NCBI GenBank assembly: GCA_023267435.1
Contig: JAHFNH010000003.1
Location: 12,717 to 76,716, forward strand
DNA from: Candidatus Nomurabacteria bacterium
GTDB lineage: Bacteria; Patescibacteriota; Minisyncoccia; Phycocordibacterales; UBA9973
DNA length: 64,000 nucleotides
Direction of reading: 5' to 3'
Part shown: positions 1-64,000 of the stretch, piece after piece
How the letters are laid out: the number at the start of each line of letters is the position of its first letter
Numbering within the stretch: the first letter of the stretch is position 1
The notes under the pieces: model-generated
Told to the model about the DNA's origin: nothing
Databases searched by the model: none
The model's input: the letters and a program-made list of their open reading frames with translations, nothing else
Program-made: the position numbers and the translations under genes

Positions 1-438
1 GCAATTCAACAAATGGAATTTAAAATGGATTCTGGACCAATTATCGCAGAAGAAAAAGTTCCTATACTTCCAGATGAAAAAGCTCCGGATTTGCGAAAAC
101 GCTTGATAAAAACTGGAGGAGAATTATTAGTAAAAACTCTGCCTGATTTTATAGATGGAAAAATTAAAACTATTCCACAAAATGAAAACGAGGCGACTTA
201 CTGCAAAAAAATAAAAAAAGAAGATGGTCTGATAGATTTATCAGATGATCCTGTAAAAAATTATAATAAATTCAGAGCTTATTCTCTTTGGCCACGAACT
301 TTCTTTTTTCAAGATGGAAAAAGAATTATTATTACTGAGGCCAAACTAGAAAACAATCAATTTGTAATACAAAAAGTTTTACCAGAAGGTAGAAAAGAAA
401 TAGAATATTCTCTTTTTATTTCTTCCCAAAAGAAGTAA
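1..438 (+). CDS. fmt: methionyl-tRNA formyltransferase, C-terminal part (5' end lies outside the window)
   Basis: The reading frame is open from position 1. The translation ...SGPIIAEEKVPI...LRKRLIKTGGELLVKTLPDF...YSLWPRTFF matches the Fmt C-terminal domain. Confidence 0.75.
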   Translation, partial: AIQQMEFKMDSGPIIAEEKVPILPDEKAPDLRKRLIKTGGELLVKTLPDFIDGKIKTIPQNENEATYCKKIKKEDGLIDLSDDPVKNYNKFRAYSLWPRTFFFQDGKRIIITEAKLENNQFVIQKVLPEGRKEIEYSLFISSQKK

Positions 439-802
439 CGTCTCTCATTAAGTCTTTGACTTTCTGAGCACCGCGGCGGAAAAGATGCTGTTTGCGATCT
501 TTAGAACGGCTTATTTCGTGGTAAAGATTTTCTTTCACATCATCAATTGCTGCATAAAGATCTGACTTATCTGAACTGGAATAGAATTTCTTTCCATCTA
601 TGGTAATAGAACAATCAGCACGGAAGATCTCGCCTGTTTTATGATGATTGGTTGTTTTAGCGACATCAAAAAGAACTTTTACTTCCCCGCCCTTTTCTTC
701 CATTTTAGAAAGAATTTTTCCTAAATCGGTGACTCGTTGCAATACATAATCATGTATTGCGGGTGTTAACTCCATATTTTTTGCTTGAAAATTTATATTC
801 AT
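416..802 (-). CDS. hpf: ribosome hibernation promoting factor (sigma-54 modulation protein family)
   Basis: 128 aa. MNINFQAK...LTPAIHDYV...KFYSSSDKSDLYAAIDDVKENL is the typical HPF/RaiA fold sequence. Confidence 0.8.
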   Translation of the reverse strand: MNINFQAKNMELTPAIHDYVLQRVTDLGKILSKMEEKGGEVKVLFDVAKTTNHHKTGEIFRADCSITIDGKKFYSSSDKSDLYAAIDDVKENLYHEISRSKDRKQHLFRRGAQKVKDLMRDVTSFGKK

Positions 803-827
803 ATATTTATTGTATCACACAATTATG

Positions 828-1643
828 CTAATAATAAAATTTTTTTAATGCATTAATTTCTAAATTTTGAACATGCTTTTCAGCTTCAATGATTCCCTTT
901 TCCATCATTTCGACAGCTTCTAGTGGATATTTTCCGGATGCACTCTCCTCTGATAACATTATAGCATCCGCACCAGAAATTATCGCATATGCGACATCCG
1001 TCACCTCTGCACGCGTAGGCAATACATTTTCAGTCATAGAAAGCATCATCTGAGTCGCCACGATCACTGGCTTCTCGGCAATTTTACATTTCGCAATAAT
1101 ATCTTTTTCAATAAATGGTATTTGTTCCAACGGAACTTCATTTCCCAAATCTCCTCGTGCGACCATTACCGCATCGGAAACTTTTATAATTTCATCAATA
1201 TTATCGAGTGCTACCTTGCGTTCAATTTTAGAAATAATTGGAATAACTTTTCCGAACCCTTGCATTTTTTCTCGTAATTTTACGATATCGTTTGCTTCAC
1301 CCACGAAAGACATTGCAATATAATCAACACCTTGTTCGATGCCAAATTTCAAATCAGCTAAATCTTTTTCTGTGATCACTTCCACTGCTCCTTTATTAAA
1401 TTCATGACCAGATTTTTCTTGTACTCTTGGTCCAGATAAATCTTGAATTATCGGTATTCTTTTTCCAGATTCATTAGCACTTTCTCTAACATTTTTAATA
1501 TATCCAGCATGTTCTTCGTATGTACCCCAAGAGAAATTCAAACGCACTACATCCATGCCATGCATTATCATTTCTTTTATTATTTCCTTGTCTTTTGTAG
1601 CTGGTCCTATCGTCGCTACTATTTGTGCTTTTATTCCTTTCAT
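828..1643 (-). CDS. pyk: pyruvate kinase, short form of about 272 aa; the likely start is MKGIKAQI inside the longer ORF
   Basis: [13 protein letters not shown]...[12 protein letters not shown]...[10 protein letters not shown] are PK motifs. The ORF upstream of MKGIK overlaps the eno stop. Confidence 0.8.
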
Positions 1644-1645
1644 AA

Positions 1646-2881
1646 TTATGGTTTGGCTATTTTTATTAATCTTTGATATTTTATCATTCTTTCCGGTTTT
1701 ATTGGAGAACCTGATTTTAATCCGTAACATCCGAAAGCATAAGCTAGATCTGCGATAAAATCATCATTCGTCTCTCCGCTGCGATGACTCACAATTAACT
1801 CAACATTATTATCTCGTGCTAATTTCATTGTCTCCAGCGTCTCAGAAAGGGTTCCAATCTGATTTGGTTTAATAATCATTGCATTTACGCTTTTTTCATC
1901 TATCGCCTTCTGTAAGAGAACTTTATTCGTAACAGTCAGATCATCTCCCACTACTATCAGACTGGCATTATTTTCTTTCAATTTTCTAAAGCTTTCAAAA
2001 TCTTCTTCATCAAATGGATCTTCAATAGAAAGTAAATTAAATTCTGTAATAAGATTTTTATAAATTTCCATTAATTCTTCTTTAGAAAGATTTTTTCCAT
2101 CTACTTTATATGTATAACTTTTATTATCAAAAAAAGAAGAAGCTGCAACATCTAATGCAAATCGAACTTTACCTTCCAGATTATTTCTTTTTACTGCTTC
2201 ATTTAAAAATTCTAAAGGTTTTCTAATATCGCTAATCTTCGGTGCCAAACCTCCTTCATCACCCAGAAGAATTGATTCATCTCCCAATTCTCCGTCAATG
2301 ATTTCTTCCAGCGTATTTTGTATTTTTATTCCGATATCAACAGCCTCTGACGCATTTTCTGTATCTGGCACGACATGATATTCTTGGAAAGCTAAATCAT
2401 TCTTTGCGTGCTTTCCGCCGTTTATTAAATTCATATAAAGATGCGGAACTTTTCTGGAAGGTTTTATTTCTTTCAAGGTTCGCAAATATTCAAATACTTC
2501 AACATCTAAAACTTTCACCGCAACTTTCGCGCAAGCAATAGAAACACCGATCATGGAATTACCACCTAGATTGTCTTTATTAGGTGTGCCATCTAATTCA
2601 ACCATCGCATTATCTATTTCCTTTTGATTTCGAATATCTTTCCCAATCAAAGCAGAAGCAATAATAGTATTTATTTTTTGAATTGCGTTCTTTACTCCCT
2701 TTCCATCATCATCACGAAGCTCATGCGCTTCATGAATGCCAGTACTAGCTCCGGAAGGAACAGAAAAACTAGCCGACTTATCATCAACAAAAACTGTCAC
2801 TTTTATTGTAGGATTTCCACGTGAATCTCTTATTTCTTCTGCTTCTATCTTGGTAATGAGATAAAAATTATCTTCTGTCAT
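1646..2881 (-). CDS. eno: enolase (phosphopyruvate hydratase)
   Basis: 411 aa. [17 protein letters not shown]...[15 protein letters not shown]...SHRSGETND are enolase signatures. Confidence 0.93.
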
Positions 2882-2919
2882 ATACAGATAATTTTACCAT
2901 ATTTGTCATATTTTTAATA

Positions 2920-3366
2920 TTAAGCTGCCTGAGATAATTTAGTTTTTTCTATGGAAAAATCAACGCTTTCCCCTCCTTTATTGAACACAAAAAATCTGTT
3001 TCCCTGTTCATCCAAAAAATCCTTTGTGCACTTCCATGACTGTCCATCAGGAAGGTCGAGCGTTAAACCGTACATATTCGCAAGACCTTTATTTTTAAGC
3101 AAAATATTAACAACTTCACTTTCTAATTGTTCTTCGACAGAAGGAGTTATGTTTTCTATTTTTACATCTTCCACCTCATTATTTTTTACCTCTATTTCCG
3201 GCAAGGATTGTTTCTTAACATTATCATAATATTCTAATGCCTCTTCCTTGGTTATACCCAAGCTTTCTAGAGGAGGGTTTACAAGTTCCTGTAATTCCTT
3301 ATCTGTCGGTACTTTTTTCTCCTCACCTTTTTTATTAAATTCTATATTCATATTTCTACTATACAT
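2920..3366 (-). CDS. hypothetical protein
   Basis: 148-aa ORF with no recognisable motif. It sits compactly between eno and the glycerate kinase gene. Confidence 0.45.
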   Translation of the reverse strand: MYSRNMNIEFNKKGEEKKVPTDKELQELVNPPLESLGITKEEALEYYDNVKKQSLPEIEVKNNEVEDVKIENITPSVEEQLESEVVNILLKNKGLANMYGLTLDLPDGQSWKCTKDFLDEQGNRFFVFNKGGESVDFSIEKTKLSQAA

Positions 3367-3401
3367 CTTTTAAAGTAAAAAGTAAAACTAGATAAATACT
3401 T

Positions 3402-4703
3402 TTATTTTTTAGTTAAAAGGATCATTAAATCTGACACATTTGCGCCGGTGGCGCCAGTCATAATCATATCGCCTGATTTTTGAAAGATTGGGTATGCATC
3501 AAAACGAGCTTGATAATCATCTAGATTTAAGCCAAGTTTTTCTATTTTTTCTATCGTTCTTTTATCAATGATTGCCCCCGCTGAATCGCAATTATCCATA
3601 CCATCCGACGCAAGTGGAATCAAAACAGAATTTTCATCAGTCATTTTTTCTTTAACAGCTCGAAGTGCCATAAAAAGATTTCTGCCTCCGCTGCCTCCTT
3701 TTGTTTTCACTTCCAACTTTGGCTCCCCTGCAGCTAAAACAACAGTGTTATCTTTCTGCGAACCAAAAAGTTTCTTGAGAGATTCATCTACCTCGTCATA
3801 CATTTCTGTAGAAATTATATTTGCCTCAAGGCCGAGTTCTTTTGCTTTTACTGCCATTGCTTCTACTGCTGTTTTATTTGAAACCAAAACAAAGTTGTGA
3901 ACCTTTTCAAAATACTTATCATCCTTCGGTGTTTCTATTAAATCGAGCTTTTCCATACTGTGCTCACTGATAATTTTTTCAGCATCAGCAATAGTCGTAT
4001 TGTCTTTATAGGTTGGTCCGGAAGCAACATCATCAAAATGATCTCCGGGGACATCAGAAAAAATAAGACCGATAACAGTCGCAGGATAGGCAACCTTGGC
4101 TAAACCTCCGCCTTTCAATACAGAAACATGTTTTCTTAAGGTATTAAGTTCAATTATTGTTTGCTTAGATTTCAAAGATTCCTCGTATAAAATCTGCCCT
4201 TGTATGCATTCACCTTCTGAAGGGCAAAGCAAAGCTGATCCACCACCAGAAACTATAGCGATAACAAGATCATCTTCTTCTGATTTATCTGCTATTTCAT
4301 AAATCATTTTTCCAGGACCAATATTTATTTCTGACGGTCTAGGATGCGTGCCAGAAAAAGTCTCAATATAGTCACAAGTAACTTTATGAAGTCCAATAAC
4401 CACACCCTCATCTATCTTTTGTCCTAATATTTTTTCTAGTGCCAAAGCTGCGTCACAAGAAGCCTTACCAAAACCAACTACTTTTATTTTTTTAAATTTA
4501 CTTAAATCAAAAACTTCACCTTGAATAGATAAAATATTATTTTCCAACTTTATAAAGTTTAGTATTACTTTTTCAGTGTTTATAGCATCTAAGCCTGATT
4601 CTGCAATCTCTAAAGCTATTTTTCTATTTTCGGTAATAGCTAATTCTTCAAAATTTTTAATCCATCTTTTAGTCATAATTTTTACTTGATTCAGTAGAAT
4701 CAC
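3402..4703 (-). CDS. glycerate kinase, MOFRL / glycerate-2-kinase family (the start may be MTKRW at 4676)
   Basis: VVGFGKAS...LVIAIVSGGGSALL...GAIID... gives the DUF4147 + MOFRL architecture. Confidence 0.75.
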   Translation of the reverse strand: MILLNQVKIMTKRWIKNFEELAITENRKIALEIAESGLDAINTEKVILNFIKLENNILSIQGEVFDLSKFKKIKVVGFGKASCDAALALEKILGQKIDEGVVIGLHKVTCDYIETFSGTHPRPSEINIGPGKMIYEIADKSEEDDLVIAIVSGGGSALLCPSEGECIQGQILYEESLKSKQTIIELNTLRKHVSVLKGGGLAKVAYPATVIGLIFSDVPGDHFDDVASGPTYKDNTTIADAEKIISEHSMEKLDLIETPKDDKYFEKVHNFVLVSNKTAVEAMAVKAKELGLEANIISTEMYDEVDESLKKLFGSQKDNTVVLAAGEPKLEVKTKGGSGGRNLFMALRAVKEKMTDENSVLIPLASDGMDNCDSAGAIIDKRTIEKIEKLGLNLDDYQARFDAYPIFQKSGDMIMTGATGANVSDLMILLTKK

Positions 4704-5717
4704 CTACTGGGTAATCAAGTTTTGTAAACTACCAGCGATAAAAGCATTAATATTCTCTACTGTGGTTTTTAATATTTCAGCCACAGCTTCTTTGGTGTAA
4801 AAAGCAATATGCGGAGTCATGATAACATTTGGCATTTTTACAAGTTCATGATTTAAGGCAATATTTTTTTTATCTTCTTCACTAGCTTTTCCACTCGCAA
4901 AAAATTTAACCTCATCTTTTAATTTTCTCTCACACTCAAGCACATCGAGACCAGCACCAGCGAGTGTGCCATCTTTTAATCCATTTAGAAGTGCTTCCGT
5001 CTCAACTATTTCACCACGAGCGGTATTGATCAAGTATGCACCTTTTTTAAATTGCTTAATATTATCTTTATTTATCAAATGAAATGTCGTTTCATTATAC
5101 GGAGCGTGAATAGATACAATATCACAAACAGAAAGTAATTCTATAAGAGGAACATACTCAATACCCTCCTCTTCCGAAAAATTAAAATCAGGGTAAAGGT
5201 CTGTGGCTAAAACTTTCATACCGAAACCTTTCGCAATACGCGCAGAATTTTTTCCAATTTTTCCAGTACCAACAATACCGATAGTCTTACCAAACAAATC
5301 GAAACCCTCAAAACCACCTATTGAAAAATCATTTTTCTCACAAATCTGCTTATTAGCAACATAAGCTCTGCGTGAAAGTGAAAGGAGTAAAGCAAAAGCA
5401 AACTCTGCGACTGTTCGAGACCCATAAGATGGAACATTAGAAACTTGGATACCTTTAGAACTACAATATTTTATATCAATATGATCAAAACCTGTTGAAC
5501 GTGTAGCTATGAATTTAAGACTTGGTAGTTGGTCGATAATTTCTTTATTCATTTCAGAATTTACGAAAACAGAAACTATCTCAGCATCTTTTGCTAAATG
5601 TAAATTTTCTGTATTGATTTTATCTTCAGAAAAAGAAATATCAAAATTCAAACCAGCCATAGAACTAGTCAGGACATCTTGATCCTCTTTGGACACCTCG
5701 AAAAAAGTTATTTTCAT
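4704..5717 (-). CDS. D-isomer-specific 2-hydroxyacid dehydrogenase (D-lactate/glycerate dehydrogenase family)
   Basis: GIVGTGKIGKNSARIAKGFGMKV is a Rossmann motif. TARGEIV...MTPHIAFYT is the 2-Hacid_dh C-terminal signature. Confidence 0.85.
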   Translation of the reverse strand: MKITFFEVSKEDQDVLTSSMAGLNFDISFSEDKINTENLHLAKDAEIVSVFVNSEMNKEIIDQLPSLKFIATRSTGFDHIDIKYCSSKGIQVSNVPSYGSRTVAEFAFALLLSLSRRAYVANKQICEKNDFSIGGFEGFDLFGKTIGIVGTGKIGKNSARIAKGFGMKVLATDLYPDFNFSEEEGIEYVPLIELLSVCDIVSIHAPYNETTFHLINKDNIKQFKKGAYLINTARGEIVETEALLNGLKDGTLAGAGLDVLECERKLKDEVKFFASGKASEEDKKNIALNHELVKMPNVIMTPHIAFYTKEAVAEILKTTVENINAFIAGSLQNLITQ

Positions 5718-5732
5718 CCTGCTATTATAGCA

Positions 5733-5957
5733 TTATTCAATATCTACAGCCAAAAGCTTGTGGGGATGATGGTGCCCATTTATGATACGAACCTTTCCTT
5801 TGGGCACCTTGAAATGTAAGGCTAAAAGTTCGATGACTCTTTTGTTAGCCATATTCTTTTCAGCCTTTTCCTTCACAGAAATATCAAAATGATCTTTCGA
5901 TTTTTCTATAAAATTTTCCTTTTTTGCACCAGCAATGACTACTGCTTTTATATACAC
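5733..5957 (-). CDS. DUF167 (YggU) family protein
   Basis: 74 aa. FDISVKEKAEKNMANKRVIELLALHFKVPKGKVRIINGHHHPHKLLAVD resembles UPF0235. Confidence 0.6.
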   Translation of the reverse strand: MYIKAVVIAGAKKENFIEKSKDHFDISVKEKAEKNMANKRVIELLALHFKVPKGKVRIINGHHHPHKLLAVDIE

Positions 5958-5975
5958 CTTTTATTTTTGATTAGA

Positions 5976-8492
5976 TTACTGACCTTTACACTTTTGACAC
6001 TGAGCTCTAACCGCTTCAGGTACATATGAACATGATGGTACTGGAGCGAAAACACTACAATCCACAGTAGGAGCTGTAGTACCAGTCGGAGGGGTCGTCA
6101 TACCAGCTGGAGGAGTTGTTCCAGTTCCAGTTGGTGGTGTAAATCCGGTTGACATACCACCAGGAATACTGCCACTAGATGGACCATAATCTCCTGTTGG
6201 AATAGTAAATCCTGAAGGCATACCAGTTGGAATATCGCTTGGACTAAAACCTTGTGGAATATTCTCTGGTTTAAAACTGTCTGGTATTTTTGGTTTGAAA
6301 TTTGCCATACAAGCGGTAACTAAGGAAGTAACAACTTCCTGACCAGCCTGACCACTTTGAATTTTTGCCATCATCTCGTCATTTATTTTACTTTTAACAC
6401 AATCACGAATTTCTGCCGGTGCCTGATTTAATTTATCATCCATCATTTTTAAAGCCGAACTTTTTAGCACAGCTGCACAATCTTGCATAGCTTTGCCGAC
6501 TTCTGCTCCAGCTCCTGTATTGTCTCCTTTTTCATAAGCAGCTACTTTGTCTTTTCCAAGTTTATCTTCTAAACAAGCTCGAGCTTCAGGTGGCATCTGA
6601 CCAAGCCCTGTTTTAAATTTATCCATACCTTGTGTCTTCATAGCTTCAAAACATTTCTGGAAAATAGCTCCTTGTTCTGATGTTGGTGTAGCACCTGCTT
6701 TAATTTTATCCAATCCTCCGGCACCCAATTCCTTGTTTAGACAATCTATTGTTTCAGGTGTTGCCTGATCTAAAGAACTTTTCATTTGATCTAACAACTT
6801 GCCCATATTCTTTTCGAAACAATCTTTTATCTTTGCTCCCATTTCTGGTCCAGGCATAAATTTACCACCCTCAATATCACCAATAACTCCTTGTCCAAAA
6901 TTATCTTTCAAACATTGAAGCACTTCTGGTGGAGATTGTTTCAATCCCGCTTTTAACATATTTACGCCGTCTTGCATTTGTTTCAATTTATCAGCTGGAA
7001 TGATATCGTGCTCTTTCGCGAATTGGAAACAAGATTCCTGATTAGCTGTATCATTACAAAATGCTGCACATGTATCTTTTGACTTACATCCGCCAGGACC
7101 CTTGCCTCCAACCTTTTTAGCCATAGCAGCATCTTCAGGACTAATGAGTCCGGCCTTCTCAGCGAAAGTTAAACATTCAGTGGTGTTGCTATCATTATTA
7201 CAATATTTCTGACACTCATCTTTTGTTTTACATCCGCCTGGTGATTGTCCAGAATTTATCAGTGGTAAAACTTTTCGAGCCAGTGCGGCATCTTCAGCAC
7301 TGACAAAACCTGCTTTCTCAGCAAAACCTAAACACTCCGTTGCATTAGCAGAAACCGCGCAATAACTAGAACAAGAATCTTTATCTTTACAACCTCCTGG
7401 CATTGTCGCACCAGCTTTCAAAGCTGAAGCTACTTGTTTCGCCTCTTTTAAAGCCCCAGCTGGAATAAGGTCGTGTTTTTCAGCAAAAGTTAGACATGAA
7501 TCTATATTTTTCAAATCACTACAAAAAGCCTCACAAGAAGCTTTATCTTTACAACTACCAGGACCTTCACCTTTTAATACATCAGAAAACTTTCTTGATT
7601 GATCAGCTTGTTCTTTTGTAACTAAACCAGTTTTTTCTCCGTAAGAAATACAAGCCATCATATTTTCTTGTTTCGTACAGAAAGATTGACAATCTGCTTC
7701 ACTTTTACAACTACCAAGTTCGGCTATGGGAAATTTCGTAACTGGTTTTTCAGTCTTGCTTAAATGACCGACGGGACCATAAGTACCATCAATAACTACA
7801 CCATCAGCAGTAAAACTATAAACTCTACCCCAAAGATTTAGTTTATTGTCTTTCGGATTAATTGTTTTATATCCAAAAGTTATTACAGCTCCTGAACCTT
7901 CATTTAAACCAGTCACTGACCAATTAGTACTAGACGAATTGTATTGGACAGTATATGTCTCTCCTCCTTTGAGTGTACCCATTGGATCACTCGCGCCTAT
8001 CCAACCAGAATCATCAAAACTCGTTGTATCAAAAATTACATAAAATGTATTACCTCCATAAATATAATCTGCCCACGCATTAGAAACTGGTATGTCTTTA
8101 GGTGCAAAAATTTCTACACCGGAAGAAGTCCAACCTTGCTTTATAGCATCAGCAGTTAAAGTAAGAATATTGGTATTACCAGCATAATCAGCAACATAAA
8201 ATTCCTGACCGCCAGAAATATTAGCGGTAACCTTATAAGTTCCCTGACCGCCTGAAATAAGAACCTTGAAACCTTTTCCGTCTGGATTTAAAGCAAAACG
8301 ATTTTTACCCACAGACATAGCTGAAGGATGACTAATAGCCTTACCAGTTTCACAGTCAGTATATGTCCAAAACAAACCAGAAGAACAACCGCGCTCGATT
8401 TTTATATCAGCTGCAGAAACATTTTTTGAAACAATAAAGATACTTAGAACCAAAATTAGGAAAACAAAAATATTTTTTTTCATTATATTCAT
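5976..8492 (-). CDS. large secreted protein of 838 aa with a cleavable signal peptide, an N-terminal beta-rich domain, 5 tandem 4-Cys repeats, 4 tandem 2-Cys repeats and a Pro/Thr/Gly-rich Cys-capped tail
   Basis: Signal peptide MNIMKKNIFVFLILVLSIFIVSKNVSAA. Repeats G(S/G)CK.KD.C..(F/Y)C.......C..FAE K.. at aa 259-505. Repeats P(P/A)E...C(L/V)...C at aa 519-735. A periodic DNA repeat of about 150 bp is visible. Confidence 0.85.
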   Translation of the reverse strand: MNIMKKNIFVFLILVLSIFIVSKNVSAADIKIERGCSSGLFWTYTDCETGKAISHPSAMSVGKNRFALNPDGKGFKVLISGGQGTYKVTANISGGQEFYVADYAGNTNILTLTADAIKQGWTSSGVEIFAPKDIPVSNAWADYIYGGNTFYVIFDTTSFDDSGWIGASDPMGTLKGGETYTVQYNSSSTNWSVTGLNEGSGAVITFGYKTINPKDNKLNLWGRVYSFTADGVVIDGTYGPVGHLSKTEKPVTKFPIAELGSCKSEADCQSFCTKQENMMACISYGEKTGLVTKEQADQSRKFSDVLKGEGPGSCKDKASCEAFCSDLKNIDSCLTFAEKHDLIPAGALKEAKQVASALKAGATMPGGCKDKDSCSSYCAVSANATECLGFAEKAGFVSAEDAALARKVLPLINSGQSPGGCKTKDECQKYCNNDSNTTECLTFAEKAGLISPEDAAMAKKVGGKGPGGCKSKDTCAAFCNDTANQESCFQFAKEHDIIPADKLKQMQDGVNMLKAGLKQSPPEVLQCLKDNFGQGVIGDIEGGKFMPGPEMGAKIKDCFEKNMGKLLDQMKSSLDQATPETIDCLNKELGAGGLDKIKAGATPTSEQGAIFQKCFEAMKTQGMDKFKTGLGQMPPEARACLEDKLGKDKVAAYEKGDNTGAGAEVGKAMQDCAAVLKSSALKMMDDKLNQAPAEIRDCVKSKINDEMMAKIQSGQAGQEVVTSLVTACMANFKPKIPDSFKPENIPQGFSPSDIPTGMPSGFTIPTGDYGPSSGSIPGGMSTGFTPPTGTGTTPPAGMTTPPTGTTAPTVDCSVFAPVPSCSYVPEAVRAQCQKCKGQ

Positions 8493-8495
8493 AAA

Positions 8496-8750
8496 TTAAT
8501 TACCAAAAGGGTTTGTATACCCTGATTTATAAGGATTCGTTTCGACCGAATTAAATGGATTAACATTAGGGATCTTTTCCATTGGTTGGACATCTCCTAC
8601 TCCATTAGACAAAGCTCCGCCTAAAGACGCAGCTCCTGTATCCACCTTTACTTCTTCTTTCTTGGTTGGATTTTTATAAACAAAGAACCAAACGGCTATA
8701 GTAACCAAAACAATGATTACAACAGCGCTAATAATTGTTGTTTTTTTCAT
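8496..8750 (-). CDS. small membrane-anchored protein
   Basis: 84 aa with one N-terminal TM (ISAVVIIVLVTIAVWFFVY) and a Gly/Asn-rich tail. It lies 4 bp downstream of the large repeat protein. Confidence 0.55.
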   Translation of the reverse strand: MKKTTIISAVVIIVLVTIAVWFFVYKNPTKKEEVKVDTGAASLGGALSNGVGDVQPMEKIPNVNPFNSVETNPYKSGYTNPFGN

Positions 8751-8896
8751 ATCCTTATTATAACTCCCCTGCCCATAGAATCAAACCATCTGTGGATATT
8801 GCTTGACAACATAATATTATTCTGATAACCTATCTACTCACTCAGTTAAATGAGTTCGTTGAAAACTAAATATAAACCCTTAAACCCAAAAAAACC

Positions 8897-9505
8897 ATGG
8901 TGAAAAAAACGTTTAAAATCGGCAACACAATTTTTAAATTTAAAAAGTTATCCGGAGAAGAATTACACTACAACACAGCAGTCACTAAAAAAATCCTTTC
9001 CCGAGGAGAAGACAGAATTATTGTTGAAGCTGATCTACACATAAGAAGAGTAGATAATCGGATTGAAAAAATATCTCCATATGCTCTTCTTATTGAAAAT
9101 CCACACAAAGAGGATATAGAAAACAGTCTGATTGAATTAATAAAAAAAGCAGAAGAAGAAAGTGGATTAGTTATGTTAACACTAACCGATTTAACTTTCT
9201 TTGGTCTCAATCCCCCTTGGCATAAAAGGATTAGTAATTCGATTAAAAAGTTAATGCCAAAAGAATACAAATTTGGAACACTGAGCCACACTAGTGGGAC
9301 AGAGTTACGAAAACACTATCCGGTAAAAACAATAGGTGTAAACGAAGTTGATTACCATGATATTTCTGTGTTTACATCAGGAAAAGTTGTTGCTCTTTTT
9401 AAAAAAGTTGAAAAGTCAATAAAAAATGTAAGTACCATGGAGGTAAAAAGTTCCTATCAAAAACTTCGAAAGCCGGTAACTCAAAAAGTATCAGAGGAAG
9501 CTTAA
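8897..9505 (+). CDS. hypothetical protein
   Basis: 202-aa ORF with a strong intrinsic terminator immediately downstream. Confidence 0.55.
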   Translation: MVKKTFKIGNTIFKFKKLSGEELHYNTAVTKKILSRGEDRIIVEADLHIRRVDNRIEKISPYALLIENPHKEDIENSLIELIKKAEEESGLVMLTLTDLTFFGLNPPWHKRISNSIKKLMPKEYKFGTLSHTSGTELRKHYPVKTIGVNEVDYHDISVFTSGKVVALFKKVEKSIKNVSTMEVKSSYQKLRKPVTQKVSEEA

Positions 9506-9525
9506 GGGTTTAAAACAAAAAACAA

Positions 9526-9565
9526 AAAAGCCCTTGAATATTATTCAAGGGCTTTTTATTTTACT
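9526..9565. terminator. bidirectional intrinsic terminator
   Basis: AAAAAAGCCCTTGAAtattaTTCAAGGGCTTTTTATTTT: a perfect GC-containing stem flanked by an A-run and a T-run. Confidence 0.8.
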
Positions 9566-9983
9566 ACATAAAATACAAAACCGCAGGGAAAGCTATTCCG
9601 TTTTTTCTTTCGCGGGATAAATTAATAATATTATCCAACAAATTTTTTTGATTTTCTTTTCTTTCTAAAGAGTCAGGATTTTTTATAATCTGATTATATT
9701 GATTAATCAAACTATTAAATTCTTCGATTCTTTTTTTCAGAATATTGTGGTCAAAATCTTTAGGTTGCAAATGATGCTTCCCTCTCATTTCTTCTTCAAG
9801 TAAAATTAAAGAATCTACAGCAGACAGTTTCGAATCACGAAATAGTTCTGAATGCTTTTCTTCTAAGGTTTTAAGAGTTGCAGAAGATGAAAGACCTGTA
9901 TCCAATAAACGATAGGGATAATGACATTCATTTACGAAATGCCCAAATATTAAAAAGTGGGCTGAGTTGGTTGTTTCTTCCAT
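9564..9983 (-). CDS. hypothetical protein
   Basis: 139-aa ORF. A TTGACT-16-TACACT promoter-like motif lies upstream at about 10041-10068 (minus). Confidence 0.45.
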   Translation of the reverse strand: MEETTNSAHFLIFGHFVNECHYPYRLLDTGLSSSATLKTLEEKHSELFRDSKLSAVDSLILLEEEMRGKHHLQPKDFDHNILKKRIEEFNSLINQYNQIIKNPDSLERKENQKNLLDNIINLSRERKNGIAFPAVLYFM

Positions 9984-10084
9984 ACATTAATTTTTTAGCG
10001 GTTTATATTTAATTGATTTTAAAGAACTATTCTTACAGAAGACTAGTGTAATATAAAAATACTTAAAGTCAAGAGAATTGACTA

Positions 10085-10594
10085 TTAATAACTTAAACCA
10101 AATAGATGTAATACTATGCCAGTTAAAGGATCAGCTGAGTTTTTGTAAACCATAGCCCCACCGAGCAAACCAGTTACTGTAATAGCTAACATACCCAACA
10201 CTGCTAAACTTTTTGAAACAAAAGGGCTTGTTATCATTTTCTGAATAAAGACAATAATATTAATAACCTTTGGAGAATTAAATTTTAAATTATTAACAAC
10301 AAAAGGTAAGATCTCGCCTAATACCAGTAAACCATAAAGTAGTGTGGTAATTGAAGCAAACAATGAATGAGCACTAACGAGCTGTCTATTTGGATGCACC
10401 AAATGCGTAGCTGTCTCCCCTGTAGAAAGTGCGACAAATGCACCCAGCAATCCGATCACAAGCAATACGTTTTCAATATGCTTCCAAGAAACTTTCGGAA
10501 ACCATTTTTGAAATGGAATAATTTTTATTAATGAATAAAGAAAAAGCAAAGCTATCGGAAAGTGAACAAAAATCGGATGTATGTTATATGTCAT
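10085..10594 (-). CDS. DUF2231-family membrane protein
   Basis: HPIFVHFPIALLFL is the N-terminal motif characteristic of DUF2231. The protein has multiple TM helices. Confidence 0.6.
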   Translation of the reverse strand: MTYNIHPIFVHFPIALLFLYSLIKIIPFQKWFPKVSWKHIENVLLVIGLLGAFVALSTGETATHLVHPNRQLVSAHSLFASITTLLYGLLVLGEILPFVVNNLKFNSPKVINIIVFIQKMITSPFVSKSLAVLGMLAITVTGLLGGAMVYKNSADPLTGIVLHLFGLSY

Positions 10595-10612
10595 ATTTTT
10601 TTAAATTATTAA

Positions 10613-11338
10613 TTATTCAGTAATAGGAAAATTTTGACCATTAATATCTTTCACTTCATCTGAAGCTAAGAAAATTATTTTCTTAGCTATTGTTTCTGGT
10701 TCGACTAATTTGTGATTTGGTCTATTTAATAATTTTTTCTCAATCTCTTCTTTGGGTGCAGTAATCCAATATCCAGCATTTGTTGCACTGGGAGAAATAG
10801 AATTAGCTCTACCAAACGGAGCCAAAAGTTTCGCATAAGCTTGAGTTATATTTATGACTCCAGCCTTGGCAGCTGAATAAGAAATAGCATCATAGTATCC
10901 ATTCAAACCATGTCTCGAAGCAATATTCACTATTACTCCACTTTTTTGTTTTTGAAATATTTCAATTGCATATTTAGAAACACTCATTACTGAAATTAAA
11001 TTTTGCTGTATGGATTTTATCCAAATATCAGCTGAACCATTCCATTCATCACCTTCTATATATCCTCCAGCATTATTTACTAAAACATCTATCCTTCCGA
11101 ATTCTGCCATTGTTTTATCGACAACTTGTTTTGCCTGATTTTCATCAATTAAATCAGCTTGAATAGCCATAGCCCTGCTTCCTAATGCTTTAATCTTCTC
11201 TATGACACTCAAGGCGCCATCTTTATTGTTTTTATAAGTAATAGCAACATCCGCGCCATTTTGCGCAAACATTACTGCTGTGGTCTCCCCGATTCCACTC
11301 GATCCACCAGTTATTAAAATGACTTTATTTTTAAACAT
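10613..11338 (-). CDS. SDR-family oxidoreductase (short-chain dehydrogenase/reductase)
   Basis: ILITGGSSGIGETTA is the TGxxxGxG motif. YSAAKAG is the YxxxK catalytic motif. Confidence 0.85.
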   Translation of the reverse strand: MFKNKVILITGGSSGIGETTAVMFAQNGADVAITYKNNKDGALSVIEKIKALGSRAMAIQADLIDENQAKQVVDKTMAEFGRIDVLVNNAGGYIEGDEWNGSADIWIKSIQQNLISVMSVSKYAIEIFQKQKSGVIVNIASRHGLNGYYDAISYSAAKAGVINITQAYAKLLAPFGRANSISPSATNAGYWITAPKEEIEKKLLNRPNHKLVEPETIAKKIIFLASDEVKDINGQNFPITE

Positions 11339-11339
11339 G

Positions 11340-11585
11340 TTATTTATTTTGTATTAATTCTAATTTCTGTTCCCTGGTTAATCTCTTAATTTCCGCTTCT
11401 TTTTTTCGTGCTTCGTTTAGTGTAGGTAATTTTTCGGAATATTTCAATATTACCGGACGGCGGATTTTTGTGTAGTGTGCTCCTTGTTTCGAATTATTAT
11501 GCTGGTCTAATCTTTTTTCCAGATTGTTGGTGCAACCGGTATACAAACTTTTATCAGCACACTCCAAAATATAAACAGAAAACAT
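11340..11585 (-). CDS. GIY-YIG nuclease superfamily protein (UPF0213-like)
   Basis: 81 aa. VYILECADKSLYTGCTNNLEKRLDQHN is a GIY-YIG core. Confidence 0.7.
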   Translation of the reverse strand: MFSVYILECADKSLYTGCTNNLEKRLDQHNNSKQGAHYTKIRRPVILKYSEKLPTLNEARKKEAEIKRLTREQKLELIQNK

Positions 11586-12667
11586 TATTGTGTTGGTGTT
11601 GATATTGGTGTTTTTAAATATTTTTCAATATTCGCTTTATGTTCATCGTAAGTCACCGCGCAATGAGTCACATGATCTTTGTCATGTAAATAATACAAGC
11701 AATCAGTTTTGGTTGGATTCAACACTGCTTCAATGGCCGGTGTTCCTGGATTGGAGATCGGATGCGGAGGAAGGCCTGCATTTTTATAGGTATTGTAAGG
11801 CGAAATAGATTTTTTATCAGCAATACTAATAGGTGCCCACCAACCCTTACCCTTATCTCCTCGAACGTACTGTAAAGTAGCATCGACAGAAAGCGGAATT
11901 TTTTGATTTAAACGATTTAATAAAATACCGGCAATCAGTGGCATGTCTGCATCATTAGCCGCTTCCCTTTGCACAATCGAGGCTATGGTTAACCCTTTGG
12001 TCCATTGGATATTTTGAGCCTGAAAATCAGTCAAATAACCTGCAAAATTTTCATTAAATTTAGCCACTAATCTCTTAGCAACAGCCTGCGGTGTTTCGCT
12101 AACTGGAATCAAATATGTGTCAGGAAAATAAACTCCTTCAACATAATCATATTTTGTTTTTGTATAAATATTTATCCAATTTTTCTTTTGCAATTTTGTC
12201 CAACCTAAATTTACTGCGAGAAGATCAGCAATCTCTTCTTTACGTAATCCTGGAGGAATAACTACCCATTTCATATACGGCTTACTGTGAAGCATTTTAG
12301 AAACTTGCGCGAGCTTCATGTTTAAAGTTAGCTTGTATGCTCCGGGTATAATATCACCTTTAGTCTTAGAAAATATTGCAGTGAAATCGTCTTTATTTTT
12401 TATATAATTCTGATCAAGAAGATTTTGTGTTATTTGATCCAATGTCGCATTTAGCGGAACAATAAACCGATCTGGGGTAACTGTCGGAGTGATAACTGGC
12501 ACAGTTGGTGAAACAACTGGCGTTGTTTGCGCAATATTTTGCGCATTCACAGATAAACCACCCAGAAACATCAAGGCAATTAAAGGTAGTAATACAAGAA
12601 GATTTTTAAGTATTTTTTGCATATTGTTTACAGTGTTCATTATACCAAAATAAAGCAAAATACTCAC
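11585..12667 (-). CDS. mltG: endolytic murein transglycosylase MltG (YceG family)
   Basis: Signal/TM start followed by VIPPGLRKEEIADLL...SIVQREA...YNTY...GLPPHPI, the YceG-like domain motifs. Confidence 0.8.
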   Translation of the reverse strand: MSILLYFGIMNTVNNMQKILKNLLVLLPLIALMFLGGLSVNAQNIAQTTPVVSPTVPVITPTVTPDRFIVPLNATLDQITQNLLDQNYIKNKDDFTAIFSKTKGDIIPGAYKLTLNMKLAQVSKMLHSKPYMKWVVIPPGLRKEEIADLLAVNLGWTKLQKKNWINIYTKTKYDYVEGVYFPDTYLIPVSETPQAVAKRLVAKFNENFAGYLTDFQAQNIQWTKGLTIASIVQREAANDADMPLIAGILLNRLNQKIPLSVDATLQYVRGDKGKGWWAPISIADKKSISPYNTYKNAGLPPHPISNPGTPAIEAVLNPTKTDCLYYLHDKDHVTHCAVTYDEHKANIEKYLKTPISTPTQ

Positions 12668-12703
12668 TTTTTAAAGTGAGTATTTTGTGAGAGAAATTAT
12701 TTT

Positions 12704-13243
12704 CTATTGAACTGCATTTACAGTTGCTTTTGCATCTGTTTTTGTACCAATTACCTTAGTATCTAATTTCTTATTCACCTTTTTAGCTACATGTACAACC
12801 TCAACTTTTTTAGTAACCATTTTTACATTTTTAGCTGTCATAATATTTGTCGTCTTATCAAGATCTCCAGAAATAATAACTTTTTGTCCGACAATTAAAT
12901 CAGATGGCACGGCAACTGCCCCATCTTTCGTGTATACAGTTGAAGTATCTGTTTTAACTTCTACCGAAGTAACTATTTTTGTTTTTATATTTTTTATATC
13001 CACTGTAAAACCTGAAGTGTCTACAGCAGAAATAACTCCTACAATATTATTATCCTTTACACTTTTAATACCTTTTTCATTTTTGTTAACTTTTTCAATT
13101 TTTCCAGCTTTATGCTGTTTCTGGAAAGTTGGTTGTGTATCTTTAATACCTAAATCCTGTGGAGTTGCGGCAAATACTGCAGTACCTCCGACTAATAACG
13201 AAAATGCGAGTGCGCCTGTTGCGATATGTTTTTTATATTTCAT
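12704..13243 (-). CDS. secreted protein with a conserved beta-rich domain, paralogous to the CDSs at 30571-31008 and 34692-35213
   Basis: Signal peptide MKYKKHIATGALAFSLLVGGTAVFAA. The C-terminal region DLIVGQKVIISGDLDKTTNIMTAKNVKM aligns with DLVVGKQVSVTGTANPDGSLTAQSVQI. Confidence 0.6.
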   Translation of the reverse strand: MKYKKHIATGALAFSLLVGGTAVFAATPQDLGIKDTQPTFQKQHKAGKIEKVNKNEKGIKSVKDNNIVGVISAVDTSGFTVDIKNIKTKIVTSVEVKTDTSTVYTKDGAVAVPSDLIVGQKVIISGDLDKTTNIMTAKNVKMVTKKVEVVHVAKKVNKKLDTKVIGTKTDAKATVNAVQ

Positions 13244-13370
13244 AATTTTTTTAATAAATTAATAATTTCCGCCAGGGGGCGGATCAGCCTGCTGGCTGAA
13301 ATAAGCTAATAAATTTATACACCTTGACCTTAAGTATATATGAATATATTACATTCTATGGATGAAGTTA

Positions 13371-14399
13371 TCATGAAGAGATTGGCAGTGAGATAATCAC
13401 ATTTGTACCCTTATTTTCATGGCTTTTTATGGAGATAGTGCCTTTATGGTTTTCAATAATTTTCTTGGAAAGGGTCAGCCCTAAGCCCGCGCCATCTGTG
13501 TTTCGCGAAGCATCACCTCGAAAAAAAGGATCAAAAATCTTTTCAATAATTTCTTTTGAAATACCATAACCAGTATCGCTGATAGTAAGCACATATTTAT
13601 GTGAAACTATCTTGTCTGATATTGATATCGTTCCATTGGGTTCCGTGTATTTAATAGCATTGTCTAAAATATTATAGAATACGCGACCGAGATCAATTTT
13701 ATTTCCAAAGATATTTGCTAATGATTCCAAATTTGTTTCGATCTTTATTTCTTTCACTTGAGCTAAATTCTTATTTTTTTCCACAATAGATCTCACCAAT
13801 TCACCGATAGAAATAAGTTCGTATTCCATCTGTACTGTTGTGCCATATTTTGATATATCCAGTAAACTATTACTGAGTTTTGAAAATTCCCTCATTTCAT
13901 CCAAAGTATTTTCTAAAGTTTTCTTGGCCGAAACAAGATCTAGTTTTTTATTATTCAAATTCACCTCAAGACCGGAGATAACGACCGCAATAGGAGTGCG
14001 AAGTTCATGGGAAGCATCAGCGATAAATCTCTTTTGCTTTTGCATGTTCAACTTGATCGGCTCAAGTGTTTTATAAGTAAGCAAGAATCCTAATATAATA
14101 ATAAAGAAAATTAAAAGAGCGTCTATAGTCAAAAAACGATTCAGTAAAATATCTTGAGCTCTATCTACTATCACTTGAGCAATGTCAGGATCAGGTATAT
14201 TTTCAAAAATTGATGTGGAAAGATTTGAAAGAATCGTATTGTAAAGCATAATACTTGAACCGCCCAAAATAACTATTGCCGTAATGGAATAATAAAAAGT
14301 GAGTCTAAGTCGCGCTACGAAAAATTCGTCAATCTTATTATTAACCTTCCATTTTGTAACCGACTCCACGAATTGTTTGTATGATTTTTGCATTGTCAT
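13371..14399 (-). CDS. two-component sensor histidine kinase
   Basis: Two TM helices, the H-box ADASHELRTPIAV, and HATPase motifs NAIKYTEPNG...DTGYGIS...GLGLTL. Confidence 0.85.
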   Translation of the reverse strand: MTMQKSYKQFVESVTKWKVNNKIDEFFVARLRLTFYYSITAIVILGGSSIMLYNTILSNLSTSIFENIPDPDIAQVIVDRAQDILLNRFLTIDALLIFFIIILGFLLTYKTLEPIKLNMQKQKRFIADASHELRTPIAVVISGLEVNLNNKKLDLVSAKKTLENTLDEMREFSKLSNSLLDISKYGTTVQMEYELISIGELVRSIVEKNKNLAQVKEIKIETNLESLANIFGNKIDLGRVFYNILDNAIKYTEPNGTISISDKIVSHKYVLTISDTGYGISKEIIEKIFDPFFRGDASRNTDGAGLGLTLSKKIIENHKGTISIKSHENKGTNVIISLPISS

Positions 14400-15009
14400 G
14401 AATTTTTTTTCTTAGATTTTTTATATGCACATCGACAGTGTTACTAAAAGACGAATCTGCAAAGTCCCATGCATGAGAATAAAGTTCATCTCGAGTAACA
14501 ACTTTGTTTAAGTGATGCATCAGATATTCGAGCACCATAAATTCTTTCAAGGTGAGAAAAACTAGTTTACCTTTATAAGTTACCGTCCTACTTATCGTAT
14601 TTATACTGATATCCCCAGAAGTAAGTATATCAGGAAAAGAATGTTTTGGACGTCGCAAAAGCGCATGAACGCGGGCCAGAAGTTCTTTAAAAGCGAAAGG
14701 TTTCGCTAAATAATCATCAGCACCGGCATCTAGACCAATAACTTTGTCATCTGTAGTATCCAATGCCGTAAGCATCAGCACGGGAATCACAATACCATTC
14801 TCCCGCCAATGAATACAAATAGAAACTCCGTCTTTCCCGGGAAGCATTCTGTCTAAAATCACTAAGTCATATTCATTATGATTTACCATAATTCTGCGCT
14901 CAGCAGCAATTCCCTCTTCGATCACATCGACAGCATAACCTTCCTGTACAAGGCCTTGTTTCAGATTTTCTGCCAATTTTTGATTGTCCTCAACCACTAA
15001 TATTTTCAT
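14341..15009 (-). CDS. OmpR-family response regulator
   Basis: MKILVVEDNQKLAENL...DLVILDRMLPGKDG is the receiver domain. A winged-helix C-terminus follows (TIRGVGYKM). It overlaps the HK ORF by 59 nt. Confidence 0.88.
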   Translation of the reverse strand: MKILVVEDNQKLAENLKQGLVQEGYAVDVIEEGIAAERRIMVNHNEYDLVILDRMLPGKDGVSICIHWRENGIVIPVLMLTALDTTDDKVIGLDAGADDYLAKPFAFKELLARVHALLRRPKHSFPDILTSGDISINTISRTVTYKGKLVFLTLKEFMVLEYLMHHLNKVVTRDELYSHAWDFADSSFSNTVDVHIKNLRKKIHDNAKIIQTIRGVGYKMEG

Positions 15010-15067
15010 ATTTATATGATACCACTTTTAAAGTGAAATCTTCATGAAGTATGCTACAATCTAATTT

Positions 15068-16075
15068 GTGTCACATAAAACTCAAGGTAAAAGATCGGTC
15101 ATAGCAGCGCTTTTGGGCAATATCTTTGTCACTTTTATTAAAACAGTGGTTGCCTTTTTTTCCGGTTCCGCCAGTATGTTCGCCGAAAGCGTGCACAGTT
15201 TCGCCGATACTCTAAACCAATCTCTTCTATTGGTCGGCTTAAAAAGATCTAAGAAACCAGCTGATAGTGATCGAGGTTATGGTTATGGTATTGAAAGATT
15301 TTTTTGGTCTTTGATATCAGCCTGCGGAATTCTTTTTATTGGTGCCGGTATCACTGTCTACCATTCAACAATTTCTTTAATCAATTACGACAGCGGTATA
15401 GTTTCTAGTTTTAGTTATTTTATTATTCTTGTTTTATGTATTTCTTTTGTTATCGAAGGAATAACTTTGTTCATTGCTTTCAAAGAATTAAAAGGCAGTG
15501 AAAAATTTTCAAAGAAAATTTTTCTTGACGCTGACCCGGTCACTCTCGCTGTCGTTTACGAAGATGGGGCTGCTGTCCTGGGTGTCTTCGTCGCCCTCAT
15601 TGCGCAGTTTTTAATGTATTTCACAGGCAATGGTATTTACGACTCGATCGCTGGAATAATCATCGGTCTCATTCTTGGATTTTTGGCAGTTCTTCTGATA
15701 AGGAAAAATCACTTGTATATCATCGGTAAATCTTTAGATCCAAAAATAGTGGAAGAAATAACAGAACTTTTATTGGAAGATCCTTGCATCGAAAATATTT
15801 CTGAATTTAAATCCGTCGCTGTCGACATCAATCAATACAGAATATACACCACCGTCGAATGGAATGGTTCCCCTCTTTATGAAGAGATCTACAAAGCCGG
15901 AGATTTGAGAGAAGAATTCGACGAGATAAAAAATGACTTCAGTGAATTCACAAAATTGATGTTTAAGATGACTGACCGTATTCCCCGCCTCGTCGGAAAT
16001 CATATAGACAAGATAGAAAAAAAAATTAAAGAAAAATTCCCTCAGATTTTATACGTAGATATAGAAATAAATTAA
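15068..16075 (+). CDS. cation diffusion facilitator (CDF) family metal efflux transporter
   Basis: GTG start. SASMFAESVHSFADTLNQ is the CDF TM2 HxxxD-like motif. Six TM helices plus a cytoplasmic C-terminal domain. Confidence 0.8.
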   Translation: MSHKTQGKRSVIAALLGNIFVTFIKTVVAFFSGSASMFAESVHSFADTLNQSLLLVGLKRSKKPADSDRGYGYGIERFFWSLISACGILFIGAGITVYHSTISLINYDSGIVSSFSYFIILVLCISFVIEGITLFIAFKELKGSEKFSKKIFLDADPVTLAVVYEDGAAVLGVFVALIAQFLMYFTGNGIYDSIAGIIIGLILGFLAVLLIRKNHLYIIGKSLDPKIVEEITELLLEDPCIENISEFKSVAVDINQYRIYTTVEWNGSPLYEEIYKAGDLREEFDEIKNDFSEFTKLMFKMTDRIPRLVGNHIDKIEKKIKEKFPQILYVDIEIN

Positions 16076-16510
16076 TTACTTCTTTTTAATTTGATTAATT
16101 TTATCTACCGAGAGCCATGCCGACATCATGCCGAATCCTGCTTTATTAATATCAAAGGGTTTTATCTTTTCAGGATTTTTCAAAAATATCAAAAGACAAT
16201 ATTTTTTATCCTTGAATAAGTTAAAGAAATATTTTATCTTATCTTTTTCAATTCCATCGTCTTTTCCATATTCGTCTAAAATATTTTTTACTTTGGCGGG
16301 AGTCAAATCAGAAAATGAAATAACTTTTCCAACCGTAGCTTTTATTGAAACTAATTCGCCGGAATCTTTAAAATAAACAGTGTCCCCTTTCTCAATCTTT
16401 CCCCAAGGGGAATGTTTTGTTTTATACCAGCGTGATTCTATTTTTTTCTGCCCAGAAAGAATCTTTTGAGTTAATCTCCACGATTTTTTCATTATTGCCA
16501 CGTGATCCAT
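16076..16510 (-). CDS. ASCH-domain protein (PUA-like)
   Basis: ILSGQKKIESRW matches the ASCH GxKxxExR signature. Confidence 0.55.
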   Translation of the reverse strand: MDHVAIMKKSWRLTQKILSGQKKIESRWYKTKHSPWGKIEKGDTVYFKDSGELVSIKATVGKVISFSDLTPAKVKNILDEYGKDDGIEKDKIKYFFNLFKDKKYCLLIFLKNPEKIKPFDINKAGFGMMSAWLSVDKINQIKKK

Positions 16511-16661
16511 ATGATGAATTATAGCTTAATAGTTGAAATTTATAAAAAAAATTTGCTATCTTCTTTACACATAGACTATTTTATGCTATTATTCGAATAG
16601 AGATAGTCTTGTTAAATAAACCTTAAATATCAGCCAAATTTTAACTTTTAAAAACTTAATA

Positions 16662-17186
16662 ATGGAAAATAATAAAAGAAATATAGCTAATGAATTAATA
16701 TTCAGTGAAGACGGAAAGTCTGTCTGGATAGAATTTGTGGATACAACTGAAAGTCCGTATTTTTATACTAAAGAGGAAGCGATCAGTTCTTTGATTGATT
16801 ACCGCAGACAAGGTAAAATTTCCAGAGTAGAAGAAGTTTCTTTCATAAAGAAAATAATTTTTTCGATAAATTTAAAATGGTCTTCTATTTCCAATATCAA
16901 AACCGTACTAATTTCTATGGGTATGACAGCACAAAAAATAGAAAAACCCTATTTCGATAAAGATAATGATGAACATGTTAAGCCACACGGTTATTTCTAT
17001 AATGGAGACAATCAAAAACTTTTTCCATTTGCAATTTATTATCAGGAACATGGACTATATCTCATAGACCTGCTTTATGAATCTGAGCAAATAGACAAAG
17101 TAACACGTAATCATTTAAAATTTTTCGTGAAAGTATCCAAAATTCCTATCAAACCGGAAAAACCAGTAAACCCACTATCAAATTAA
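16662..17186 (+). CDS. hypothetical protein
   Basis: 174-aa ORF with a terminator immediately downstream. Confidence 0.5.
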   Translation: MENNKRNIANELIFSEDGKSVWIEFVDTTESPYFYTKEEAISSLIDYRRQGKISRVEEVSFIKKIIFSINLKWSSISNIKTVLISMGMTAQKIEKPYFDKDNDEHVKPHGYFYNGDNQKLFPFAIYYQEHGLYLIDLLYESEQIDKVTRNHLKFFVKVSKIPIKPEKPVNPLSN

Positions 17187-17220
17187 AAAGTCATCTTGCA
17201 ATAAGATGACTTTTTTTATT
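17185..17220. terminator. bidirectional intrinsic terminator
   Basis: AAAAAGTCATCTTgcaatAAGATGACTTTTTTTATT. Confidence 0.8.
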
Positions 17221-17230
17221 TGCTCAATTC

Positions 17231-17842
17231 TTATATTTTTCTTCCAATAATCTGCAACCAGTCTGTTTTACCTGACTTGAAAATATTTTCACAAACTATT
17301 TCCATATTTAGCTTTTGTAAATATTCTCTCAATTCTTCTGGACTATAAAAACTAAAAAATCTTTCATATTCATAACCATAATCATTTTCTTGTGTTACCT
17401 TCTCTTCAATACCATCGTCCTTAATTCCCTTAACTGCGATGTAAAGTATTCCTCCATCATTCAATCTAGATTTTAATTTTTCCAAAACTTCCATAGTTCT
17501 CGCCTTTGGTATATGCAATAGAACTGCCTGCGCAAAAATCCCATCAAAAGTTTTCGGATATTTATCTACATCATAAACATCAACCACATCGAAATCTAAT
17601 TCCGGCAATTCTCTTTTAGCAATCTCAATCATCTTTTCAGAAAAATCAATACCAGTAACTTTAAATCCTTTATTGGCGATATTTTTAGTTTTAATACCAC
17701 CTCCACAACCAACATCAAGAACACTTGCTCCTTGAGGAAGCAAAGAAGTAAAAGTATCTGTTCCCTCTTTCCACCAATCATCTTGATTGTGGTCTTTAAC
17801 CCAATCTTCAGCTATTTTATTGTATGTTGATTTTAAGTCCAT
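17231..17842 (-). CDS. class I SAM-dependent methyltransferase
   Basis: VLDVGCGGGIKTKNIANKGFKVTGIDFSEKM is SAM-binding motif I. Confidence 0.8.
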   Translation of the reverse strand: MDLKSTYNKIAEDWVKDHNQDDWWKEGTDTFTSLLPQGASVLDVGCGGGIKTKNIANKGFKVTGIDFSEKMIEIAKRELPELDFDVVDVYDVDKYPKTFDGIFAQAVLLHIPKARTMEVLEKLKSRLNDGGILYIAVKGIKDDGIEEKVTQENDYGYEYERFFSFYSPEELREYLQKLNMEIVCENIFKSGKTDWLQIIGRKI

Positions 17843-17847
17843 GATTT

Positions 17848-18327
17848 TTATTCATTCATTCGTTCATGAACTCCTTTTAAAAAATCATCTGGTTTTTCTT
17901 TTAATTCTTTTCTTAATTCTTCTTCCGAGAACCATTTCACTTCTGCGACTTCATCCTCAGCTACTTTAAAATCATTAAATCCAGCCGATAATGTTAATAA
18001 AAATTCTTGAGCAAAATAATTATATTTAGTTTTCCTACGTTTTTTAATTCCAGTAATGGGTTTAATATCTTTTAATCCTATTTCTTCTTCTGCTTCTTTG
18101 ATTATATTTTCTTCGTAAGTTTCTCCCTTTTCGACTGTTCCAGCTACTGCAGGACCCCATTTATTAGGATCGTGTTTTTTATTAAATGCACGGCGGGCAA
18201 GTAGAATTTTGCCATTGGTATCAGTAATCCAAAGAGAAGAAACGCGATAAATAGCATTAACATCTCGATTGTCTCTTTCTCTAAATTCTATTATATTATC
18301 ATCTTCATCAACTATTGGTATTTTCAT
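17848..18327 (-). CDS. NUDIX hydrolase (the start is MKIPIV; the longer ORF overlaps the tRNA)
   Basis: Nudix box GTVEKGETYEENIIKEAEEEIGL. Confidence 0.75.
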   Translation of the reverse strand: MKIPIVDEDDNIIEFRERDNRDVNAIYRVSSLWITDTNGKILLARRAFNKKHDPNKWGPAVAGTVEKGETYEENIIKEAEEEIGLKDIKPITGIKKRRKTKYNYFAQEFLLTLSAGFNDFKVAEDEVAEVKWFSEEELRKELKEKPDDFLKGVHERMNE

Positions 18328-18345
18328 AAAATGATTTAAAAATTG

Positions 18346-18416
18346 TTGCGAGACTTGGACTCGAACCAAGATAACCTCCTCCAGAGGGAGGTGTCCTACC
18401 ATTAGACGATCTCGCA
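18346..18416 (-). tRNA. tRNA-Gln (anticodon CUG)
   Basis: Cloverleaf UGCGAGA-UC-GUCU-AAUGGUA-GGAC-A-CCUCC-CUCUGGA-GGAGG-UUAU-CUUGG-UUCGAGU-CCAAG-UCUCGCA-A. The U1:A72 pair is typical of bacterial tRNA-Gln. CCA is not encoded. Confidence 0.8.
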
Positions 18417-18515
18417 AAGTATTAAGTTTTAAACTGCTAATAAATATTGTGAATAATTTTACTTATGGTTGCGTTACTGCGTTTTGTACAAACCTACGGT
18501 TTAACAAAACGAGAG

Positions 18516-18537
18516 CCTCCTATTAAACGATCTCGCA
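18516..18537 (-). repeat. degenerate duplicate of the 5' 22 nt of tRNA-Gln (UGCGAGAUCGUUUAAUAGGAGG), followed by a hairpin
   Basis: 19 of 22 nt are identical to the tRNA 5' half, located 100 nt upstream on the same strand. The adjacent hairpin CGTTTTGT-N16-ACAAAACG is at 18480-18511. Confidence 0.55.
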
Positions 18538-18599
18538 ATGTTTACCGAACTTCTAAAGATTACCGTAAAAACGGTATTTTTTCAAGCTAGTTTATTTTT

Positions 18600-20246
18600 T
18601 TACTTTTTAATACAAGCTTTGATAAAAGCTGTGAAAAGTGGATGCGGGGTCAGCGGGCGGGCTAGGAATTCCGGATGGAATTGCGTGCCTAAGAAAAATG
18701 GATGCTTGCTCTTTGGAAGCTCGGCTATTTCCATCAACTGTCCTTCTGGAGAACGTCCGGAGAAAACCAATCCTTTAGCTTCCAGAGCCTCGATATAAGC
18801 TGGATTCACCTCATAGCGGTGTCTATGCCTTTCTTCCACTTCTTTCTTTCCATACGCACTGCGAGCGACTGTGCCGTCTTTTATGATCGCCTTGTAAGCG
18901 CCCAAACGCATCGAGCCACCATAAGAATTATTTTTCAAATGTTCTTTCTGAGATTCCATCACGTCGATGACGATATTTTTCGAATCTGGATTTACTTCTC
19001 GAGTATTAGCATCTTTCAAACCTAAGACATTTCGAGCGTATTCTATGACAATCATCTGCATTCCATAACAAAGACCAAGGTAAGGAATTTTATTTTCACG
19101 CGCAAATTTCACAGCAGAAAGTATTCCCTCAACACCTCTCGCGCCGAAACCACCCGGCACAACAATGCCGTCATATTTTTTAAGTTCTTTTAGTTTAGCT
19201 GGATTTTTCTCATAGTCGACAGAATTAAGCCAAGAAAAAACCGGCTTCCTGCCTTGCGCATAAGCTGAATATTTTATCGCCTCAATGACAGAAAGATAAG
19301 AATCAGATAAAACGAAATCTCCTGTCTCGAAGTATTTTCCGATCATTGCGATCTTTACTATCCCTTTGCTGTTATGAGTTTTTCTGACAAAATTTTTCCA
19401 AGCATTCCATTTTTTTGCATCTGGTTTCTTACAAGTAACTCCGAGCAAACTGCAGAGTCGATCAGAAAGATTTTCTTTTTCAAAATTCAAAGGTATATCA
19501 TAAATAGAATCCACATCCGGCGCGGAAATTATTCTCTCCGGCAGAATATTGCAAGATAATGCAATTTTTTCTTTTCTCTTCTCATCAAGCTTTATTTCTG
19601 CGCGCGCTATCAAAATATCTGCTTGGATTCCAGAACCATTCAAAAGCCTTGAAGCGTGCTGGGTCGGCTTGGTTTTCATCTCGCCCACTTTCGAAGGTAT
19701 CGGCAGATAAGAAACCATCACAAAAATCACATCATGCGGATGTTCTATTTTCATCATTCTGGCTGCTTCCAAGAAAAGCATATTCTGATACTCACCAATA
19801 GTGCCTCCCACTTCTACGATCACGACATCTGCTTCGGCTTTCTTGCCTGCCTCTTTAATACGTCTGATAACTTCTTGCGGAATATGCGGAACGACTTCTA
19901 CGCACTTGCCTTTATATTCTAAATTTCTCTCACGTTCGATAACACTCTGATATACTCGGCCGGTCGTCATATAATTTATCCGAGTCAAATTCACATCGAG
20001 GAATCTTTCGTAGTTTCCCATATCCTGATCTGTCTCATCTTTGTCTGAAAGAACAAAAACCTCACCATGTTCTGTGGGGTTCATCGTACCGGCGTCGACA
20101 TTGATGTAAGGATCTATTTTTATAGATGTCACAGCAAGTCCGCGATTTTTCAAAATAAGTCCGAGCGAAGATGAAGTAATACCCTTTCCAACTCCAGAAA
20201 TAACTCCTCCAACTACAAAGATATATTTTGTATTTTCTTTTGCCAT
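18600..20246 (-). CDS. pyrG: CTP synthase
   Basis: 548 aa. YIFVVGGVISGVGKGIT...the glutamine amidotransferase domain includes GLCYGMQ. Confidence 0.93.
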   Translation of the reverse strand: MAKENTKYIFVVGGVISGVGKGITSSSLGLILKNRGLAVTSIKIDPYINVDAGTMNPTEHGEVFVLSDKDETDQDMGNYERFLDVNLTRINYMTTGRVYQSVIERERNLEYKGKCVEVVPHIPQEVIRRIKEAGKKAEADVVIVEVGGTIGEYQNMLFLEAARMMKIEHPHDVIFVMVSYLPIPSKVGEMKTKPTQHASRLLNGSGIQADILIARAEIKLDEKRKEKIALSCNILPERIISAPDVDSIYDIPLNFEKENLSDRLCSLLGVTCKKPDAKKWNAWKNFVRKTHNSKGIVKIAMIGKYFETGDFVLSDSYLSVIEAIKYSAYAQGRKPVFSWLNSVDYEKNPAKLKELKKYDGIVVPGGFGARGVEGILSAVKFARENKIPYLGLCYGMQMIVIEYARNVLGLKDANTREVNPDSKNIVIDVMESQKEHLKNNSYGGSMRLGAYKAIIKDGTVARSAYGKKEVEERHRHRYEVNPAYIEALEAKGLVFSGRSPEGQLMEIAELPKSKHPFFLGTQFHPEFLARPLTPHPLFTAFIKACIKK

Positions 20247-20255
20247 GAATAAATA

Positions 20256-21173
20256 TTATTTATTTAAATATTTGCGAACTGCCAGAGATGAAGAAACTAC
20301 TCCAAGCAAAACTCCTGATAATAGGATAATTGCGAAAATTTGGAAGAAATTCGAAATGTAATAATCATACAAATTGATTCCAAGAAAATCAGTCATATTG
20401 CGGCTAAACCAAACAGTCAGAGGAACAAAAATAACCAAAGTCACGAGTGTCGCGATAATTCCATAAATAGCTCCTTCGATCATAAAGGGTCCGCGAACGC
20501 GCATCTTACTGGCTCCAACCAAACGCATCACGCCTATTTCCTCTCTGGAGAAGAAGATGGTAAGGCGAATAGTATTGAAAGTAATAACTATTGAAATAAG
20601 AACTAAAATAAGGGTTACTAAGAATCCAAGTTTTTGTGCACCGGAGATTATCGAATTCAATCTTTCGATCACGAGTTTGTTTTGGTGATAATTCACCTTG
20701 TCTATGATTGAGGCCGAACCCAGAACTAAAGCGTTGTCTGATTTCAAGAAATTCGCAATACTTTCATACTGAGAAACTTCTTTTGCTTTCACATTCAAAT
20801 ATGCACCGAGAGGATTATCTTTTATTTCATCAAGAGCTTGGATTGTTGGATAATCGTCAGAATGCCTGTCGCGGAAAAGTTTCAATGCTTCTGCATCACT
20901 CGTGTATGTGACACTCGCAACTTCGGGCAAATTCTCCAATGAGGATTTCAAAGCTAAAATTTTATCTTCCGAAGCACCAGTAGTGAAATAAATCGTCACG
21001 TCCACTTTGTCTTTAATCTGATCGAGAGAATAATGCAAAACCGCTTGCAAGAAAATAAGCGATGCGATGACAGAGAGAGTGATAGTCACGACTAGAACAG
21101 CCGCCCATGACACGATGCCATTTCTTTTAAAGTTTACCGCTCCGGCTTTTATAATTCTTTTTAGTCCAGTCAT
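20256..21173 (-). CDS. ftsX: cell-division ABC transporter permease FtsX
   Basis: 305 aa, four TM helices, with a periplasmic domain between TM1 and TM2. It lies immediately downstream of ftsE. Confidence 0.85.
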   Translation of the reverse strand: MTGLKRIIKAGAVNFKRNGIVSWAAVLVVTITLSVIASLIFLQAVLHYSLDQIKDKVDVTIYFTTGASEDKILALKSSLENLPEVASVTYTSDAEALKLFRDRHSDDYPTIQALDEIKDNPLGAYLNVKAKEVSQYESIANFLKSDNALVLGSASIIDKVNYHQNKLVIERLNSIISGAQKLGFLVTLILVLISIVITFNTIRLTIFFSREEIGVMRLVGASKMRVRGPFMIEGAIYGIIATLVTLVIFVPLTVWFSRNMTDFLGINLYDYYISNFFQIFAIILLSGVLLGVVSSSLAVRKYLNK

Positions 21174-21196
21174 AAAAATTATTGTAACATATTTTA

Positions 21197-21877
21197 CTAA
21201 ATCACATACTTACCATCTTTGTCGTCTCTTACGACCTTGCCTTTTTCTAATGTGATAACTCTCTTGCCTATCGAATCAATAACTCCGCGATTGTGCGTGG
21301 TTAAAATGACAGTCGTGCCGAGGTCATTTATCTTTTTTAAAATCTGTATCACTTCATAAGTATTGATCGGGTCCAAGTTTCCAGTCGGCTCATCGGCAAT
21401 GATTAATTCCGGCTGGTTGATGATGGCACGAGCTATAGCAAGTCTTTGTTGTTCCCCTCCGGACATCTGGTGCGGGAAATGAAAAATACGACTGCCTAAA
21501 TCAACGAGTTCCAACACGTGAGGAACATCACTAGCTATCTCTTCGTCGGACTTTCCGGCGGCTTCCATCGCAAAAGCAATATTTTCATAAGCAGTCTTGT
21601 TTGGCAATAATTTAAAATCCTGAAAAACAGCGCCGATTTTTCTTCTGAGTTTATTTAAATCACCACTTCTTAATTTATGCACATCGACAGACTCAAAAAA
21701 TACCGTACCTTCTGTCGGCTTGTCGTCTGCTAGAATCATTTTTATGAGAGTGGTCTTGCCTGCACCTGAGTGTCCAACAATAGAAACGAATTCCCCTGCT
21801 GTGACTGTTAAATTCACATCTTCCAGCGCTACTGAATCCCTGTTATAAATTTTTGAAACATTATTGAAATAAATCAC
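21197..21877 (-). CDS. ftsE: cell-division ATP-binding protein FtsE
   Basis: Walker A GHSGAGKTT, signature LSGGEQQR, Walker [12 protein letters not shown]. Confidence 0.9.
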   Translation of the reverse strand: MIYFNNVSKIYNRDSVALEDVNLTVTAGEFVSIVGHSGAGKTTLIKMILADDKPTEGTVFFESVDVHKLRSGDLNKLRRKIGAVFQDFKLLPNKTAYENIAFAMEAAGKSDEEIASDVPHVLELVDLGSRIFHFPHQMSGGEQQRLAIARAIINQPELIIADEPTGNLDPINTYEVIQILKKINDLGTTVILTTHNRGVIDSIGKRVITLEKGKVVRDDKDGKYVI

Positions 21878-21993
21878 TTTCTAATAGTATCACAAACCCC
21901 TCTCAGCTTCAACGCAATTTGACAAAATCTTTTAAGGTGTTATCTTTTAACTAGAAATAAATCGAAGTCTAATCTTTAAAAACAAAATAAACA

Positions 21994-22842
21994 ATGAAAA
22001 CAACTATGAAAATTGCCTTGGCCTGCTTTATTGGAGCAGTTATGGGCACACTCATCTCTTTAGAAATGAATAAAATGCTGTGGTGGGTCGGAGCTATCGC
22101 AGGAGGAGTCATCGGATACTTTATCTATGACATCGAACAAGTAATTAAAGCAATTCCAAAGACATGGGAATACGCTAAAGAAAATAAAAATAAGTTCTCT
22201 TGCACTTTAGTAAAAATTATTAAAAATATAATTATTGCGATTTTCTGCGTTACTGCAGTACTTATTGTTCCATTCATTTGGTTAGGGTACATTGATAATT
22301 ATTTTTGGAATATCTTTCATATGCCAAAAATATCGCTTATACATGATGATATTTTTGTGTTATTACCTATTCTGTTTATATATTATGCAATGGCACTAAT
22401 TAATTTCTTAATTTTGATTTATTCCGCTAAAGATATTTTAGTAGAAAATGATAAATGTCTTAAAAAGATGAAACTATTGGGAATAATAAATAAAGCAAAA
22501 AATAGCAACATATTTAAAATATTTGCGCTTTTATCTTCTCAACTGATTGCTTTTGGTTGGATAATATTTTGGCTTTATAAGGGATTTACAGCAGTGCCTG
22601 AAGCAACAAAAGAAGCGTTTAATGTTTCCACTGAATTTTTAGGAAAATTCATTAAGAAATTATTTCTTCTTATTCATTCTCAGGCGCGATTGATTTGCGG
22701 AGTTGATTCATTATTCGGTACTGTTATCGGATATTTCTTTTTCCATGATCCAATCATGGGCGGAATTGCCGGTGCAATACTCGGAGTGTTCAATTACTGG
22801 ATTGTTTCAATCAAAATACTGAAACTTGAACCAAAGTTGTAG
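21994..22842 (+). CDS. polytopic membrane protein of unknown function
   Basis: 282 aa with at least six hydrophobic helices. Confidence 0.5.
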   Translation: MKTTMKIALACFIGAVMGTLISLEMNKMLWWVGAIAGGVIGYFIYDIEQVIKAIPKTWEYAKENKNKFSCTLVKIIKNIIIAIFCVTAVLIVPFIWLGYIDNYFWNIFHMPKISLIHDDIFVLLPILFIYYAMALINFLILIYSAKDILVENDKCLKKMKLLGIINKAKNSNIFKIFALLSSQLIAFGWIIFWLYKGFTAVPEATKEAFNVSTEFLGKFIKKLFLLIHSQARLICGVDSLFGTVIGYFFFHDPIMGGIAGAILGVFNYWIVSIKILKLEPKL

Positions 22843-22858
22843 AAATGACTTTCAATTT

Positions 22859-22895
22859 AAAAAGCCCTTACAAAAAATGTAAGGGCTTTTAATTT
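22859..22895. terminator. bidirectional intrinsic terminator
   Basis: AAAAAGCCCTTACAaaaaatGTAAGGGCTTTTAATTTT, lying between convergent genes. Confidence 0.75.
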
Positions 22896-23788
22896 TACAA
22901 TTTTTTCTCAGCTTCAATGAATAAATCTAGGTCGCCGTCTAAAACTGCATCTACATTTGAGGTTTCGGCTTCTGTCCTGTGGTCTTTGACCATTTTATAT
23001 GGATGCAAGACATATGAACGGATTTGACTACCCCATTCTATATCTGTTCCCTTGGAAATCTTCATACTTTCTTCAACTGTCTTTTTTTCTTCTTCTGCTT
23101 TCTTGAAAATTTTTGCACGAAGCATATTCATAGCTGTCTCTCTATTGGCTTCTTGGGAGCGCTCGCCTGAAGCATGTGTTGAAATACCAGTTGGAATATG
23201 AACGATGCGGACAGCTGTCTCTCTTTTGTTTACATTCTGCCCACCCGGTCCGCCAGACTTTGCAAATTCTATTTTTAAATCTTTTTCCGGAATGACAAAA
23301 TCTTTTTCTTCCAATTTTGAAAACTTCGGCAATACTTCCACCAACGAAAAAGAAGTGTGACGCATTTGCTTCGCGTTAAATGGAGAGATGCGCACCAGGC
23401 GATGCACACCTGATTCATTTTTCAAATTTCCATAAGCATTCTTCCCTGCCATCTCAAAAGAAACATTTCTGTATCCGCCGTGATCATTCTTATGTTCGTG
23501 AATAAAAGAAATTCCCCAGCCTTTCCTGTCTGCATACTTCATATACATATCGAGGAGTATTCGTGAAAAATCTTCCGCATCATCCCCGCCCGCTCCGGAA
23601 ATAATGGTAACAATCGCATTGCCCTTGTCATACTTTCCCAAACCTTCTTTTTTATCTTTCAAATCTGCCAATTCTTTTATCGTCGCCTGCGCACGAACCT
23701 TATCACTCCAAAAATCCGGACCGGCAATAACACCCTCCAGCTCCTTTATCTTTTCATCTATTAAATTAGCATTTAAATCTTCAGCCAT
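22895..23788 (-). CDS. prfB: peptide chain release factor 2 (short form; no programmed +1 frameshift site detected)
   Basis: SPF motif (RISPFNAKQMRHTSF) and GGQ motif (SGGPGGQNVNK). No CTTTGAC-like shift site was found upstream of MAEDL. Confidence 0.85.
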   Translation of the reverse strand: MAEDLNANLIDEKIKELEGVIAGPDFWSDKVRAQATIKELADLKDKKEGLGKYDKGNAIVTIISGAGGDDAEDFSRILLDMYMKYADRKGWGISFIHEHKNDHGGYRNVSFEMAGKNAYGNLKNESGVHRLVRISPFNAKQMRHTSFSLVEVLPKFSKLEEKDFVIPEKDLKIEFAKSGGPGGQNVNKRETAVRIVHIPTGISTHASGERSQEANRETAMNMLRAKIFKKAEEEKKTVEESMKISKGTDIEWGSQIRSYVLHPYKMVKDHRTEAETSNVDAVLDGDLDLFIEAEKKL

Positions 23789-23836
23789 AGTGAGATTATA
23801 GCAGAAATTAAAGACTTACTATGTTATAATTCCCCC

Positions 23837-24757
23837 ATGCATGGATACAGTTGGCTTCTTATCGCTTCTATCGCTCCGCTCTTATGGGCCACAGCGAACC
23901 ATATAGACAAATACCTTATTACCAAATTTGGTGTTGGAATCGGCACCAAGGGTCTAATAATTTTTTCTTGTCTTCTTTCTTCAATAACAGTGATTGTTGT
24001 ATCTTTTTTTCTACCTAAAACACACATTCTCGCTTTTCCTACTTTAAATATAATCGTTCTTATAACAACTGGAATTTTATGGTCTTTGGGAATTTTATTT
24101 TATCTTTTTGCATTAGGAGAAGATGAAACTTCTTTTGTTGTAGCCATGTTTCAACTCATTCCCGTTTTTGCTTTTATAATGGGATTTTTATTTTTAGGAG
24201 AAACTATATCGATCAGACAAATCATCGGCGCGTTAATAATAATACTAGGGGGCATTCTTGTTTCATTAAACTTCAATGAAAAATTTAAATTCAAAAAGAA
24301 ACTTTTTATACTCATGGTTTCTTCATCTTTTGTAATAGCTCTTTCTCAAATTCTTTTTAAATTCGCCGCACTTGATAATTTCAAGGGAGCAATGTTTTGG
24401 CAATATACTGGAACATTATTACTTGGATTAATATTCTTATGTCTACCTTCTTTCAAAAAAGAATTCTTTTCTGTCTTTAAGAACAATCTGACTGGCAAAA
24501 TATTTTTTTGGAGTGTTATGGTTGAAATCCTAACTTTAATCGGAAATTCACTTGTTTCTTTTTCCGTATTAATAGCGCCAGTAGCGATGGTTCTATTGGT
24601 CGAATCTTTCCAACCAGCACTCTCTTTTATTTTAGCTATAATTATCACGATCTTCATACCAACTTTTGCAAAAGAAGACCTAAGTCCAAAAATTCTGTTC
24701 CAGAAAATAACAGCTATAGCCATCGTACTTATCGGCAGTGCTATTTTATTTCTATAA
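23837..24757 (+). CDS. EamA/DMT-superfamily transporter
   Basis: 306 aa, about 10 TM helices, two EamA-like halves. Confidence 0.65.
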   Translation: MHGYSWLLIASIAPLLWATANHIDKYLITKFGVGIGTKGLIIFSCLLSSITVIVVSFFLPKTHILAFPTLNIIVLITTGILWSLGILFYLFALGEDETSFVVAMFQLIPVFAFIMGFLFLGETISIRQIIGALIIILGGILVSLNFNEKFKFKKKLFILMVSSSFVIALSQILFKFAALDNFKGAMFWQYTGTLLLGLIFLCLPSFKKEFFSVFKNNLTGKIFFWSVMVEILTLIGNSLVSFSVLIAPVAMVLLVESFQPALSFILAIIITIFIPTFAKEDLSPKILFQKITAIAIVLIGSAILFL

Positions 24758-24782
24758 AAAATAAGGTAAAATTAACATTGTC

Positions 24783-25163
24783 ATGGAAAACGAACAAAAA
24801 ACAAAAAACAATAGCTTATTAATAAAAGCATTGATAGCCTGTTGCGTTATTTCTGTTATCACTTCATTCTATTTTTTTTATTACAAAAAAGATTTTAATT
24901 TCATAGTGGAAGTTTCTTGCGATAAATCGCAAGAAACATGTTTTGAACGTGACTGTTCCAATCCTGATGACTGTCCCCCAAACGGACTTTCTGATTTCAA
25001 AAGATACAGTCTAAATGCGAACGACTTTAAATCGTGTCAAAACGAAGATTGCACTACTGTATGTGAAAATGGAGAAATAAAATGCACACCAGTAGAGTGT
25101 ACTGAAAATCCTGACACTGGAGAAACTTGTGTATCTCCTCAATCTTCTGAGAGCGTCCAATAA
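24783..25163 (+). CDS. small membrane-anchored Cys-rich protein
   Basis: 126 aa with one TM (LIKALIACCVISVITSFYFFYY) and then 12 Cys in about 90 aa (CDKSQETCFERDCSNPDDCPP...). Confidence 0.55.
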   Translation: MENEQKTKNNSLLIKALIACCVISVITSFYFFYYKKDFNFIVEVSCDKSQETCFERDCSNPDDCPPNGLSDFKRYSLNANDFKSCQNEDCTTVCENGEIKCTPVECTENPDTGETCVSPQSSESVQ

Positions 25164-25167
25164 AATT

Positions 25168-25998
25168 ATGATAAAAATCGGTGATTATGAAAAAATAATG
25201 TCAGACAGAAACTTGTTTAATCAAGTTATTTACACTCCTCTTTCAGACGCATTACGTCTTTTAGATGAAAGAAGTAAAGATGCTGATCTTGTACTGAAAG
25301 TAAAAAAACTTCTTGATAATGATATTCCGGAAGTATTTAAAGATAATAAAAAATATGCTGTTCTCTTTAGACAAGTTGCAACACCTAATTATGAAACCAA
25401 AAGATTTATAGCTTTAGCCAAAGAAAATAATTTACACCCCATAATTTTCGAATATCATGATGATATCTTTTCTCCAGACAATAATGAGTTTAAATACTCT
25501 TTAGGAAAACTACCAATACATAAAACCATAAAAGACAAACCTGCCTTAGACCTTAAAGAATATATTAATATTGTTGATTTCAATTTACATAAAGGCAAAA
25601 AAATAAGAGAAGTTTTAACAATATGGTCTGAACCTCTTATTGATTTTCATAAATTACTGTTCAATGATCATTTTAAAAATGAAATAATAACAGTATGGAA
25701 TGCTTCAGACTGGTATAAAAATAAGGGTGCAACTGCACGTGATTATTATAAATTCTTTTTTCTTTTTTTTATTTACCATGGAATTCTTTTTGAAAACTTT
25801 TTATCATCAAAAGACACTGAGGGTGATTTCACTAAAAATATAGTATTGCCGGCCATTGAAGAAGTTATGAATATGACAGGAGTAAAACCACTTATAGTAC
25901 CAATTGAACCAATTGACAGTGAACTAGACGAATATTGGGTATATCACAGTCCAAACGTAAGACAATTTATAAATGATTATATAAAAAATAAGAAATAA
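25168..25998 (+). CDS. hypothetical cytoplasmic protein, co-operonic with the downstream histidine kinase
   Basis: 277 aa from MIKIGDYEK. Its stop lies 1 nt before the HK start. Confidence 0.5.
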   Translation: MIKIGDYEKIMSDRNLFNQVIYTPLSDALRLLDERSKDADLVLKVKKLLDNDIPEVFKDNKKYAVLFRQVATPNYETKRFIALAKENNLHPIIFEYHDDIFSPDNNEFKYSLGKLPIHKTIKDKPALDLKEYINIVDFNLHKGKKIREVLTIWSEPLIDFHKLLFNDHFKNEIITVWNASDWYKNKGATARDYYKFFFLFFIYHGILFENFLSSKDTEGDFTKNIVLPAIEEVMNMTGVKPLIVPIEPIDSELDEYWVYHSPNVRQFINDYIKNKK

Positions 25999-25999
25999 G

Positions 26000-27616
26000 A
26001 TGCACACTCAAATAGACACAATTATAAACACATGCTATGCAACAACTAACACATCAAGACAAATAGCTTTTTATTCACATTTAATTCCAGTAATATTTTC
26101 ACTAGCACTAGCTATTCTAGTGTTCGTTAAATCTAAACGTATCTTACTTTCAAAAATTTTCCTTGCCTTTGTTTCGATGTTCTCACTTTGGCTTATAGGT
26201 GACTTGATTCTTTGGACACAAAATAATTATTTTCTTCAGTATGCCTCGTGGGCACCACTTGATTATATTGAAATAGTATTTTATGTACTCGGACTTTATT
26301 TTGCAATTTCTTTCGTTAAAGGATCCACAATTCCAAAACTTTCTAAAATTTTTCTATTTATTCTTACTCTTCCTCCACTTTTTATTACCTTATCAAAACA
26401 ATCAGTTAATGGCTTTAATTACCCTGTTTGCGAAGCGTTCAACAATAACTTTTTAGGTAACTATAAACTTGCAGTAGAAGGTTTTATTCTAATAATTCTT
26501 CTAATTTATATAGTAATTCCTTTTATAAAAAAACTATCACCTGAAAAGAAAAAAGCTGATTTAATTGTACTTGGTTCCATGTTTTTATTCCTTTCAATAT
26601 TTGGAGTAACAGAATATTTTGCTTCAATCACAGGAAATTATGAGATGAACTTATATAGTTTATTTGTAATACCTATTTTTCTTTTTGCTATGATCTACTC
26701 CGTTTTTGATTTGGATATTTTTAATTTCAAAATCCTTGGAACACATTATTTAGTTGTGGGATTCTTAGTGTTAACAGGTATGCAAGTATTCTTTATCAAA
26801 GGTGGAGTTGATGGGTTACTTACTGGAATAACAGTATTATTTGCAGCAGGGCTTAGTGTTATTCTATTTAGAAATCTGAAAAAAGAATCTGACCAACGTA
26901 TACTTATCGAACACTTAGCCGATCAACGAGAAAGTTTCATTCACTTCTTGAGTCACGAGGTCAAGGGAATCTTGGGAAAAAATAAAAACATGTTTGCTAT
27001 GATATTGGAAAAAGATCCAAACACGACAGCAGAACAAATAGACTCTTTCATTAAGAGATCTTCTGTCGACACTAATGGAGCTATCGATATGGTTGAAAAT
27101 ATTCTTCGCTCTAATGATTTTAAAAATGGAAAAGTTTCTATGGATATGAAACCTTTCGACATGAAAGCATCCGTACTGGACGCATTAAATAGTTTGAAAT
27201 TTGATATTGAAACAAAAGGACTCACTGTAAAAACAACTATAGATGAAAAACAAGATTACACAGTTTTGGGAGATAAAGAAAATATAACCAAACACGTCAT
27301 ACGCAATCTTATAGACAACGCTATCCGCTACACTCCAAAAGGTGATATTACTATTTTTCTATCAAAAAATGGAAATAAGGTTTTGTTCTCCGTAAAAGAT
27401 ACTGGCGTGGGTATTACTCCAGAAGATATGTCAAAACTATTCACTGAAGGCGGACGCGGTAAAGACTCAATCAAGGTTAATGTGCACAGTACTGGTTACG
27501 GGTTATTCTTCGCTAAAGGGATGGTAGAAGCTCACAATGGAAGAGTTTGGGCTGAATCAGAAGGTGCAGGTAAAGGCACCACTTTCCTACTAGAGTTGCC
27601 AGCATATTCGGCATAG
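26000..27616 (+). CDS. sensor histidine kinase with an N-terminal 7-TM sensing domain (orphan; no adjacent response regulator)
   Basis: About 280 aa of polytopic membrane domain, then H-box FLSHEVKGIL and HATPase motifs NLIDNAIRYTPKG...DTGVGI...GYGLFFAKG. Confidence 0.8.
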   Translation: MHTQIDTIINTCYATTNTSRQIAFYSHLIPVIFSLALAILVFVKSKRILLSKIFLAFVSMFSLWLIGDLILWTQNNYFLQYASWAPLDYIEIVFYVLGLYFAISFVKGSTIPKLSKIFLFILTLPPLFITLSKQSVNGFNYPVCEAFNNNFLGNYKLAVEGFILIILLIYIVIPFIKKLSPEKKKADLIVLGSMFLFLSIFGVTEYFASITGNYEMNLYSLFVIPIFLFAMIYSVFDLDIFNFKILGTHYLVVGFLVLTGMQVFFIKGGVDGLLTGITVLFAAGLSVILFRNLKKESDQRILIEHLADQRESFIHFLSHEVKGILGKNKNMFAMILEKDPNTTAEQIDSFIKRSSVDTNGAIDMVENILRSNDFKNGKVSMDMKPFDMKASVLDALNSLKFDIETKGLTVKTTIDEKQDYTVLGDKENITKHVIRNLIDNAIRYTPKGDITIFLSKNGNKVLFSVKDTGVGITPEDMSKLFTEGGRGKDSIKVNVHSTGYGLFFAKGMVEAHNGRVWAESEGAGKGTTFLLELPAYSA

Positions 27617-27732
27617 ATATATTGTTTCAAATTTAAACTAAGATAAAATTTTTAGAGCCCTAAAGGACTTCATTTAGTAAAATGACCTACTGGGTCGATT
27701 TTCTAAAGTTTAGTAAAACTAAGTAAATCGGG

Positions 27733-27803
27733 AGCCGAGAGTGGGAATCGGACCCACGTTCCTACTTTACGAAAGTAGTGTTCTACCACTGAACTATATC
27801 GGC
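27733..27803 (-). tRNA. tRNA-Thr (anticodon CGU)
   Basis: GCCGAUA-UA-GUUC-AGUGGUA-GAAC-A-CUACU-UUCGUAA-AGUAG-GAAC-GUGGG-UCCGAUU-CCCAC-UCUCGGC. One acceptor-stem mismatch. Confidence 0.7.
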
Positions 27804-27878
27804 TTATTCTTAATTCTCAAACAAAGAAAAGTATACACCAATTAAATAATTGTTGCATTTAAACTATTAATTAAAAAA

Positions 27879-28490
27879 TTATTCTTTATCGGCAAATACT
27901 ACAAGTCTATAAGGACGGCCTTTCTTCACACTATTCCAAATCCCCTCACAAGTAACAAGATTCAGGTGTGCCTTTCCATCGGTTGAACCGAATACATCTG
28001 AAGCATCTGCGTTGGCATCATATTTTCTACTTTCTCGTACAACAAAAGAAATAGTTGCACCCTTATCATCTTCGACGATAATTTTGTCTCCATTTTTTAA
28101 TTTATATAAATTATCGAATACCGCTGGAATGCTGTTTTTCCAACCGAAGTGCCCGGCGATAACAGCACTGCCATTATCGCCAGGATGTGGTCCCAGGTCG
28201 AACCAAGCGACATTATCTGGACCCTTTGGCACTTCCATCGCCCCATCAGAAGTAAGACCCACATCTTCAACAACAGCATCGACATTAATATTCGGAATCT
28301 TTAGACGCACTGGCAACCCAAAATTATCTTTCCCCTGTCCCAAAGGAATAGTGGTTTTTACAACAAGCGGAATCAAACTAGTATGAGTTGAATCTTTAAA
28401 GAAAAGAAATAAAAATAAACCCAAGAAAATAAAGAATCCCAGAAAAATAATTATTAATATTCTTTTTGATAAATTTTTTGATAAATTCAT
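27879..28490 (-). CDS. sortase (class F-like transpeptidase)
   Basis: N-terminal TM anchor. Catalytic His in AVIAGHFGW and the TLXTC motif HLNLVTCEG. Confidence 0.8.
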   Translation of the reverse strand: MNLSKNLSKRILIIIFLGFFIFLGLFLFLFFKDSTHTSLIPLVVKTTIPLGQGKDNFGLPVRLKIPNINVDAVVEDVGLTSDGAMEVPKGPDNVAWFDLGPHPGDNGSAVIAGHFGWKNSIPAVFDNLYKLKNGDKIIVEDDKGATISFVVRESRKYDANADASDVFGSTDGKAHLNLVTCEGIWNSVKKGRPYRLVVFADKE

Positions 28491-28499
28491 ATATAACCT

Positions 28500-28540
28500 A
28501 AAGAGTCAGCCCAAGATTGGTCTGACTCTTTTTACTTTAA
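28500..28540. terminator. hairpin terminator-like element
   Basis: AAAGAGTCAGcccaagattggtCTGACTCTTTTTACTTT, lying between the adhesin and sortase genes. Confidence 0.45.
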
Positions 28541-28582
28541 AAACAGTGTAAAAATATTCGTTAACCTATCTTAATAGAGAAA

Positions 28583-30259
28583 CTATATTTTATGCTTTCT
28601 TAGAACCATAACAAATGAAATAGAAACTAATGCGAGCAAACCAAACAATAATAATATAACAACATTCCATGGAGCAGGAGGAAGTCCTGTCTTAGGAAGA
28701 CTAGGAGCGGCCACCACCACTGTAGCAAGAGAATAATCGATCGCAGTAAGACCATTTGCACTTCCCTCAGCAGTTCCAGTATTCGTAGTTGTCTGTGTAA
28801 GATTTGTTAAACAAGTGAAAGTCCATGTTTCATTACTTTCAAGTAAATCGTTTTTATTAAGATCTCCTGGGTGTCCTACGACACGGCCTGGTAGACCAGT
28901 ACATTTGTCATCAGTGATACTAACATTACTTAATGGCGCAGTACCAGGATTGGTTACGGTATATGTGTAAGTAACTGCTCCACCATTTGCAGGAAGAACA
29001 AAAACGTTTGGCTTTTTAACTACATGGATTAGTGGTGGTATTATTGGAACTCCGACAACGACAGTTGCATTTGCAGTATCGATTGCGGTAAAACCATTAG
29101 CATCACCAGTTGCAGTGACAGTATTGGTAGTGGTTTGGGAGAGTGTTGTGGTACAAGTGTATGTCCAAGTTTCATTGATATCAAGTTTGGAATCATTATT
29201 TGAATCACCTGAAATGAAACCTACAGTAGAACATGCATTGTCAGAAACAATAACATTACTCATTGGAACTGTTCCGATATTCTTAACTGTATAAGTATAA
29301 GTAACTGGTCCAGGTCCTAGAGGTAATGCTAATGGAGTTGGAACTTTTAAAACACTGATCAAAGGTGGAACAGATGCTGTTGTAAGAGGACCACCACCTT
29401 GGGGAGCTGTTGAGGGAGGGGTTGGAGGGGTCACATATACAGGAATTGAAACAGTATGACTACCAGCGCCGTCTAGTGTAACAGACGCCGTATTTGAAAA
29501 TGCTCTTCCGTGTAATGTTGCACCAGCTAATAAAGCAACGCTTGTTTGATCTAAAATATTTCCTTCAAAAACAGATGTTGTTTCAAGTGTAGTTGCACCA
29601 CCGACAACCCAAAAAATATTGGAAGCCTGTGCACCACCACTTAAAAGAATGCTTTTAGCAGAACTGATATCAAGAGTTCCTGGTACTCTAAATATCCATA
29701 CATCACTTGCTGTTCCTGTAAGATGAATATCGCCTGTAATAATTACATTACCAGGACCAGAAAATGAATAAACTCCAGGAGCGATTGTTAAACCAGCAAG
29801 ATCCCAAGTTCCAGATCCGGTTCCAATATTTGTAGCATCAAATGGTCGAACAGTATTATTGTTAGCATCAGTATAAGCTGCTCCTGCAGCACCGACAGCA
29901 TTATCTACAAAAGTTTTATTGGCTGGTACAGTATCACCCGGCATAGCACAAGCAGCAAAACCGGTAACATTATATCCGGAATCAACTTCGTATATTTTTC
30001 CACCGCCAGTCATTGATGTACATGTCAAACCAGCAATGTTTGAACCTGCAAGTGGACTCACTCCAACATTTCCAGTAATTATAGTTGATGCGGGAGTAGC
30101 ATCAGTTACACCTGCATATGACAAAATTGAGAAACTATCTGCTCCTCCAAGATTAACAGTTGCCGGGCTAGCAAAAGCGTGCGCTTTAGTAGAGCCAGTG
30201 AAATTAAATACAAGAGAAAACAAAACAACTAAGAAAGAAAACTTTTTAAGTATTTTCAT
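28583..30259 (-). CDS. LPXTG-anchored surface protein with an N-terminal ice-binding-like (DUF3494) beta-helix domain and two DUF11-like repeats
   Basis: Signal peptide. AQASNIFWVVGGATTLETTSVFEGNILDQTSVALLAGATLHGRAFS...VTLDG matches the DUF3494 consensus. Two TYTYTV(K/T)N.GT.P.SNV...ETWT(Y/F)TC repeats. C-terminal LPKTG at 28685-28699, followed by a hydrophobic helix and RKHKI. Confidence 0.85.
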   Translation of the reverse strand: MKILKKFSFLVVLFSLVFNFTGSTKAHAFASPATVNLGGADSFSILSYAGVTDATPASTIITGNVGVSPLAGSNIAGLTCTSMTGGGKIYEVDSGYNVTGFAACAMPGDTVPANKTFVDNAVGAAGAAYTDANNNTVRPFDATNIGTGSGTWDLAGLTIAPGVYSFSGPGNVIITGDIHLTGTASDVWIFRVPGTLDISSAKSILLSGGAQASNIFWVVGGATTLETTSVFEGNILDQTSVALLAGATLHGRAFSNTASVTLDGAGSHTVSIPVYVTPPTPPSTAPQGGGPLTTASVPPLISVLKVPTPLALPLGPGPVTYTYTVKNIGTVPMSNVIVSDNACSTVGFISGDSNNDSKLDINETWTYTCTTTLSQTTTNTVTATGDANGFTAIDTANATVVVGVPIIPPLIHVVKKPNVFVLPANGGAVTYTYTVTNPGTAPLSNVSITDDKCTGLPGRVVGHPGDLNKNDLLESNETWTFTCLTNLTQTTTNTGTAEGSANGLTAIDYSLATVVVAAPSLPKTGLPPAPWNVVILLLFGLLALVSISFVMVLRKHKI

Positions 30260-30371
30260 ATTTTACTATTTATTTTTAAAAACTATTATAATAGCTATAT
30301 TATAACCTTTTTAAAGATAACTTTGTTATATATATATATCCTGTGGATAAGTCATAAATAATAAAAATTGA

Positions 30372-30443
30372 GCCGTTGATCGGGATTGAACCGATGACCT
30401 CGATATTACCAATATCGTGCTCTACCAACTGAGCTACAACGGC
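30372..30443 (-). tRNA. tRNA-Thr (anticodon GGU)
   Basis: GCCGUUG-UA-GCUC-AGUUGGUA-GAGC-A-CGAUA-UUGGUAA-UAUCG-AGGUC-AUCGG-UUCAAUC-CCGAU-CAACGGC. Confidence 0.8.
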
Positions 30444-30508
30444 AGAATAGTAGCTAAAATTATAAAAATAATATAACTACTATTTAATTTGGTGATATTT
30501 ACCAAAAC

Positions 30509-30520
30509 AGCTACAACGGC
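30509..30520 (-). repeat. exact 12-nt duplicate of the tRNA-Thr(GGU) 5' end (GCCGUUGUAGCU), 66 nt upstream of the tRNA
   Basis: agctacaacggc occurs at 30432-30443 (within the tRNA) and at 30509-30520. Confidence 0.55.
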
Positions 30521-30570
30521 TAACACAAGATGAATACTACTATATTTACCTGTGTTTTTCAATTAAAATT

Positions 30571-31008
30571 TTATTGTGTTGAAGTGGATGCAGGAGCGGG
30601 ATTGGTTGGCATTGCTGGTCTGATTTGCACTGACTGAGCGGTTAAACTGCCATCTGGATTTGCTGTACCGGTAACGCTTACTTGTTTACCAACAACTAAA
30701 TCTGTCGATACTCCACTGACATTTTTTTCAATGGGAGTCTTGTCTGTATAAAAAATTATTTTAGAACTTCCGTCTCTAAGTTTTAGAGTAATACTTTGAG
30801 CGTCTTTAGAGAGAATTTCACCCACAGTCATTCCTCCAAAATTTCCACCATTCCTCATTCCACCAGCAGTACTTCTACCATTCAAACCAAAAGCTTGACT
30901 TCCCTGACCTCTAGCAGGTATTTGACTCTTACCATAAACCATACCTATATAAAACACTCCTACCAAAACTAAAATACCTATGACAACTAAACCAATTTTT
31001 TTATTCAT
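30571..31008 (-). CDS. small membrane-anchored protein with a Gly/Met-rich segment and a beta-rich domain (paralog of 34692-35213 and 12704-13243)
   Basis: One TM (IGLVVIGILVLVGVFYIGMVY), GGMRNGGNFGGM, then ...DLVVGKQVSVTGTANPDGSLTAQSVQIRPAMP. Confidence 0.65.
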   Translation of the reverse strand: MNKKIGLVVIGILVLVGVFYIGMVYGKSQIPARGQGSQAFGLNGRSTAGGMRNGGNFGGMTVGEILSKDAQSITLKLRDGSSKIIFYTDKTPIEKNVSGVSTDLVVGKQVSVTGTANPDGSLTAQSVQIRPAMPTNPAPASTSTQ

Positions 31009-31077
31009 ATGATTTTTAATAATTTTACTAATCTAATAATTTCGCCTCTTCGGCGAATCCGTCGATGAGACGGAAAT

Positions 31078-32301
31078 TTACTCATACCTAAGGGCATCGA
31101 TTGGATTTAAATTAGCCGCCCGACGCGCAGGATAATATCCAAAAACAATACCGATTCCAGCCGAAACCGCAAAAGCTAAAAGAACAGTGGGTAAAGAAAC
31201 TTGCGTTTGAATAATTCCAGAATATGTTACCGCCAGAGATATCAGCCACCCCAAAATAACACCTATCACACCACTGATAAACGTCAACATAACAGCCTCA
31301 AGTAAAAATTGAGTATTAATGTCTTTCTTTTTTGCACCGATTGCTTTACGTAAACCGATTTCTCTTGTACGTTCCGTAACGGTAGTCAGCATCATATTCA
31401 TAATTCCAATACCGCCAACCAAAAGAGAAATTCCAGCTACTGCTGCTAAAAAAAGCGTAAATGTACCCGTGACTGATGAAGCCGTAGCAATAATGTCTGC
31501 CTGATTTAATATATTAAAATCAGCTTTAGTAGGATCAGAAATATTGTGACGAATCAATAATAAATTTGTCACATCAGATTGTACTTGCGCTGACACATCA
31601 GAGCTTGTTGCCGAGATATCAATCTCGCTTAAATATTTATTTCCCGTAAGATATCTTTGAGCTGTGGTATAAGGAATAAAAATTGTATCATCACTATTAC
31701 TAAAACCAGAACCTCCTTTTGCTTTAGTTATACCAATAACAACATATTCACTTCCTGAAATACGAATCGTTTGACCAATAACACCTGTAACACCCACACC
31801 AAACAGATCATCCCTGGCAGTGGGTCCCAACACAGCAACTTTTGAACCACTTGTAATATTTTGAGTTGATAAAAAATCACCTTCATCAATAGATACATTT
31901 CGGACTGTAGAGTACGCTGGTTCTGTACCTATAATACTAGTATTTGTATTAGTGCCGGTACCGACAACTTGCTTACGCGAAGTTACTTCACGGACCACTC
32001 CAACCACATCAGAAATTTGAGACTCAATCGCATCAGCATCTTCTACTGTTAATGTCTGTGCTCCTCCACGTCCGGCACTTGGTCCACCGAAAGTGCGTGC
32101 AGCTCCAGGCATAACCATAACTAAGTTTGCACCAATAGACTGAATGCTTGAAGATATAGAATTCTGCGCACCTTGACCAATCGCAGTCATAGCAATAACA
32201 GAAGCTATACCGATTACAATTCCAAGCATCGTAAGTCCTGTACGTACTTTGTTGGCAAATAAAGCGCTAGATGTTTCACTTATGATATCTGATATTTTCA
32301 T
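31078..32301 (-). CDS. ABC transporter permease, MacB/FtsX-like family
   Basis: 407 aa. N-terminal TM, a periplasmic domain of about 200 aa, and three C-terminal TM helices. The start overlaps the ATPase stop by 4 nt. Confidence 0.85.
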   Translation of the reverse strand: MKISDIISETSSALFANKVRTGLTMLGIVIGIASVIAMTAIGQGAQNSISSSIQSIGANLVMVMPGAARTFGGPSAGRGGAQTLTVEDADAIESQISDVVGVVREVTSRKQVVGTGTNTNTSIIGTEPAYSTVRNVSIDEGDFLSTQNITSGSKVAVLGPTARDDLFGVGVTGVIGQTIRISGSEYVVIGITKAKGGSGFSNSDDTIFIPYTTAQRYLTGNKYLSEIDISATSSDVSAQVQSDVTNLLLIRHNISDPTKADFNILNQADIIATASSVTGTFTLFLAAVAGISLLVGGIGIMNMMLTTVTERTREIGLRKAIGAKKKDINTQFLLEAVMLTFISGVIGVILGWLISLAVTYSGIIQTQVSLPTVLLAFAVSAGIGIVFGYYPARRAANLNPIDALRYE

Positions 32302-33005
32302 ATGTTTTTTATAACTCTTTTTAAATGGCCATTCTCATTTTCAGTAAGTACGCCATCGCGAATAAATAAAATCCTATCGGCATGTTCAGCAATATATTGT
32401 TCATGAGTGATAAGTACGATTGTTCTGCCATGTTCTTTGTTTAATTTTTGAAAAGTGCCCAAAACTATTTCTCCTGTTTTTGAATCGAGGTTACCTGTAG
32501 GCTCGTCAGCTAAAATTAGTGACGGATTATTTACCAAAGCTCGTGCAATAGCAACACGTTGAATCTGTCCACCAGAAAGCTGATTTGAAAGATGATAGAA
32601 ATGCGATTCATTCAGACCCGCAGCAAAAAGGGCTTCTTTGGCGCGTTTTTCTCTTTCTTTTGTTTCTATTCCATCATAAACAAGCGGTAACATTACATTT
32701 CTGAGGACTGTAGTACGTGGTAATAAGTTGAATGATTGAAACACGAAACCAATTTTATCTTTGCGAATATCTGCTAGTTCATCATCTGAAAGAGTTGAAA
32801 CATCCTTGTCATCTAGAAGATACGTGCCACTCGTTGGATTATCCAATGCACCTAAAATATGCATAAGAGTCGACTTACCAGATCCAGAAGGTCCCATAAT
32901 AGCAACAAATTCTCCATCCTTTATAGTAAAGCTCACACCTTTAAGGGCCTGAAACTCAATGTCTCCAGATTTATATGTTTTTGTAATATCTTTTATTTCA
33001 ATCAT
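32298..33005 (-). CDS. ABC transporter ATP-binding protein (MacB/LolD-type)
   Basis: Walker [10 protein letters not shown], signature LSGGQIQR, Walker [12 protein letters not shown]. Confidence 0.9.
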
Positions 33006-33009
33006 AACT

Positions 33010-34686
33010 TTAATTACCTGGAATTCTTACTGCCCCACCTCCTCTGTTTCCACCAGCTCCACCGAGCAAACTAGATGTTGCTGTTTTTGCAGCCGTTGGT
33101 AATATTGTTCTTGTCACAATTTCATCTCCTTCTTTTATTCCAGAAACTATTTCAGTCTCTGAATTATTTGAAAGTCCTGTTGTTACAGTAATTTTATTCG
33201 GAATAATTGTCGAAATAGAACCTGGCAATCCATCTGTTGGTGCAGGTAGTGGTGCATCAAACATCTCAACATAACTTGAACCACCTTGTCTTTTCACTGC
33301 ACTGTTTGGTACTACTAAGACATCTTGTTTTACATTTGTGATAATAGAAGCTGAGACACTCATTCCGGGTTTTACCGTACTATCTTGATTATCAAAACTA
33401 ATTTTTACATTATAAGTCACAACTCCTTGCGTTACTGTACCTACAGTATCAATTTGTGCCACTTCTCCTGCAATTGAAAAATTCGGAATTGCATCAAAAG
33501 TAAGAGTAGCTTTTTGACCCAATTTTATCTTAGCTACATCTACCTCATTCAATGAGATAGTAGCCAATTGTTTAGTGGTAATGATCGTCCCTAAAATTGT
33601 TCCAGAACTTGCAGTTTCACCGACATTCACAGGAACACTTGCAACGGTACCTTCAAAAGGGGCAACGATGTTGTAATAAGATAGATTATCCCTGGCATCC
33701 TGTAAAGCATTTTCTTTTTGCTTTACTGTGAGTTGCGCTGTTTGTATATCAAGCACATCTGCACCGGATTGTAATTTACTCAACGCTTCTGTATTCTGAA
33801 TGATAGTTCTATCTGAATCTGTATTTACTTGAGCTTGATTTTGTAAAGTAAGCTGGTATGAATTATAACTTGCGCCGTAACTGCTTGCCTGAGTATTTGG
33901 TATTGCCACTGTCCACTCATTTATTCCACTGGAAGCATAATTGTTCGGAAACTGAATATATAGACCAAAAGTTCCTAAAGCAACAGGGGTAGTTGTATTT
34001 ACTGTACCGCTTCCATTTTCAAGGCCAGAAACTGAGAGATATGCTCCACTGCCACTATTATGAACAAGAATATCGTAACTTCCCTCCGTTGTTCCGGTGT
34101 AAGTTCCGCTAATTGTAGGAGCGGTGAAATTTGCGCTACTAGTTGAAGTAGATTTCGGAACAGCAACTATTCCGCTATTCAAAAAACTGCTGTGCGCATT
34201 TTTAACAACAAGATCTTGATTTTTCTTTGCATCTTGCGCAGCCGCAATAGCATTTTGATACTGAATAACAGATAATTTATCCGCTGGCTCTTGTAATTTT
34301 GCTAAAGAAAGATTGGCTGCATCAAGATTAATTTGCGCATCTCTAAGAGTTTTCTGAGCATCTTTACTGTCGAGAGAAAAAAGAAGTTTACCACTTCCTG
34401 CCTGATCACCTGGTTTGACATAAATATGAGTAATCGTACCAGAGACATTAGGTTTTAAATCAATCTGACTTGAAACGGAAACTTGTCCACTGCCGGTAAT
34501 GGAAGATACAATAGTTCCTTTAGTAACAGCTGACAAAACATATCGCGTATCCCCTGCGGTGCTAGTAATTTTTCCATAGCCCCAATACCCAACCCCAACA
34601 ACAATCAAAAGTATAACAATACTACTTATCAAGTGGTCAAGAGCATAATCTTTAATTTTTTGTAAATATGACATTATTTTTTCCAT
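33010..34686 (-). CDS. HlyD/MacA-family periplasmic adaptor (membrane fusion protein), long form with a Ser/Thr/Gly-rich insertion
   Basis: N-terminal TM, coiled-coil region (AQKTLRDAQINLDAANLSLAKLQ...), beta-barrel/lipoyl-like regions, and a Gly-rich C-terminal tail. Confidence 0.8.
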   Translation of the reverse strand: MEKIMSYLQKIKDYALDHLISSIVILLIVVGVGYWGYGKITSTAGDTRYVLSAVTKGTIVSSITGSGQVSVSSQIDLKPNVSGTITHIYVKPGDQAGSGKLLFSLDSKDAQKTLRDAQINLDAANLSLAKLQEPADKLSVIQYQNAIAAAQDAKKNQDLVVKNAHSSFLNSGIVAVPKSTSTSSANFTAPTISGTYTGTTEGSYDILVHNSGSGAYLSVSGLENGSGTVNTTTPVALGTFGLYIQFPNNYASSGINEWTVAIPNTQASSYGASYNSYQLTLQNQAQVNTDSDRTIIQNTEALSKLQSGADVLDIQTAQLTVKQKENALQDARDNLSYYNIVAPFEGTVASVPVNVGETASSGTILGTIITTKQLATISLNEVDVAKIKLGQKATLTFDAIPNFSIAGEVAQIDTVGTVTQGVVTYNVKISFDNQDSTVKPGMSVSASIITNVKQDVLVVPNSAVKRQGGSSYVEMFDAPLPAPTDGLPGSISTIIPNKITVTTGLSNNSETEIVSGIKEGDEIVTRTILPTAAKTATSSLLGGAGGNRGGGAVRIPGN

Positions 34687-34691
34687 AACTA

Positions 34692-35213
34692 TTATTGATT
34701 AGAACTATTAATTTGAGTTGGAACGGTCGAGGTAGTAGAAGGAAAAATAGGAGGAAAAGGCATAATTCTTATTAACTTTGCTTCAATCTGCCCTTGTGAA
34801 TTTGGAGAACCGACAACAACTACATTTTCATCAACCTTTAGATCGTTAATGGAAATACTATCTCTGACATCTATTATTTTTGTATCATTACTTGTAATTA
34901 CCACTTTTTCAGTATTATCCCTATCTTGAACTATAATATTTGGCAATTCAATTTTTATAATTTTACCTATAGCTCCATGGGCATTAGGAAAATTTCCCAT
35001 CATGCCACCAAAATAACCACGTCCATTCATCATACCAAAATTACGCCCATAATTCTCCCCCCAATCACGACCAAATGAAGCTTTATGAAAACCTACATAT
35101 ACTCCGGCTTGAAAGATAAGTGAAACAACAACAAGAATTCCCACAATCAACAAAACTCCAAAAACTTTTTTTGATTCTAAAACTTTTCTAATATTTTCTT
35201 TAATTTCTTTCAT
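34692..35213 (-). CDS. small membrane-anchored protein with a Gly/Met-rich segment (paralog of 30571-31008)
   Basis: One TM, FGMMNGRGYFGGMMGNF, then ...VVVVGSPNSQGQIEAKLIRIMP. Confidence 0.65.
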   Translation of the reverse strand: MKEIKENIRKVLESKKVFGVLLIVGILVVVSLIFQAGVYVGFHKASFGRDWGENYGRNFGMMNGRGYFGGMMGNFPNAHGAIGKIIKIELPNIIVQDRDNTEKVVITSNDTKIIDVRDSISINDLKVDENVVVVGSPNSQGQIEAKLIRIMPFPPIFPSTTSTVPTQINSSNQ

Positions 35214-35223
35214 AAAAATAAAA

Positions 35224-35625
35224 CTATGCTATTAATAATTTATGACGAGTTCGAATATTTCGCGCCATATAACGTAAGGATAATACAAATAAAAAAACTA
35301 AGGATAAAGACAAAATTAAATTTGTCATAGGTAATGATTCAATCATAGATAAAATGATTTCTTTCCAAAAATAAACAGCCTTGCTATTAGAAAACATTAG
35401 GGATAAATAATCATAAAAGCCAGAACTATAAAAATCAGAAACTAACTGCCTAATAAGCACAAAAAAGCCTAAAAGAGAAAATATTCCTGTAACAGAATAA
35501 ACCCATATTTTAATGTTATTATTTCTTTTTTCCTTAATAGAGATAGCGTTGAAAATATTCTCCGAAAGACTGCTCTCAGGACAAAACACGGCCTTTTGAA
35601 AAATTTTAATTAAATTCTTATCCAT
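35224..35625 (-). CDS. small two-TM membrane protein, putative anti-sigma factor
   Basis: 133 aa, lying 17 nt downstream of the ECF sigma gene. The call rests on position plus topology only. Confidence 0.4.
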   Translation of the reverse strand: MDKNLIKIFQKAVFCPESSLSENIFNAISIKEKRNNNIKIWVYSVTGIFSLLGFFVLIRQLVSDFYSSGFYDYLSLMFSNSKAVYFWKEIILSMIESLPMTNLILSLSLVFLFVLSLRYMARNIRTRHKLLIA

Positions 35626-35642
35626 ATCTCTATATACGTAGA

Positions 35643-36215
35643 CTAATTTGATTTTGGTGCAATCATCTTTCTTATTTGCAAAATAGCTCGAAGATGATGG
35701 CTTTTTATTGTGTTTAATGGTCTCTCAAGAACCTGAGATATTTCATCAAAAGTCATTTCTTCTTGATAATGAAGAATTAAAACTGTTTGAAATTGTTCCG
35801 GTAATTTTTCTAATAATGAATTCAATAAATCTACATCTTGTAATTTCTGCAGTATCTCATCGGGTAAAATTGCCTCATCCTTTATGGTTTCTGAGAAATT
35901 ATTTTCTTCATTATCCAAACTAGAAAACGGAATGGAGTTTTTTCTGCGCAAGAAATCAATAACCGTATTTCTAGCTATAGTAAAAATCCAGGTTTTAAAA
36001 CTGGATTTGTTTTGATTAAACTTTTCCAAACTTTTCCAAACTTTAACAAAAATTTCTTGAGTAATATCATCAGCTTCGTTATTTCCGACAAAACGCCGAA
36101 CAAAATTATAAATTTGTGGAGTATATTTATCAATAAGCTCCTTCAATGCAGTGTCATCGCCAGAGACATATAAACTAATTAATTCTGAATCTTTATCCAT
36201 TGTAATTTTAGGCAA
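35643..36215 (-). CDS. ECF-type RNA polymerase sigma-70 family factor
   Basis: Region 2 (DDITQEIFVKVWKSLEKF...FKTWIFTIARNTVIDFLRR) and region 4 (MTFDEISQVLERPLNTIKSHHLRA). Confidence 0.85.
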   Translation of the reverse strand: MPKITMDKDSELISLYVSGDDTALKELIDKYTPQIYNFVRRFVGNNEADDITQEIFVKVWKSLEKFNQNKSSFKTWIFTIARNTVIDFLRRKNSIPFSSLDNEENNFSETIKDEAILPDEILQKLQDVDLLNSLLEKLPEQFQTVLILHYQEEMTFDEISQVLERPLNTIKSHHLRAILQIRKMIAPKSN

Positions 36216-37740
36216 ATCCTGGAAAGAAATCTTTGTGAATATGGCTTGATTTCACTCCCATACCGAGAAGCATGTTTTCAAAAGTTTCGCACATGCCATG
36301 TGTTCCGGAAAGATAGAAGTGTCTTTCTAAGAAATCAGGAACTTCTTGTTTAACCATTTTCGCATCTACAAAACCTGTTTTACCATGCCATATTTCACCT
36401 GGTGGTACTGGATCCGTCACTGTATAAACAATTTTAAAGCCAAGTTCTACGGCTGATTGATCTAAAATATTTTCATAAGCAACATCAGCTGAAGTTCGAT
36501 TTGAATAAAACATGACTACATCCCTTTCTTGTTTTTTATCTATCATATACTTAACCATGCTTCTAAAAGGAGTGACACCGATTCCTCCGGCCATGAAAAC
36601 AAGTTTCTTATTTACATCTTTCGGTAAGACGAATTCCCCTGCCAGTTGCGAAGCGATGATAGTGTCCTGACCCTCTTTCATATTTAAAAGCTTGTTCTTG
36701 AAACTGCTACCGTTCGCATAAAATTTTATACCTATTCTGATTTCTCTTTCAGTAGGAGAAGAAGCTATTGTGAAATATCTTCGATTTCCTCGAGAGTCCG
36801 GCCACTTGTGACCGAGAGTCCATTCCAAATACTGCCCTGGTCTAAAATAAAACGGATGATCCGGAGAAAATACGAAATCATAAGTATTCTGCGCGACTTT
36901 TATTTTTTGCTTCAATACTAAGACAAACTTTTGTTTTGGGCTGACAATATAGGAAAATACGTTCCCAACTAAGAGAGATAACTCAGGCGTGGAATATAAC
37001 GATCCGATGTGCATAATTGGAGCAGACAAGAATCCGCAGATTGATCCATATAACATTCGTAAAATTCTTGTCGGAGGAGTAGTAAGAGGTTCTGTCAGCA
37101 TAACAAATGCGAAAAACAAAAGTGGAGAATAAAAAATAGATCTGACAAGAATGTTAAAACCACTGGCAAAATCAAAAGCTTGAGTAGCAACAATAGTAAT
37201 CAGAGCTATGGCAAAAAAAGTAAGAACCATATCGAATCTTCTCACCTTTCTTGTGATGAGCATTCCTCCAATAATAACGAAGGGTGCCATTGCTAAAGTT
37301 CCTACCCACCAGCTGGCGGATTGGCCCATAGTGATGGAAGTAAGTGCCACAGAAAGTGCAACTGGATTGAAAACATGCTTATTATCGAGCGCAAAAATAT
37401 ATTTTGATGCCATAGCCCAGACGGAAACCCAGAATAAAAATCCCCAATAAGGAAGACTGACAAAATCCTTTGCAGGGGTGACTATCAAAACTAAAATAAA
37501 AGCAGTGATAAAAGCGGATTCAACATTTGTTGGAACGCCTAAAAATGAAGCAAATATTTTATTTGAGATAAAACAGATTGCGGTGACAAAAACAACTTCT
37601 GAAAAAAACATAACTGGAGTGAAAGGCAAGATTCCAAAATAAGAAAGTATTAATCCTCCAGCAATCATAAAGAGTAATGCGTAAAGCACTAATCGATACA
37701 TTGTTACTTTGTTTAAAAGATTATCTATTATTTTTATCAT
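36208..37740 (-). CDS. membrane oxidoreductase: N-terminal polytopic domain fused to a ferredoxin-NADP-reductase-like FAD/NAD(P)-binding domain
   Basis: About 260 aa of TM domain. RRYFTIAS is an RxYS FAD motif. GGIGVTPF is the NAD(P)-binding GGxGxxP motif. Confidence 0.75.
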   Translation of the reverse strand: MIKIIDNLLNKVTMYRLVLYALLFMIAGGLILSYFGILPFTPVMFFSEVVFVTAICFISNKIFASFLGVPTNVESAFITAFILVLIVTPAKDFVSLPYWGFLFWVSVWAMASKYIFALDNKHVFNPVALSVALTSITMGQSASWWVGTLAMAPFVIIGGMLITRKVRRFDMVLTFFAIALITIVATQAFDFASGFNILVRSIFYSPLLFFAFVMLTEPLTTPPTRILRMLYGSICGFLSAPIMHIGSLYSTPELSLLVGNVFSYIVSPKQKFVLVLKQKIKVAQNTYDFVFSPDHPFYFRPGQYLEWTLGHKWPDSRGNRRYFTIASSPTEREIRIGIKFYANGSSFKNKLLNMKEGQDTIIASQLAGEFVLPKDVNKKLVFMAGGIGVTPFRSMVKYMIDKKQERDVVMFYSNRTSADVAYENILDQSAVELGFKIVYTVTDPVPPGEIWHGKTGFVDAKMVKQEVPDFLERHFYLSGTHGMCETFENMLLGMGVKSSHIHKDFFPGFA

Positions 37741-38474
37741 ATATATTTTTGAAAACCTTCCGTCATAGTCGCTACGCCATTTTTATCAATCATATATCCT
37801 TCAAAACCGGAAAGATTATTTATAAAATTAATTCCCTCCCGCCCCATCACGAAGGCTGCTGTGGCAAATCGATCTGCTTCATAGACATTCGGACCTATTA
37901 CTGTCAGGCTGACAACCTCATCAAGAGGATCATTTTTATCTTTTGGATTATAAATATGCTTCCCTCTGATATACGTGCCACTCGTAGCAATTCCTTTATC
38001 TTTTAAGTATACAACTTTTATAACCTGTTTTAAATCAAAAGGATTCGCTATGCCTATCGCCCAAGGCTTATCTTCTTTATTTTTACCTTCCACTTCAATA
38101 TCCCCTCCTGCTTCAACATAAAAATCTTTGATTCCATTTTTCCTGAGCATTTCGGCAGCATTATGTATCGCCCAGCCTTTCACTGTCCCTGATGGGTCGC
38201 AAAATCCATCATTCATGATATCGAAAAATCCATTAGTTTCTTTTTTTGTTTCTTCAGATAATCTAAGAACTTCTTTCATGTCCTCACTATATTCTCTCTT
38301 TTTAATCTTATCTTTATTTATTTTTGTTATTTCACTCGTATCTTTGTAGATAGAAAATTTTTCATCTATATAAGTGAAATAATTAAAAACATTTTCAAAT
38401 ATTTCTTTATCAATTGATTCGTCTGGAATTTCTATTATTACAGGCATGCCCATAATAATTCTTGTTTCTTTCAT
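37737..38474 (-). CDS. apbE: FAD:protein FMN transferase (ApbE family)
   Basis: GFFDIMNDGFCDPSGTVKGWA...GIATSGTY are ApbE signature motifs. 245 aa. Confidence 0.8.
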   Translation of the reverse strand: MKETRIIMGMPVIIEIPDESIDKEIFENVFNYFTYIDEKFSIYKDTSEITKINKDKIKKREYSEDMKEVLRLSEETKKETNGFFDIMNDGFCDPSGTVKGWAIHNAAEMLRKNGIKDFYVEAGGDIEVEGKNKEDKPWAIGIANPFDLKQVIKVVYLKDKGIATSGTYIRGKHIYNPKDKNDPLDEVVSLTVIGPNVYEADRFATAAFVMGREGINFINNLSGFEGYMIDKNGVATMTEGFQKYI

Positions 38475-38475
38475 A

Positions 38476-39117
38476 TTATTGTTTTGCTTGTGTTAATGCA
38501 TAAGCCAATGATTGCATGAATGCATCGCTAGTATATGTCGCACCGGAGACTCCGTTAATATTCGCAGACTGTGCAGAAATGGCTTCTTGTTTTAAGACAG
38601 GCATTGAATAATCATATATCTGCTGCGATCTTCTTGGACCTGGTTCAGTGGATGGATATGTAATGTTGGAAAGTTTTCCATTTGATATTATGGCTGTAAC
38701 TTTTACATAACCGGAATACGCATATTCATTGCTGCCAACGTAAGTTCCATCTGCATAAAGACCCTTAGGCTTAGTCACAGGTGGTGTCGTAGTAGGAGTA
38801 GTTTGAGTTGTAGGTTTTGTGGTTGGTGTGGTTGTCGGTTTAGTATTTGTTTTTGGAGTAGTTTTAGTTGGAGGAATAAAATCACCTTCTTCGTCAAATG
38901 GATTACTATCTTCATCACCTCCTGAAATACTATTAGGTACCTGATATACCTGAGTGCTGGAAGATGTTGTATTTAAAGCATCTGTCGTAGTCTTCTTTCC
39001 CACTTCAGTGACAGGAACATAAGGAGCCACGTAACTCAAACTACCATTGGGGCCGTAATAAACGACATACAACGCGAAACTTCCTATAACAAAAGATGAT
39101 AGTAAAAACTTTTTCAT
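38476..39117 (-). CDS. membrane-anchored extracytoplasmic FMN-binding domain protein (predicted ApbE substrate)
   Basis: N-terminal TM, Thr/Pro-rich linker, and an FMN_bind domain with GVSGATYTS, the flavinylation [S/T]GA[S/T] motif. Confidence 0.75.
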   Translation of the reverse strand: MKKFLLSSFVIGSFALYVVYYGPNGSLSYVAPYVPVTEVGKKTTTDALNTTSSSTQVYQVPNSISGGDEDSNPFDEEGDFIPPTKTTPKTNTKPTTTPTTKPTTQTTPTTTPPVTKPKGLYADGTYVGSNEYAYSGYVKVTAIISNGKLSNITYPSTEPGPRRSQQIYDYSMPVLKQEAISAQSANINGVSGATYTSDAFMQSLAYALTQAKQ

Positions 39118-39212
39118 TGTTTAAAATTTAATATAAAACTTATACCTATATTTTATCATACTACATACGCTGAATGAAGTTTTCATGAAGCAATATTCAG
39201 TTACAAATATTC

Positions 39213-39677
39213 TTAAGAAACAGTAATCCCCTCCTCTTTTAGAGTCTTTTCTATGCGAAAAATAAGAAAACCAATTCTGCCCAACATTATTCCAGCAATA
39301 AGACTCGAGGTGAAAGCGGTCAATAATACTCCACGAAACCAATGTTCTAAAATTCTTTCTCTAAATAATGTAAAAAGAAGATAAGGCAATAAAAAAGAGA
39401 CGCCCATTTTATCCATGCGAGAAACAACTTTTTTATTTTCTGGATGCCAATGAACAGAAGAAATTCGTCCTGTTGCGATGCCTATGCCAATACCAATTAA
39501 AAATCCTACACTAGCCAAAAATATACCGATCTCATTTTCAAAAACGTTGTAAGAAATAAGAGAAATCATAACAAAAAAAATAACAGCAAAATAAGCTAAT
39601 CTTATTTTCAGATCCCTGTGTAAATGCCTTCGAGCTATGTTATGATGTTTTTTAATTTTTTTAAATAATACTTTCAT
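39213..39677 (-). CDS. small polytopic membrane protein
   Basis: 154 aa with 3-4 TM helices. Confidence 0.45.
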   Translation of the reverse strand: MKVLFKKIKKHHNIARRHLHRDLKIRLAYFAVIFFVMISLISYNVFENEIGIFLASVGFLIGIGIGIATGRISSVHWHPENKKVVSRMDKMGVSFLLPYLLFTLFRERILEHWFRGVLLTAFTSSLIAGIMLGRIGFLIFRIEKTLKEEGITVS

Positions 39678-40851
39678 TTTTTTTAATCATTCTAGGTTGC
39701 AGAAAAATAAAGACACACAATGCGACAAGTGTCGTTATTACCGCGAAACCGAAAGCATAAGTTGGATGCAACAACCACAATGCTCCGGCAATTACTGAAG
39801 CCGGCAAATATATCAAACCATTTACAAAATTCAACATTCCTATCGCTGTCGCTCTTCTGTCTTTTTCTAAGTCAGTCACAAATGCTTTGCTTTGTGCTTC
39901 ATCGATACTGTAAAAAATTCCAAACAATATAAATAAAGCTATTACTTCCCATTTATGCGTCGCAAACACAAAACCTAGTGACATCAAAGCGTATATGATA
40001 TAACCCAGTATAATTATATACTTTCTGCCAATAAAGTCCCCCAGCTTGCCTATCGGAGCTGAAACAATAACGAAACTAATATTAAATAATGCGTAAAGCA
40101 AAACTACATCCTTAATCGCAAAACCGAGAGTATAGGCTCGAAGTAAAAGAAAACCGAAACTAAAATATGCTAGAGAAAAAATTCCAGCTGGAATAAGATA
40201 GAATTTAAATTCCTTACTCAATGTCCCCCATGCTTTAAAAATATTTTCTCTCTCGTGCGGTGTGCCGGGATGATCATCCATTAATGAAAGAATAATAACA
40301 GCAATCACTGCCGAAATAGCCGCCATAATAAAAAGAATACGAAAAGCGTGCATATTCGTGCCGAAGTGATTTAATAAAAGATAAGCAACAATCGGACCTA
40401 GTATTGCTCCTGATTTGTCTAGTGCTTTATGCACACCGAAAGCGTATCCCCTATTGGATTCTTCGGCGACAGAAGAAAGCCAAGCATCTCTCGGTGGACC
40501 ACGGAAACTTTTTCCTAAACGTTCAATAATTCTAAACGAAGCAACAGCTGAAACTGAAGTAATGACGAGTAATAATATTTTTGCTAAAGTTGAAAAACCG
40601 TAACCGAGAATGGTTAAAGGTTTTCTTTTGCCAGACCTATCAGAAAGCCAACCAGCAAAATAATCCAATGATGATGCAAAAAAATCTGAAAAACCTTCCA
40701 CAAGGCCAAGCAATGCCGAAGAAGCACCGAGTACTACTGTAAAAAATATCGAGAATACTGAAAAAATAGCCTCTGAACTGACATCAGTAAAAAAGCTGAC
40801 AATACCAAGCTTCAATACATCCGGGTGAACATTAAATAATCTTTTTTTCAT
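39661..40851 (-). CDS. MFS transporter
   Basis: 396 aa with 12 predicted TM helices. MFS motif A-like GWLSDRSGKRKP. Confidence 0.8.
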   Translation of the reverse strand: MKKRLFNVHPDVLKLGIVSFFTDVSSEAIFSVFSIFFTVVLGASSALLGLVEGFSDFFASSLDYFAGWLSDRSGKRKPLTILGYGFSTLAKILLLVITSVSAVASFRIIERLGKSFRGPPRDAWLSSVAEESNRGYAFGVHKALDKSGAILGPIVAYLLLNHFGTNMHAFRILFIMAAISAVIAVIILSLMDDHPGTPHERENIFKAWGTLSKEFKFYLIPAGIFSLAYFSFGFLLLRAYTLGFAIKDVVLLYALFNISFVIVSAPIGKLGDFIGRKYIIILGYIIYALMSLGFVFATHKWEVIALFILFGIFYSIDEAQSKAFVTDLEKDRRATAIGMLNFVNGLIYLPASVIAGALWLLHPTYAFGFAVITTLVALCVFIFLQPRMIKKNESII

Positions 40852-40866
40852 GCTGTTCTAAATTAA

Positions 40867-42057
40867 TTACAGATTAGATATTCGTTCACCGAATTTCAAA
40901 CTATATGCTTTGTTTTGGTATCTCTTAGTAATTACGTAATTCATAAGCCAAGTTATACAAAACAAAATAGCAAAATATATTGCCCCTGCTTTACTTATTC
41001 GAGGTAGATTATTTGCAGACAAATAACCTAATATTCCTGAAATAACTCCAATACTTGTAATTGTTTGCAAAGTTTTTAAATTGTTGCTTGTGCTTTGATT
41101 TTTTATTTCCACCAGATTGCTGATCGCGGAAGAAAGATAATCAGCAGTCATTTTCCAAATCTCCTTGATATAAGAAAGAGTATCTGTCAGCGTTTCAAAC
41201 TTATATTCAAAAAGAGCCACTAATTCTTTTTCAATTTCAAGATGCTTGGCAATAGAAGAACGCGTACTAATATAAGAATTCATTTGATTGATTCTGTTGC
41301 TGATAAGGCTGATTGTCTTTTGATATCCATCAAGCTTGCCTCTTATATCATCTACATCTTTTCCTTTAATATTTTTTGCTTCTTTTATGCCGGAAATCTC
41401 TTCCCAAATTGTTCTATGGATATGTAAATATTTCTCAAGCTGATCTTTGAATTCTCGAAAGAAAATCTGCATCTCAATTAGATCATTCAAGTATTTGCCA
41501 GCTTCTTTCGGAGCGGAAATAAAGATATATTGCGGAGTTTTATAAACAGTTATGCCACCGCTTGAAATTTTGGTATAAATTTCGCCAAACAAAGATTCAT
41601 CTAAAACAAAATCTTTATCTTTTTCATTTAAAAAAGAAACTGCGACAGGATGGTCTGTCTTTATGTTTGCCAGTACCTTTGGAGTCGGAGCACCGAGAGA
41701 AAAAATATATGAAATTGCCGGACTAAGTTTTTCCTGAAAATATTTCTCCAGCATATCTTGGGCAGCAGAAATATTTTCAGAAAAAATTTCTAAAATATAA
41801 AGCCCATCTTCATAATATCGAATCTCTATTCCAGAAGATGTTATTGCTTTTATATATTCAAAATATCCGGATTCGCGGGAAACACTGGTCAGATCAAGAT
41901 TTTTCTGAATTTTTTTTAATTCTTCCTTTGATAAATTTAAATTTGAAGTACCATGCATGAACAAACTGTATATCTCGCTTAAATGCAAAGTTGTCCGTTG
42001 ATACCAACCTCCATAAGTTACCTTGTATTTATTTTTTGAAACAGCTTTTGTTTTCAT
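40867..42057 (-). CDS. hypothetical protein with a long cytoplasmic coiled-coil-rich domain and two C-terminal TM helices (CorA-like topology, but no GMN motif)
   Basis: 396 aa. The C-terminus has IGVISGILGYLS and AIYFAILFCITWLMNYV. Confidence 0.45.
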   Translation of the reverse strand: MKTKAVSKNKYKVTYGGWYQRTTLHLSEIYSLFMHGTSNLNLSKEELKKIQKNLDLTSVSRESGYFEYIKAITSSGIEIRYYEDGLYILEIFSENISAAQDMLEKYFQEKLSPAISYIFSLGAPTPKVLANIKTDHPVAVSFLNEKDKDFVLDESLFGEIYTKISSGGITVYKTPQYIFISAPKEAGKYLNDLIEMQIFFREFKDQLEKYLHIHRTIWEEISGIKEAKNIKGKDVDDIRGKLDGYQKTISLISNRINQMNSYISTRSSIAKHLEIEKELVALFEYKFETLTDTLSYIKEIWKMTADYLSSAISNLVEIKNQSTSNNLKTLQTITSIGVISGILGYLSANNLPRISKAGAIYFAILFCITWLMNYVITKRYQNKAYSLKFGERISNL

Positions 42058-42080
42058 AAATTTATTATAACATAAAACTT

Positions 42081-42458
42081 TTATTCAATTCTTAAGAAGA
42101 AACCGTCACAATTTATATCTTTACAATTACATAATATTTTAATACCTTCGATTTCTGTCAGATTATAATTCACTGTAATTTCTTCTCCCTCTTTTATTTC
42201 CTTAACAGATTTTAAAAATGGCTCTATTTCATTGGTAATTAATTGTGCATTAGGATTACACGAATGATTAATCCAATTCAAAACATTTGGGTCATTTACC
42301 CATCCTAATCTCCCAATCTTTGCCCAATGTGGTTGTGGTTGATATGAAATGTCACTAATGGGAATAAAATAAAATTTCTCATCTTCATTTATTTCTTTTT
42401 CAGAAAAAACACCACTACCTTGTATTTTAGATGGTCTAATTTTTAGAAATTGATGCAT
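42081..42458 (-). CDS. SET-domain protein (putative protein lysine methyltransferase)
   Basis: GSGVFS, NHSCNPN, EEITVNY and the post-SET Cys cluster CNCKDINCDG. Confidence 0.7.
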   Translation of the reverse strand: MHQFLKIRPSKIQGSGVFSEKEINEDEKFYFIPISDISYQPQPHWAKIGRLGWVNDPNVLNWINHSCNPNAQLITNEIEPFLKSVKEIKEGEEITVNYNLTEIEGIKILCNCKDINCDGFFLRIE

Positions 42459-43104
42459 ATTTATTTAAAGTTTCTTTAATAAGCAAATCAAAAGTATCTA
42501 TCTTTTTAATATCTTTCCAATCATTAAGGATTAGTGAAAGCTCAGTGCATGCAACTAAAATATATTCCGCTTGATTATAATATTTGTCTATCAAAGATAC
42601 TAACCAGACTTTTTGTTCTTGGCTTATATTTCCTGCATTATATTGATTAATAATCTCCCCCATTTTTTGTTTTTCTGTTGATTGAAGTTGTATGATTTTA
42701 TCACCACTCAAATCAAAAAGTTTTTCTTCAATAGAATTTGGGCTAGCTAAGAAAAGAATCCTATTCTCTCCCAACCGATTTTTTACATTTGAACTTATAT
42801 CTAAAATAGGCTTGTTAATCTTAGTATTAAAATAATTCAGATAAATAAATGCTGTATTGCAAACCACAACAATAAAATCACTCTCTTTTTCTAAAAATTT
42901 TATGCCTTCAATATATACACCCAATTTCTGTTCATTTTCTCCTGAAGTTAATTCAGGTGCTGGAATACTATTTATTATAATTCTTGGAAATTCAATATTA
43001 TTTACTGGATGAAACTTTTCCTTGAAAGAAGAAATGAATTTTTCATAGAAAACAGCAGATGATTCAGGTCCAATACCTCCAAGAATTCCTATTGTTTTAG
43101 ACAT
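42436..43104 (-). CDS. Asp/Glu racemase family protein
   Basis: MSKTIGILGGIGPESSAVFYEK...VVVCNTA are typical aspartate racemase motifs. Confidence 0.75.
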   Translation of the reverse strand: MSKTIGILGGIGPESSAVFYEKFISSFKEKFHPVNNIEFPRIIINSIPAPELTSGENEQKLGVYIEGIKFLEKESDFIVVVCNTAFIYLNYFNTKINKPILDISSNVKNRLGENRILFLASPNSIEEKLFDLSGDKIIQLQSTEKQKMGEIINQYNAGNISQEQKVWLVSLIDKYYNQAEYILVACTELSLILNDWKDIKKIDTFDLLIKETLNKYASISKN

Positions 43105-43162
43105 AAAGAAATTATACCAATATAGAATTAAAAAGTCCTTGTGTTAAATACATAGGAGTTTC

Positions 43163-43489
43163 CTATGTATTCTTGCGGAAGCCTTGCTTCCGCAAAATAT
43201 AAACCTCAATCAAGGTAGCCACAATCATAAATACAAGAATCATCCAAATTAATTCCTCTATAACGCTTGGACCCAATATTGGACCAAAAGTTTTCACATA
43301 ATTCATTGACCAAGCTCCTAACATGACTGCTCTTATATCAATAATAAAAAATAACAATCCGCCCAATGCTCCAGAAATAAGAATAAATTTCCAATGGGCA
43401 AAAATAACTTTTCTAAACAAAATAAACCATAAAATAATAACTGGAGTAAAAAACAAAGCGTCTAAAATAAAATATGTCCATTTATCCAT
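43163..43489 (-). CDS. lycopene cyclase domain (CrtYcd-like) small membrane protein
   Basis: 108 aa, 3 TM, with a PxxEE motif (GPSVIEELIWMILVF). Confidence 0.55.
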   Translation of the reverse strand: MDKWTYFILDALFFTPVIILWFILFRKVIFAHWKFILISGALGGLLFFIIDIRAVMLGAWSMNYVKTFGPILGPSVIEELIWMILVFMIVATLIEVYILRKQGFRKNT

Positions 43490-43793
43490 AAATTTTTCTT
43501 CGTAATAACAAAAGAATAATTACGACCTCTTGGGGAAAAGTAAACAATATTAAATATTCTTCCAAAGGTAATCCAAACAAAGAATATCCGAGCGTGTTTT
43601 TATAATACCAAATATGCCAAAATACACTGCCAACAATATCAAAAAAGAAACCCCATAAAAATGCACCGATGGTTATAAAAATAATAAGTTTCCAATATTT
43701 TTTTAAATACTGAAAATTAAATATCCAAAGAATTACAGATGGGATAAAAACAAAAATTGTGAGCCAAGCTAAATAAGGATAATTAAATGACAT
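43482..43793 (-). CDS. lycopene cyclase domain (CrtYcd-like) small membrane protein, second of a pair
   Basis: 103 aa, 3 TM, with GLPLEEYLILFTFP. It overlaps the upstream partner by 8 nt. Confidence 0.55.
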   Translation of the reverse strand: MSFNYPYLAWLTIFVFIPSVILWIFNFQYLKKYWKLIIFITIGAFLWGFFFDIVGSVFWHIWYYKNTLGYSLFGLPLEEYLILFTFPQEVVIILLLLRRKIYG

Positions 43794-43802
43794 AATGTTT
43801 TA

Positions 43803-44483
43803 TTATTTACTCTTTTGCTTCCATTCTTCTATTTTCTTATGATCTCCGGAAAGTAAAACTTTGGGAACTTTATATTTTTTTCCTTTGAATTCTAAAACTT
43901 CCGGACGAGTATAAAACTCACTCGATGAAATGCGATTTTCTTCTAGTGACTCAATTTTGCCTAAAACTCCCGGAATCTGGCGAGACATACAATCAACTAA
44001 AATCATCGCAGGTAGTTCACCGCCAGTCAAAACATAATCCCCTATGGAAATATCTTCTGCTTTAAAAATTTTGTTTACTCGCGCATCAATGCCTTCATAA
44101 CGGCCAGAAATTAAAATAATGTCAGTGTATTTTTTGACAGAATTTTTCGCATAAGCTGTGTCGAACTTTTTGCCTGATGGGCAGAAATTTATTATTTTAA
44201 CTTTCGCTTTTTTATTTCTTTTAATTTTTATGAGAGCTTTATCAATAGCTTTCAGTATAGGCTCAGCGCGCATAACCATCCCTGGTCCACCGCCATAAGG
44301 TCGGTCATCTACCGGTCGGTAATTATTCTTAGGCGCTTTGATAAAATCGCGAGGATTGTAAAAAGAGACACTAACAAGCTTATTTTTAATAGCCCGCCCA
44401 ACAATAGACTCATTCAAATATGAATCAAAGATATAGGGAAAGATTGTAATTACATGAAAGCGCATAAACGCATAATACCACAA
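43803..44483 (-). CDS. trmD: tRNA (guanine37-N1)-methyltransferase
   Basis: FHVITIFPYIFDSYLNESIVGRA...PYGGGPGMVM...ISIGDYVLTGGELPAMILVD are the TrmD SPOUT motifs. Confidence 0.9.
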   Translation of the reverse strand: MWYYAFMRFHVITIFPYIFDSYLNESIVGRAIKNKLVSVSFYNPRDFIKAPKNNYRPVDDRPYGGGPGMVMRAEPILKAIDKALIKIKRNKKAKVKIINFCPSGKKFDTAYAKNSVKKYTDIILISGRYEGIDARVNKIFKAEDISIGDYVLTGGELPAMILVDCMSRQIPGVLGKIESLEENRISSSEFYTRPEVLEFKGKKYKVPKVLLSGDHKKIEEWKQKSK

Positions 44484-44532
44484 ACAAAAACACCCCGCAT
44501 GCGGAGTGCTTTTTAAAGTTCAATATATTCTT

Positions 44533-44799
44533 TTACTTCTCATTAACAGGACCAAACCATCCCTCTTTACCAATTAACTTCCCTGCTTCACCCTGACCAA
44601 TTTCGTATTTATCCATTAGAAACCTCATTTTTGCAGAAGCACTTATACGATTTTCCTTTCCAGTATCAAATAAATCAGAAGTTTTTTTCATAAATTCTAT
44701 AGCTTGTTCTTTACTAGTTATAGATTGAATCTCGGGGTCTTTAGAAAGAGAAGTCTTGTCTATTGGTGACTTATAAACATATGGTTTTTCTTGTGACAT
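44533..44799 (-). CDS. hypothetical protein
   Basis: 88-aa ORF between KH and trmD, in the position usually held by rimM. There is no PRC-barrel-like sequence. Confidence 0.45.
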   Translation of the reverse strand: MSQEKPYVYKSPIDKTSLSKDPEIQSITSKEQAIEFMKKTSDLFDTGKENRISASAKMRFLMDKYEIGQGEAGKLIGKEGWFGPVNEK

Positions 44800-44865
44800 A
44801 ATTTTGTAAATTTATTATAATAATGTTTCAATTATACTCTTTTTACAAACAACCGTCAACAACAA

Positions 44866-44901
44866 AACAGCCCCGTCGCCTAAGGCGACGGGGCTGTTTT
44901 T
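44866..44901. terminator. bidirectional intrinsic terminator
   Basis: AAAACAGCCCCGTCGCCtaaGGCGACGGGGCTGTTTTT. Confidence 0.85.
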
Positions 44902-44910
44902 AATTACGAT

Positions 44911-45231
44911 TTATATTCCTTTCAAGTCTTCCATAGCTTGGTCAACAGTTTTTGTTGAACTTGAGCTTGGAGCTGGTCTGGTACTTCCTTCTGGTTCGTT
45001 GATCTTTAAGTTCACGCGAGCGTTATTCTTCATTCCGATAACTCTTAGAAGAGTGCGGATAGCTTTTGCAGTGTTTCCCATTCTTCCGATGATCTTGCCC
45101 ATGTCGGCAGGATTTACAGTAAGACTGATAAGTACACCCATTTCATCGACAGTGCGATCGAGTTTTACATCGTTCGGATTATCAACTAAAGCCTTTACTA
45201 CGTATTCTAAAAATGCTTTGTCAGCGTCCAT
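44911..45231 (-). CDS. KH-domain RNA-binding protein (KhpA/YlqC-like, UPF0109)
   Basis: VDEMGVLISLTVNPADMGKIIGRMGNTAKAIRTLL contains the KH GxxG motif. It lies downstream of rpsP. Confidence 0.8.
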   Translation of the reverse strand: MDADKAFLEYVVKALVDNPNDVKLDRTVDEMGVLISLTVNPADMGKIIGRMGNTAKAIRTLLRVIGMKNNARVNLKINEPEGSTRPAPSSSSTKTVDQAMEDLKGI

Positions 45232-45327
45232 AATATTCTGATATCAACTATTTTTAATATTGCAGTGTTCCCGACTAAAAGAAACTGCTTCAACAATTAT
45301 ATACAACCTGCCTGTAGCAAGCAAGTA

Positions 45328-45633
45328 TTATTTCTTCTTTAATTCCTTTCTCTTAACAGTAGGAGTCTTCTTAGGCAAAACATTTTTCTTCTTGCCTTCG
45401 ATGACTTTCTGGTGCACTAAGAAATTGTGCAGTGTATCAGAAAGCTGTGCTCCTTTTGACATCCAGTACTTGATTCTATCAGCCTTGAAATTTGTCTCTC
45501 CGGCTTTAGGATTGTAAGTACCGACGATTTCCAAGAACTTTCCGCTCTTGGTACTGTTCTTTGAGTCAGTCAAAACTGCCCGAAAAGCTGGGTCGTTCTT
45601 TCTGCCTATTCTCTGTAATCTTATTTTTAACAT
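45328..45633 (-). CDS. rpsP: 30S ribosomal protein S16
   Basis: MLKIRLQRIGRKNDPAFRAV...VGTYNP. Confidence 0.92.
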   Translation of the reverse strand: MLKIRLQRIGRKNDPAFRAVLTDSKNSTKSGKFLEIVGTYNPKAGETNFKADRIKYWMSKGAQLSDTLHNFLVHQKVIEGKKKNVLPKKTPTVKRKELKKK

Positions 45634-45724
45634 AAAAACAGTCTATCATGATTTATAAAAAATGCAAACAAAAGCTCCTGAATATGCTATATTAAAAGAA
45701 TAAATACAAAAAATACACATTTTT

Positions 45725-47833
45725 ATGAAAAAACAAGCCAAAAAACACAATAAAAACCATAAAACAAATAAAACGAGCAAATATAAGAGTTTCGATAGCA
45801 ATACCACACTTGAGGGAATCATATCTGTCACTGCTAAAGGAACCGGCTATGTAAAAATTACAGACGAAAAAAGAAGTCGCCTCCTCGGCGACCTGCCGGA
45901 GAGGCAGGATCCAGAAATTGATTTCCGACATTTAAACACTGCCCTGCACGGCGATATGGTTGAAATAAAACTACACCCAAAAGGACGCGGCCGACAAACG
46001 GCGGAAGTAGTGAAAATAATTTCACGCGCGAAAATAGGATTCGCGGGAGTTTTGGAAGAAGAAAATAAAATATTTTTCTTAAAGCCGGATGATACTAAAA
46101 TGTACACCGACATTCTCATTCCTGAAAAAATGCTAAATGGCGCAAAGGTTGGACAAAAAGTTTATGTCAAAATAATTTCATGGAAAGATTCACAGAAAGC
46201 ACCTGAAGGAGAAGTAAAAGAAATTCTAGGAGAACCTGGCGACAATGAAACAGAAATGCGCGCGATCGCCATTGAAAAAGGTTTCGGTTTTGAACTATCA
46301 AATAAATCAGAAAAAGAAGCTGAACAAATAAAACACAATGGGATTTCAGAAAAAGATTATGCAGACCGCCGAGATTTTCGAAATGTCCTGACTTTTACCA
46401 TCGATCCATATGATGCGAAAGATTTTGATGATGCAATTTCGTTCCGAAAGCTCCCCTCCTCAAATGAGGAGGGGTTTGGGGGTGGTAATTCAAAGAACCA
46501 CCTCGCCCTATCGGGCACTCCTCCTCAACAAGGAGGAGAAGAATTATATGAAATCGGCATCCATATTGCTGATGTCTCACACTATGTAAAACCTGGCAGC
46601 GAGCTAGATGAACAAGCGAGAGAACGAGGCACATCTGTTTATCTCGTTGATCGTACGATACCCATGCTCCCAGAATCTCTTTCCAATGACCTGTGTTCCC
46701 TAGTACCTGACAAAGACCGTCTCACGATGAGCGCAGTTTTTATAATAGACAAAGATGCAAAAGTAAAAGATCAATGGTTCGGGCGCACTGTGATTCATTC
46801 ACAAAAAAGATTTACTTATGAGGAAGCTGAAGTTTCAATCAACAACCCCACTGCACCGCTTCATACAGAACTTTTTATACTAAATGAATTGGCAAAAAAA
46901 TTTACTAAAGAAAGATTTGCCAAAGGTGCGATATCACTCGACCAAGAAGAAGTAAAATTCGTATTGGATGAAAATTCAGTACCGATAAAGGTTATCAAAA
47001 AAGAACGCGGAGACTCAAACAGACTTATTGAAGAATTCATGCTTTTAGCAAACAAAAAAGTCGCCGAGATAATTTCCAAGAGTGCAAAAAAAGAAGGAAT
47101 CAAAGATGTATTTGTATACAGAGTGCACGATGTACCTAGTAAAGAAAAGACAGAAGATTTGGCTTACTTCTTAAAAGGTTTAGGACACAAAGTTACCTTA
47201 AAAAATGGCGTCATACCATCAGACCAAATAAACAAACTTTTAAAAGATTTAATAGGAAAGGGTGAAAGAGATACTGTGAACCGCGCCGTTATCCGTTCGA
47301 TGGCTAAAGCTATTTACTCTACAAAAAATATCGGCCACTACGGACTAGCTTTTGAATACTATACTCACTTCACTTCCCCTATCCGACGTTATCCCGATGT
47401 TGTCGTACATAGACTTTTGGCAGATTTTCTAGCTGGACATAAAATACAAGGAGAAAAATTAAAAGAATATGCAGAAATTTCTAGAAAAGCTTCCGAACAA
47501 GAAAAACGTGCGTCTGATGCAGAACGTGCATCAATAAAATACAAACAAGTAGAATATATGTCTCTGCGTGTCGGAGAAATATTTGAAGGAGTAATCAGCG
47601 GAGTAAATGAATGGGGCATATACGTAGAAGAGTTAGAAACAAAATGCGAAGGCATGATACGCGTGCGAGATATGAAAGATGATTTTTATATGTTTAATGA
47701 AAAGAAGCTAGAACTTGTCGGACAAAAAAAGAAGAAAAAATATCGCCTCGGTGACCGCATTAAAATAAAAGTTAAACAAGTTGACCTAGAGAAAAAAACC
47801 ATAGATTATGAACTAAATGAATCCAAATCTTAA
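45725..47833 (+). CDS. rnr: ribonuclease R (RNB family 3'-5' exoribonuclease) with a C-terminal S1 domain
   Basis: OB/CSD N-terminus. RNB motifs FTIDPYDAKDFDDA...HIADVSHYV...VYLVDRTIPMLPE. S1 domain near the C-terminus. It carries a low-complexity Gly-rich insertion. Confidence 0.88.
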   Translation: MKKQAKKHNKNHKTNKTSKYKSFDSNTTLEGIISVTAKGTGYVKITDEKRSRLLGDLPERQDPEIDFRHLNTALHGDMVEIKLHPKGRGRQTAEVVKIISRAKIGFAGVLEEENKIFFLKPDDTKMYTDILIPEKMLNGAKVGQKVYVKIISWKDSQKAPEGEVKEILGEPGDNETEMRAIAIEKGFGFELSNKSEKEAEQIKHNGISEKDYADRRDFRNVLTFTIDPYDAKDFDDAISFRKLPSSNEEGFGGGNSKNHLALSGTPPQQGGEELYEIGIHIADVSHYVKPGSELDEQARERGTSVYLVDRTIPMLPESLSNDLCSLVPDKDRLTMSAVFIIDKDAKVKDQWFGRTVIHSQKRFTYEEAEVSINNPTAPLHTELFILNELAKKFTKERFAKGAISLDQEEVKFVLDENSVPIKVIKKERGDSNRLIEEFMLLANKKVAEIISKSAKKEGIKDVFVYRVHDVPSKEKTEDLAYFLKGLGHKVTLKNGVIPSDQINKLLKDLIGKGERDTVNRAVIRSMAKAIYSTKNIGHYGLAFEYYTHFTSPIRRYPDVVVHRLLADFLAGHKIQGEKLKEYAEISRKASEQEKRASDAERASIKYKQVEYMSLRVGEIFEGVISGVNEWGIYVEELETKCEGMIRVRDMKDDFYMFNEKKLELVGQKKKKKYRLGDRIKIKVKQVDLEKKTIDYELNESKS

Positions 47834-49700
47834 TTCAAAACTAAATTATTTTTTTTGGACAACCCTTTCAGTATTAATTGGTATTTTCATAGCTTTTGTC
47901 GCATTAAAAACTGCCGGTTATGAAAGAATCCGTCAAGAAAATAAACCTACACAAACACAAGGACAAATAATAGAAGACAACACTCAGAAATTTTTCTATT
48001 TTATTAAAGACCCGACCGAAGCACCAAAAGTAAATGCGGAAGCATATTTCATCGGTGACTTAGACACAGGTGAAATGATTTTAGAAAAAAATCAGAACCA
48101 AAAATTCCCCATCGCATCAGTGACAAAATTAATGACTGCGACAGTGTCCTCTGAAAATTTAGATCAAAACAGTACTACTCAGATATCAGCTCAAACTTTG
48201 GCAACTTACGGAAAAAATGGTAATTTTTATCTCGGTGAAAAAATAAAAGTTGGAGATCTTTTATACCCCCTCTTAATGGAATCCAGCAATGACGCAGCTG
48301 AAGCCATCGCGCGCTATTCTGGACGTAAAAGTTTTCTTCAACTAATGAATGAGAAAGCAAATAATCTGAACATGACTTCTACTTCTTTCGAAGACCCTAG
48401 CGGTCTTTCTCCAAACAACCAATCGACAACATTGGACTTATTCAAGTTAGCTCAATATATAAAAAATAAAGTTCCAGATTTATTAAAAGTTACGATCAAC
48501 CACAGCTACAAAAGTCCAAAACATGTTTGGTTCAGCACTAATCAATTTATTCATGAGAACGGCTATCAAGGCGGAAAAAGTGGATATATCGACGAAGCAA
48601 AACAAACAGTCATTTCTACCTTTACCCTTCCCGTATCCAAAGACCAATCACGCAATATCGCTATTGTTCTACTCCGCAGTCCGGACAGATACAAAGACGT
48701 AGAAAATATTTTGAAATATCTAAAGAAAAATGTTTATTATGGCATGGAGACTGACGCACAATCTGATTGGGTAAAACAAAAAGAAAGTATCTCAGATGAA
48801 TATACGCAAGATTACTTAAACCTCATGTTTACCGGAGACATCATGCTCGATCGCGGAGTTAAAAGCTCTGTCATGAAAAATTTCGACGGAGATTATTCCG
48901 CGATGTTTGCTAATTTAGATATATTTAAAAAAGCTAATATAGTTTTTGGAAATCTAGAAGGTCCTGCATCAGACCAAGGAGAAGATAAACATAATCTGTA
49001 TTCATTCAGAATGGATCCCTCAGTTGTTCCCGCTCTCAAAGGCGCTGGGTTCGATATCGTATCAGTTGCGAATAACCATGTCGGTGATTGGGGTCGAATC
49101 GCTTATGAAGACACACTGGATAGCCTAAAAGAAAATGAAATTCTTTACACGGGCGGAGGTAAAAATTCACATGAAGCCGAACAGCCGACAGTTATAGAAA
49201 AATATGGAATGAAAATAGGCTACCTGGGGTTCTCAGATGTTGGACCAAATTGGATGGAAGCTACAGATAATTCTTCTGGCTTATTATTGGCAAACAATCC
49301 GCGTTTCGATGAAATAATCCAAAATGCTTCTAAACAAGTTGATTTTCTTGTGGTATCTTTCCATTTCGGTGATGAATACAAAAACACGCATAATGACAGA
49401 CAAGAATATTTAGCGCACAAAGCTATTGATGACGGAGCGAAAATAATAATCGGTACTCACCCGCACGTCGTGGAAGACACGGAAGTTTATAAAAAAGGAT
49501 TCATTGCTTACTCTTTGGGTAATTTAATTTTCGACCAATATTTTTCAGAAAATACAATGCAAGGAATGCTGCTTGAAATAAAATTAAATAAAAATGGTTC
49601 TATGTCTATCTTTAAAGATATCGTAAAACTCAATCACGTCTTTCAGCCAGAAACAGTAATAAAAGGCAAAGAAGAAAAAATTAAATTCCAAAATCTCTAA
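47817..49700 (+). CDS. fusion protein: N-terminal serine-type D-Ala-D-Ala carboxypeptidase (peptidase S11-like) fused to a C-terminal CapA/PGA-family metallophosphatase domain
   Basis: N-terminal TM. SVTK is an SxxK motif and SSN is an SxN motif. The C-terminal half FTGDIMLDRG...VANNHVGDWG...GTHPHV matches CapA. Confidence 0.75.
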   Translation: MNPNLNSKLNYFFWTTLSVLIGIFIAFVALKTAGYERIRQENKPTQTQGQIIEDNTQKFFYFIKDPTEAPKVNAEAYFIGDLDTGEMILEKNQNQKFPIASVTKLMTATVSSENLDQNSTTQISAQTLATYGKNGNFYLGEKIKVGDLLYPLLMESSNDAAEAIARYSGRKSFLQLMNEKANNLNMTSTSFEDPSGLSPNNQSTTLDLFKLAQYIKNKVPDLLKVTINHSYKSPKHVWFSTNQFIHENGYQGGKSGYIDEAKQTVISTFTLPVSKDQSRNIAIVLLRSPDRYKDVENILKYLKKNVYYGMETDAQSDWVKQKESISDEYTQDYLNLMFTGDIMLDRGVKSSVMKNFDGDYSAMFANLDIFKKANIVFGNLEGPASDQGEDKHNLYSFRMDPSVVPALKGAGFDIVSVANNHVGDWGRIAYEDTLDSLKENEILYTGGGKNSHEAEQPTVIEKYGMKIGYLGFSDVGPNWMEATDNSSGLLLANNPRFDEIIQNASKQVDFLVVSFHFGDEYKNTHNDRQEYLAHKAIDDGAKIIIGTHPHVVEDTEVYKKGFIAYSLGNLIFDQYFSENTMQGMLLEIKLNKNGSMSIFKDIVKLNHVFQPETVIKGKEEKIKFQNL

Positions 49701-49710
49701 AAACACAATA

Positions 49711-49748
49711 AAAAAAGGCTCATCATCAATAATGATGAGCCTTTAAAT
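49711..49748. terminator. bidirectional intrinsic terminator
   Basis: AAAAAGGCTCATCATcaataATGATGAGCCTTTAAAT. Confidence 0.75.
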
Positions 49749-49762
49749 AAAAAAATTAAATT

Positions 49763-50212
49763 TCACCTGTTGAGTACTAAATTTTTATTTTCGTTTACCT
49801 GAAAAAGAAAATTCTCATACCCTCTTTTAACAACATCGAAGTCTTTTGAACTTTTGATAAGAAGCCTTTTGTTTGTGATAAAAAATAAATTCTTATCACA
49901 GGATCCTTTACAAAACAGCAGACACCGGATATTTCCGACAGAACCTTTTGGAGATTCTACTCCCTTTTCATTAGTCCTGCTGGTAGTCATTTTACATTCA
50001 TTTCCTTCTTTGTCGATATAAGTGAAGAAAAAGGAACAGGGATTTTTTTTACTTATTACCTGACCGTTTTTTTCTATGTATGTCACTAACTTTTTAAAAT
50101 TTTCGTCACCGACAGATACCTGCGGTTGAGATTTTTTTATTTCAATAGTAGCACTACTGAAAACAAACGCCATTAAGGCTGCGAATAAAAATGAAGTTGT
50201 CTTTTTCATGGT
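49763..50212 (-). CDS. secreted hypothetical protein (the start is MKKTT; the longer ORF is less likely)
   Basis: Signal peptide MKKTTSFLFAALMAFVFSSA, then a Cys-containing domain of about 130 aa. Confidence 0.5.
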   Translation of the reverse strand, partial: TMKKTTSFLFAALMAFVFSSATIEIKKSQPQVSVGDENFKKLVTYIEKNGQVISKKNPCSFFFTYIDKEGNECKMTTSRTNEKGVESPKGSVGNIRCLLFCKGSCDKNLFFITNKRLLIKSSKDFDVVKRGYENFLFQVNENKNLVLNR

Positions 50213-50332
50213 ATGTGATTTTTTGATATTGGTTTTATTTGGTTTATTCAATCCCCTCAATAGGAACTCAATAGACCAAACAAAACAACACAACTAAAAA
50301 ACCTTATCTCAAGGTACAATTTAACTGGTTGT

Positions 50333-50362
50333 ATTATAGCACACTATATAGGTAAAAGTCAA
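50333..50362 (-). promoter_or_regulatory. sigma-70-type promoter (TTGACT-18-TATAAT), preceded by a GGGCatctaGCCC hairpin
   Basis: Minus-strand read: ...TAA gctttatttataaGGGCatctaGCCCTTGACTtttacctatatagtgtgcTATAAT. Confidence 0.6.
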
Positions 50363-50388
50363 GGGCTAGATGCCCTTATAAATAAAGC

Positions 50389-50916
50389 TTATTTGCCACT
50401 AAACTTCTCTTTCCATTGTTTTACGCAATTATTGATTTCTTGACTATAAACATCCGTAAATATTTCATATAAAGCCTTACCGACAATATATCTCGCATAT
50501 TTTTCCTTATCCTCCAGAGAATTTTTATCCATTTTGCCACTGATTATGCTGTAGCCATTTTCATTGAAAATATCGACGGCTTTATTCTTGTCAGATATAA
50601 CTCCTGATACTTGAGTTTCTTTAAAATTACATAACCAATCTAAAAGCACTTCTTGATTGTTAAAATCGATACTGGAAAGATCTTCAACTAATTTATCCGC
50701 TTCCCTTTCCTTTTCTTCTACATCCTTTTTTATTCTTTCCTTATATTCTTTAAAATTACGGCTATCTAAAATCTTCTTGTTTTCTTTTTCATAGAGAGAA
50801 TCCAAACTTTCTGAACGGACAGTATCCTCTTCAGTTGATTCATCTTCAAGAACAAGAGTCTCCTCATTATTCAATGGTACTTTTTCAAAATTATCTCCGT
50901 TAAATTTCATATTCAT
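50389..50916 (-). CDS. acidic hypothetical protein
   Basis: 175-aa ORF, Glu/Asp/Lys-rich. Confidence 0.5.
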   Translation of the reverse strand: MNMKFNGDNFEKVPLNNEETLVLEDESTEEDTVRSESLDSLYEKENKKILDSRNFKEYKERIKKDVEEKEREADKLVEDLSSIDFNNQEVLLDWLCNFKETQVSGVISDKNKAVDIFNENGYSIISGKMDKNSLEDKEKYARYIVGKALYEIFTDVYSQEINNCVKQWKEKFSGK

Positions 50917-50987
50917 AAATATATCTCTTTAATTAATAAAACTTATTGTTTTTCAATTATAACATAAATTATAAAAATTCACAATAA

Positions 50988-51021
50988 AAAATCCCCTGAC
51001 AAAATGCCAGAGGATTGTAAA
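50988..51021 (-). terminator. intrinsic terminator for 51023-51427
   Basis: Minus-strand read: ATCCTCTGgcattttgtCAGGGGATTTTTTATTG. Confidence 0.65.
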
Positions 51022-51022
51022 C

Positions 51023-51427
51023 TTAAGAAGCGAAACGTTTAATATTTTGTGAGCATAATTCATTTTGTATTTCATCAACTCTTTTTATCAAATCAAAATC
51101 ATTAAAATCAATGCCTATCCTCTTAGCCTTTATCAGTTCAACAGAAATTTTAATCCTATTTTCTTCTATATGAAGATATTCGAATATTTTAAGATTCTCT
51201 TCGATATTAGATAATCTTTTATTGCAATCTTCAATAACGCCCGGCTTTTCTTTCAACTTGTGTTCAATAGTTACCCGTCTTTTTTCCAGCTCGCGCTCAA
51301 TAAATTCTTTCTTTTTCTTTTTCGTTTCTTCCGAAACATAAGGCACCATATTTCTTTTAAAGAAAGAACCGATGCTTTTGATTATTCTGCTCCATCTAGA
51401 TTCTTTAGGTAATACTTCTCTTATCAT
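51023..51427 (-). CDS. hypothetical protein (basic, coiled-coil-like)
   Basis: 134-aa ORF. Confidence 0.5.
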   Translation of the reverse strand: MIREVLPKESRWSRIIKSIGSFFKRNMVPYVSEETKKKKKEFIERELEKRRVTIEHKLKEKPGVIEDCNKRLSNIEENLKIFEYLHIEENRIKISVELIKAKRIGIDFNDFDLIKRVDEIQNELCSQNIKRFAS

Positions 51428-51486
51428 CTTATTTAGTTATTAAAGGTTTAAAAATTAGTGAATTGTCAAAATTTTTTAAAAAGCAA

Positions 51487-52005
51487 TCAAATACGCACTG
51501 CGAGAAATTTATAAAAAGTTCCGTTCCACTTTCCTTCTGAAGGGTACAACTCTATGGTTATTCCCCGCTTGTCATTAATGGTAACTGGCACACTTTTAAA
51601 ACCGCCATACATAATTTCTGAACCGAGAGCAACGACACCTGAACCAAAAGCTATTTCATTTTGAATTCCGAAAGATTGAGACTCTTTAACTGTCGCTCCA
51701 CGCATTTTATTTTCTTGAATCCAAGATAAAATTTCCTTAGAAGAAAATAAACCGGGAAAAGAAATCAGTACCCCATTCAATGTATCTGTACCTGTAATTT
51801 TTTCTTGTTTAAACATCTTGCTGGAAATTTCTTTTTTAGAAACAAGATAATTTCCGAGCGTATCAAATTTTTCAATACTATTTCTGTAATCAACATAAAA
51901 CTTCACAGGTTCCTGAATGGGTTTATTGTCAAAAACAGAGAAACTAAAAGAAAACACGCCGGTAACTATTACCAGCAGTGTGCTAACTAATTTTACCTTT
52001 TTCAT
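51487..52005 (-). CDS. secreted hypothetical protein
   Basis: Signal peptide MKKVKLVSTLLVIVTGVFSFSFS. Confidence 0.55.
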   Translation of the reverse strand: MKKVKLVSTLLVIVTGVFSFSFSVFDNKPIQEPVKFYVDYRNSIEKFDTLGNYLVSKKEISSKMFKQEKITGTDTLNGVLISFPGLFSSKEILSWIQENKMRGATVKESQSFGIQNEIAFGSGVVALGSEIMYGGFKSVPVTINDKRGITIELYPSEGKWNGTFYKFLAVRI

Positions 52006-52086
52006 ATTATATTTTTTAGATTTATTTCGAAGGACTATATATTAACCAAACTTTACCATATTTTATACAAAAATCAAGCAAATAAA

Positions 52087-52125
52087 AAAACTCGCCTTGT
52101 TTTTACAAGAGCGAGTTTTGTATTT
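52087..52125 (-). terminator. intrinsic terminator for 52138-52404
   Basis: Minus-strand read: ACTCGCTCTTGTAAAAACAAGGCGAGTTTTTTTATTT. Confidence 0.7.
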
Positions 52126-52137
52126 TTTGAATGAGTA

Positions 52138-52404
52138 TTAGGAAACCTTTTCCCATTCTAATTCACTGCTTAAAATGTAATTTTCACCAACATTTAATTT
52201 TGTTGTAAGCGTATTTAAAATAAAACATTCAGCATCCTCTGTTTGGATAACACAACGTAAATCCAAACTCTTTCCATCTTTTGACAAATCATAAAGTATT
52301 TTTATCTTACTACCAATTTCAATGTCTTTTTTATTAAGGCTCTTTCCCTTTCCTTTCATTTCTCCTTTTATTTCATATAGAAATGTCACCAACATTAAAA
52401 ACAT
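52138..52404 (-). CDS. hypothetical protein, possibly the 3' part of a frameshifted gene whose 5' part is at 52410-52541
   Basis: 88-aa ORF. A 43-aa signal/TM ORF (MKKKNNLFKFLAIGSAFIQIALIWF...) ends 5 nt upstream in another frame. Confidence 0.45.
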   Translation of the reverse strand: MFLMLVTFLYEIKGEMKGKGKSLNKKDIEIGSKIKILYDLSKDGKSLDLRCVIQTEDAECFILNTLTTKLNVGENYILSSELEWEKVS

Positions 52405-52409
52405 AAAAA

Positions 52410-52541
52410 CTAATATAATGGGAGTAAAATACGAGGATATTCTTTAAGAAAAGAGTCCTGAGTGGTAAACCAAATTAACGCTATTTGAATGAACGCTGAT
52501 CCAATTGCCAGGAATTTAAATAGATTATTTTTCTTTTTCAT
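52410..52541 (-). CDS. 43-aa hydrophobic ORF, possibly the N-terminus of a frameshifted secreted protein
   Basis: MKKKNNLFKFLAIGSAFIQIALIWFTTQDSFLKEYPRILLPLY. An aaaaa homopolymer lies at the junction. Confidence 0.35.
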   Translation of the reverse strand: MKKKNNLFKFLAIGSAFIQIALIWFTTQDSFLKEYPRILLPLY

Positions 52542-52660
52542 CTTATTTAGGGTTTAAGTTATTTAACATTTATTAGGTTCTCTCAATCTCCATAAAGAAA
52601 CTGGAAGAACCTAACAAATCTAACTAAACACCCATATATCAAAGAGCCATCTACATAAAA

Positions 52661-52689
52661 ATTGTATCATATTTATATGTAAAAGTCAA
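52661..52689 (-). promoter_or_regulatory. sigma-70-type promoter (TTGACT-17-TACAAT), homologous to the promoter region at 50333-50362
   Basis: Minus-strand read: ...TAA accttattttataagcacaaaatagcTTGACTtttacatataaatatgaTACAAT. Confidence 0.55.
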
Positions 52690-52715
52690 GCTATTTTGTG
52701 CTTATAAAATAAGGT

Positions 52716-54977
52716 TTATTTTGCAATAGCTTGAGCTTCGTCGAACTTAATAGACAACAACTTAGAAGCGCCATCGGCACCGATAGTGACGCCATAGAGC
52801 ACTCCTGCGCGAGACATTGTCTCTCTGTTGTGAGTGATGACGATAAGCTGAGAACGCTTGGAAAGTTTCTCGAGCATATCTCCGTATTTACGAGAGTTTG
52901 ATTCATCTAGAGCTGCGTCGGTTTCATCTAGGACTAGAAATGGTGGTGGATTCACCTGAGACATAGAGAAAAGCAAAGCGATAGAAGTCAGAGACCTCTC
53001 TCCTCCAGAGAGTGCATGAAGTTCTTTCACTTTCTTATGCGGAAGCGAGACATTTATCTCAATGCCGTGTTCAAAAACAATTCCGTTTTCATTTTCTTCT
53101 TCATCATCTTCCATTTCTTCTTCATTTATTTCTTCTCCATTTTTACTTTTCTTCTTTCTCTTCTGTTCAGCTACCACTGCTAAAAAAGCAGAACCTCCGC
53201 CGAACATAAGCGAGAAAAATTCTTGAAATTCAGTATTTATTTTCTTTATGCCTTCTTTGAACGAAATATCTATTTTCTCTTTCAGGTCGATCATTAATTT
53301 TCGCAATGACTCAATACTGACTGCCAAATCTTCCATTTCTTTCATTAGGAATTTCTCTCGATCAGCAACTTCATTATATTCTTTCAATATCTCGCTTCCC
53401 CCGCCAAGGCCGGCATCTTCTAATTTTATTTTTATTCTTTCTATCTTTCTCTTTTGCTCGTCTTGAGCAAATTCGTTGATTTCTCCAGAAATTTCAAAAT
53501 TCTTATAGGACAAAACATCCACGCCTATAAGAGCAGAACCTTCTTTAATTTCATTTTCAAAAGCTTCAGATCTGCGAGACAAATTCTCTTCTTTTACTAA
53601 GATAATATTAAGTGAAGCAGAAAGTTCTTGTTGTTTTACTCGATAAGTGAATTTTTCTCTTTCTTTTATTCTTGTCTCTTCATTTTCTGAATCTATTTCC
53701 CTTCTTAAATTCACTGCTTGAGTATTTATTTTATCTTCTTCATTTTGAATATTTTGTATTTCAGTTAAAATTCCAGCTTGAGTATTTTTCAAATTATCTA
53801 TTTCTTCTGAATTGGAAGTATTTTCTAGTTGTTCTGGTTTCTGATTGAATTTATTTAAAATAATCTTAATACGGCTTAAAATAGCTGACACTTCTGCCAA
53901 GCTATCTTTATCGAGCGCTTCATCGATATAATTATTCACCTCGCTGACTATCTTTAATACTTCTTCATGGGAAACGACATGCGCCTGTTGTGGAGCTTTT
54001 TGGGCACGGCGCTCTTCCATTTCGATCATTCCTTCGATGCGTCCGAGCTTGCGATCTAGTTCACCCTTCAAACTTCTGATCTCAGAAATTTTCCGATCCA
54101 GATTTCTAAGTTCTTCGTTTTTTGGATTTTCTTGAATTGTACCTGCATCTTCTATACTGGAAATTTTTCCAGCAATATCTGCCATTTCTATTTGGATTTT
54201 ATTTTTTTCTGAATTTAATGCTGACTTTTGATTTTCTAAATAAACACTCTCTTTTTTCAAATATTCGCGGTAAAGATTTGAAAGATCTATTTTCATTTCT
54301 TTTGCTTTCTCGAATTTTTCCACCTGACGCTTTAAGAAATTTAAATGCGGAGTTATTTCTTTACGGATCAAAGAAACCTCTTTCATATTATTGGTGGTGC
54401 GATCTAGCTTCCTTTCAGCTTCTTTTATTTTGTACTGATATATTTTGAGTCCCAACGCATCTTCGATCATTTCTCTTCTGTCTTTAGGCGATGCATTCAA
54501 AATCCTGTCTGCTTCTCCTTGTGAGATGATATGGTGTCCGGAAGAACCAATATTCACAGAAGCTAAAAGATTATTGATGTCTTTCAATCTAACTTCTGAA
54601 CCATTTAAAATATATTTATTCAAACCATCAGCATACACTTCTCGAGAAATAGAGATCTCATCATAATTTAAATTTATATTCTCTCCCGATTCATTTTCTA
54701 ATTTGAAAACTTTATCTTTATTGTCGAAAAAAATAGTAACGACGGCTCGAGTGCCTTTCGGTAAATTTTTAGAACCTTTAAAAATAAGATCAGTGCCAGA
54801 CTTTCCGCGCATTGATTTCATGGACTGTTCGCCTAAGACGAAACGAAAAGACTCAAGAACGTTTGATTTTCCAGAACCATTCGGACCCACCACCGAGACA
54901 ACGGGACTCAAAAATTCCAAAGATGTTTTTTTTGCAAATGATTTAAAACCGTTTATTTCTAATGATTTTAATCTCAT
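52716..54977 (-). CDS. smc: SMC-family chromosome segregation ATPase, short form of 753 aa
   Basis: N-terminal Walker A GPNGSGKSN, long coiled coils, C-terminal LSGGERSLTSIALLF and Walker B FLVLDETDAALD. It lies immediately downstream of rnc. Confidence 0.8.
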   Translation of the reverse strand: MRLKSLEINGFKSFAKKTSLEFLSPVVSVVGPNGSGKSNVLESFRFVLGEQSMKSMRGKSGTDLIFKGSKNLPKGTRAVVTIFFDNKDKVFKLENESGENINLNYDEISISREVYADGLNKYILNGSEVRLKDINNLLASVNIGSSGHHIISQGEADRILNASPKDRREMIEDALGLKIYQYKIKEAERKLDRTTNNMKEVSLIRKEITPHLNFLKRQVEKFEKAKEMKIDLSNLYREYLKKESVYLENQKSALNSEKNKIQIEMADIAGKISSIEDAGTIQENPKNEELRNLDRKISEIRSLKGELDRKLGRIEGMIEMEERRAQKAPQQAHVVSHEEVLKIVSEVNNYIDEALDKDSLAEVSAILSRIKIILNKFNQKPEQLENTSNSEEIDNLKNTQAGILTEIQNIQNEEDKINTQAVNLRREIDSENEETRIKEREKFTYRVKQQELSASLNIILVKEENLSRRSEAFENEIKEGSALIGVDVLSYKNFEISGEINEFAQDEQKRKIERIKIKLEDAGLGGGSEILKEYNEVADREKFLMKEMEDLAVSIESLRKLMIDLKEKIDISFKEGIKKINTEFQEFFSLMFGGGSAFLAVVAEQKRKKKSKNGEEINEEEMEDDEEENENGIVFEHGIEINVSLPHKKVKELHALSGGERSLTSIALLFSMSQVNPPPFLVLDETDAALDESNSRKYGDMLEKLSKRSQLIVITHNRETMSRAGVLYGVTIGADGASKLLSIKFDEAQAIAK

Positions 54978-54978
54978 A

Positions 54979-55674
54979 CTAATCTAGCCAATTCTTAATT
55001 TTCAAAGCTGCTTCGGCGGCTTTTTGCTCTGCTTCTTGCTTGCTTTTACCCTTGCCTTCAGCTGCCACATCAGCACCCAAGAAAATACCGACGGTAAAAT
55101 GCTTGTCATGATCCGGACCTGTTTCGTGTAATACTTTATAAGAAGGAGTGACATTTAAAAATTCTTGAGCTTTTTCTTGTATCAAACTCTTGGCATCACG
55201 CCATAATTTTTTAGAAACAATTTCTTCAGTATAAGGCAACAACACGGTAGTGATAAACTTTTCAGCTGGAGCATAACCCTGATCTAAAAATAATGCGCCG
55301 ACATATGCCTCAAAAGTATTCGCCAAAATATATTGTCGAGCCTTTCCTGTATCTTTAGCTTCTCCTTTCGATAAAAGTAAGAAATCATTCATTTCGATCT
55401 TAGATGCGACTTCAGAAATAATCACCGCATTTACCAATGCTGAACGTAAAGAAGTCAGTTCCCCCTCGGTATAAGATGGATATTTTTTATATAAAAAATC
55501 TGTCACGACTAATTCTAAAACAGCATCACCTAAAAATTCCAGGCGTTCATTGTGTGATAAACCTGCAGAAGGATTTTCATTGATATAGGAACGATGTATA
55601 AAAGCCTGCTTTAATAGATCTTTATCCTTGAAAACTATTTTTGTTTTTTCTTCAAAATCTGAAAACTGAATCAT
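54979..55674 (-). CDS. rnc: ribonuclease III
   Basis: ERLEFLGDAVLELVV is the RNase III signature. A dsRBD lies at the C-terminus. Confidence 0.92.
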   Translation of the reverse strand: MIQFSDFEEKTKIVFKDKDLLKQAFIHRSYINENPSAGLSHNERLEFLGDAVLELVVTDFLYKKYPSYTEGELTSLRSALVNAVIISEVASKIEMNDFLLLSKGEAKDTGKARQYILANTFEAYVGALFLDQGYAPAEKFITTVLLPYTEEIVSKKLWRDAKSLIQEKAQEFLNVTPSYKVLHETGPDHDKHFTVGIFLGADVAAEGKGKSKQEAEQKAAEAALKIKNWLD

Positions 55675-55676
55675 GA

Positions 55677-56576
55677 TTATTTTTTAGTGATAATTTCAAT
55701 AGCTTTTGCAATCAGAGGAATGATATCGTTGTAAATATGGAGATCTGGAATTTCAGAAAGCTGGAACCAACGCGCACCATCAAGCCCACCAGAACTCTCT
55801 AATACAAGTTCGCGATATTCACTCTCAGCTAAAAAGTATGTGACTTTTTTCAAAATCTTTCCTTGTTCTGGGTGGCTCGCAACATATTCATTCTCACCAA
55901 GTTTTTCTTTTATCGTTACATCCAAACCGATTTCATCTTTTACTTCTCGAGTGGTTGCTTCTTCTTCGTTCTCACCTTCACCGATTCCACCTTTAGAGAT
56001 AGTCCAATATCCGAAAACATCATGCACCATGGCAAAATAAACTTCACCGCCTTTCTTGGCATAAACCAATGCTCCGCCTTTTCTTTCTACTGGAAGCTTT
56101 GTTTTATCTACTGGCTCGTCATTCTTTTTCTTTTTACTAATTTCATCTTTGCCCGGCTCGCCTATTTCTTTATAAACTGCACCTAGAACTCCATTTATAA
56201 ATTTGCCGGAATTTTCACCGCCGAAAGATTTAGCGAGTTCTATCGCTTCGTTAATAGCCACCTTAGGAGGAACTTGCTTGCGGTCGCCAAAAAGAAGCTC
56301 AGTTAAGCCTATTCTTAAAATATTTCTATCAACAACAGATATTTTATCCAAAGGCCAATCTGGAGCTGCTTTTTCTATTATTTCATCAATTACGGAACGT
56401 TTCTTTATTACTAATTCCAAAAGAGATAGCACAAAAATATCGTCCTCCAGTCCTGGGGCGAATTCTTTTAAGTTGCGTTCCGCCGCTTCTTTGAGAGGAA
56501 CCTCCTTAGCACCATTAAAATCCCACTCGAAAAGCGTCTGGAGCACTATTGATCTGGAAAGGTGCCTATTTGCCAT
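55677..56576 (-). CDS. fusion protein: NusB-like N-terminal domain and NUDIX hydrolase C-terminal domain
   Basis: N-terminus RHLSRSIVLQTLFEWDF...DRNILRIGLTELLF...INEAIELAKSFG resembles NusB. The C-terminal Nudix box is GGIGEGENEEEATTREVKDEIGL. Confidence 0.7.
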   Translation of the reverse strand: MANRHLSRSIVLQTLFEWDFNGAKEVPLKEAAERNLKEFAPGLEDDIFVLSLLELVIKKRSVIDEIIEKAAPDWPLDKISVVDRNILRIGLTELLFGDRKQVPPKVAINEAIELAKSFGGENSGKFINGVLGAVYKEIGEPGKDEISKKKKNDEPVDKTKLPVERKGGALVYAKKGGEVYFAMVHDVFGYWTISKGGIGEGENEEEATTREVKDEIGLDVTIKEKLGENEYVASHPEQGKILKKVTYFLAESEYRELVLESSGGLDGARWFQLSEIPDLHIYNDIIPLIAKAIEIITKK

Positions 56577-56680
56577 AAATTAATGTAATTTCTTTGAATT
56601 TTTTATCCGCGAGGGTCCCACTCGGTACTCCGAGAAGGGCGCAGTGGAAAAAAAATTTAAAGAAATGAAATCACTTAAAA

Positions 56681-56917
56681 TTACTTAACTTCAGCTTTCT
56701 TTGCTTTCGCTTTTGCCTGCTTCTTTTCAACTTTCTTAACTAAGTCTAAAACTTTTGTACCGCGGTAAAAACCACAAGAAGGACAAACAGTGTGTCTTCG
56801 TTTTAAAGCTGAACAATTGGCGCATTTTGCAAAATCAGTCTTTTTAAGAGCGTGATGTGAGCGCCTGTTTGCTGTATGCGATTTTGTATGTCTCATTCGT
56901 ACTACCATGGAATCCAT
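56681..56917 (-). CDS. rpmF: 50S ribosomal protein L32 (Zn-ribbon form; the start may be M4 at 56908)
   Basis: MVVRMRHTKSHTANRRSHHAL...CANCS...CPSCGFYRG. Confidence 0.88.
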   Translation of the reverse strand: MDSMVVRMRHTKSHTANRRSHHALKKTDFAKCANCSALKRRHTVCPSCGFYRGTKVLDLVKKVEKKQAKAKAKKAEVK

Positions 56918-57002
56918 TGTAGCATATTTAATAACAAAAGCAACCAGCCATCATCGGCTGGCAGATTTTTAGAAAAAATAAAATTGTGATATTATAAAAC
57001 CT

Positions 57003-58778
57003 ATGGATAAAAACGAAAAAATACACAATATGAGGCATACCCTCGCACATCTATTAGCCGCCGCTGTTTTGGAATTATACCCAGACACTAAAAATACCAT
57101 CGGACCATCTATCGAAGACGGATTTTATTATGACCTAGATTTTACCTCCCCTATCTCTGATAAAGACCTGCCAAAAATAGAAAAAAAGATGCGTGAACTT
57201 CTAAAGACTTGGAAAGAATTCACTCACGAAGAAAAAACAAAAGAAGAAGCTGAAAAATATTTTGCAGGCAATGAATACAAACTCGAACTTATAAAAGAAA
57301 TTTCTGATAAAGGAGAAAAAATAACTTTCTACACTTGTGGGAAGCTTGCCCCGTCCATGGCGGGGTTTACCGACCTTTGTCGAGGCGGACACTTGGAAAA
57401 TCCAGCAAAAGAAATAGATGCAAACGCTTTTAAACTTGACCGCGTAGCTGGAGCTTACTGGCGAGGAGATGAAAAAAATAAAATGCTTACTCGTATTTAC
57501 GGACTAGCCTTTGAAACAAAAGAAGAATTAGATGCTTATTTAAATCAAAGAGAAGAAGCTAAAAAAAGAGATCATAAAGTTATCGGTCCGCAAATGAAAT
57601 TATTTACTATCTCTCCTCTTATTGGTCCAGGTCTTCCACTTATGCAACCTCGTGGAATGATTATCAGAAAAGAAATCGAGGACTATCTTTGGAAGATGCA
57701 TTCAAAAAAAGGTTACCAGCGTGTTTGGACTCCTCATATTGCAAAAGTGGAATTATATGAGACATCGGGACACGCGGCTAAATTTGGTGATGAACTTTTT
57801 AGAGTTCAAGGAAAAGAAGACAGTTTCATTCTAAAACCTATGAATTGTCCTCATCACATGCAAATATTTGCTGACAACCAATTCTCTTATCGAGATATGC
57901 CGTTGCGTTATTTCGAACCAGCGACAGTGTACCGTGATGAAAAATCCGGACAATTAGGCGGGCTCACTCGCGTTCGCGCTATCACCCAAGATGATGGACA
58001 CCTTTTCTGCACAACTGACCAAATAGGAGATGAAATAAAAACAATCGTTTCCATTATTAAAGATTTCTACACAACAATGGGATTGATAAATGGATATTGG
58101 GTAAGACTGTCTTTACGTGGAGATGATAAAACAAAATATCTCGGCTCTGACGAAGTATGGGAAAAAGCAGAAGGAGCCCTGACAAAAGTCTGTGAAGAAG
58201 AAAAACTTCCTTACAAACCAGCAAAAGACGAAGCTGCTTTTTATGGACCAAAATTAGACTTTATGTTTAAAGACGCTATTGGCCGTGAATGGCAACTCGC
58301 AACAGTACAGTGTGATTTCAATTTACCAGAAAGATTTGATTTGAGTTTTACAAACAATGAAGGTAAAAAAGAACGCCCTGTCGTTATCCATCGAGCTATT
58401 TCCGGATCACTTGAAAGATTTATGGGTGTGATGATTGAACATTTTGCCGGCAACTTCCCTGTTTGGCTTTCTCCTGTACAAGTAGCCATAGTGCCTGTGA
58501 GAGAAAATCATATCGACCTAGCAAAACAAATCGGAGACATATTTAAAGAAAAAGACATTAGAGTAGATATTTTAGATTCAAATGATTCACTGGGTAAACG
58601 CATCAACCACGCAAAAGCCAGTAAGGTTCCGTATGTTATTGTCCTAGGTGATAAAGAAAAAGAATCCAATACTTTAACTGTCGAAAAACGCGACGGAACA
58701 AAAATAGAAAATATTTCATCTGAAGATTTCTTAAAAGAAGTGGTAGAAAAAGTAAATTCAAAATCTTTAGAACTATAA
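57003..58778 (+). CDS. thrS: threonyl-tRNA synthetase (lacks the N-terminal TGS domain)
   Basis: Editing-domain start HTLAHLLAAAVLELYP. Class II motifs. The C-terminal half has the anticodon-binding domain. Confidence 0.9.
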   Translation: MDKNEKIHNMRHTLAHLLAAAVLELYPDTKNTIGPSIEDGFYYDLDFTSPISDKDLPKIEKKMRELLKTWKEFTHEEKTKEEAEKYFAGNEYKLELIKEISDKGEKITFYTCGKLAPSMAGFTDLCRGGHLENPAKEIDANAFKLDRVAGAYWRGDEKNKMLTRIYGLAFETKEELDAYLNQREEAKKRDHKVIGPQMKLFTISPLIGPGLPLMQPRGMIIRKEIEDYLWKMHSKKGYQRVWTPHIAKVELYETSGHAAKFGDELFRVQGKEDSFILKPMNCPHHMQIFADNQFSYRDMPLRYFEPATVYRDEKSGQLGGLTRVRAITQDDGHLFCTTDQIGDEIKTIVSIIKDFYTTMGLINGYWVRLSLRGDDKTKYLGSDEVWEKAEGALTKVCEEEKLPYKPAKDEAAFYGPKLDFMFKDAIGREWQLATVQCDFNLPERFDLSFTNNEGKKERPVVIHRAISGSLERFMGVMIEHFAGNFPVWLSPVQVAIVPVRENHIDLAKQIGDIFKEKDIRVDILDSNDSLGKRINHAKASKVPYVIVLGDKEKESNTLTVEKRDGTKIENISSEDFLKEVVEKVNSKSLEL

Positions 58779-58842
58779 AAACTCAAATTTGATTTTTATA
58801 CAAAGAGTTGTATAGTTAGTAAAGAATTAAAAATTTAATAAA

Positions 58843-59355
58843 ATGGATATAGAAAAAACACTATTACATGCAACAGTTTGCTACCTCATAGAGGGTAAAC
58901 AAGTATTGCTCGGTATGAAAACCGACAAGATTGGCAAAGGTTGTTGGAATGGCTACGGAGGTGGAATTGAACCAAAAGAAACTCAGTTGCGAGCAGCTAA
59001 AAGAGAGTTAAAAGAAGAGTGCGGAGTAAGAACTTTTCAAAAACATCTTAAAAAAGTCGCTATAATTGATTTTCATAATACAAAAAGTGACGGCACTACT
59101 TTCGTATGCAGAGTACACTTTTATATTACAGAAATTTGGAGAGGAATTCCAAAGAAATCAAAAGAAATGGAAACTCCAACATGGTTTAGTTTCAAAAAAC
59201 TTCCGATTGAAAAAATGATGCCAGCTGATAAACAATTTTTACCATTAATATTAAGCGGTAAAAAAATAATTGCTAAAGCTAAATACGGCCCATTTCAAAA
59301 AGAACTTTTAGAACCAATGGAAATTAAAGAAGTTGATTCTCTGCCAGAAAATTAA
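58843..59355 (+). CDS. NUDIX hydrolase (MutT-like)
   Basis: Nudix box GGGIEPKETQLRAAKRELKEECGV. Confidence 0.75.
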   Translation: MDIEKTLLHATVCYLIEGKQVLLGMKTDKIGKGCWNGYGGGIEPKETQLRAAKRELKEECGVRTFQKHLKKVAIIDFHNTKSDGTTFVCRVHFYITEIWRGIPKKSKEMETPTWFSFKKLPIEKMMPADKQFLPLILSGKKIIAKAKYGPFQKELLEPMEIKEVDSLPEN

Positions 59356-59395
59356 AAAGGATTGCAACATTATTTATTGCAATCCTTTTTTTATT
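59355..59395 (+). terminator. intrinsic terminator
   Basis: AAAAAGGATTGCAAcattatttaTTGCAATCCTTTTTTTATTT. Confidence 0.8.
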
Positions 59396-59462
59396 TACTT
59401 GCAAAAATTTATTTGTCATGGTATTGTAAATAAAAATAGTAATAATCTTAAAATCTTTTATT

Positions 59463-59675
59463 ATGTTTGGTGAAAAAGAAAGTCAGCAAGTTATCACCTG
59501 TATTTGCAATAAATGTAAATCGGAAAAAAGAGTTTCACTTCTACTTGGTGTAATAACTTCTTTTTTTTGTGATAAGTGTCAAAAAGATGTTTCAGATTTT
59601 GAAACAAGACCAGTAATGATTCCTGCATCGAGCAGAGAATACAATCCTTTCCGAGAAGACATGGAAAGATGGTAA
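59463..59675 (+). CDS. small zinc-ribbon-like protein
   Basis: 70 aa. CICNKC...CDKC is a pair of CxxC motifs. Confidence 0.45.
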   Translation: MFGEKESQQVITCICNKCKSEKRVSLLLGVITSFFCDKCQKDVSDFETRPVMIPASSREYNPFREDMERW

Positions 59676-59684
59676 AATTTTAAC

Positions 59685-59718
59685 AAAAAAAATCCCCGAC
59701 ATAACGGGGATTTTTTAT
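59685..59718. terminator. bidirectional intrinsic terminator
   Basis: AAAAAAAATCCCCGacataaCGGGGATTTTTTAT, shared by 59463-59675 (+) and gyrB (-). Confidence 0.85.
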
Positions 59719-59726
59719 TACTTATT

Positions 59727-61781
59727 TTAAATATCAATCTTTGCGAGTTTGGCGTTTGATTGAATGAACGATTTACGAGGAGGGACTTCAGAACCCATGA
59801 GAATGTCAAATATTTTATTTGCTTCTTCAGCATCATCGATATTTACTTTTTTAAGTATGCGGTGAGCAGGATCCATTGTCGTCTCCCAAAGCTCTTCCGG
59901 GTTCATTTCTCCGAGACCTTTATATCTTTGAATATGTACTTTAGTAGATTTCTTTTTTATTTCTTCTTCTGTCTCCTCTCCTTCTGGAGTAGCAACTTCA
60001 TCTTCTAAATTTTCTATTTCCATATTACCCTCGCCGGCTAATTTAATTCTTTCTTCATCAGAATAAGCATAACTAATTTGTTTGCCTTTCTTTATTTTAT
60101 AAAGTGGAGGCTGAGCAATGTAAATATATCCTGCTTCTATCACCTTTCTGAAGTATCGATAGAAAAGAGTTAAAAGAAGAGTCGCAATGTGCGCACCGTC
60201 CACGTCGGCATCTGTCGCAATAATTATTTTATGATAACGCATTTTTTCTATATCAAAAGTATCTCCGATCGAAGCACCCATCGCAATAACCAAAGACTTC
60301 ACTTCTTTCGAAGCAAGCATCTTATCAATACGAGCACGCTCCACGTTTAAGATCTTTCCGCGAAGCGGTAGAATTGCTTGTGTACGTCTGTCGCGTCCCT
60401 GTTTAGCAGAACCTCCCGCCGAATCTCCCTCCACTAAGAAGAGTTCTGATTCTTCGGCGCTCTTACTCTGACAATCTGCAAGCTTTCCGGGCAAAGTCAT
60501 ACCTTCCAATGCACCCTTTCGAAGCACAGAATCTTTCGCTGCCTTAGCCGCTTTACGCGCCTTTAAGGCTAAAATTGACTTGTTAATTATAGATTTAGCA
60601 CTATCTGGATTCTCTTCCAAGAATGCGGAAAAAGCTTCACCAAAGACTGTTGCCACAGCACCCTGAGCTTCCATCGAACCAAGTTTTGCTTTAGTCTGTC
60701 CTTCGAATTGAATTTCGCGAAGTTTTACAGAAATAACAGCCGTCAAACCTTCCAAGACATCGTCTCCTGTGAATCCCCCTTCGGATTCTTTCATCATTTC
60801 ATTTTTCTTGCAGTAAGTATTGAGTGTTCGAGTTAATGCTGTTTTAAAACCAGTCACGTGTGTTCCGCCTTCTGGGTTATAAATATTATTAGCGAAAGGA
60901 ATTATTCTGTCTACTATATCGTCAACATATTGCAAAGATATTTCTACCCCCACTCCATCTAATTCTTTGTTCACATAAAAAATCTCAGAATGAATTGGTT
61001 TCTGGAATTTATTATAATATTTGATAAGTGAAGTCAGTCCACCTTCAAAATAAAAAGCGACAGACGGTACTTCAAGTCCTAATTCTCTGAAGTAAAAAAT
61101 ATCAGAGTCATTTATCTTGCCTGCATATTCTCGCGCATCGATTATTAAAATCTTAAGTCCGCGCACCAAATACGCTTGCTGGCGAATATGATTCACAACT
61201 GTATTCCAATCAAACTTCACTCCCTCTTTAAAAATTTCTACATCCGGTTCGAAAGTTATAATGGTTCCATTTTTTTTAGAAGTTCCTACTTTTTTAACAG
61301 ACGCTTTTTTCTTTCCTTGGCTGTATTCCTGCATAAACTTTCCGCCATCATGATGCACTTCTGCTTTACAATAAATAGATAGAGCGTTCACCACCGAAGC
61401 ACCCACTCCGTGCAAACCTCCGGAAACTTTGTAACCGGAATCTTCCCCGCCGAATTTTCCTCCGGCGTGGAGCGTGGTCATAACTGTCTCAAGAGCTGAC
61501 ACTTTTGTCTTTGAGTGAATATCAGTCGGTATACCTCGGCCGTTATCAGCGACGCGAATACGATTGCCCGGAAGCAGAACCACTTCAATATCATCAGCAA
61601 AACCTCCCATCGCTTCGTCGCGAGAGTTATCAAAAATTTCCCAGACTAAATGGTGCAAACCTTCCGGTCCAGTGGTACCGATATACATTCCAGGGCGTTT
61701 ACGAACTGGTTCCAAACCCTCCAAAATAGAGATCTGTTCCGCACCGTATTTTTGTTTCTTTTCCTCTTTTTCTTTTGCCAT
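59727..61781 (-). CDS. gyrB: DNA gyrase subunit B (type IIA topoisomerase B subunit, compact form)
   Basis: GHKL ATPase domain (LHHLVWEIFDNSRDEAMGG), TOPRIM domain (EGDSAGGSAKQGRDR), and C-terminal tail KGLGEMNPEELWETTM. Confidence 0.85.
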   Translation of the reverse strand: MAKEKEEKKQKYGAEQISILEGLEPVRKRPGMYIGTTGPEGLHHLVWEIFDNSRDEAMGGFADDIEVVLLPGNRIRVADNGRGIPTDIHSKTKVSALETVMTTLHAGGKFGGEDSGYKVSGGLHGVGASVVNALSIYCKAEVHHDGGKFMQEYSQGKKKASVKKVGTSKKNGTIITFEPDVEIFKEGVKFDWNTVVNHIRQQAYLVRGLKILIIDAREYAGKINDSDIFYFRELGLEVPSVAFYFEGGLTSLIKYYNKFQKPIHSEIFYVNKELDGVGVEISLQYVDDIVDRIIPFANNIYNPEGGTHVTGFKTALTRTLNTYCKKNEMMKESEGGFTGDDVLEGLTAVISVKLREIQFEGQTKAKLGSMEAQGAVATVFGEAFSAFLEENPDSAKSIINKSILALKARKAAKAAKDSVLRKGALEGMTLPGKLADCQSKSAEESELFLVEGDSAGGSAKQGRDRRTQAILPLRGKILNVERARIDKMLASKEVKSLVIAMGASIGDTFDIEKMRYHKIIIATDADVDGAHIATLLLTLFYRYFRKVIEAGYIYIAQPPLYKIKKGKQISYAYSDEERIKLAGEGNMEIENLEDEVATPEGEETEEEIKKKSTKVHIQRYKGLGEMNPEELWETTMDPAHRILKKVNIDDAEEANKIFDILMGSEVPPRKSFIQSNAKLAKIDI

Positions 61782-61806
61782 AAAACTTAGATATTATAGC
61801 AGAAAA

Positions 61807-63006
61807 CTACTTAACTTCATACCCTTTTGTGCCGCCTTTATGAAGCTTGGGATATGCCATTTCATACAATTCTGCAGCTTCTTTTTTAGTTAAAGTTTTA
61901 TCAGGATGCCTTAGAATAATTCTCACTAAAACATTATCCTGATCTTCTTTTGCTCCGAGTTTTTCTCTAGCAACTGGATGTAATTTTTCGTATGGAGTTC
62001 TTTCTAATATTTTAACTTCTTCGAGTAAATCACTCTGGTCACCGAAGACATTTCTAATATATTCGCAAATATCTTCCTCTGTGTCGTTTTTATCGACAAT
62101 ATAAGACATATCGCGAGATATTGCCGGCTGATCAGAAACATTTTTAAATTTCTCCATATCAGTCATTTGTTTAATCACTCTTGGATCGACAGATCGTATG
62201 AGTCTGATATCTGGCAAATTCTTTCTCGCCATAATCAATCTTTCTACTCCCATACCTAAAGCAAGCCCTGAATATTTTTCTGAATCTATTCCGCAATTTT
62301 TTAATACTTCTGGATGAGCAAGTCCTGCCTCAAAAACTTCTATTTCTTTATCATCAACTTTTGCATAAACTTCTATACCATCAACAGTATAAGGATGCTT
62401 GGCTTCATAAACAATCATCTCGGCATCTGGGCAAGCAGCTTCGAAAACAGTTCGTGCCAATTCCAATAAATTTTCTCTGTTAACCTTTCCATATTTTTCA
62501 TTATCCTGAAGTGTCCAAATATCTATCTGATGAAATACATCCAAATGTCTAGGGTCAATAACATCTCGTCTGTACACCAAACCTGGAAGGACAAAAGTGG
62601 AGCGGTCGATATTTTTTTCAAAATTTTTAAAAGTTGATGGAATTAATGCAGATGTGTGAGTTCGAAGCACATGATCTTCATCTGTATATCGAGTATAAGT
62701 GGAAGACCTTCCCGGATTCCCAGGAGAAAACAGAAGACTATCGAAATTGTCTTCTGCGAGAACTATGGGATTACCTCTCACAACACGTATATCGGAAAAA
62801 TTATGTTCAGTTAATTTTTTTATAACTTGATCATAAACCTTGCCTATTATGTTTCTCTCTTCTCCATTTTCTGTCGGTAAAGTTAAATCTTTTACAGATA
62901 AAAGTTTTTCTATTACTTCAGGAGAAGACACCTCAAATTTAAGTTGCATTGGTAAATCTGGGTTTTCTTTTGGAATTTCTATTTTTGCTTTTTCTAGACT
63001 AGTCAT
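61807..63006 (-). CDS. pheS: phenylalanyl-tRNA synthetase alpha subunit
   Basis: LRTHTSA is motif 2. GLALGMGVERL is motif 3. Confidence 0.8.
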   Translation of the reverse strand: MTSLEKAKIEIPKENPDLPMQLKFEVSSPEVIEKLLSVKDLTLPTENGEERNIIGKVYDQVIKKLTEHNFSDIRVVRGNPIVLAEDNFDSLLFSPGNPGRSSTYTRYTDEDHVLRTHTSALIPSTFKNFEKNIDRSTFVLPGLVYRRDVIDPRHLDVFHQIDIWTLQDNEKYGKVNRENLLELARTVFEAACPDAEMIVYEAKHPYTVDGIEVYAKVDDKEIEVFEAGLAHPEVLKNCGIDSEKYSGLALGMGVERLIMARKNLPDIRLIRSVDPRVIKQMTDMEKFKNVSDQPAISRDMSYIVDKNDTEEDICEYIRNVFGDQSDLLEEVKILERTPYEKLHPVAREKLGAKEDQDNVLVRIILRHPDKTLTKKEAAELYEMAYPKLHKGGTKGYEVK

Positions 63007-63013
63007 ATTTTTT

Positions 63014-63271
63014 TTAATAAGGCAATTTTTTTCTTAAATGATAATTGTTGTCGCCGTCATGAATTAAGGTTAAATCATGATTCAATCCATTCTCAGGATC
63101 ACGAACTTCAAAATGAGCTTTGTGATTTATAAGATCTCTGCGTGCCACATCAAAAAAAACTTCGGCTTCAGATTTATCGAGCTTTTCTGCTAAATAATGC
63201 ACCGCGACATTGAGAGTGTGACTGCTTTCGTCGTATTCAACATTAAAACCATGGATATTTGTATTTGTCAT
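63014..63271 (-). CDS. hypothetical protein
   Basis: 85-aa ORF. Confidence 0.4.
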   Translation of the reverse strand: MTNTNIHGFNVEYDESSHTLNVAVHYLAEKLDKSEAEVFFDVARRDLINHKAHFEVRDPENGLNHDLTLIHDGDNNYHLRKKLPY

Positions 63272-63384
63272 TTAGGCATTATACACCAAAAAATCTCTTC
63301 TCAAAAGAGATTTTAAATGGCCCTAAAGGACTGCGATTTCTACAGATTGGTTACAATCTAAGAAATCGGGAGTATAATAGAAAA

Positions 63385-63480
63385 ATGAAAAAAACTTATT
63401 GGATTTTAATTATATTGGCAATATTTTTCGCCCTTTTGGGTCTCTATTTAGGCTGGTTAGACAATGGACCAAGCTTTTAA
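63385..63480 (+). CDS. possible 31-aa membrane miniprotein
   Basis: MKKTYWILIILAIFFALLGLYLGWLDNGPSF. A TATAAT box lies about 10 nt upstream, but the protein is very short. Confidence 0.25.
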   Translation: MKKTYWILIILAIFFALLGLYLGWLDNGPSF

Positions 63481-63601
63481 AATGAACGACATTCTGAGAG
63501 CTATTGACTTTTTCTCAAAATACTATAAAATACTTAGTGAATTCAGAAAATAAAGTATAAACCAGAGTGGCTGCACAGCTCATTCACAAATTAATAAAGA
63601 T

Positions 63602-64000
63602 ATGAAGAAAGCTCGTTTTACCGCCCTAAGTTGGGCATTTGTGACTTTTATGGCCACGTTTATTGTTTACGGCATTATTTCTTTGCCCGCTATGGAAGAT
63701 ATATTGCCAGCACAGTTCCCTTTGATCGCAAAGGTCAATGTAATATGTTACAGTCATTTTCCCAGTATCAACCCGTTTATTTGTATTCTTTTATTATCTT
63801 GGTTTGTTTTTTCTCTTAAATATATTTTTGAAAGAAATAAAGAATATTACAAAGTATTCGAGAAAAAAATTTACGCTGAAGTAACGAAGGGAATAATTAC
63901 CGGAATGGTTATCGGGATAGTTAGCGGAATTATCGATAAATCTATTTTTTCCACAATCAACGGAATGATAATCGGGATGATTGTCATAACCGTCTACGAA
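63602..64000 (+). CDS. membrane protein, N-terminal part (continues beyond the window end)
   Basis: ATG at 63602. The reading frame is open to position 64000. The protein is hydrophobic, with GMIIGM-type helices. Confidence 0.45.
   Translation, partial: MKKARFTALSWAFVTFMATFIVYGIISLPAMEDILPAQFPLIAKVNVICYSHFPSINPFICILLLSWFVFSLKYIFERNKEYYKVFEKKIYAEVTKGIITGMVIGIVSGIIDKSIFSTINGMIIGMIVITVYE

Follow-up and report, generated by a model that had tools for sequence, protein, structure and literature searches.

The window analysed here, a stretch of 64,000 nucleotides, contains on its minus strand a large ORF whose product is a genuine secreted protein, assembled from two types of Cys-bearing helical repeat that have not been catalogued. 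From its N terminus, the protein comprises a Sec-type signal peptide, a head of two modules (N1 and N2), five four-Cys units (A units), four two-Cys units (B units), a Pro/Gly/Thr-rich linker and a four-Cys cap, and a gene for a small membrane protein, here called the partner gene, lies directly beside it. The features are as follows:

5976 to 8492, minus strand: large ORF, 838 aa plus stop codon, ATG start, 34 Cys
8412 to 8492, minus strand: Sec-type signal peptide, residues 1-27 (MNIMKKNIFVFLILVLSIFIVSKNVSA, then A), read from the sequence
8088 to 8411, minus strand: head module N1, residues 28-135, two Cys (36 and 47), homologous to the head of P0037
7734 to 8087, minus strand: head module N2, residues 136-253, beta module of about 105 aa with eight predicted strands
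6954 to 7733, minus strand: A array, residues 254-513, five four-Cys units with three predicted helices each
6267 to 6953, minus strand: B array, residues 514-742, four helical units with two Cys and about 57 aa each (PPExxxCL...C)
6069 to 6266, minus strand: Pro/Gly/Thr-rich linker, residues 743-808, predicted to be disordered from composition and pLDDT
5979 to 6068, minus strand: C-terminal four-Cys cap, residues 809-838, C-x8-C-x10-C-x2-C, motif PSCSYVP...CxKCK
8496 to 8750, minus strand: partner gene, 84 aa, one N-terminal transmembrane helix, disordered middle, C-terminal tail with three NP(F/Y) motifs (PNVNPFNSVETNPYKSGYTNPFGN)
8757 to 8784, minus strand: promoter-like site TTGATT-16-TATAAT with 10 of 12 consensus matches, its end 6 nt ahead of the partner ATG

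A first-pass annotation had described the ORF as a secreted, 838-aa Cys-repeat protein, and both parts of that description hold: the ORF begins with ATG on the minus strand (in the database copy, P0001, the start is set three codons further in, which gives 835 aa), and the signal peptide shows a basic n-region, a hydrophobic core and V-S-A ahead of the likely cleavage site. Repeats are a general hazard in metagenome assemblies, and this is the only ground for supposing that the ORF is a chance frame or the product of a collapsed or chimeric assembly, a caveat that the annotation itself had raised. Five copies of a 41-nt direct repeat, spaced 144-162 nt apart, follow the register of the A units, and one additional match is off-register. 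The DNA periodicity of about 150 bp reported earlier is thus real, but the copies are only 61-76% identical and Tandem Repeats Finder detected no array at the A-unit DNA period, so that the repeats are too diverged to be a collapsed-repeat artefact. Moreover, an independent assembly yields an identical 838-aa protein (P0121), the layout is common to more than 450 homologues and is kept in relatives at 40-76% identity, the Cys residues are invariant or nearly so among 80 relatives, and the structure is predicted with confidence. These observations refute the artefact reading, which we regard as almost certainly wrong.

The A units are defined by five in-frame matches to C-x5-C-x3-C-x8-C, starting at Cys 262, 314, 368, 421 and 469, with periods of 52, 54, 53 and 48 aa. 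The five repeats recognised previously are therefore retained, but the last spacing is x8, not x9, and the units are longer than the 47 aa proposed. A looser form of the Cys pattern has only two matches elsewhere in all six frames of the window, one of them interrupted by stop codons and neither in a Cys-rich ORF. The pairwise identity among the A units is 19-58%, and AlphaFold2 predicts the array with good confidence (pLDDT 80-95 in the full model; mean pLDDT 88.3 and pTM 0.71 in a crop of A3-A5). The B units, with Cys pairs at 527/558, 584/614, 640/672 and 698/728, periods of 56-58 aa and pairwise identities of 24-35%, bear out the earlier proposal of four two-Cys repeats of about 55 aa as a different module; because profile-profile comparison (hhalign) found no relation between A and B units, they constitute two distinct repeat families. 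In 50 distant relatives, each A unit of the window protein is closest to the unit at the same position (identity 0.47-0.60, versus 0.20-0.48 off-diagonal), the spacing of 52, 54, 53 and 48 aa is maintained throughout the family, and inter-unit loops such as K-T-G-G-K-G-P-G-G-C are strongly conserved. Since the units are positionally orthologous, the array is old and fixed and not an assembly artefact. To judge from these alignments, the fixed position and spacing suggest that the A units are more than a spacer; such strict positional conservation would be unusual for a mere adhesin stalk and hints at a more specific role.

What kind of protein could this be? The A unit is found in 1,897 clusters (at 50% identity), and all 80 of the genome loci retrieved belong to Patescibacteria/Parcubacteria-type MAGs; the family is restricted to Patescibacteria on these 80 loci, and it is widespread in Parcubacteria-type lineages and persists even in very small genomes. 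When the large protein, the partner, the head and at least ten relatives were scanned against Pfam and NCBIfam, only sub-threshold Cys-pattern noise came up, apart from LamG and Kazal domains in a few relatives; for the large protein at E<=1, Pfam gave just two such matches, to defensin/nodulin patterns (E 0.2, 12 bits where the cut-offs are 25-30). In PDB sequence searches, neither the whole protein nor profiles of the A unit and the B unit gave anything meaningful, and we found no description of the family in the literature. Accordingly, the earlier statement that the repeats are novel and correspond to no named domain is right as regards Pfam, NCBIfam and PDB, but they are novel only in being uncatalogued, because the family itself is large.

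The predicted fold of the A/B helical array likewise has no counterpart in solved structures. HcpB and HcpC of Helicobacter and human COA7 consist of disulfide-bridged Sel1-like alpha/alpha repeats, whose solenoid-type surfaces suit peptide or protein binding (PMC8892353). These proteins resemble ours in having tandem helical repeats, each with conserved Cys thought to staple the helices, and in residing in oxidising compartments outside the cytosol (Hcp proteins are exported and COA7 is in the mitochondrial intermembrane space). Unlike them, the window repeats have no Sel1/TPR profile match (Pfam, E<=1), and in place of two antiparallel helices per 36-44 aa (about 36 aa and two Cys in those proteins) the models predict three helices per 48-54 aa with four Cys in the A unit and about four helices per 57 aa in the B unit. 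Similarity to the solved Sel1-like structures (HcpB 1KLX, HcpC 1OUV, COA7) was not detected, and neither were an Armadillo/HEAT profile match or superhelical fold, or the two matching CXnC motifs on two antiparallel helices that characterise twin CX3C/CX9C proteins (CHCH, Tim10).

The number of Cys residues is even in every module (two in N1, four in each A unit, two in each B unit and four in the cap), and the residues are invariant or nearly so across 80 relatives, which would fit their pairing in disulfides, probably two within an A unit and one within a B unit. We considered instead that the repeats might be metal-binding or redox modules, with Zn, Cu or an Fe-S cluster coordinated by the Cys quartet of each A unit, in which case the protein would serve outside the cell to store or sense metal or to conduct electrons. 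Such a function would accord with the presence of four invariant Cys within 20 residues of each A unit, with the conserved N/H and E ahead of the fourth Cys in the consensus, and with the anoxic water that is home to many Patescibacteria, where free thiols could persist. However, cofactor-loaded Fe-S proteins are normally exported in folded form via Tat, and the Sec-type signal peptide of the large protein contains no twin-arginine motif on inspection. In addition, the C-x5-C-x3-C-x8-C spacing includes neither CxxC knuckles nor a ferredoxin-type CxxCxxCxxxC arrangement, the two Cys of N1 and of each B unit fit disulfides better, and no metal-binding family was matched in Pfam or NCBIfam. The metal or redox function envisaged at first has thus gained nothing in its favour, and we judge it improbable. 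Members of the CPR, moreover, are reported to be enriched in an MdbA-like thiol-disulfide oxidoreductase, often encoded beside VKOR (bioRxiv 10.1101/335083), machinery that also argues against metal sites; the 64-kb window itself contains no gene for a thiol-disulfide oxidoreductase, including the thioredoxin-like CxxC type. Among the other exported proteins of the window, the sample was too small for a comparison of Cys parity.

The N-terminal region, previously taken as a single domain of about 230 aa, consists of two separable modules. N1 is homologous to the sole head module of P0037 (37% identity, E=8e-19) and is modelled with low confidence (AlphaFold2 pLDDT<50 over most residues), and N2, which carries the motifs DPMGTLKGGETY and LWGRVYxF, is the only head in P0003, P0005, P0009, P0012 and others. 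We also asked whether N1 is a degenerate copy of N2, but the two have no more than a strand motif of 13 residues in common, a similarity that lacks significance. A search of PDB sequences with the N2 profile gave nothing meaningful; on the basis of its eight predicted strands, the closest known systems for N2, and for N2 only, would be the small eight-stranded beta barrels of calycin type (the ToxS periplasmic domain 8u2f, Treponema Tp17 4u3q, avidins and lipocalins). Other relatives have unrelated heads (P0020, P0024 and P0072) or Laminin_G_3/ConA-like or Kazal domains (P0102, P0133, P0200, P0263 and P0117), and many are headless, their first A unit lying about 40 residues into the protein. 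These comparisons suggest that the heads are modular and swappable and have been exchanged between relatives. Together with the signal peptide, the even Cys counts and the ConA-like lectin and Kazal domains of relatives, head swapping fits the envelope or extracellular binding role anticipated earlier, and the large protein would most plausibly act in binding or scaffolding on the envelope.

How might such a protein be held at the cell surface? Pro, Thr and Gly are abundant in the segment 740-838 (18, 15 and 14 residues, respectively), the linker has pLDDT<50 over residues 745-747 and 755-808, and the partly helical cap is predicted at pLDDT 85-92; both elements had been correctly recognised before, as had the lack of an LPXTG-like motif near the C terminus. 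The cap is conserved in one subclade (15 of 81 loci), and many other relatives have a hydrophobic or amphipathic tail in its place. The order of signal peptide, N-terminal head, repeat stalk, Pro-rich spacer and C-terminal end piece recalls the wall-anchored MSCRAMM-type adhesins of Gram-positive bacteria, and many relatives finish, as those adhesins do, in a hydrophobic stretch followed by a basic residue. The large protein shares with sortase-anchored proteins the signal peptide and a Pro-rich segment that could span the wall, but it ends in the four-Cys cap and not in LPXTG, a hydrophobic segment and a basic tail, nor does it have another recognised sorting motif. It further differs from MSCRAMM-type adhesins in that the stalk is helical and Cys-rich, not Ig-like, and in having a dedicated small membrane partner, whose gene lies upstream.

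A cleavable signal peptide combined with no recognised anchor would also be expected of a protein secreted to act on hosts or competitors as an effector or inhibitor, such as a multi-domain protease inhibitor or a toxin-binding decoy, which would not be attached to the cell. Secreted inhibitors often contain small disulfide-rich repeats, relative P0117 carries a Kazal protease-inhibitor domain, and the very weak defensin-like matches point the same way. Those matches, however, lie far below threshold, the units are predicted to be helical and not knottin- or Kazal-like, the Pro-rich spacer and the hydrophobic or capped C terminus resemble those of wall-associated proteins, and the conserved membrane partner favours action at the cell surface. 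We therefore consider release of the protein very improbable.

The membrane-protein gene, which the first-pass annotation had placed 4 bp downstream, lies upstream of the large ORF on the coding strand, from which it is separated by its TAA stop codon and 3 nt. Homologues of the partner were found directly upstream of the large gene at all five loci looked up and at 71 or more of 82 genome loci; the gap has a median of 4 nt and is at most 30 nt in 64 of 73 cases. The partner, which matches no Pfam or NCBIfam family, is thus a conserved partner of the large gene and not an incidental neighbour; the other neighbours of the pair are not conserved among the looked-up loci. From the usual behaviour of N-terminal signal-anchor helices, its tail would be expected outside the cell. 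The TTGATT-16-TATAAT site might possibly be the operon promoter, a weak candidate in that promoter-like sites are no more numerous in the region than shuffling would predict, and a terminator scan found no terminators around the operon.

These features can also be read as those of a core structural component of the envelope (an S-layer, a wall-zone scaffold or a surface machine) in which the heads would be secondary decorations and the array would not be an adhesin-type stalk. Consistent with this are the orthologous positions and fixed spacing of the five A units across distant lineages, the highly conserved inter-unit loops, the wide occurrence of the family in small genomes, the many relatives without any head and the obligate membrane partner. 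On the other hand, at the looked-up loci the pair shows no conserved association with genes for pili, division, wall synthesis or secretion, self-assembly would have to be presumed, and the lectin-type heads of some members indicate ligand binding. We regard this as unlikely, though as a reading to be taken seriously; it overlaps with that of a stalk or scaffold and does not exclude it.

Our own proposal, which we advance tentatively and with slightly less than even confidence, is that the locus is a two-gene, Patescibacteria-specific envelope module consisting of a disulfide-stapled helical stalk or scaffold with swappable heads and a membrane partner. The large protein would be exported by Sec, and disulfides would lock the A and B units into a rigid, all-helical stalk or scaffold bearing exchangeable N-terminal binding heads: here N1 and the barrel-like N2, in relatives other beta modules or ConA-like lectin domains. 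The Pro-rich spacer and the cap or hydrophobic tail would occupy the cell-proximal end. The 84-aa protein would be co-transcribed and probably translationally coupled with the large protein, and its NPF-motif tail, exposed outside the cell, may dock to or organise the helical array at the membrane. What the analysis establishes is the architecture, the conservation and taxonomic restriction of the family, the helical prediction, the lack of known relatives and the pairing of the genes; the disulfides, this orientation on the cell, the contact between the two proteins and a role in binding or scaffolding are what we infer. Patescibacteria represent a large share of bacterial diversity, have tiny genomes and are in many cases thought to live attached to other cells, and to our knowledge almost nothing has been described of their surface proteins besides type IV pili. 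The pair therefore offers specific proteins that may organise the envelope or attach the cell to hosts, with four definable domain families (the A unit, the B unit, the barrel-like N2 module and the NPF-tail partner), and, if the two proteins do bind, a new mode of protein retention on the surface of a single-membrane (monoderm) cell. We further speculate, as a bolder and rather doubtful possibility, that this is an undescribed surface-display system of Patescibacteria, in which a bitopic, NPF-tailed protein captures a disulfide-stapled helical rod of new fold, replaces sortase/LPXTG anchoring and presents interchangeable heads for attachment to hosts or substrates in episymbiosis.

Short NPF motifs in a disordered tail are a classic form of docking peptide for a helical domain, and the repeated Asn-Pro-Phe motifs of the partner tail recall, as a functional analogy, the EH domain-NPF system of eukaryotic endocytosis. 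The present case differs in its bacterial, extracellular setting and in that Pfam detects no EH or EF-hand domain in the large protein. Nor does the number of motifs track that of the repeats: the NPx count correlates neither with that of A units (rho 0.03) nor with that of B units (rho -0.09), and simple docking of one motif per unit is therefore unsupported. The subtypes of the partner tail follow those of the large protein, a co-variation that may be due simply to shared phylogeny.

What kind of protein does the cysteine-repeat ORF encode? The first-pass annotation, made from the sequence alone, described a secreted protein built from two types of tandem Cys repeat. We confirmed that observation after correcting the gene order, the strand, the structure of the head and the Cys spacing, and found partial support for the interpretation placed on it. 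The genes and sites concerned are as follows.

5733-5957, minus strand: DUF167/YggU gene
5976..8492, minus strand: large ORF, 838 aa
7734-8087, minus strand: N2, a head module at approximately residues 136-253
8483-8498, minus strand: junction of the two ORFs (partner TAA stop, then TTT, then the large-ORF ATG)
8496..8750, minus strand: partner gene, 84-aa membrane protein
8757-8784, minus strand: promoter-like site

A second ATG three codons into the large ORF gives the 835-aa form kept in public data as P0001. As read from the sequence, the N terminus (MNIMKKNIFVFLILVLSIFIVSKNVSA, followed by AD) is built like a Sec signal peptide and lacks a twin-arginine motif. The protein contains 34 Cys residues, which are set in modules with an even number in each.

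Cysteine layout of the large protein
First head module: two Cys
A units (five four-Cys repeats): C-x5-C-x3-C-x8-C, first Cys at residues 262, 314, 368, 421 and 469
B units (two-Cys repeats): Cys pairs 527/558, 584/614, 640/672 and 698/728, spacing 30-32 residues
C terminus (cap, residues 809-838): C-x8-C-x10-C-x2-C

The interval before the fourth Cys of the A unit is therefore x8 and not x9 as first described, and the period is 48-54 aa, not 47 aa. Identity is 19-58% among the A units and 24-35% among the B units, and the two types are unrelated in profile-profile comparison. Elsewhere in the window, translated in six frames, a looser A-unit Cys pattern had just two matches, one with stop codons and neither in a Cys-rich ORF. 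The periodicity claimed at the DNA level is present as a 41-nt repeat family, with five copies in register with the A units (144-162 nt apart) and one extra, off-register match. Because the in-register copies are 61-76% identical and Tandem Repeats Finder detected no array of the A-unit period, this periodicity is real but old.

Could the ORF be an artefact of collapsed repeats in the assembly? This reading, which the first-pass annotation had raised, does not hold: an identical 838-aa product is known from an independent assembly (P0121). More than 450 relatives were found among the 5.8 billion proteins searched, so that the protein is no orphan either. Every one of these relatives is unnamed or 'hypothetical', and the organism, where the source gives one, is of a Patescibacteria lineage. 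They share a common core.

Common core of the relatives
N-terminal: signal peptide or N-terminal anchor, then an optional head of 0-230 aa
A units: five in most cases (range 3-9, up to 13), at a fixed spacing of 52/54/53/48 aa
B units: zero to five
C-terminal: Pro/Gly-rich spacer, then a four-Cys cap or a hydrophobic/amphipathic tail with a basic last residue

In an 80-sequence alignment, the Cys residues of the A units are invariant or nearly so. Moreover, each A unit of the window protein is closest to the unit at the same position in 50 distant relatives (identity 0.47-0.60 on the diagonal versus 0.20-0.48 off it), which shows that the array arose once and has been retained unit by unit. 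A profile built on the single A unit matched 1,897 proteins at E<=0.001 among 1.84 billion cluster representatives, 1,100 of them at E<=1e-30. When one genome per GTDB species was scanned, 146 loci were confirmed, and all of the best 80 lie in Patescibacteria MAGs. The lineages of these 80, read from record titles where given (the 'Saccharibacteria' of some TPA titles calling for caution), are Lloyd-, Azam-, Terry-, Jorgensen-, Lipton-, Harrison-, Sung-, Niyogi-, Wolfe-, Yanofsky-, Wildermuth-, Giovannoni- and Taylorbacteria, and Paceibacterota. The large protein thus belongs to a large, uncharacterised, Patescibacteria-restricted family. As first stated, it has no LPXTG motif. In many relatives (P0069-P0116, loci L016-L085), the Pro-rich spacer is followed by a terminal hydrophobic/amphipathic stretch of ~16-18 aa that closes with R or K (e.g., ...SLLGxILxxFxxLFxR) and takes the place of the four-Cys cap; this stretch resembles an uncharacterised C-terminal anchoring or sorting signal.

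Neither Pfam nor NCBIfam gave anything over noise for the large protein, and PDB sequence searches with the whole protein and with the A- and B-unit profiles returned nothing. The description of uncatalogued repeats in an extracellular protein holds, and no profile search assigned either unit to a described family. AlphaFold2, run on the 80-sequence alignment, predicted residues 254-735 to be all-helical (pLDDT 80-95 in the A array, mostly 83-95 in the B array). The predicted A unit has a short helix with Cys 2 and 3, a second helix with Cys 4 and a third helix; the B unit has about four helices, with Cys on the first and third. Since Foldseek against the PDB gave generic solenoids only (E>=0.05), the modelled array shows no detectable relation to ARM, HEAT, TPR or Sel1-like repeats. 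In concept it comes closest to the Sel1-like repeats with disulfide bridges known from COA7 and the Hcp proteins of Helicobacter (PMC8892353), but it differs from these in profile, helix count and fold. The general kind, a secreted Cys-stabilised helical repeat surface protein, is known; the predicted repeat fold has no solved analogue.

The head had been described as one beta-rich domain. A beta module is indeed present (N2), but the head comprises two exchangeable modules. One of them, N1 (residues 28-135), is a homologue of the only head of the relative P0037 (E=8e-19). N2, of ~105 aa with the motifs DPMGTLKGGETY and LWGRVYxF...YGxVGHL, serves as the single head in the closest relatives. 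N2 is also found by itself or in tandem copies in small signal-peptide proteins (140-256 aa) from metagenomes (P0268-P0276) and at the C-terminal end of P0276 (348 aa). It is a separate uncatalogued domain family and has no Pfam or PDB sequence relative. Other, unrelated beta heads are found in P0020, P0024 and P0072, and some relatives have a Kazal domain, or ConA-like lectin domains at one or the other terminus. The core stays constant while binding-type modules are shuffled on it, which points to a role of the heads in extracellular recognition.

The small membrane gene, first placed downstream, is really upstream on the same strand, and is a conserved partner, not a mere neighbour. In its product, a transmembrane helix at the N terminus is followed by a low-complexity middle and the tail PNVNPFNSVETNPYKSGYTNPFGN. 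A homologue lies immediately upstream in each of the five loci retrieved with the exact protein, where no other neighbour is conserved, and in at least 71 of the 82 genome loci that could be tested, several of the misses being artefacts of start-codon choice. The intervening gap has a median of 4 nt and is <=30 nt in 64/73; one pair bears consecutive NCBI locus tags (WAV23_01960, WAV23_01965). In the window, the two ORFs share a reading frame, separated by only TAA and one codon, a layout not kept in other loci (gaps -26 to +152 nt). Because no ribosome-binding site is obvious ahead of the large ORF, translational coupling is likely, probably rather than readthrough. The tail subtype tracks that of the large protein; for example, ...RANPFKYxNPLR tails accompany relatives of 557-1078 aa with the first A unit ~170 residues in, and ...NPYKxGYTNPF tails the capped 5A+4B type. 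This is consistent with co-evolution, although it could also reflect shared descent; the number of NPx motifs does not correlate with repeat number.

How might these parts work together? From the even Cys counts, the invariance of these residues and a report that CPR genomes are enriched in MdbA-like oxidoreductases with VKOR (10.1101/335083), we infer that the protein contains disulfides. The most economical reading would be a helical stalk or scaffold that is exported and disulfide-locked, with exchangeable binding heads at its N terminus, a Pro-rich spacer plus C-terminal end piece, and a membrane partner whose exposed NPF-motif tail might dock the helical array. The units of the array are strictly conserved in position, which suggests a role more specific than that of a spacer, and for this reason we place substantial weight on a core envelope-scaffold role. 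The metal or redox function first proposed found no support and is less likely, as is a secreted inhibitor. There is a moderately high chance that the gene pair represents a new surface-display arrangement.

Several further features were observed. The promoter-like site, the best of a scan that was overall not above chance, ends 6 nt before the partner ATG and would yield a near-leaderless transcript. The DUF167/YggU gene starts 18 nt past the large-ORF stop with no terminator-like site between, and may be co-transcribed with it in the window; at other loci the gene is not a conserved neighbour. Two other ORFs of the window, and one from a relative's neighbourhood, are listed below.

24783-25163, plus strand: 126-aa ORF with an N-terminal transmembrane segment and 12 Cys (10 past the helix), matching no Pfam family
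28583-30259, minus strand: 558-aa secreted protein with a signal peptide, an Ice-binding-like domain (PF11999, E 1.8e-44) and DUF11/DUF7507 repeats, a candidate second surface protein of the organism
Locus L005, 9306-11798: 830-aa major-vault-protein-like protein with Vault_3 and MVP_shoulder domains, to our knowledge unusual in a bacterium

Follow-up and report, generated by a model that had tools for sequence, protein, structure and literature searches.

In the 64-kb stretch of a Candidatus Nomurabacteria bacterium genome analyzed here (contig JAHFNH010000003.1; 64,000 nt, 34.9% G+C, hereafter called the window), we found three ORFs encoding small exported proteins, designated A, B and C. 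All three lie on the minus strand, at exactly the coordinates given in a first-pass annotation made from the sequence alone. That annotation had grouped them as a paralogous family of exported beta-domain proteins with a common C-terminal module. The grouping is borne out by the Pfam, BLASTP and hhalign comparisons below, and the common module is DUF5666 (PF18914), the top Pfam match of each protein. Protein A (179 aa, nt 12704..13243) consists of a conserved N-terminal hydrophobic segment (residues 1-26; a signal peptide or an anchor), a conserved TPQDLGIK motif, a Lys-rich disordered linker, the DUF5666 domain (residues 65-143, nt 12815-13051; called the OB domain below) and a Lys-rich tail. 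Protein B (145 aa, nt 30571..31008) carries a TM anchor with an F-x-x-G-x-x-x-G motif and a disordered linker rich in Gly, Arg, Asn and Gln (residues 29-58, nt 30835-30924); its OB domain occupies residues 59-130 (nt 30619-30834) and is followed by a Pro/Ser/Thr tail. In protein C (173 aa, nt 34692..35213), the TM anchor contains GxxxG; the other parts are the conserved juxtamembrane motif KASFGRxWGENYxRNFG, a linker marked by Gly, Met and Phe (nt 34977-35084) and the OB domain (~residues 80-152, nt 34758-34976).

B scores 27.3 bits against the DUF5666 model (E 4.3e-6), above the 27-bit cut-off. A is just under this gathering score with 25.9 bits (E 1.2e-5) and C is clearly under it with 15 bits (E 0.032). 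Orthologues match the model in 25/28 cases for A and 35/36 for B (E <=0.1), and in 15/28 for C (E <=0.01); the best orthologue E-values are 1e-7 to 1e-8. In pairwise BLASTP, B and C align at 8e-15 with 30% identity over 145 aa, TM and linker included. A matches B at E 0.011, and A against C gave no significant match. Comparison of the orthologue families by hhalign aligned B and C with 98.9% probability (E 1.6e-17) across TM, linker and domain; A and C were related with 88% probability (E 3e-6) and A and B with 49% (E 1.7e-4). By these alignments B and C are full-length paralogues, and A is related to them via the domain alone. An HMM built from the three domains and run on every ORF in the window found no fourth DUF5666 member. 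The B family is large, with 7336 cluster representatives (50% identity) at E <=1e-3 and 1075 at E <=1e-30. In the literature searched, DUF5666 appears only in gene or protein lists, with no function or fold described, and the search for Patescibacteria together with MacB returned nothing relevant.

Fold, membrane anchors and linkers

The structures of A and B were modeled by AlphaFold2 with family alignments. The B model shows a TM helix, disordered residues 30-57 (pLDDT <50) and a compact beta domain at residues 59-130 (pLDDT ~90). In the A model the N-terminal part is disordered and residues 65-143 form a beta domain (pLDDT >90). An OB fold is defined as a closed barrel of five beta-strands in which a short helix links strands 3 and 4, and the predicted models of A and B show this fold. 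C is expected to have the OB fold too because of the homology among the three proteins. A profile search of PDB sequences for solved relatives gave only spurious weak matches (mercuric reductase, 0.01; ribosomal protein S1, 0.18). The first-pass annotation had suggested that the common domain might prove to be OB-like or CusF-like. The OB part holds in the models. The CusF part is not supported: when the B family was compared with a manually entered sequence of E. coli CusF, hhalign gave 0.1% probability. In the OB domains, most of the conserved positions seem to be structural (turn motifs, Gly), so that no ligand site was identified. The C family has one partly conserved His ahead of the OB domain.

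An N-terminal signal or TM segment had been predicted for each protein, and hydropathy plots locate it at residues 6-26 in A (with a VFA|A motif), 1-30 in B and 10-44 in C. A small-xxx-small pattern is present at the outer end of the TM helix in B (F19/G22) and in C (F34/G37/G41). The juxtamembrane motif is conserved in the C family as KA-FGR-WGENY-RNFG. Conservation in the A family is higher over the first 35 residues (MKYKK-IATGALA-SLLVGGS-VFA-ATPQDLGIKN) than in the OB domain, with a column majority of 0.87-0.93 vs 0.71. A signal peptide that is simply cleaved off is not usually so conserved. B orthologues have linkers of 26-52 residues, in which Gly accounts for 27%, Ala, Ser, Arg, Asn and Gln also occur, and His, Cys and Trp are essentially absent. 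The B and C proteins of this genome do have the Gly/Met-rich stretches pointed out in the first-pass annotation, but Met-richness is not a family trait. Among orthologues, Met makes up 2.7% of the linker in the B family and 4.6% in the C family, the latter about twice the typical level, so the Met-richness is particular to this genome.

A and the two-component module

Gene A adjoins a two-component gene pair, as had been noted: it starts 127 nt after the stop codon of a histidine kinase gene (nt 13371..14399, minus strand). The kinase has HisKA and HATPase_c domains by Pfam. Its predicted TM helices are at residues 39-57 and 83-115 with an outside loop of ~25 aa, and it has no HAMP or sensor domain. 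The response regulator gene (nt 14341..15009, minus strand) encodes an OmpR-type protein with Response_reg and Trans_reg_C domains, and the order regulator-kinase-A is conserved. In the promoter and terminator scans, only two elements stood out: a GC-rich hairpin in the kinase-A spacer and, directly after A, a strong terminator-like hairpin (14-bp stem, T-rich tail; nt 12656..12687, minus strand). A CDF cation-efflux gene is found in divergent orientation from the response regulator gene.

B, C and the sigma factor/pump cassette

B and C had been described as bracketing an ECF-sigma/HlyD/ABC string. This arrangement is confirmed: C lies between a putative anti-sigma gene and the adaptor gene, and B follows the permease gene after 69 nt. 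The complete minus-strand cassette runs sigma, anti-sigma, C, membrane-fusion protein (MFP), ABC ATPase, MacB and B, with gaps of 17, 10, 5, 4, -4 and 69 nt, respectively. The ECF-type sigma factor (nt 35643..36215) matches Pfam Sigma70_r2 and r4_2. The next gene (nt 35224..35625) encodes a 133-aa protein with two TM segments by hydropathy (residues 38-63 and 94-122) and no Pfam match. It is tentatively assigned as a putative anti-sigma on the basis of its position and its conservation in 37 loci (see below); the ~30-residue loop that it would expose on the outside is its best-conserved part. The HlyD/MacA-like adaptor (558 aa, nt 33010..34686) matches NCBIfam RND_mfp at 4.3e-45 and MacA at 5e-22, besides its Pfam assignment. 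It has an N-terminal TM and an insertion of ~130 aa in which Ser, Thr and Gly are abundant; its C-terminal tail is rich in Gly and Arg. The Pfam-assigned ABC ATPase of the pump is encoded at nt 32298..33005 and the MacB-type permease (MacB_PCD and FtsX by Pfam, four TM by hydropathy) at nt 31078..32301. With its MacB core, 4-TM FtsX permease, separate ATPase and anchored HlyD/MacA adaptor, the pump is of the MacAB-like (type VII ABC) kind. In a monoderm, an outer-membrane factor is not expected for such a pump. Promoter and terminator scans of the cassette gave counts no higher than shuffled sequence.

Directly upstream of the sigma gene are an FMN_bind gene (nt 38476-39117), an ApbE gene (nt 37737-38474) and a gene for an RnfD-like plus NAD_binding protein (nt 36208-37740). 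With the cassette they make up ten genes on one strand (nt 30571-39117). The three together constitute an 'NQR/RNF-like' extracytosolic flavinylation system, a type that Méheust et al. found mainly in Actinobacteria and CPR (PMC8238504).

Conservation of the gene context

The B family was surveyed with one genome per species, seeded only by a peptide motif from the OB domain of B, and the neighboring genes were annotated with the window's own proteins as queries. This gave 65 loci, nearly all of them patescibacterial (Paceibacterota, Nomura-, Kaiser-, Staskawicz-, Wolfe-, Gribaldo-, Harrisonbacteria and others). Two records are labeled Actinomycetes or Thermoleophilia, and the nearest relatives are labeled Paceibacterota and Minisyncoccia. 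The MacB permease gene is directly upstream of B in 59/60 informative loci with a median gap of 38.5 nt, the single exception having one inserted gene; as the loci of related genomes are not phylogenetically independent, this and the other counts given here overstate the number of independent events. The order HlyD-ABC-permease-B is essentially invariant. A co-occurrence with MacB/HlyD genes in related genomes, put forward as a check in the first-pass annotation, is thus found. That annotation had also named, as an outcome that would speak against it, family members elsewhere without linkage to transporters or regulators; the linkage is conserved across Patescibacteria, the opposite of that outcome. 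Downstream of B, no gene is conserved beyond local synteny, which indicates that the cassette ends with B. The most frequent downstream family occurs in 12 closely related loci and is putatively pseudouridine-synthase-like by sequence.

Among the 52 loci with room upstream of the adaptor gene, anti-sigma and C are both present in 37 and both absent in 15; neither gene was found alone (0 loci). The 37 anti-sigma orthologues (34 detected by phmmer and 3 by HMM) are each followed by a C orthologue. The 15 loci lacking C carry another sigma factor with a ~230-aa TM protein, a response regulator-kinase pair, or nothing at this position; the pair is directly upstream of the pump adaptor only in L041, L053 and L061. 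When the type of regulator is changed, C is lost, and B is kept together with its TM motif in all 15 such loci.

A metagenome scan with the A family yielded 32 loci. The response regulator-kinase pair is directly upstream of A in 13/15 loci whose upstream DNA exceeds 1.1 kb; on 10 contigs that are shorter, the upstream DNA ends in a kinase fragment. A is found away from the pair in L077, L094, L067 and L076. Because the adjacency of A, B and C to their partners recurs in dozens of genomes, it is far beyond chance.

Genes with a possible link to copper or redox chemistry were found in some of these loci. Among the 150 best B-type cluster representatives, three (P0242, P0259 and P0321) have a cupredoxin domain fused at the C-terminus. 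Among the 65 B loci, cupredoxin is present at three, as a fusion in L036 and as a separate gene after B in L015 and L050. The fused domains show the type-1 copper ligand pattern H ... YYCS-x3-HR-x-MGM. The flavinylation trio, or the reductase alone, is upstream of the sigma cassette in L001, L002 and L030 and directly upstream of the regulator-kinase-A module in L068, L092, L073 and L087; in the reductase-alone cases the contig ends or the other trio genes went undetected. The recurrence of the trio beside both module types may reflect synteny or a redox-related input. Taken together, the cupredoxin fusions and the trio are a weak hint of copper or redox involvement.

Discussion

We are inclined to regard A, B and C as dedicated accessory subunits of the machines encoded next to them, and consider this reading fairly probable. 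At the level of sequence, the fixed gene linkage indicates functional coupling, with which sensor, chaperone, plug, tether and cargo roles would all be compatible. The linkage pattern suggests one partner for each paralogue: the pump for B, this anti-sigma for C and the kinase for A. Physical association with the partners and a sensor or adaptor role are what we infer from gene linkage and topology. All three proteins are held at the outer face of the membrane by the N-terminal hydrophobic segment and a disordered linker of ~30-40 residues. B would serve as a subunit of the MFP/MacB-type ABC pump, its TM motif being conserved with or without C. C would act as a subunit of the small 2-TM anti-sigma, taking the place that RseB has in rpoE-rseA-rseB, and A as a subunit of the sensor-less histidine kinase. 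Since the kinase and the anti-sigma expose only ~25-30 residues, the tethered OB domain may provide the extracytoplasmic binding surface that both lack. Its target would be an envelope-derived or toxic ligand or else the outside loop of the partner. As the outcome, A and C would modulate signaling, and B would modulate pump assembly or activity.

Several known systems resemble parts of this arrangement. The operon rpoE-rseA-rseB encodes a sigma factor, an anti-sigma factor and an exported protein, RseB, which binds the outside part of the anti-sigma. The sigma/anti-sigma/exported-protein gene order of the cassette mirrors it, by analogy. RseB differs in having another fold and in being soluble, and RseA has a sizeable periplasmic domain as opposed to the ~30 exposed residues predicted here. 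The small secreted proteins YsaD and YxeA are co-transcribed with a Bce-type ABC transporter, of type VII (FtsX-domain), and an intramembrane-sensing kinase and alter signal relay; YsaD modulates the relay and is dispensable for resistance (PMC7438565). The resemblance of these Firmicutes proteins to A, B and C is one of gene context only, and A, B and C gave no match to the YxeA family model (TIGR01655, NCBIfam) at E <=1. The permease here is a 4-TM MacB with an adaptor, in contrast to the 10-TM BceB of the YxeA/YsaD-associated modules. Unlike YxeA/YsaD, there are up to three paralogues here and one of them is tied to an ECF anti-sigma. The kinase, with two TM and a ~25-aa loop, recalls a Bce-like module, but in the window it is not adjacent to the pump.

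For the pump, the closest parallels are YknWXYZ of Bacillus, an MFP/MacB-type monoderm pump that requires an extra small membrane accessory protein (PMC4887032), and Spr0693-0695, which shows that MacAB-like pumps with adaptors function in monoderms (PMC5768738). Like the pump described here, they combine, in a monoderm, an N-terminally anchored MFP with an ATPase and a MacB-like permease. Unlike the tethered OB fold here, YknW belongs to the polytopic Yip1 family, and the CPR adaptor has a large insertion and a Gly/Arg tail, unlike its counterparts in YknWXYZ and Spr0693-0695. To CcmE, a membrane-anchored OB haem chaperone working with the CcmABCD ABC complex, and to the periplasmic OB proteins BOF/YgiW, the similarity of A, B and C is only that of OB folds in general: CcmE (PF03100) and BOF/YgiW (PF04076) gave no Pfam match for A, B, C or for the A and B families, and the conserved haem-binding His of CcmE is absent from the A and B families. 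Within DUF5666 itself, A, B, C and most of their orthologues are single-domain members. The literature searched does not describe the fixed association with MacB-type pumps, anti-sigmas and kinases seen here.

The proteins could instead be passive, as structural proteins that bind the wall or surface, or be substrates of the pump, in either case merely co-transcribed with the regulators and the pump. OB folds often bind oligosaccharides, and MacB-family systems such as LolCDE act on membrane-anchored proteins. The Pro/Ser/Thr tails (B, C) or the Lys-rich tail (A) and the long linkers resemble wall-spanning segments, and the Gly/Arg tail of the adaptor is similar in composition. However, a passive wall protein hardly explains the all-or-none co-occurrence of C and the anti-sigma (37 loci with both, none with one, 15 with neither) or the loss of C and retention of B upon a change of regulator. 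Specific contacts with other proteins, within the membrane or at its surface, are further suggested by the TM and juxtamembrane motifs conserved in B and C and by the extremely conserved N-terminus of A. We regard passive or cargo proteins as an unlikely explanation.

A relay between pump and regulator is about equally doubtful. B and C would exchange or heterodimerise via their GxxxG TM helices and so report pump activity to the anti-sigma, an ECF-sigma analogue of the flux sensing in BceAB-BceS modules. Such a relay would fit the homology of B and C along their whole length, TM and linker included, the small-xxx-small motifs at the outer end of both TM helices, and the position of the two genes on either side of the pump genes within one tightly spaced operon. 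It would also fit the three loci in which a response regulator-kinase pair replaces sigma, anti-sigma and C upstream of the pump, as in Bce-like modules. On the other hand, B keeps an unchanged TM motif in 15 loci without C, which argues that B is independent of C, and the role given to GxxxG is read from sequence alone.

The first-pass annotation had compared the three proteins with CusF, as Cu(I)/Ag(I) chaperones. On this reading the OB domains, the Met/Gly linkers or both would bind Cu(I)/Ag(I), or Cu(II), and hand the metal to the HlyD-family adaptor for export. The likeness to CusF lies in a small extracytoplasmic OB-type beta-barrel encoded with an HlyD-family adaptor. It gains something from the Met-containing linkers of B and C in this genome and the Met content of the C-family linkers, from the type-1 copper ligands of the fused cupredoxins and the stand-alone cupredoxins after B, and from two metal-transport neighbors, the divergent CDF gene in the window and an NRAMP-like gene (putative, from N-terminal sequence only) upstream of the A orthologue in L077. 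Neither neighbor is conserved, though, and cupredoxin is in only 3/65 loci and not in the window. A, B and C are membrane-tethered, whereas CusF is soluble, and they are without its His/Met/Met/Trp site. None of the residues Met, His, Cys and Trp occupies an invariant position in the A or B family, and the B linkers are low in Met. The CusF_Ec Pfam model gave no match to A, B or C at E <=1 and none in 92 family members (A and B families at E <=0.1, C family at E <=0.01). The pump is MacB-type, not RND, with a MacA/RND_mfp-like adaptor that scores 27.4 bits against the CusB model (cut-off 390). With no sequence or profile match, no Met, His, Cys or Trp conserved in the A and B families and a non-RND pump, the chaperone analogy is not supported, and we think a CusF-like role very unlikely.

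The accessory-subunit reading could be carried further. The DUF5666 OB proteins might form a so far unrecognised class of tethered extracytoplasmic co-sensors, the input domain of the sensor-less anti-sigmas and kinases of Patescibacteria, with B and C coupling the state of the MacB-type pump to the ECF sigma. The input is possibly redox or copper, given the cupredoxin fusions and the NQR/RNF-like trio upstream of both module types. We offer this wider scheme as speculation with a small chance of being right.

DUF5666 is already catalogued, and the pump, sigma factor and two-component parts belong to ordinary families. New relative to the searched literature are the recognition of an OB fold, the division into three subfamilies that each have one fixed partner, and two conserved Patescibacteria gene modules: the seven-gene cassette from sigma to B and the three-gene module of response regulator, histidine kinase and A. 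The genomes of Patescibacteria are tiny, with few regulators and transporters. Many of their lineages have retained both modules intact, and the same uncharacterized domain is central to each. DUF5666, with thousands of sequences and no known role, gains a predicted fold, a cellular location and specific candidate partners. The finding is a lead on accessory subunits rather than a new principle, and it points to how sensor-less regulators could get their input in Patescibacteria.

Flavinylation genes beside both module types

In the window, the sigma cassette (ECF sigma, putative anti-sigma, protein C, membrane-fusion protein, ABC ATPase, MacB-type permease and protein B) is abutted by a trio of genes encoding an FMN_bind protein, ApbE and an RnfD-like/NAD_binding membrane protein (36208–39117, minus strand). 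The trio shares its strand with the sigma gene and overlaps the sigma ORF by 8 nt. The FMN_bind/ApbE/RnfD-like plus NAD_binding set constitutes the extracytosolic flavinylation system known as "NQR/RNF-like" (Méheust et al., 2021; PMC8238504). Among the loci from related genomes, the sigma cassette is preceded upstream by the trio or by the reductase alone in L001, L002 and L030. The trio, or the reductase alone, is also found immediately upstream of the response regulator, the histidine kinase and the protein A gene in L068, L092, L073 and L087.

The pump and variant cassettes

The membrane-fusion protein (33010–34686, minus strand) carries a Ser/Thr/Gly/Asn-rich insertion of ~130 aa (about residues 165–300) that lies outside Pfam coverage. 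Its C-terminal tail is Ser/Thr-rich and then Gly/Arg-rich (…GGAGGNRGGGAVRIPGN); the tail composition is kept across orthologues and resembles that of the protein B linker. A variant cassette was found at L026:2756-4106, L029:2889-4120 and L031:2990-4244, and also in L036 and L050, in which the sigma gene is followed by a different TM protein of ~230 aa with an RPRWQF motif. In three variant-cassette loci, a secreted non-DUF5666 protein of ~146 aa replaces the anti-sigma and protein C.

Neighbors and fusion partners of protein B

The immediate downstream neighbors of protein B form a pair (27879–30259, minus strand): a surface protein (28583–30259) that combines Ice-binding-like and DUF11/DUF7507 domains and bears an LPKTG sorting signal, followed by a sortase gene (27879–28490). 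Only L001 and L002, the closest relatives, keep the pair next to protein B, and in them the surface protein is present in two copies. At other loci a cupredoxin with type-1 Cu ligands is the C-terminal fusion partner of B-type DUF5666 proteins, or a stand-alone membrane-anchored cupredoxin is encoded by the next gene (cluster representatives P0242, P0259 and P0321; L036:7947-8651, L015:2686-3159 and L050:8322-8780). Such an association was seen in three of 65 loci and in three of 150 representatives of 50%-identity clusters (the best 150 of those found); no cupredoxin accompanies protein B in the window. Other DUF5666 architectures include 16 tandem repeats in P0241 (1331 aa) and two tandem OB domains in the B-type proteins P0251 and P0255 (~265 aa).

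Surroundings and N-terminus of protein A

In this genome of 35% G+C, the kinase-A spacer of the window is 127 nt long and contains a GC-rich hairpin, TCCGCC-CCCT-GGCGGA (13268–13283, minus strand). Spacers of 30–100 nt are found in other genomes, and protein A is therefore probably co-transcribed. A CDF cation-efflux gene (15068–16075, plus strand) is divergent from the response regulator gene. At L077:1301-2686, an NRAMP-like transporter (assigned from N-terminal sequence only) is found upstream of the A orthologue in place of the response regulator and kinase. Neither neighbor is kept at other A loci.

Residues 1–35 of protein A (13139–13243, minus strand) comprise a hydrophobic "signal peptide" and then a TPQDLGIK motif. 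Conservation in the A family peaks in this stretch, at 0.87–0.93 vs 0.71 in the OB domain, which suggests that the N-terminus is a retained anchor or a specific interaction/processing motif.

Follow-up and report, generated by a model that had tools for sequence, protein, structure and literature searches.

The locus lies in a 64,000-nucleotide stretch of DNA from Candidatus Nomurabacteria, a member of the Patescibacteria (CPR); we refer to the whole stretch as the window. Two genes on the minus strand, one for a large sortase substrate and one for the sortase itself, are separated by a short hairpin and enclosed by two tRNA-Thr genes (Table 1). They are the only sortase and the only convincing LPXTG protein in the 64 kb. 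Their neighbours are core genes: CTP synthase, FtsEX, RF2, a kinase and an ECF-sigma/MacAB operon. The first-pass annotation, made from the sequence alone, had placed same-strand tRNA-Thr genes with anticodons CGU and GGU on either side of the pair, and ARAGORN and Rfam agree on both. These are probably core genes for different isoacceptors. The 3′ end of tRNA-Thr(GGU) points towards the substrate gene and the 5′ end of tRNA-Thr(CGU) towards the sortase gene. An Rfam scan of the 24–34 kb region at E ≤ 1 matched these two tRNAs and nothing else.

Table 1 Features of the substrate–sortase locus, in window coordinates
Feature	Position	Strand	Basis and remarks
tRNA-Thr (anticodon CGU)	27730..27804	(-)	ARAGORN; Rfam tRNA 63 bits at 27733-27803; downstream flank of the pair
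Sortase, 203 aa, class F-like, with N-terminal membrane anchor	27879..28490	(-)	ORF; PF04203, NF033748
Hairpin AAAGAGTCAGACC...GGGCTGACTCTTT between substrate stop and sortase start	28500..28531	(-)	Inverted repeat I21; terminator-/attenuator-like
Sortase substrate, 558 aa, gene including stop codon	28583..30259	(-)	ORF; Pfam and NCBIfam matches; AF2 pLDDT 84
Cell-wall sorting signal	28586..28699	(-)	LPKTG at residues 521-525, LPPAPWN, hydrophobic helix, RKHKI tail
CLIPPER_2 (DUF7507) Ig-like domain 2, residues about 409-516	28712..29035	(-)	Pfam; K415/D450/N493, C453/C483
CLIPPER_2 (DUF7507) Ig-like domain 1, residues about 299-402	29054..29365	(-)	Pfam; K305/D340/N379, C343/C369
DUF3494 / IBP-1 fold domain, residues about 29-265	29465..30175	(-)	PF11999; β-helix with long flanking α-helix
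Sec-type signal peptide, residues 1-28 (...TKAHA before FASPA)	30176..30259	(-)	From translation; putative cleavage site
Promoter-like site upstream of the substrate gene	30285..30314	(-)	TTAAAA, 18-nt spacer, TATAAT; weak candidate from a consensus scan only
tRNA-Thr (anticodon GGU)	30370..30443	(-)	ARAGORN; Rfam 69.9 bits at 30371-30443

Residues 63–202 of the sortase cover the whole Pfam Sortase profile (PF04203, peptidase C60) with 87.6 bits against a cut-off of 26.6. Among the NCBIfam sortase models, class F (class_F_sortase, NF033748) scores highest, at 119.8 bits, with the generic family and classes C, E, D and GN all at or below 30 bits. This score falls under the curated class F cut-off of 166 bits, so ‘class F-like’ is the accurate label; six homologues reach similar values on the same model (110–128 bits), and NCBI names five of the six class F. 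The motif AHLNLVTCEG is present, with C181 inside a TLxTC-type NLVTC, and an alignment of 36 homologues shows no variation at H114, C181 or R195. In best-scoring model, motif and catalytic triad, the enzyme is thus the class F-like sortase with a TLXTC-type site, HLNLVTCEG, that had been read from the sequence at the outset. More than 2,000 homologues are found, mostly in Patescibacteria, and databases name them ‘class F sortase’.

PMC8225981 names, as the characterised example of class F, SrtF of Propionibacterium/Cutibacterium acnes (Girolamo et al. 2019, cited there), a housekeeping enzyme with specificity for LPXTG-type substrates. The window sortase shares with class F enzymes the sortase fold family, the His-Cys-Arg triad, the N-terminal membrane anchor and the LPXTG-type substrate: the adjacent gene ends in LPKTG, and the corresponding proteins in 11 other genomic contexts end in LPNTG, LPRTG or FPKTG. 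It departs from SrtF in belonging to a Patescibacteria clade and not to the Actinobacteria, in its score below the curated cut-off, and in its dedication to a single substrate whose gene is its neighbour, a conserved hairpin lying between them.

The AlphaFold model of the substrate begins with an N-terminal helix and a low-confidence linker, followed by a β-helix with a flanking α-helix, two β-sandwich domains and a C-terminal helix. The substrate ends in a tripartite sorting signal, read directly from the sequence as LPKTG, then LPPAPWNVVILLLFGLLALVSISFVMVL, then RKHKI at the C-terminus, so that the LPKTG motif, transmembrane helix and basic tail of the first-pass annotation are all present in the translation. 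Neither a Pfam scan at E ≤ 0.01 nor an NCBIfam scan matched a cell-wall-anchor family such as Gram_pos_anchor to the substrate. An LPxTG-like motif occurs in 110 of the 120 listed substrate homologues, every one of these 110 also having the basic tail; LPNTG (54) and LPKTG (13) are among the motifs found.

Between the head and the sorting signal, CLIPPER_2/DUF7507 (PF24346) matches two stretches with 59 bits against a cut-off of 27. DUF11 also matches the substrate (28 bits, Pfam), and the two DUF11-like repeats noted earlier correspond to these CLIPPER_2 (DUF7507/DUF11-type) domains. A Lys/Asp/Asn triad and a Cys pair are invariant in both domains across 47 homologues, and the spacing of the triads agrees with that of CnaA-like isopeptide domains, for which Lys72/Asp112/Asn152 serves as the reference triad (PMC12617251). 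From these residues, each domain is probably locked by an intramolecular Lys–Asn isopeptide bond together with a disulfide. Fibrillar adhesins with CLIPPER or CLIPPER_2 (DUF11/DUF7507) stalks have been described (Costa et al. 2025, PMC12617251; Monzon et al. 2021, PMC8286594), and the same literature counts Ice_binding among the adhesive head domains. The substrate resembles these proteins in its order of signal peptide, adhesive-type head, isopeptide-type Ig stalk and sorting signal, and in the conserved triads and Cys pairs; it differs in its very short stalk, with two domains in a protein of 558 residues in total, and in its Patescibacteria lineage.

Isopeptide-type Ig domains are also typical of pilins, SpaA_2 domains occur in some homologous substrates (loci L082 and L098), and the closest solved sequence relative of the sortase is a class C enzyme, 8t28 (E = 9e-7). 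These points would suit a class C-like pilus polymerase that assembles the substrate into a fibre instead of anchoring it as a monomer. We regard this as very improbable: the NCBIfam class C model gives the sortase 28.6 bits against 119.8 for class F, the unit has a single substrate gene and a single sortase, and the sole invariant first-strand lysine of each Ig domain (K305 and K415) occupies the position expected for the intramolecular bond. A pilin identity for the substrate was dropped on reading the sequence, which has no YPKN-type motif, and on the low class C score.

The N-terminal head matches Ice_binding (PF11999) over residues 45–264 with 152.3 bits against a cut-off of 28.7, and in the predicted structure a helix (residues 115–134) runs alongside a strand array (151–271). 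Foldseek aligns it to the solved DUF3494 ice-binding proteins 9lhr, 3wp9 and 4nu2 with target TM-scores of 0.8–0.9, and by sequence it matches PDB 9lhn (E = 5e-39). DUF3494 similarity, proposed for the head from the start, is therefore evident in both profile (152 bits) and fold. More than 1,500 homologues of the substrate share its architecture, and databases name them ‘ice-binding family protein’.

The head could in principle truly bind ice, making the substrate a wall-anchored ice adhesin or antifreeze. The likeness in sequence and in fold, the latter with target TM-scores of 0.8–0.9 to FfIBP and a Colwellia IBP, speaks for such a role. So does a parallel with SfIBP_1 of Shewanella frigidimarina, which Vance et al. 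reportedly proposed in 2018 to be an ice adhesin. Both the sequence and the fold searches recovered 6bg8, the PDB entry for SfIBP_1, which has a DUF3494 domain with tandem β-sandwich domains; the common plan is a DUF3494 head, Ig-like β-sandwich spacers and a cell-envelope anchor. In the window protein, unlike in SfIBP_1, the head is N-terminal, a C-terminal sortase signal takes the place of the anchor, the cell is of monoderm type and the stalk consists of CLIPPER_2 domains with isopeptide triads. Against an ice-binding role, the protein reaches only 154.5 bits on the NCBIfam equivalog IBP_CFB (NF045625), far below its cut-off of 400, and metagenome-assembled genomes of Patescibacteria, from many different samples and studies, contain a very large family of its relatives. 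A wall-anchored ice adhesin or antifreeze is accordingly quite improbable, ice binding by this head appears unlikely, and the head is most likely an adhesin for a surface, a host cell or a particle rather than an antifreeze.

The pairing of the two genes is strongly conserved. Across 12 independent genomic contexts, the sortase gene always lies directly downstream, on the same strand, of a gene for a protein with an LPXTG-type motif, and this partner carries Ice_binding in nine. The remaining neighbours differ in all 12, and a comparison of the window with the 11 other sortase loci found nothing shared beyond generic kinase and ABC domains and a distant PheS gene. A cluster look-up of the two proteins returned no names. 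The two-gene unit is real, complete and common in Patescibacteria, and the locus is ordinary for its lineage, with both proteins already in public databases and their homologues sensibly named. The complete monoderm surface-display unit envisaged in the first-pass annotation holds up in its gene calls, domains and sorting signal, and the display reading is upheld.

The hairpin between the two genes is retained in the centroid fold and is present at this place in 10 of the 12 homologous contexts. Its 12-bp helix is 97.2% paired, and 7 of the 12 pairs show compensatory changes on both sides, a covariation that none of 500 shuffles matches and that collapses in slid controls. The consensus is AGAGYCAGAC...GTCTGRCTCT. 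G–U pairs are present and a covariance search scores the sense strand higher than the antisense strand (42–57 against 31–40 bits), so an RNA structure fits. The hairpin sequence is unique within the window; on 1.48 Mb of related DNA, the covariance model found nothing above 26 bits besides its training sites, and its weaker matches elsewhere are canonical terminators with A-tract, GC-stem and U-tract. Since the Rfam scan of 24–34 kb gave tRNAs only, the hairpin corresponds to no described Rfam family.

A leaky terminator or attenuator is the most likely identity of this element. It is followed by a poor U-tract, and in the window only 9 nt separate its end from the sortase ATG, so its effect could be on translation or stability and not on termination. 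Alternatively, the palindrome may serve a regulator as its DNA operator, or be a site of RNase processing or stability, in place of a terminator or attenuator. The sequence conservation is unusually high for a terminator, given that it spans lineages with proteins only 50–60% identical, and sensor kinases lie near the module at several loci, which, with the weak U-tract, would favour that alternative. Compensatory changes and G–U pairs favour RNA pairing over a sequence-specific DNA site, the sense strand outscores the antisense strand, and the shape is that of ordinary terminators in these genomes; an operator or processing site is thus unlikely. An integron attC site was considered and dropped: the palindrome sits inside the unit and not at a cassette boundary, and attC core motifs are absent.

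In pilus and fimbrial operons, intercistronic terminators or attenuators set subunit-to-enzyme ratios, for example after papA. The leaky terminator or attenuator preferred here may be analogous, being a stable hairpin right after a structural gene and ahead of the gene for an assembly enzyme. It differs from papA-type attenuators in that its sequence is conserved across a phylum-level radiation, its U-tract is weak and it abuts the sortase start codon.

We therefore read the locus, with a probability of roughly 0.8, as a resident two-gene surface-display operon of Patescibacteria (Paceibacteria-like), with an anchored substrate, an adhesin head and an attenuating hairpin, and not as an identifiable mobile element. 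The 558-residue protein would be exported by Sec, and its LPKTG signal would be cut by the adjacent membrane-anchored class F-like sortase through a thioacyl intermediate on Cys181, with the assistance of His114 and Arg195. The cleaved substrate would then be joined to a peptidoglycan precursor, and the stalk of two CLIPPER_2 Ig-like domains would hold the DUF3494 β-helix head off the wall. Most transcripts would most likely stop or be attenuated at the conserved hairpin behind the substrate gene, which would yield far more substrate than enzyme. The pair sits close to tRNA genes, at a spot that would be prone to rearrangement.

Little is understood of the way in which Patescibacteria attach to hosts or surfaces, and the literature, for example PMC11623550, concentrates on type IV pili. 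The locus would represent a typical case of a very widespread alternative, a sortase-anchored head with an ice-binding fold on an isopeptide-type stalk. In the literature searched, no paper was found that treats DUF3494 and LPXTG together.

The first-pass annotation had also proposed that the pair is a cassette landed in a tRNA cluster. Its variable, tRNA-proximal location is supported; its insertion is not demonstrated. Synteny with the nearest relatives (L001, L002 and L005, with MacB 77–79% identical) stops at the end of a DUF5666 gene, just before tRNA-Thr(GGU). The interval in relatives, it had been suggested, might be empty or hold different cargo: different genes do occupy this junction, where L001 has proBAC and L005 has a gene for a DUF11 surface protein, but an empty site was not found. 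The pair is absent from this position in all 80 loci that have the neighbouring MacB operon, searched from MacB in species-representative genomes, and in all seven that have the neighbouring kinase block, searched from the kinase in metagenomes; it is thus not a fixed feature of this position in all relatives. Neither an empty nor an occupied homologous site emerged from these searches because the two flanking blocks, though conserved elsewhere, are never adjacent.

The module is found near tRNA genes more often than expected. A tRNA lies within 500 nt of it in 5 of the 11 other loci, against a background of 2–5% (2.3% of background windows), an excess with a binomial p of 2.6e-6, or 1e-3 with a background of 8% (n = 11 loci). 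In all six tRNA-adjacent cases, including tRNA-Thr(GGU) of the window, the module faces the 3′ end of the tRNA.

Marks of mobility were sought at several levels. Pfam identified no integrase, transposase or recombinase among the genes at 15–41 kb, a search for att-type repeats around the pair found no tRNA 3′ end duplicated as a direct repeat on both sides of it, and scans of viral contigs with substrate and sortase profiles found no relatives. The composition of the two genes is host-like, within 1.5 s.d. of the 64 genes of the window that served as reference (GC z = +0.8 and +1.4; GC3 z = +0.35 and −1.5). Around the pair, no 11-mer or longer word of either tRNA recurs except for a relic outside it, a 12-mer of the 5′ end of tRNA-Thr(GGU) at 30509–30520, on the far side of that tRNA. 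At another locus (L095), an exact 20-nt copy of the 3′ end of a tRNA-Lys lies 180 nt from the gene, in a repeat that excludes the module.

Several of these observations would be expected if the pair had reached the 3′ end of tRNA-Thr(GGU) as a relocatable module or as cargo of an integrative element that has since decayed: synteny breaks exactly before this tRNA and relatives hold other genes there, the neighbourhood of the module is different in every sampled genome, tRNA 3′ ends are enriched beside it and faced by it, and tRNA-fragment scars lie close by in the window and at L095. The pair resembles tRNA 3′-end genomic islands in its place immediately 3′ of tRNA-Thr(GGU), in the variable content of the junction and in the scars; it is unlike them in that an integrase and bracketing direct repeats are missing, the composition does not deviate and the cargo measures only 2.5 kb. 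The window relic is a 5′ fragment beyond the tRNA and the L095 repeat leaves the module out. Moreover, the tRNA partners vary in identity and strand, the sample of 11 loci is small and the relatives, with 45–56% protein identity in the kinase block, are too distant to tell insertion from a general loss of synteny. With the synteny break and the tRNA excess on one side and no marks of mobility on the other, a variable, tRNA-proximal location is supported and an inserted cassette is not demonstrated; a past landing of this kind seems rather improbable.

A broader scenario can be put forward as a speculation with low odds: the substrate–hairpin–sortase module, self-contained but lacking its own integrase, may repeatedly have moved to, or been exchanged at, recombination hot spots near tRNA 3′ ends throughout the Patescibacteria, and its head may be the main host or particle adhesin of these episymbiotic ultra-small bacteria. 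Beyond the resident display operon that we favour, two regularities may be worth a census, the covarying hairpin between substrate and sortase and the excess of tRNA genes beside the module.

The 558-aa substrate gene and the 203-aa sortase gene lie as a pair between two same-strand tRNA-Thr genes, both of which Rfam places where the first-pass annotation had them. The pairing itself is constant. In the window and in 11 further independent loci carrying sortase homologs (L082, L085 and L093–L101), the sortase gene is directly 3′ of, and on the same strand as, a gene for a protein with an LPXTG-type motif (12/12 contexts; LPNTG, LPKTG, LPRTG or FPKTG), although in L100 the motif lacks the usual hydrophobic stretch after it. 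In 9 of the 12 contexts the upstream partner has an Ice_binding domain, and the remaining neighbours are different in every one. Within the 64-kb window there is no second sortase or DUF3494 gene and no further convincing LPXTG protein. Sortases encoded beside an LPXTG substrate are a textbook arrangement; databases already have names for both families, the architecture agrees with the scheme published for fibrillar adhesins, and both exact proteins are in public sequence collections. No paper in the literature library searched names DUF3494 and LPXTG together, and a literature search combining Patescibacteria, sortase and ice-binding returned no match treating this system. Modestly new are a covarying intercistronic hairpin, a partly conserved extended sorting signal and a statistical association with tRNA 3′ ends.

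Coordinates of the sortase–substrate pair, its surroundings and features of the compared loci.
Feature	Locus	Position	Strand	Remarks
tRNA-Thr(CGU)	window	27730–27804	minus	ARAGORN; Rfam 63 bits
tRNA-Thr(GGU)	window	30370–30443	minus	ARAGORN; Rfam 69.9 bits
Substrate ORF	window	28583–30259	minus	558 aa; first of two ORFs between the tRNAs
Sortase ORF	window	27879–28490	minus	203 aa; after the substrate ORF, between the tRNAs
Intercistronic hairpin	window	28500–28531		AAAGAGTCAGACC...GGGCTGACTCTTT
tRNA-Thr(GGU) relic	window	30500–30520	minus	21 nt
Gene block	window	30571–36215	minus	ECF sigma, 133-aa, 173-aa, HlyD-like, ABC ATPase, MacB-like permease, DUF5666
133-aa ORF	window	35224–35625	minus	beside ECF sigma
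Kinase/PAS neighbour	window	26000–27616
Kinase/PAS neighbour	L096	2897–4387
Kinase/PAS neighbour	L099	1–569
Kinase/PAS neighbour	L101	1–252
tRNA-adjacent loci				L093 Gly; L094 Arg; L095 Lys; L098 Pro and Gly; L100 Arg
Direct repeat	L095	6681–6700 and 6881–6900		20 nt
DUF11 surface protein	L005	12697–15267		856 aa
Second sortase	L097	4630–5403		257 aa
Sortase between Ice_binding proteins, with Fic and Y1 transposase genes	L082	5167–10616 and 14944–15603		SpaA_2; TIG + PG_binding
23S_rRNA_IVP/bAvd-type gene	L098	4756–5166
23S_rRNA_IVP/bAvd-type gene	L101	5573–5962

The sortase matches Pfam PF04203 at 87.6 bits, and H114, C181 (within AHLNLVTCEG) and R195 show no variation in an alignment of 36 homologs. 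Among the NCBIfam classes it scores highest with class F (119.8 bits), all remaining classes giving 30 bits or less; because the curated cut-off of the class F model NF033748 is 166 bits, we retain the label 'class F-like' that it was first given. A search returned 2054 matches at 55–66% identity, many of them named class F sortase by NCBI. Six homologs, five of them so named, themselves reach just 110–128 bits on NF033748, and the window sortase is therefore typical of a divergent class F branch in Patescibacteria. Its nearest relative among contigs long enough for inspection, at 72% identity, is in L097, where a second, longer sortase gene follows the first. In L082, the sortase lies between two unlike Ice_binding proteins, with a Fic gene upstream and an IS200-type Y1 transposase 6 kb downstream.

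The substrate has the composition proposed in the first-pass annotation, a DUF3494 domain, two DUF11-like repeats and an LPKTG signal. A predicted Sec-type signal peptide, read from the sequence, is followed by Ice_binding/DUF3494 at residues 45–264 (152 bits), two DUF7507/DUF11-type Ig domains and a sorting signal comprising LPKTG at residues 521–525, a hydrophobic helix and an RKHKI tail. The AlphaFold model, built with 47 homologs (mean pLDDT 84), has a beta-helix flanked by a long alpha-helix, two beta-sandwiches and a C-terminal helix. The search gave 1539 significant matches among 8000 candidates scored; most of those listed share this architecture at 510–560 aa and about 50% identity, and some are named 'ice-binding family protein'. 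Among the 120 homologs listed, 110 have an LPxTG-like motif, in every case with a basic tail (110/110); LPNTG is the commonest form (54 cases), with LPKTG in 13. The motif is followed by x-P-P in roughly 60% and by PW[ND] about 8 residues later in about a third. A pilin or polymerase reading is unlikely, as the substrate lacks a YPKN motif and the sortase scores 28.6 bits for class C. The 133-aa ORF beside ECF sigma ends in LPMTN, a hydrophobic stretch and RTRHKLLIA; this looks superficially like a sorting signal, but an anti-sigma factor with a membrane helix here is the likelier reading.

Many proteins proven to bind ice have the DUF3494 fold, and the head resembles solved members closely, with target TM-scores of 0.8–0.9 in Foldseek; the best solved sequence match of the substrate is 9lhn (E 5e-39). 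The nearest described architecture is that of SfIBP_1 from Shewanella frigidimarina, in which DUF3494, beta-sandwich domains and an anchor are combined; its structure, 6bg8, is among the matches. Even so, true ice binding by this head is improbable: the substrate scores 154 against an NCBIfam ice-binding equivalog cut-off of 400, and the family has very many members in Patescibacteria metagenome-assembled genomes, which come from a wide range of samples and studies. Pfam-based surveys count Ice_binding among many adhesive head types in fibrillar adhesins (PMC8286594), and we favour a generic adhesin role.

The stalk domain families DUF11 and DUF7507 are now CLIPPER and CLIPPER_2 in Pfam, CnaA-like domains with Asp-catalysed intramolecular Lys–Asn isopeptide bonds and often a disulfide (PMC12617251). 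The substrate triads K305/D340/N379 and K415/D450/N493 do not vary among 47 homologs, and neither do the Cys pairs C343/C369 and C453/C483. The spacing in both domains is that of the published DUF7507 triad, and triad conservation and spacing fit predicted isopeptide-type domains.

We favour reading the pair as an operon resident in a tRNA-proximal region that is prone to rearrangement. The first-pass annotation had it as a cassette landed in a tRNA cluster, and of that proposal the variable tRNA-proximal site stands. On the tRNA-Thr(GGU) side lies a MacB-type operon whose nearest relatives are all Patescibacteria/CPR (Candidatus Paceibacterota, Nomurabacteria and similar). The five-gene run that starts with the 173-aa protein and ends with DUF5666 is kept in about 80 Patescibacteria loci (L001–L080), and the nearest relatives also have ECF sigma and the 133-aa protein; none of these loci has the pair or a tRNA-Thr pair beside the run. 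The sensor-kinase block on the opposite flank is conserved in seven metagenome loci, again never with the pair (0/7), so the pair is not a universal occupant of this site. By tblastx against the closest relatives, synteny spans about 36.2–30.6 kb and ends exactly at the end of DUF5666, just before tRNA-Thr(GGU). The junction is occupied by proBAC in L001 and by a 217-aa protein and a DUF11 surface protein in L005, with a pseudouridine synthase next in both. The L005 surface protein, at the position of the pair, has a C-terminal membrane helix and no LPXTG motif. These absences, the synteny break and the differing junction genes also suit insertion, but the relatives are too distant (77–79% identity for MacB, 45–56% for the kinase) to separate it from ordinary synteny loss.

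That the pair was inserted or is mobile seems unlikely. The genes at 15–41 kb (cation efflux protein, methyltransferase, CTP synthase, FtsEX, RF2, EamA, sensor kinase, ECF sigma, the HlyD/ABC/MacB/DUF5666 operon, NQR/ApbE-type proteins and an MFS transporter) include no integrase, transposase or recombinase. No repeats bracket the pair, its GC and GC3 are within 1.5 s.d. of the window genes (window GC 34.9%), and neither protein has viral-contig relatives. The tRNA association leaves some room for mobility: in 5 of the 11 other loci the module has a tRNA no more than 500 nt away, against 2.3% of equal-sized windows in 1.29 Mb of background loci (binomial p = 2.6e-6; 1e-3 with an 8% background), and the tRNA 3′ end faces the module in all six tRNA-adjacent cases, including tRNA-Thr(GGU) of the window. 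The second tRNA of the window, tRNA-Thr(CGU), has its 5′ end toward the sortase. Two loci also carry tRNA scars, but both scars are outside the module. In the window, a relic of the tRNA-Thr(GGU) 5′ end (18/21 nt), containing an exact 12-mer, GCCGTTGTAGCT (chance expectation 0.05), lies 77 nt upstream of that gene, toward DUF5666/MacB, and has the look of a scar left by rearrangement. The exact direct repeat in L095 copies the tRNA-Lys(UUU) 3′ end including CCA, 180 nt downstream of the tRNA-Lys gene; 66 nt separate it from the stop codon of the sortase. This is a classic scar of the att-like type, yet the sortase module is not enclosed by it.

A 12-bp hairpin, a feature absent from the first-pass annotation, lies in the gap that separates the substrate stop codon from the start of the sortase gene. 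It occurs in 10 of the 12 contexts, elsewhere as AAGAGCCAGAC, loop, GTCTGGCTCTT, or variants, and is missing in L098, whose two genes are separated by 5 nt, and in L100, which is atypical. In a 9-sequence alignment, 97.2% of cells are paired and both partners have changed in 7 of 12 pairs, values matched by 0 of 500 shuffles; with the partners slid as a control, pairing collapses to 30–46%. The hairpin has no second copy in the window and no Rfam match, and across 1.48 Mb of Patescibacteria DNA its covariance model gives no match above 26 bits besides its own training sites. Scores are higher on the sense strand (42–57 bits) than on the antisense strand (31–40 bits), and weak matches elsewhere are ordinary A-tract, GC-stem, U-tract terminators. 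From the covariation, the strand difference and the nature of the weak matches, we infer a terminator-type RNA structure that would attenuate read-through into the sortase gene, yielding much substrate and little sortase. Since the U-tract is poor and the window stem ends just 9 nt before the sortase ATG, the hairpin may also act on translation or on the stability of the mRNA. In several of L093–L096 and L099, an extended −10-like TGnTATAAT box lies 10–30 nt after the hairpin (TGGTATAAT in L096; TGTTATAAT in L099), which suggests that the sortase may also have a weak promoter of its own.

Sensor kinases or PAS-domain proteins adjoin the module in 4 of the 12 contexts, which could reflect chance or a regulatory link. 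Two loci have 23S_rRNA_IVP/bAvd-type four-helix genes nearby, of a kind known as accessory genes of diversity-generating retroelements.
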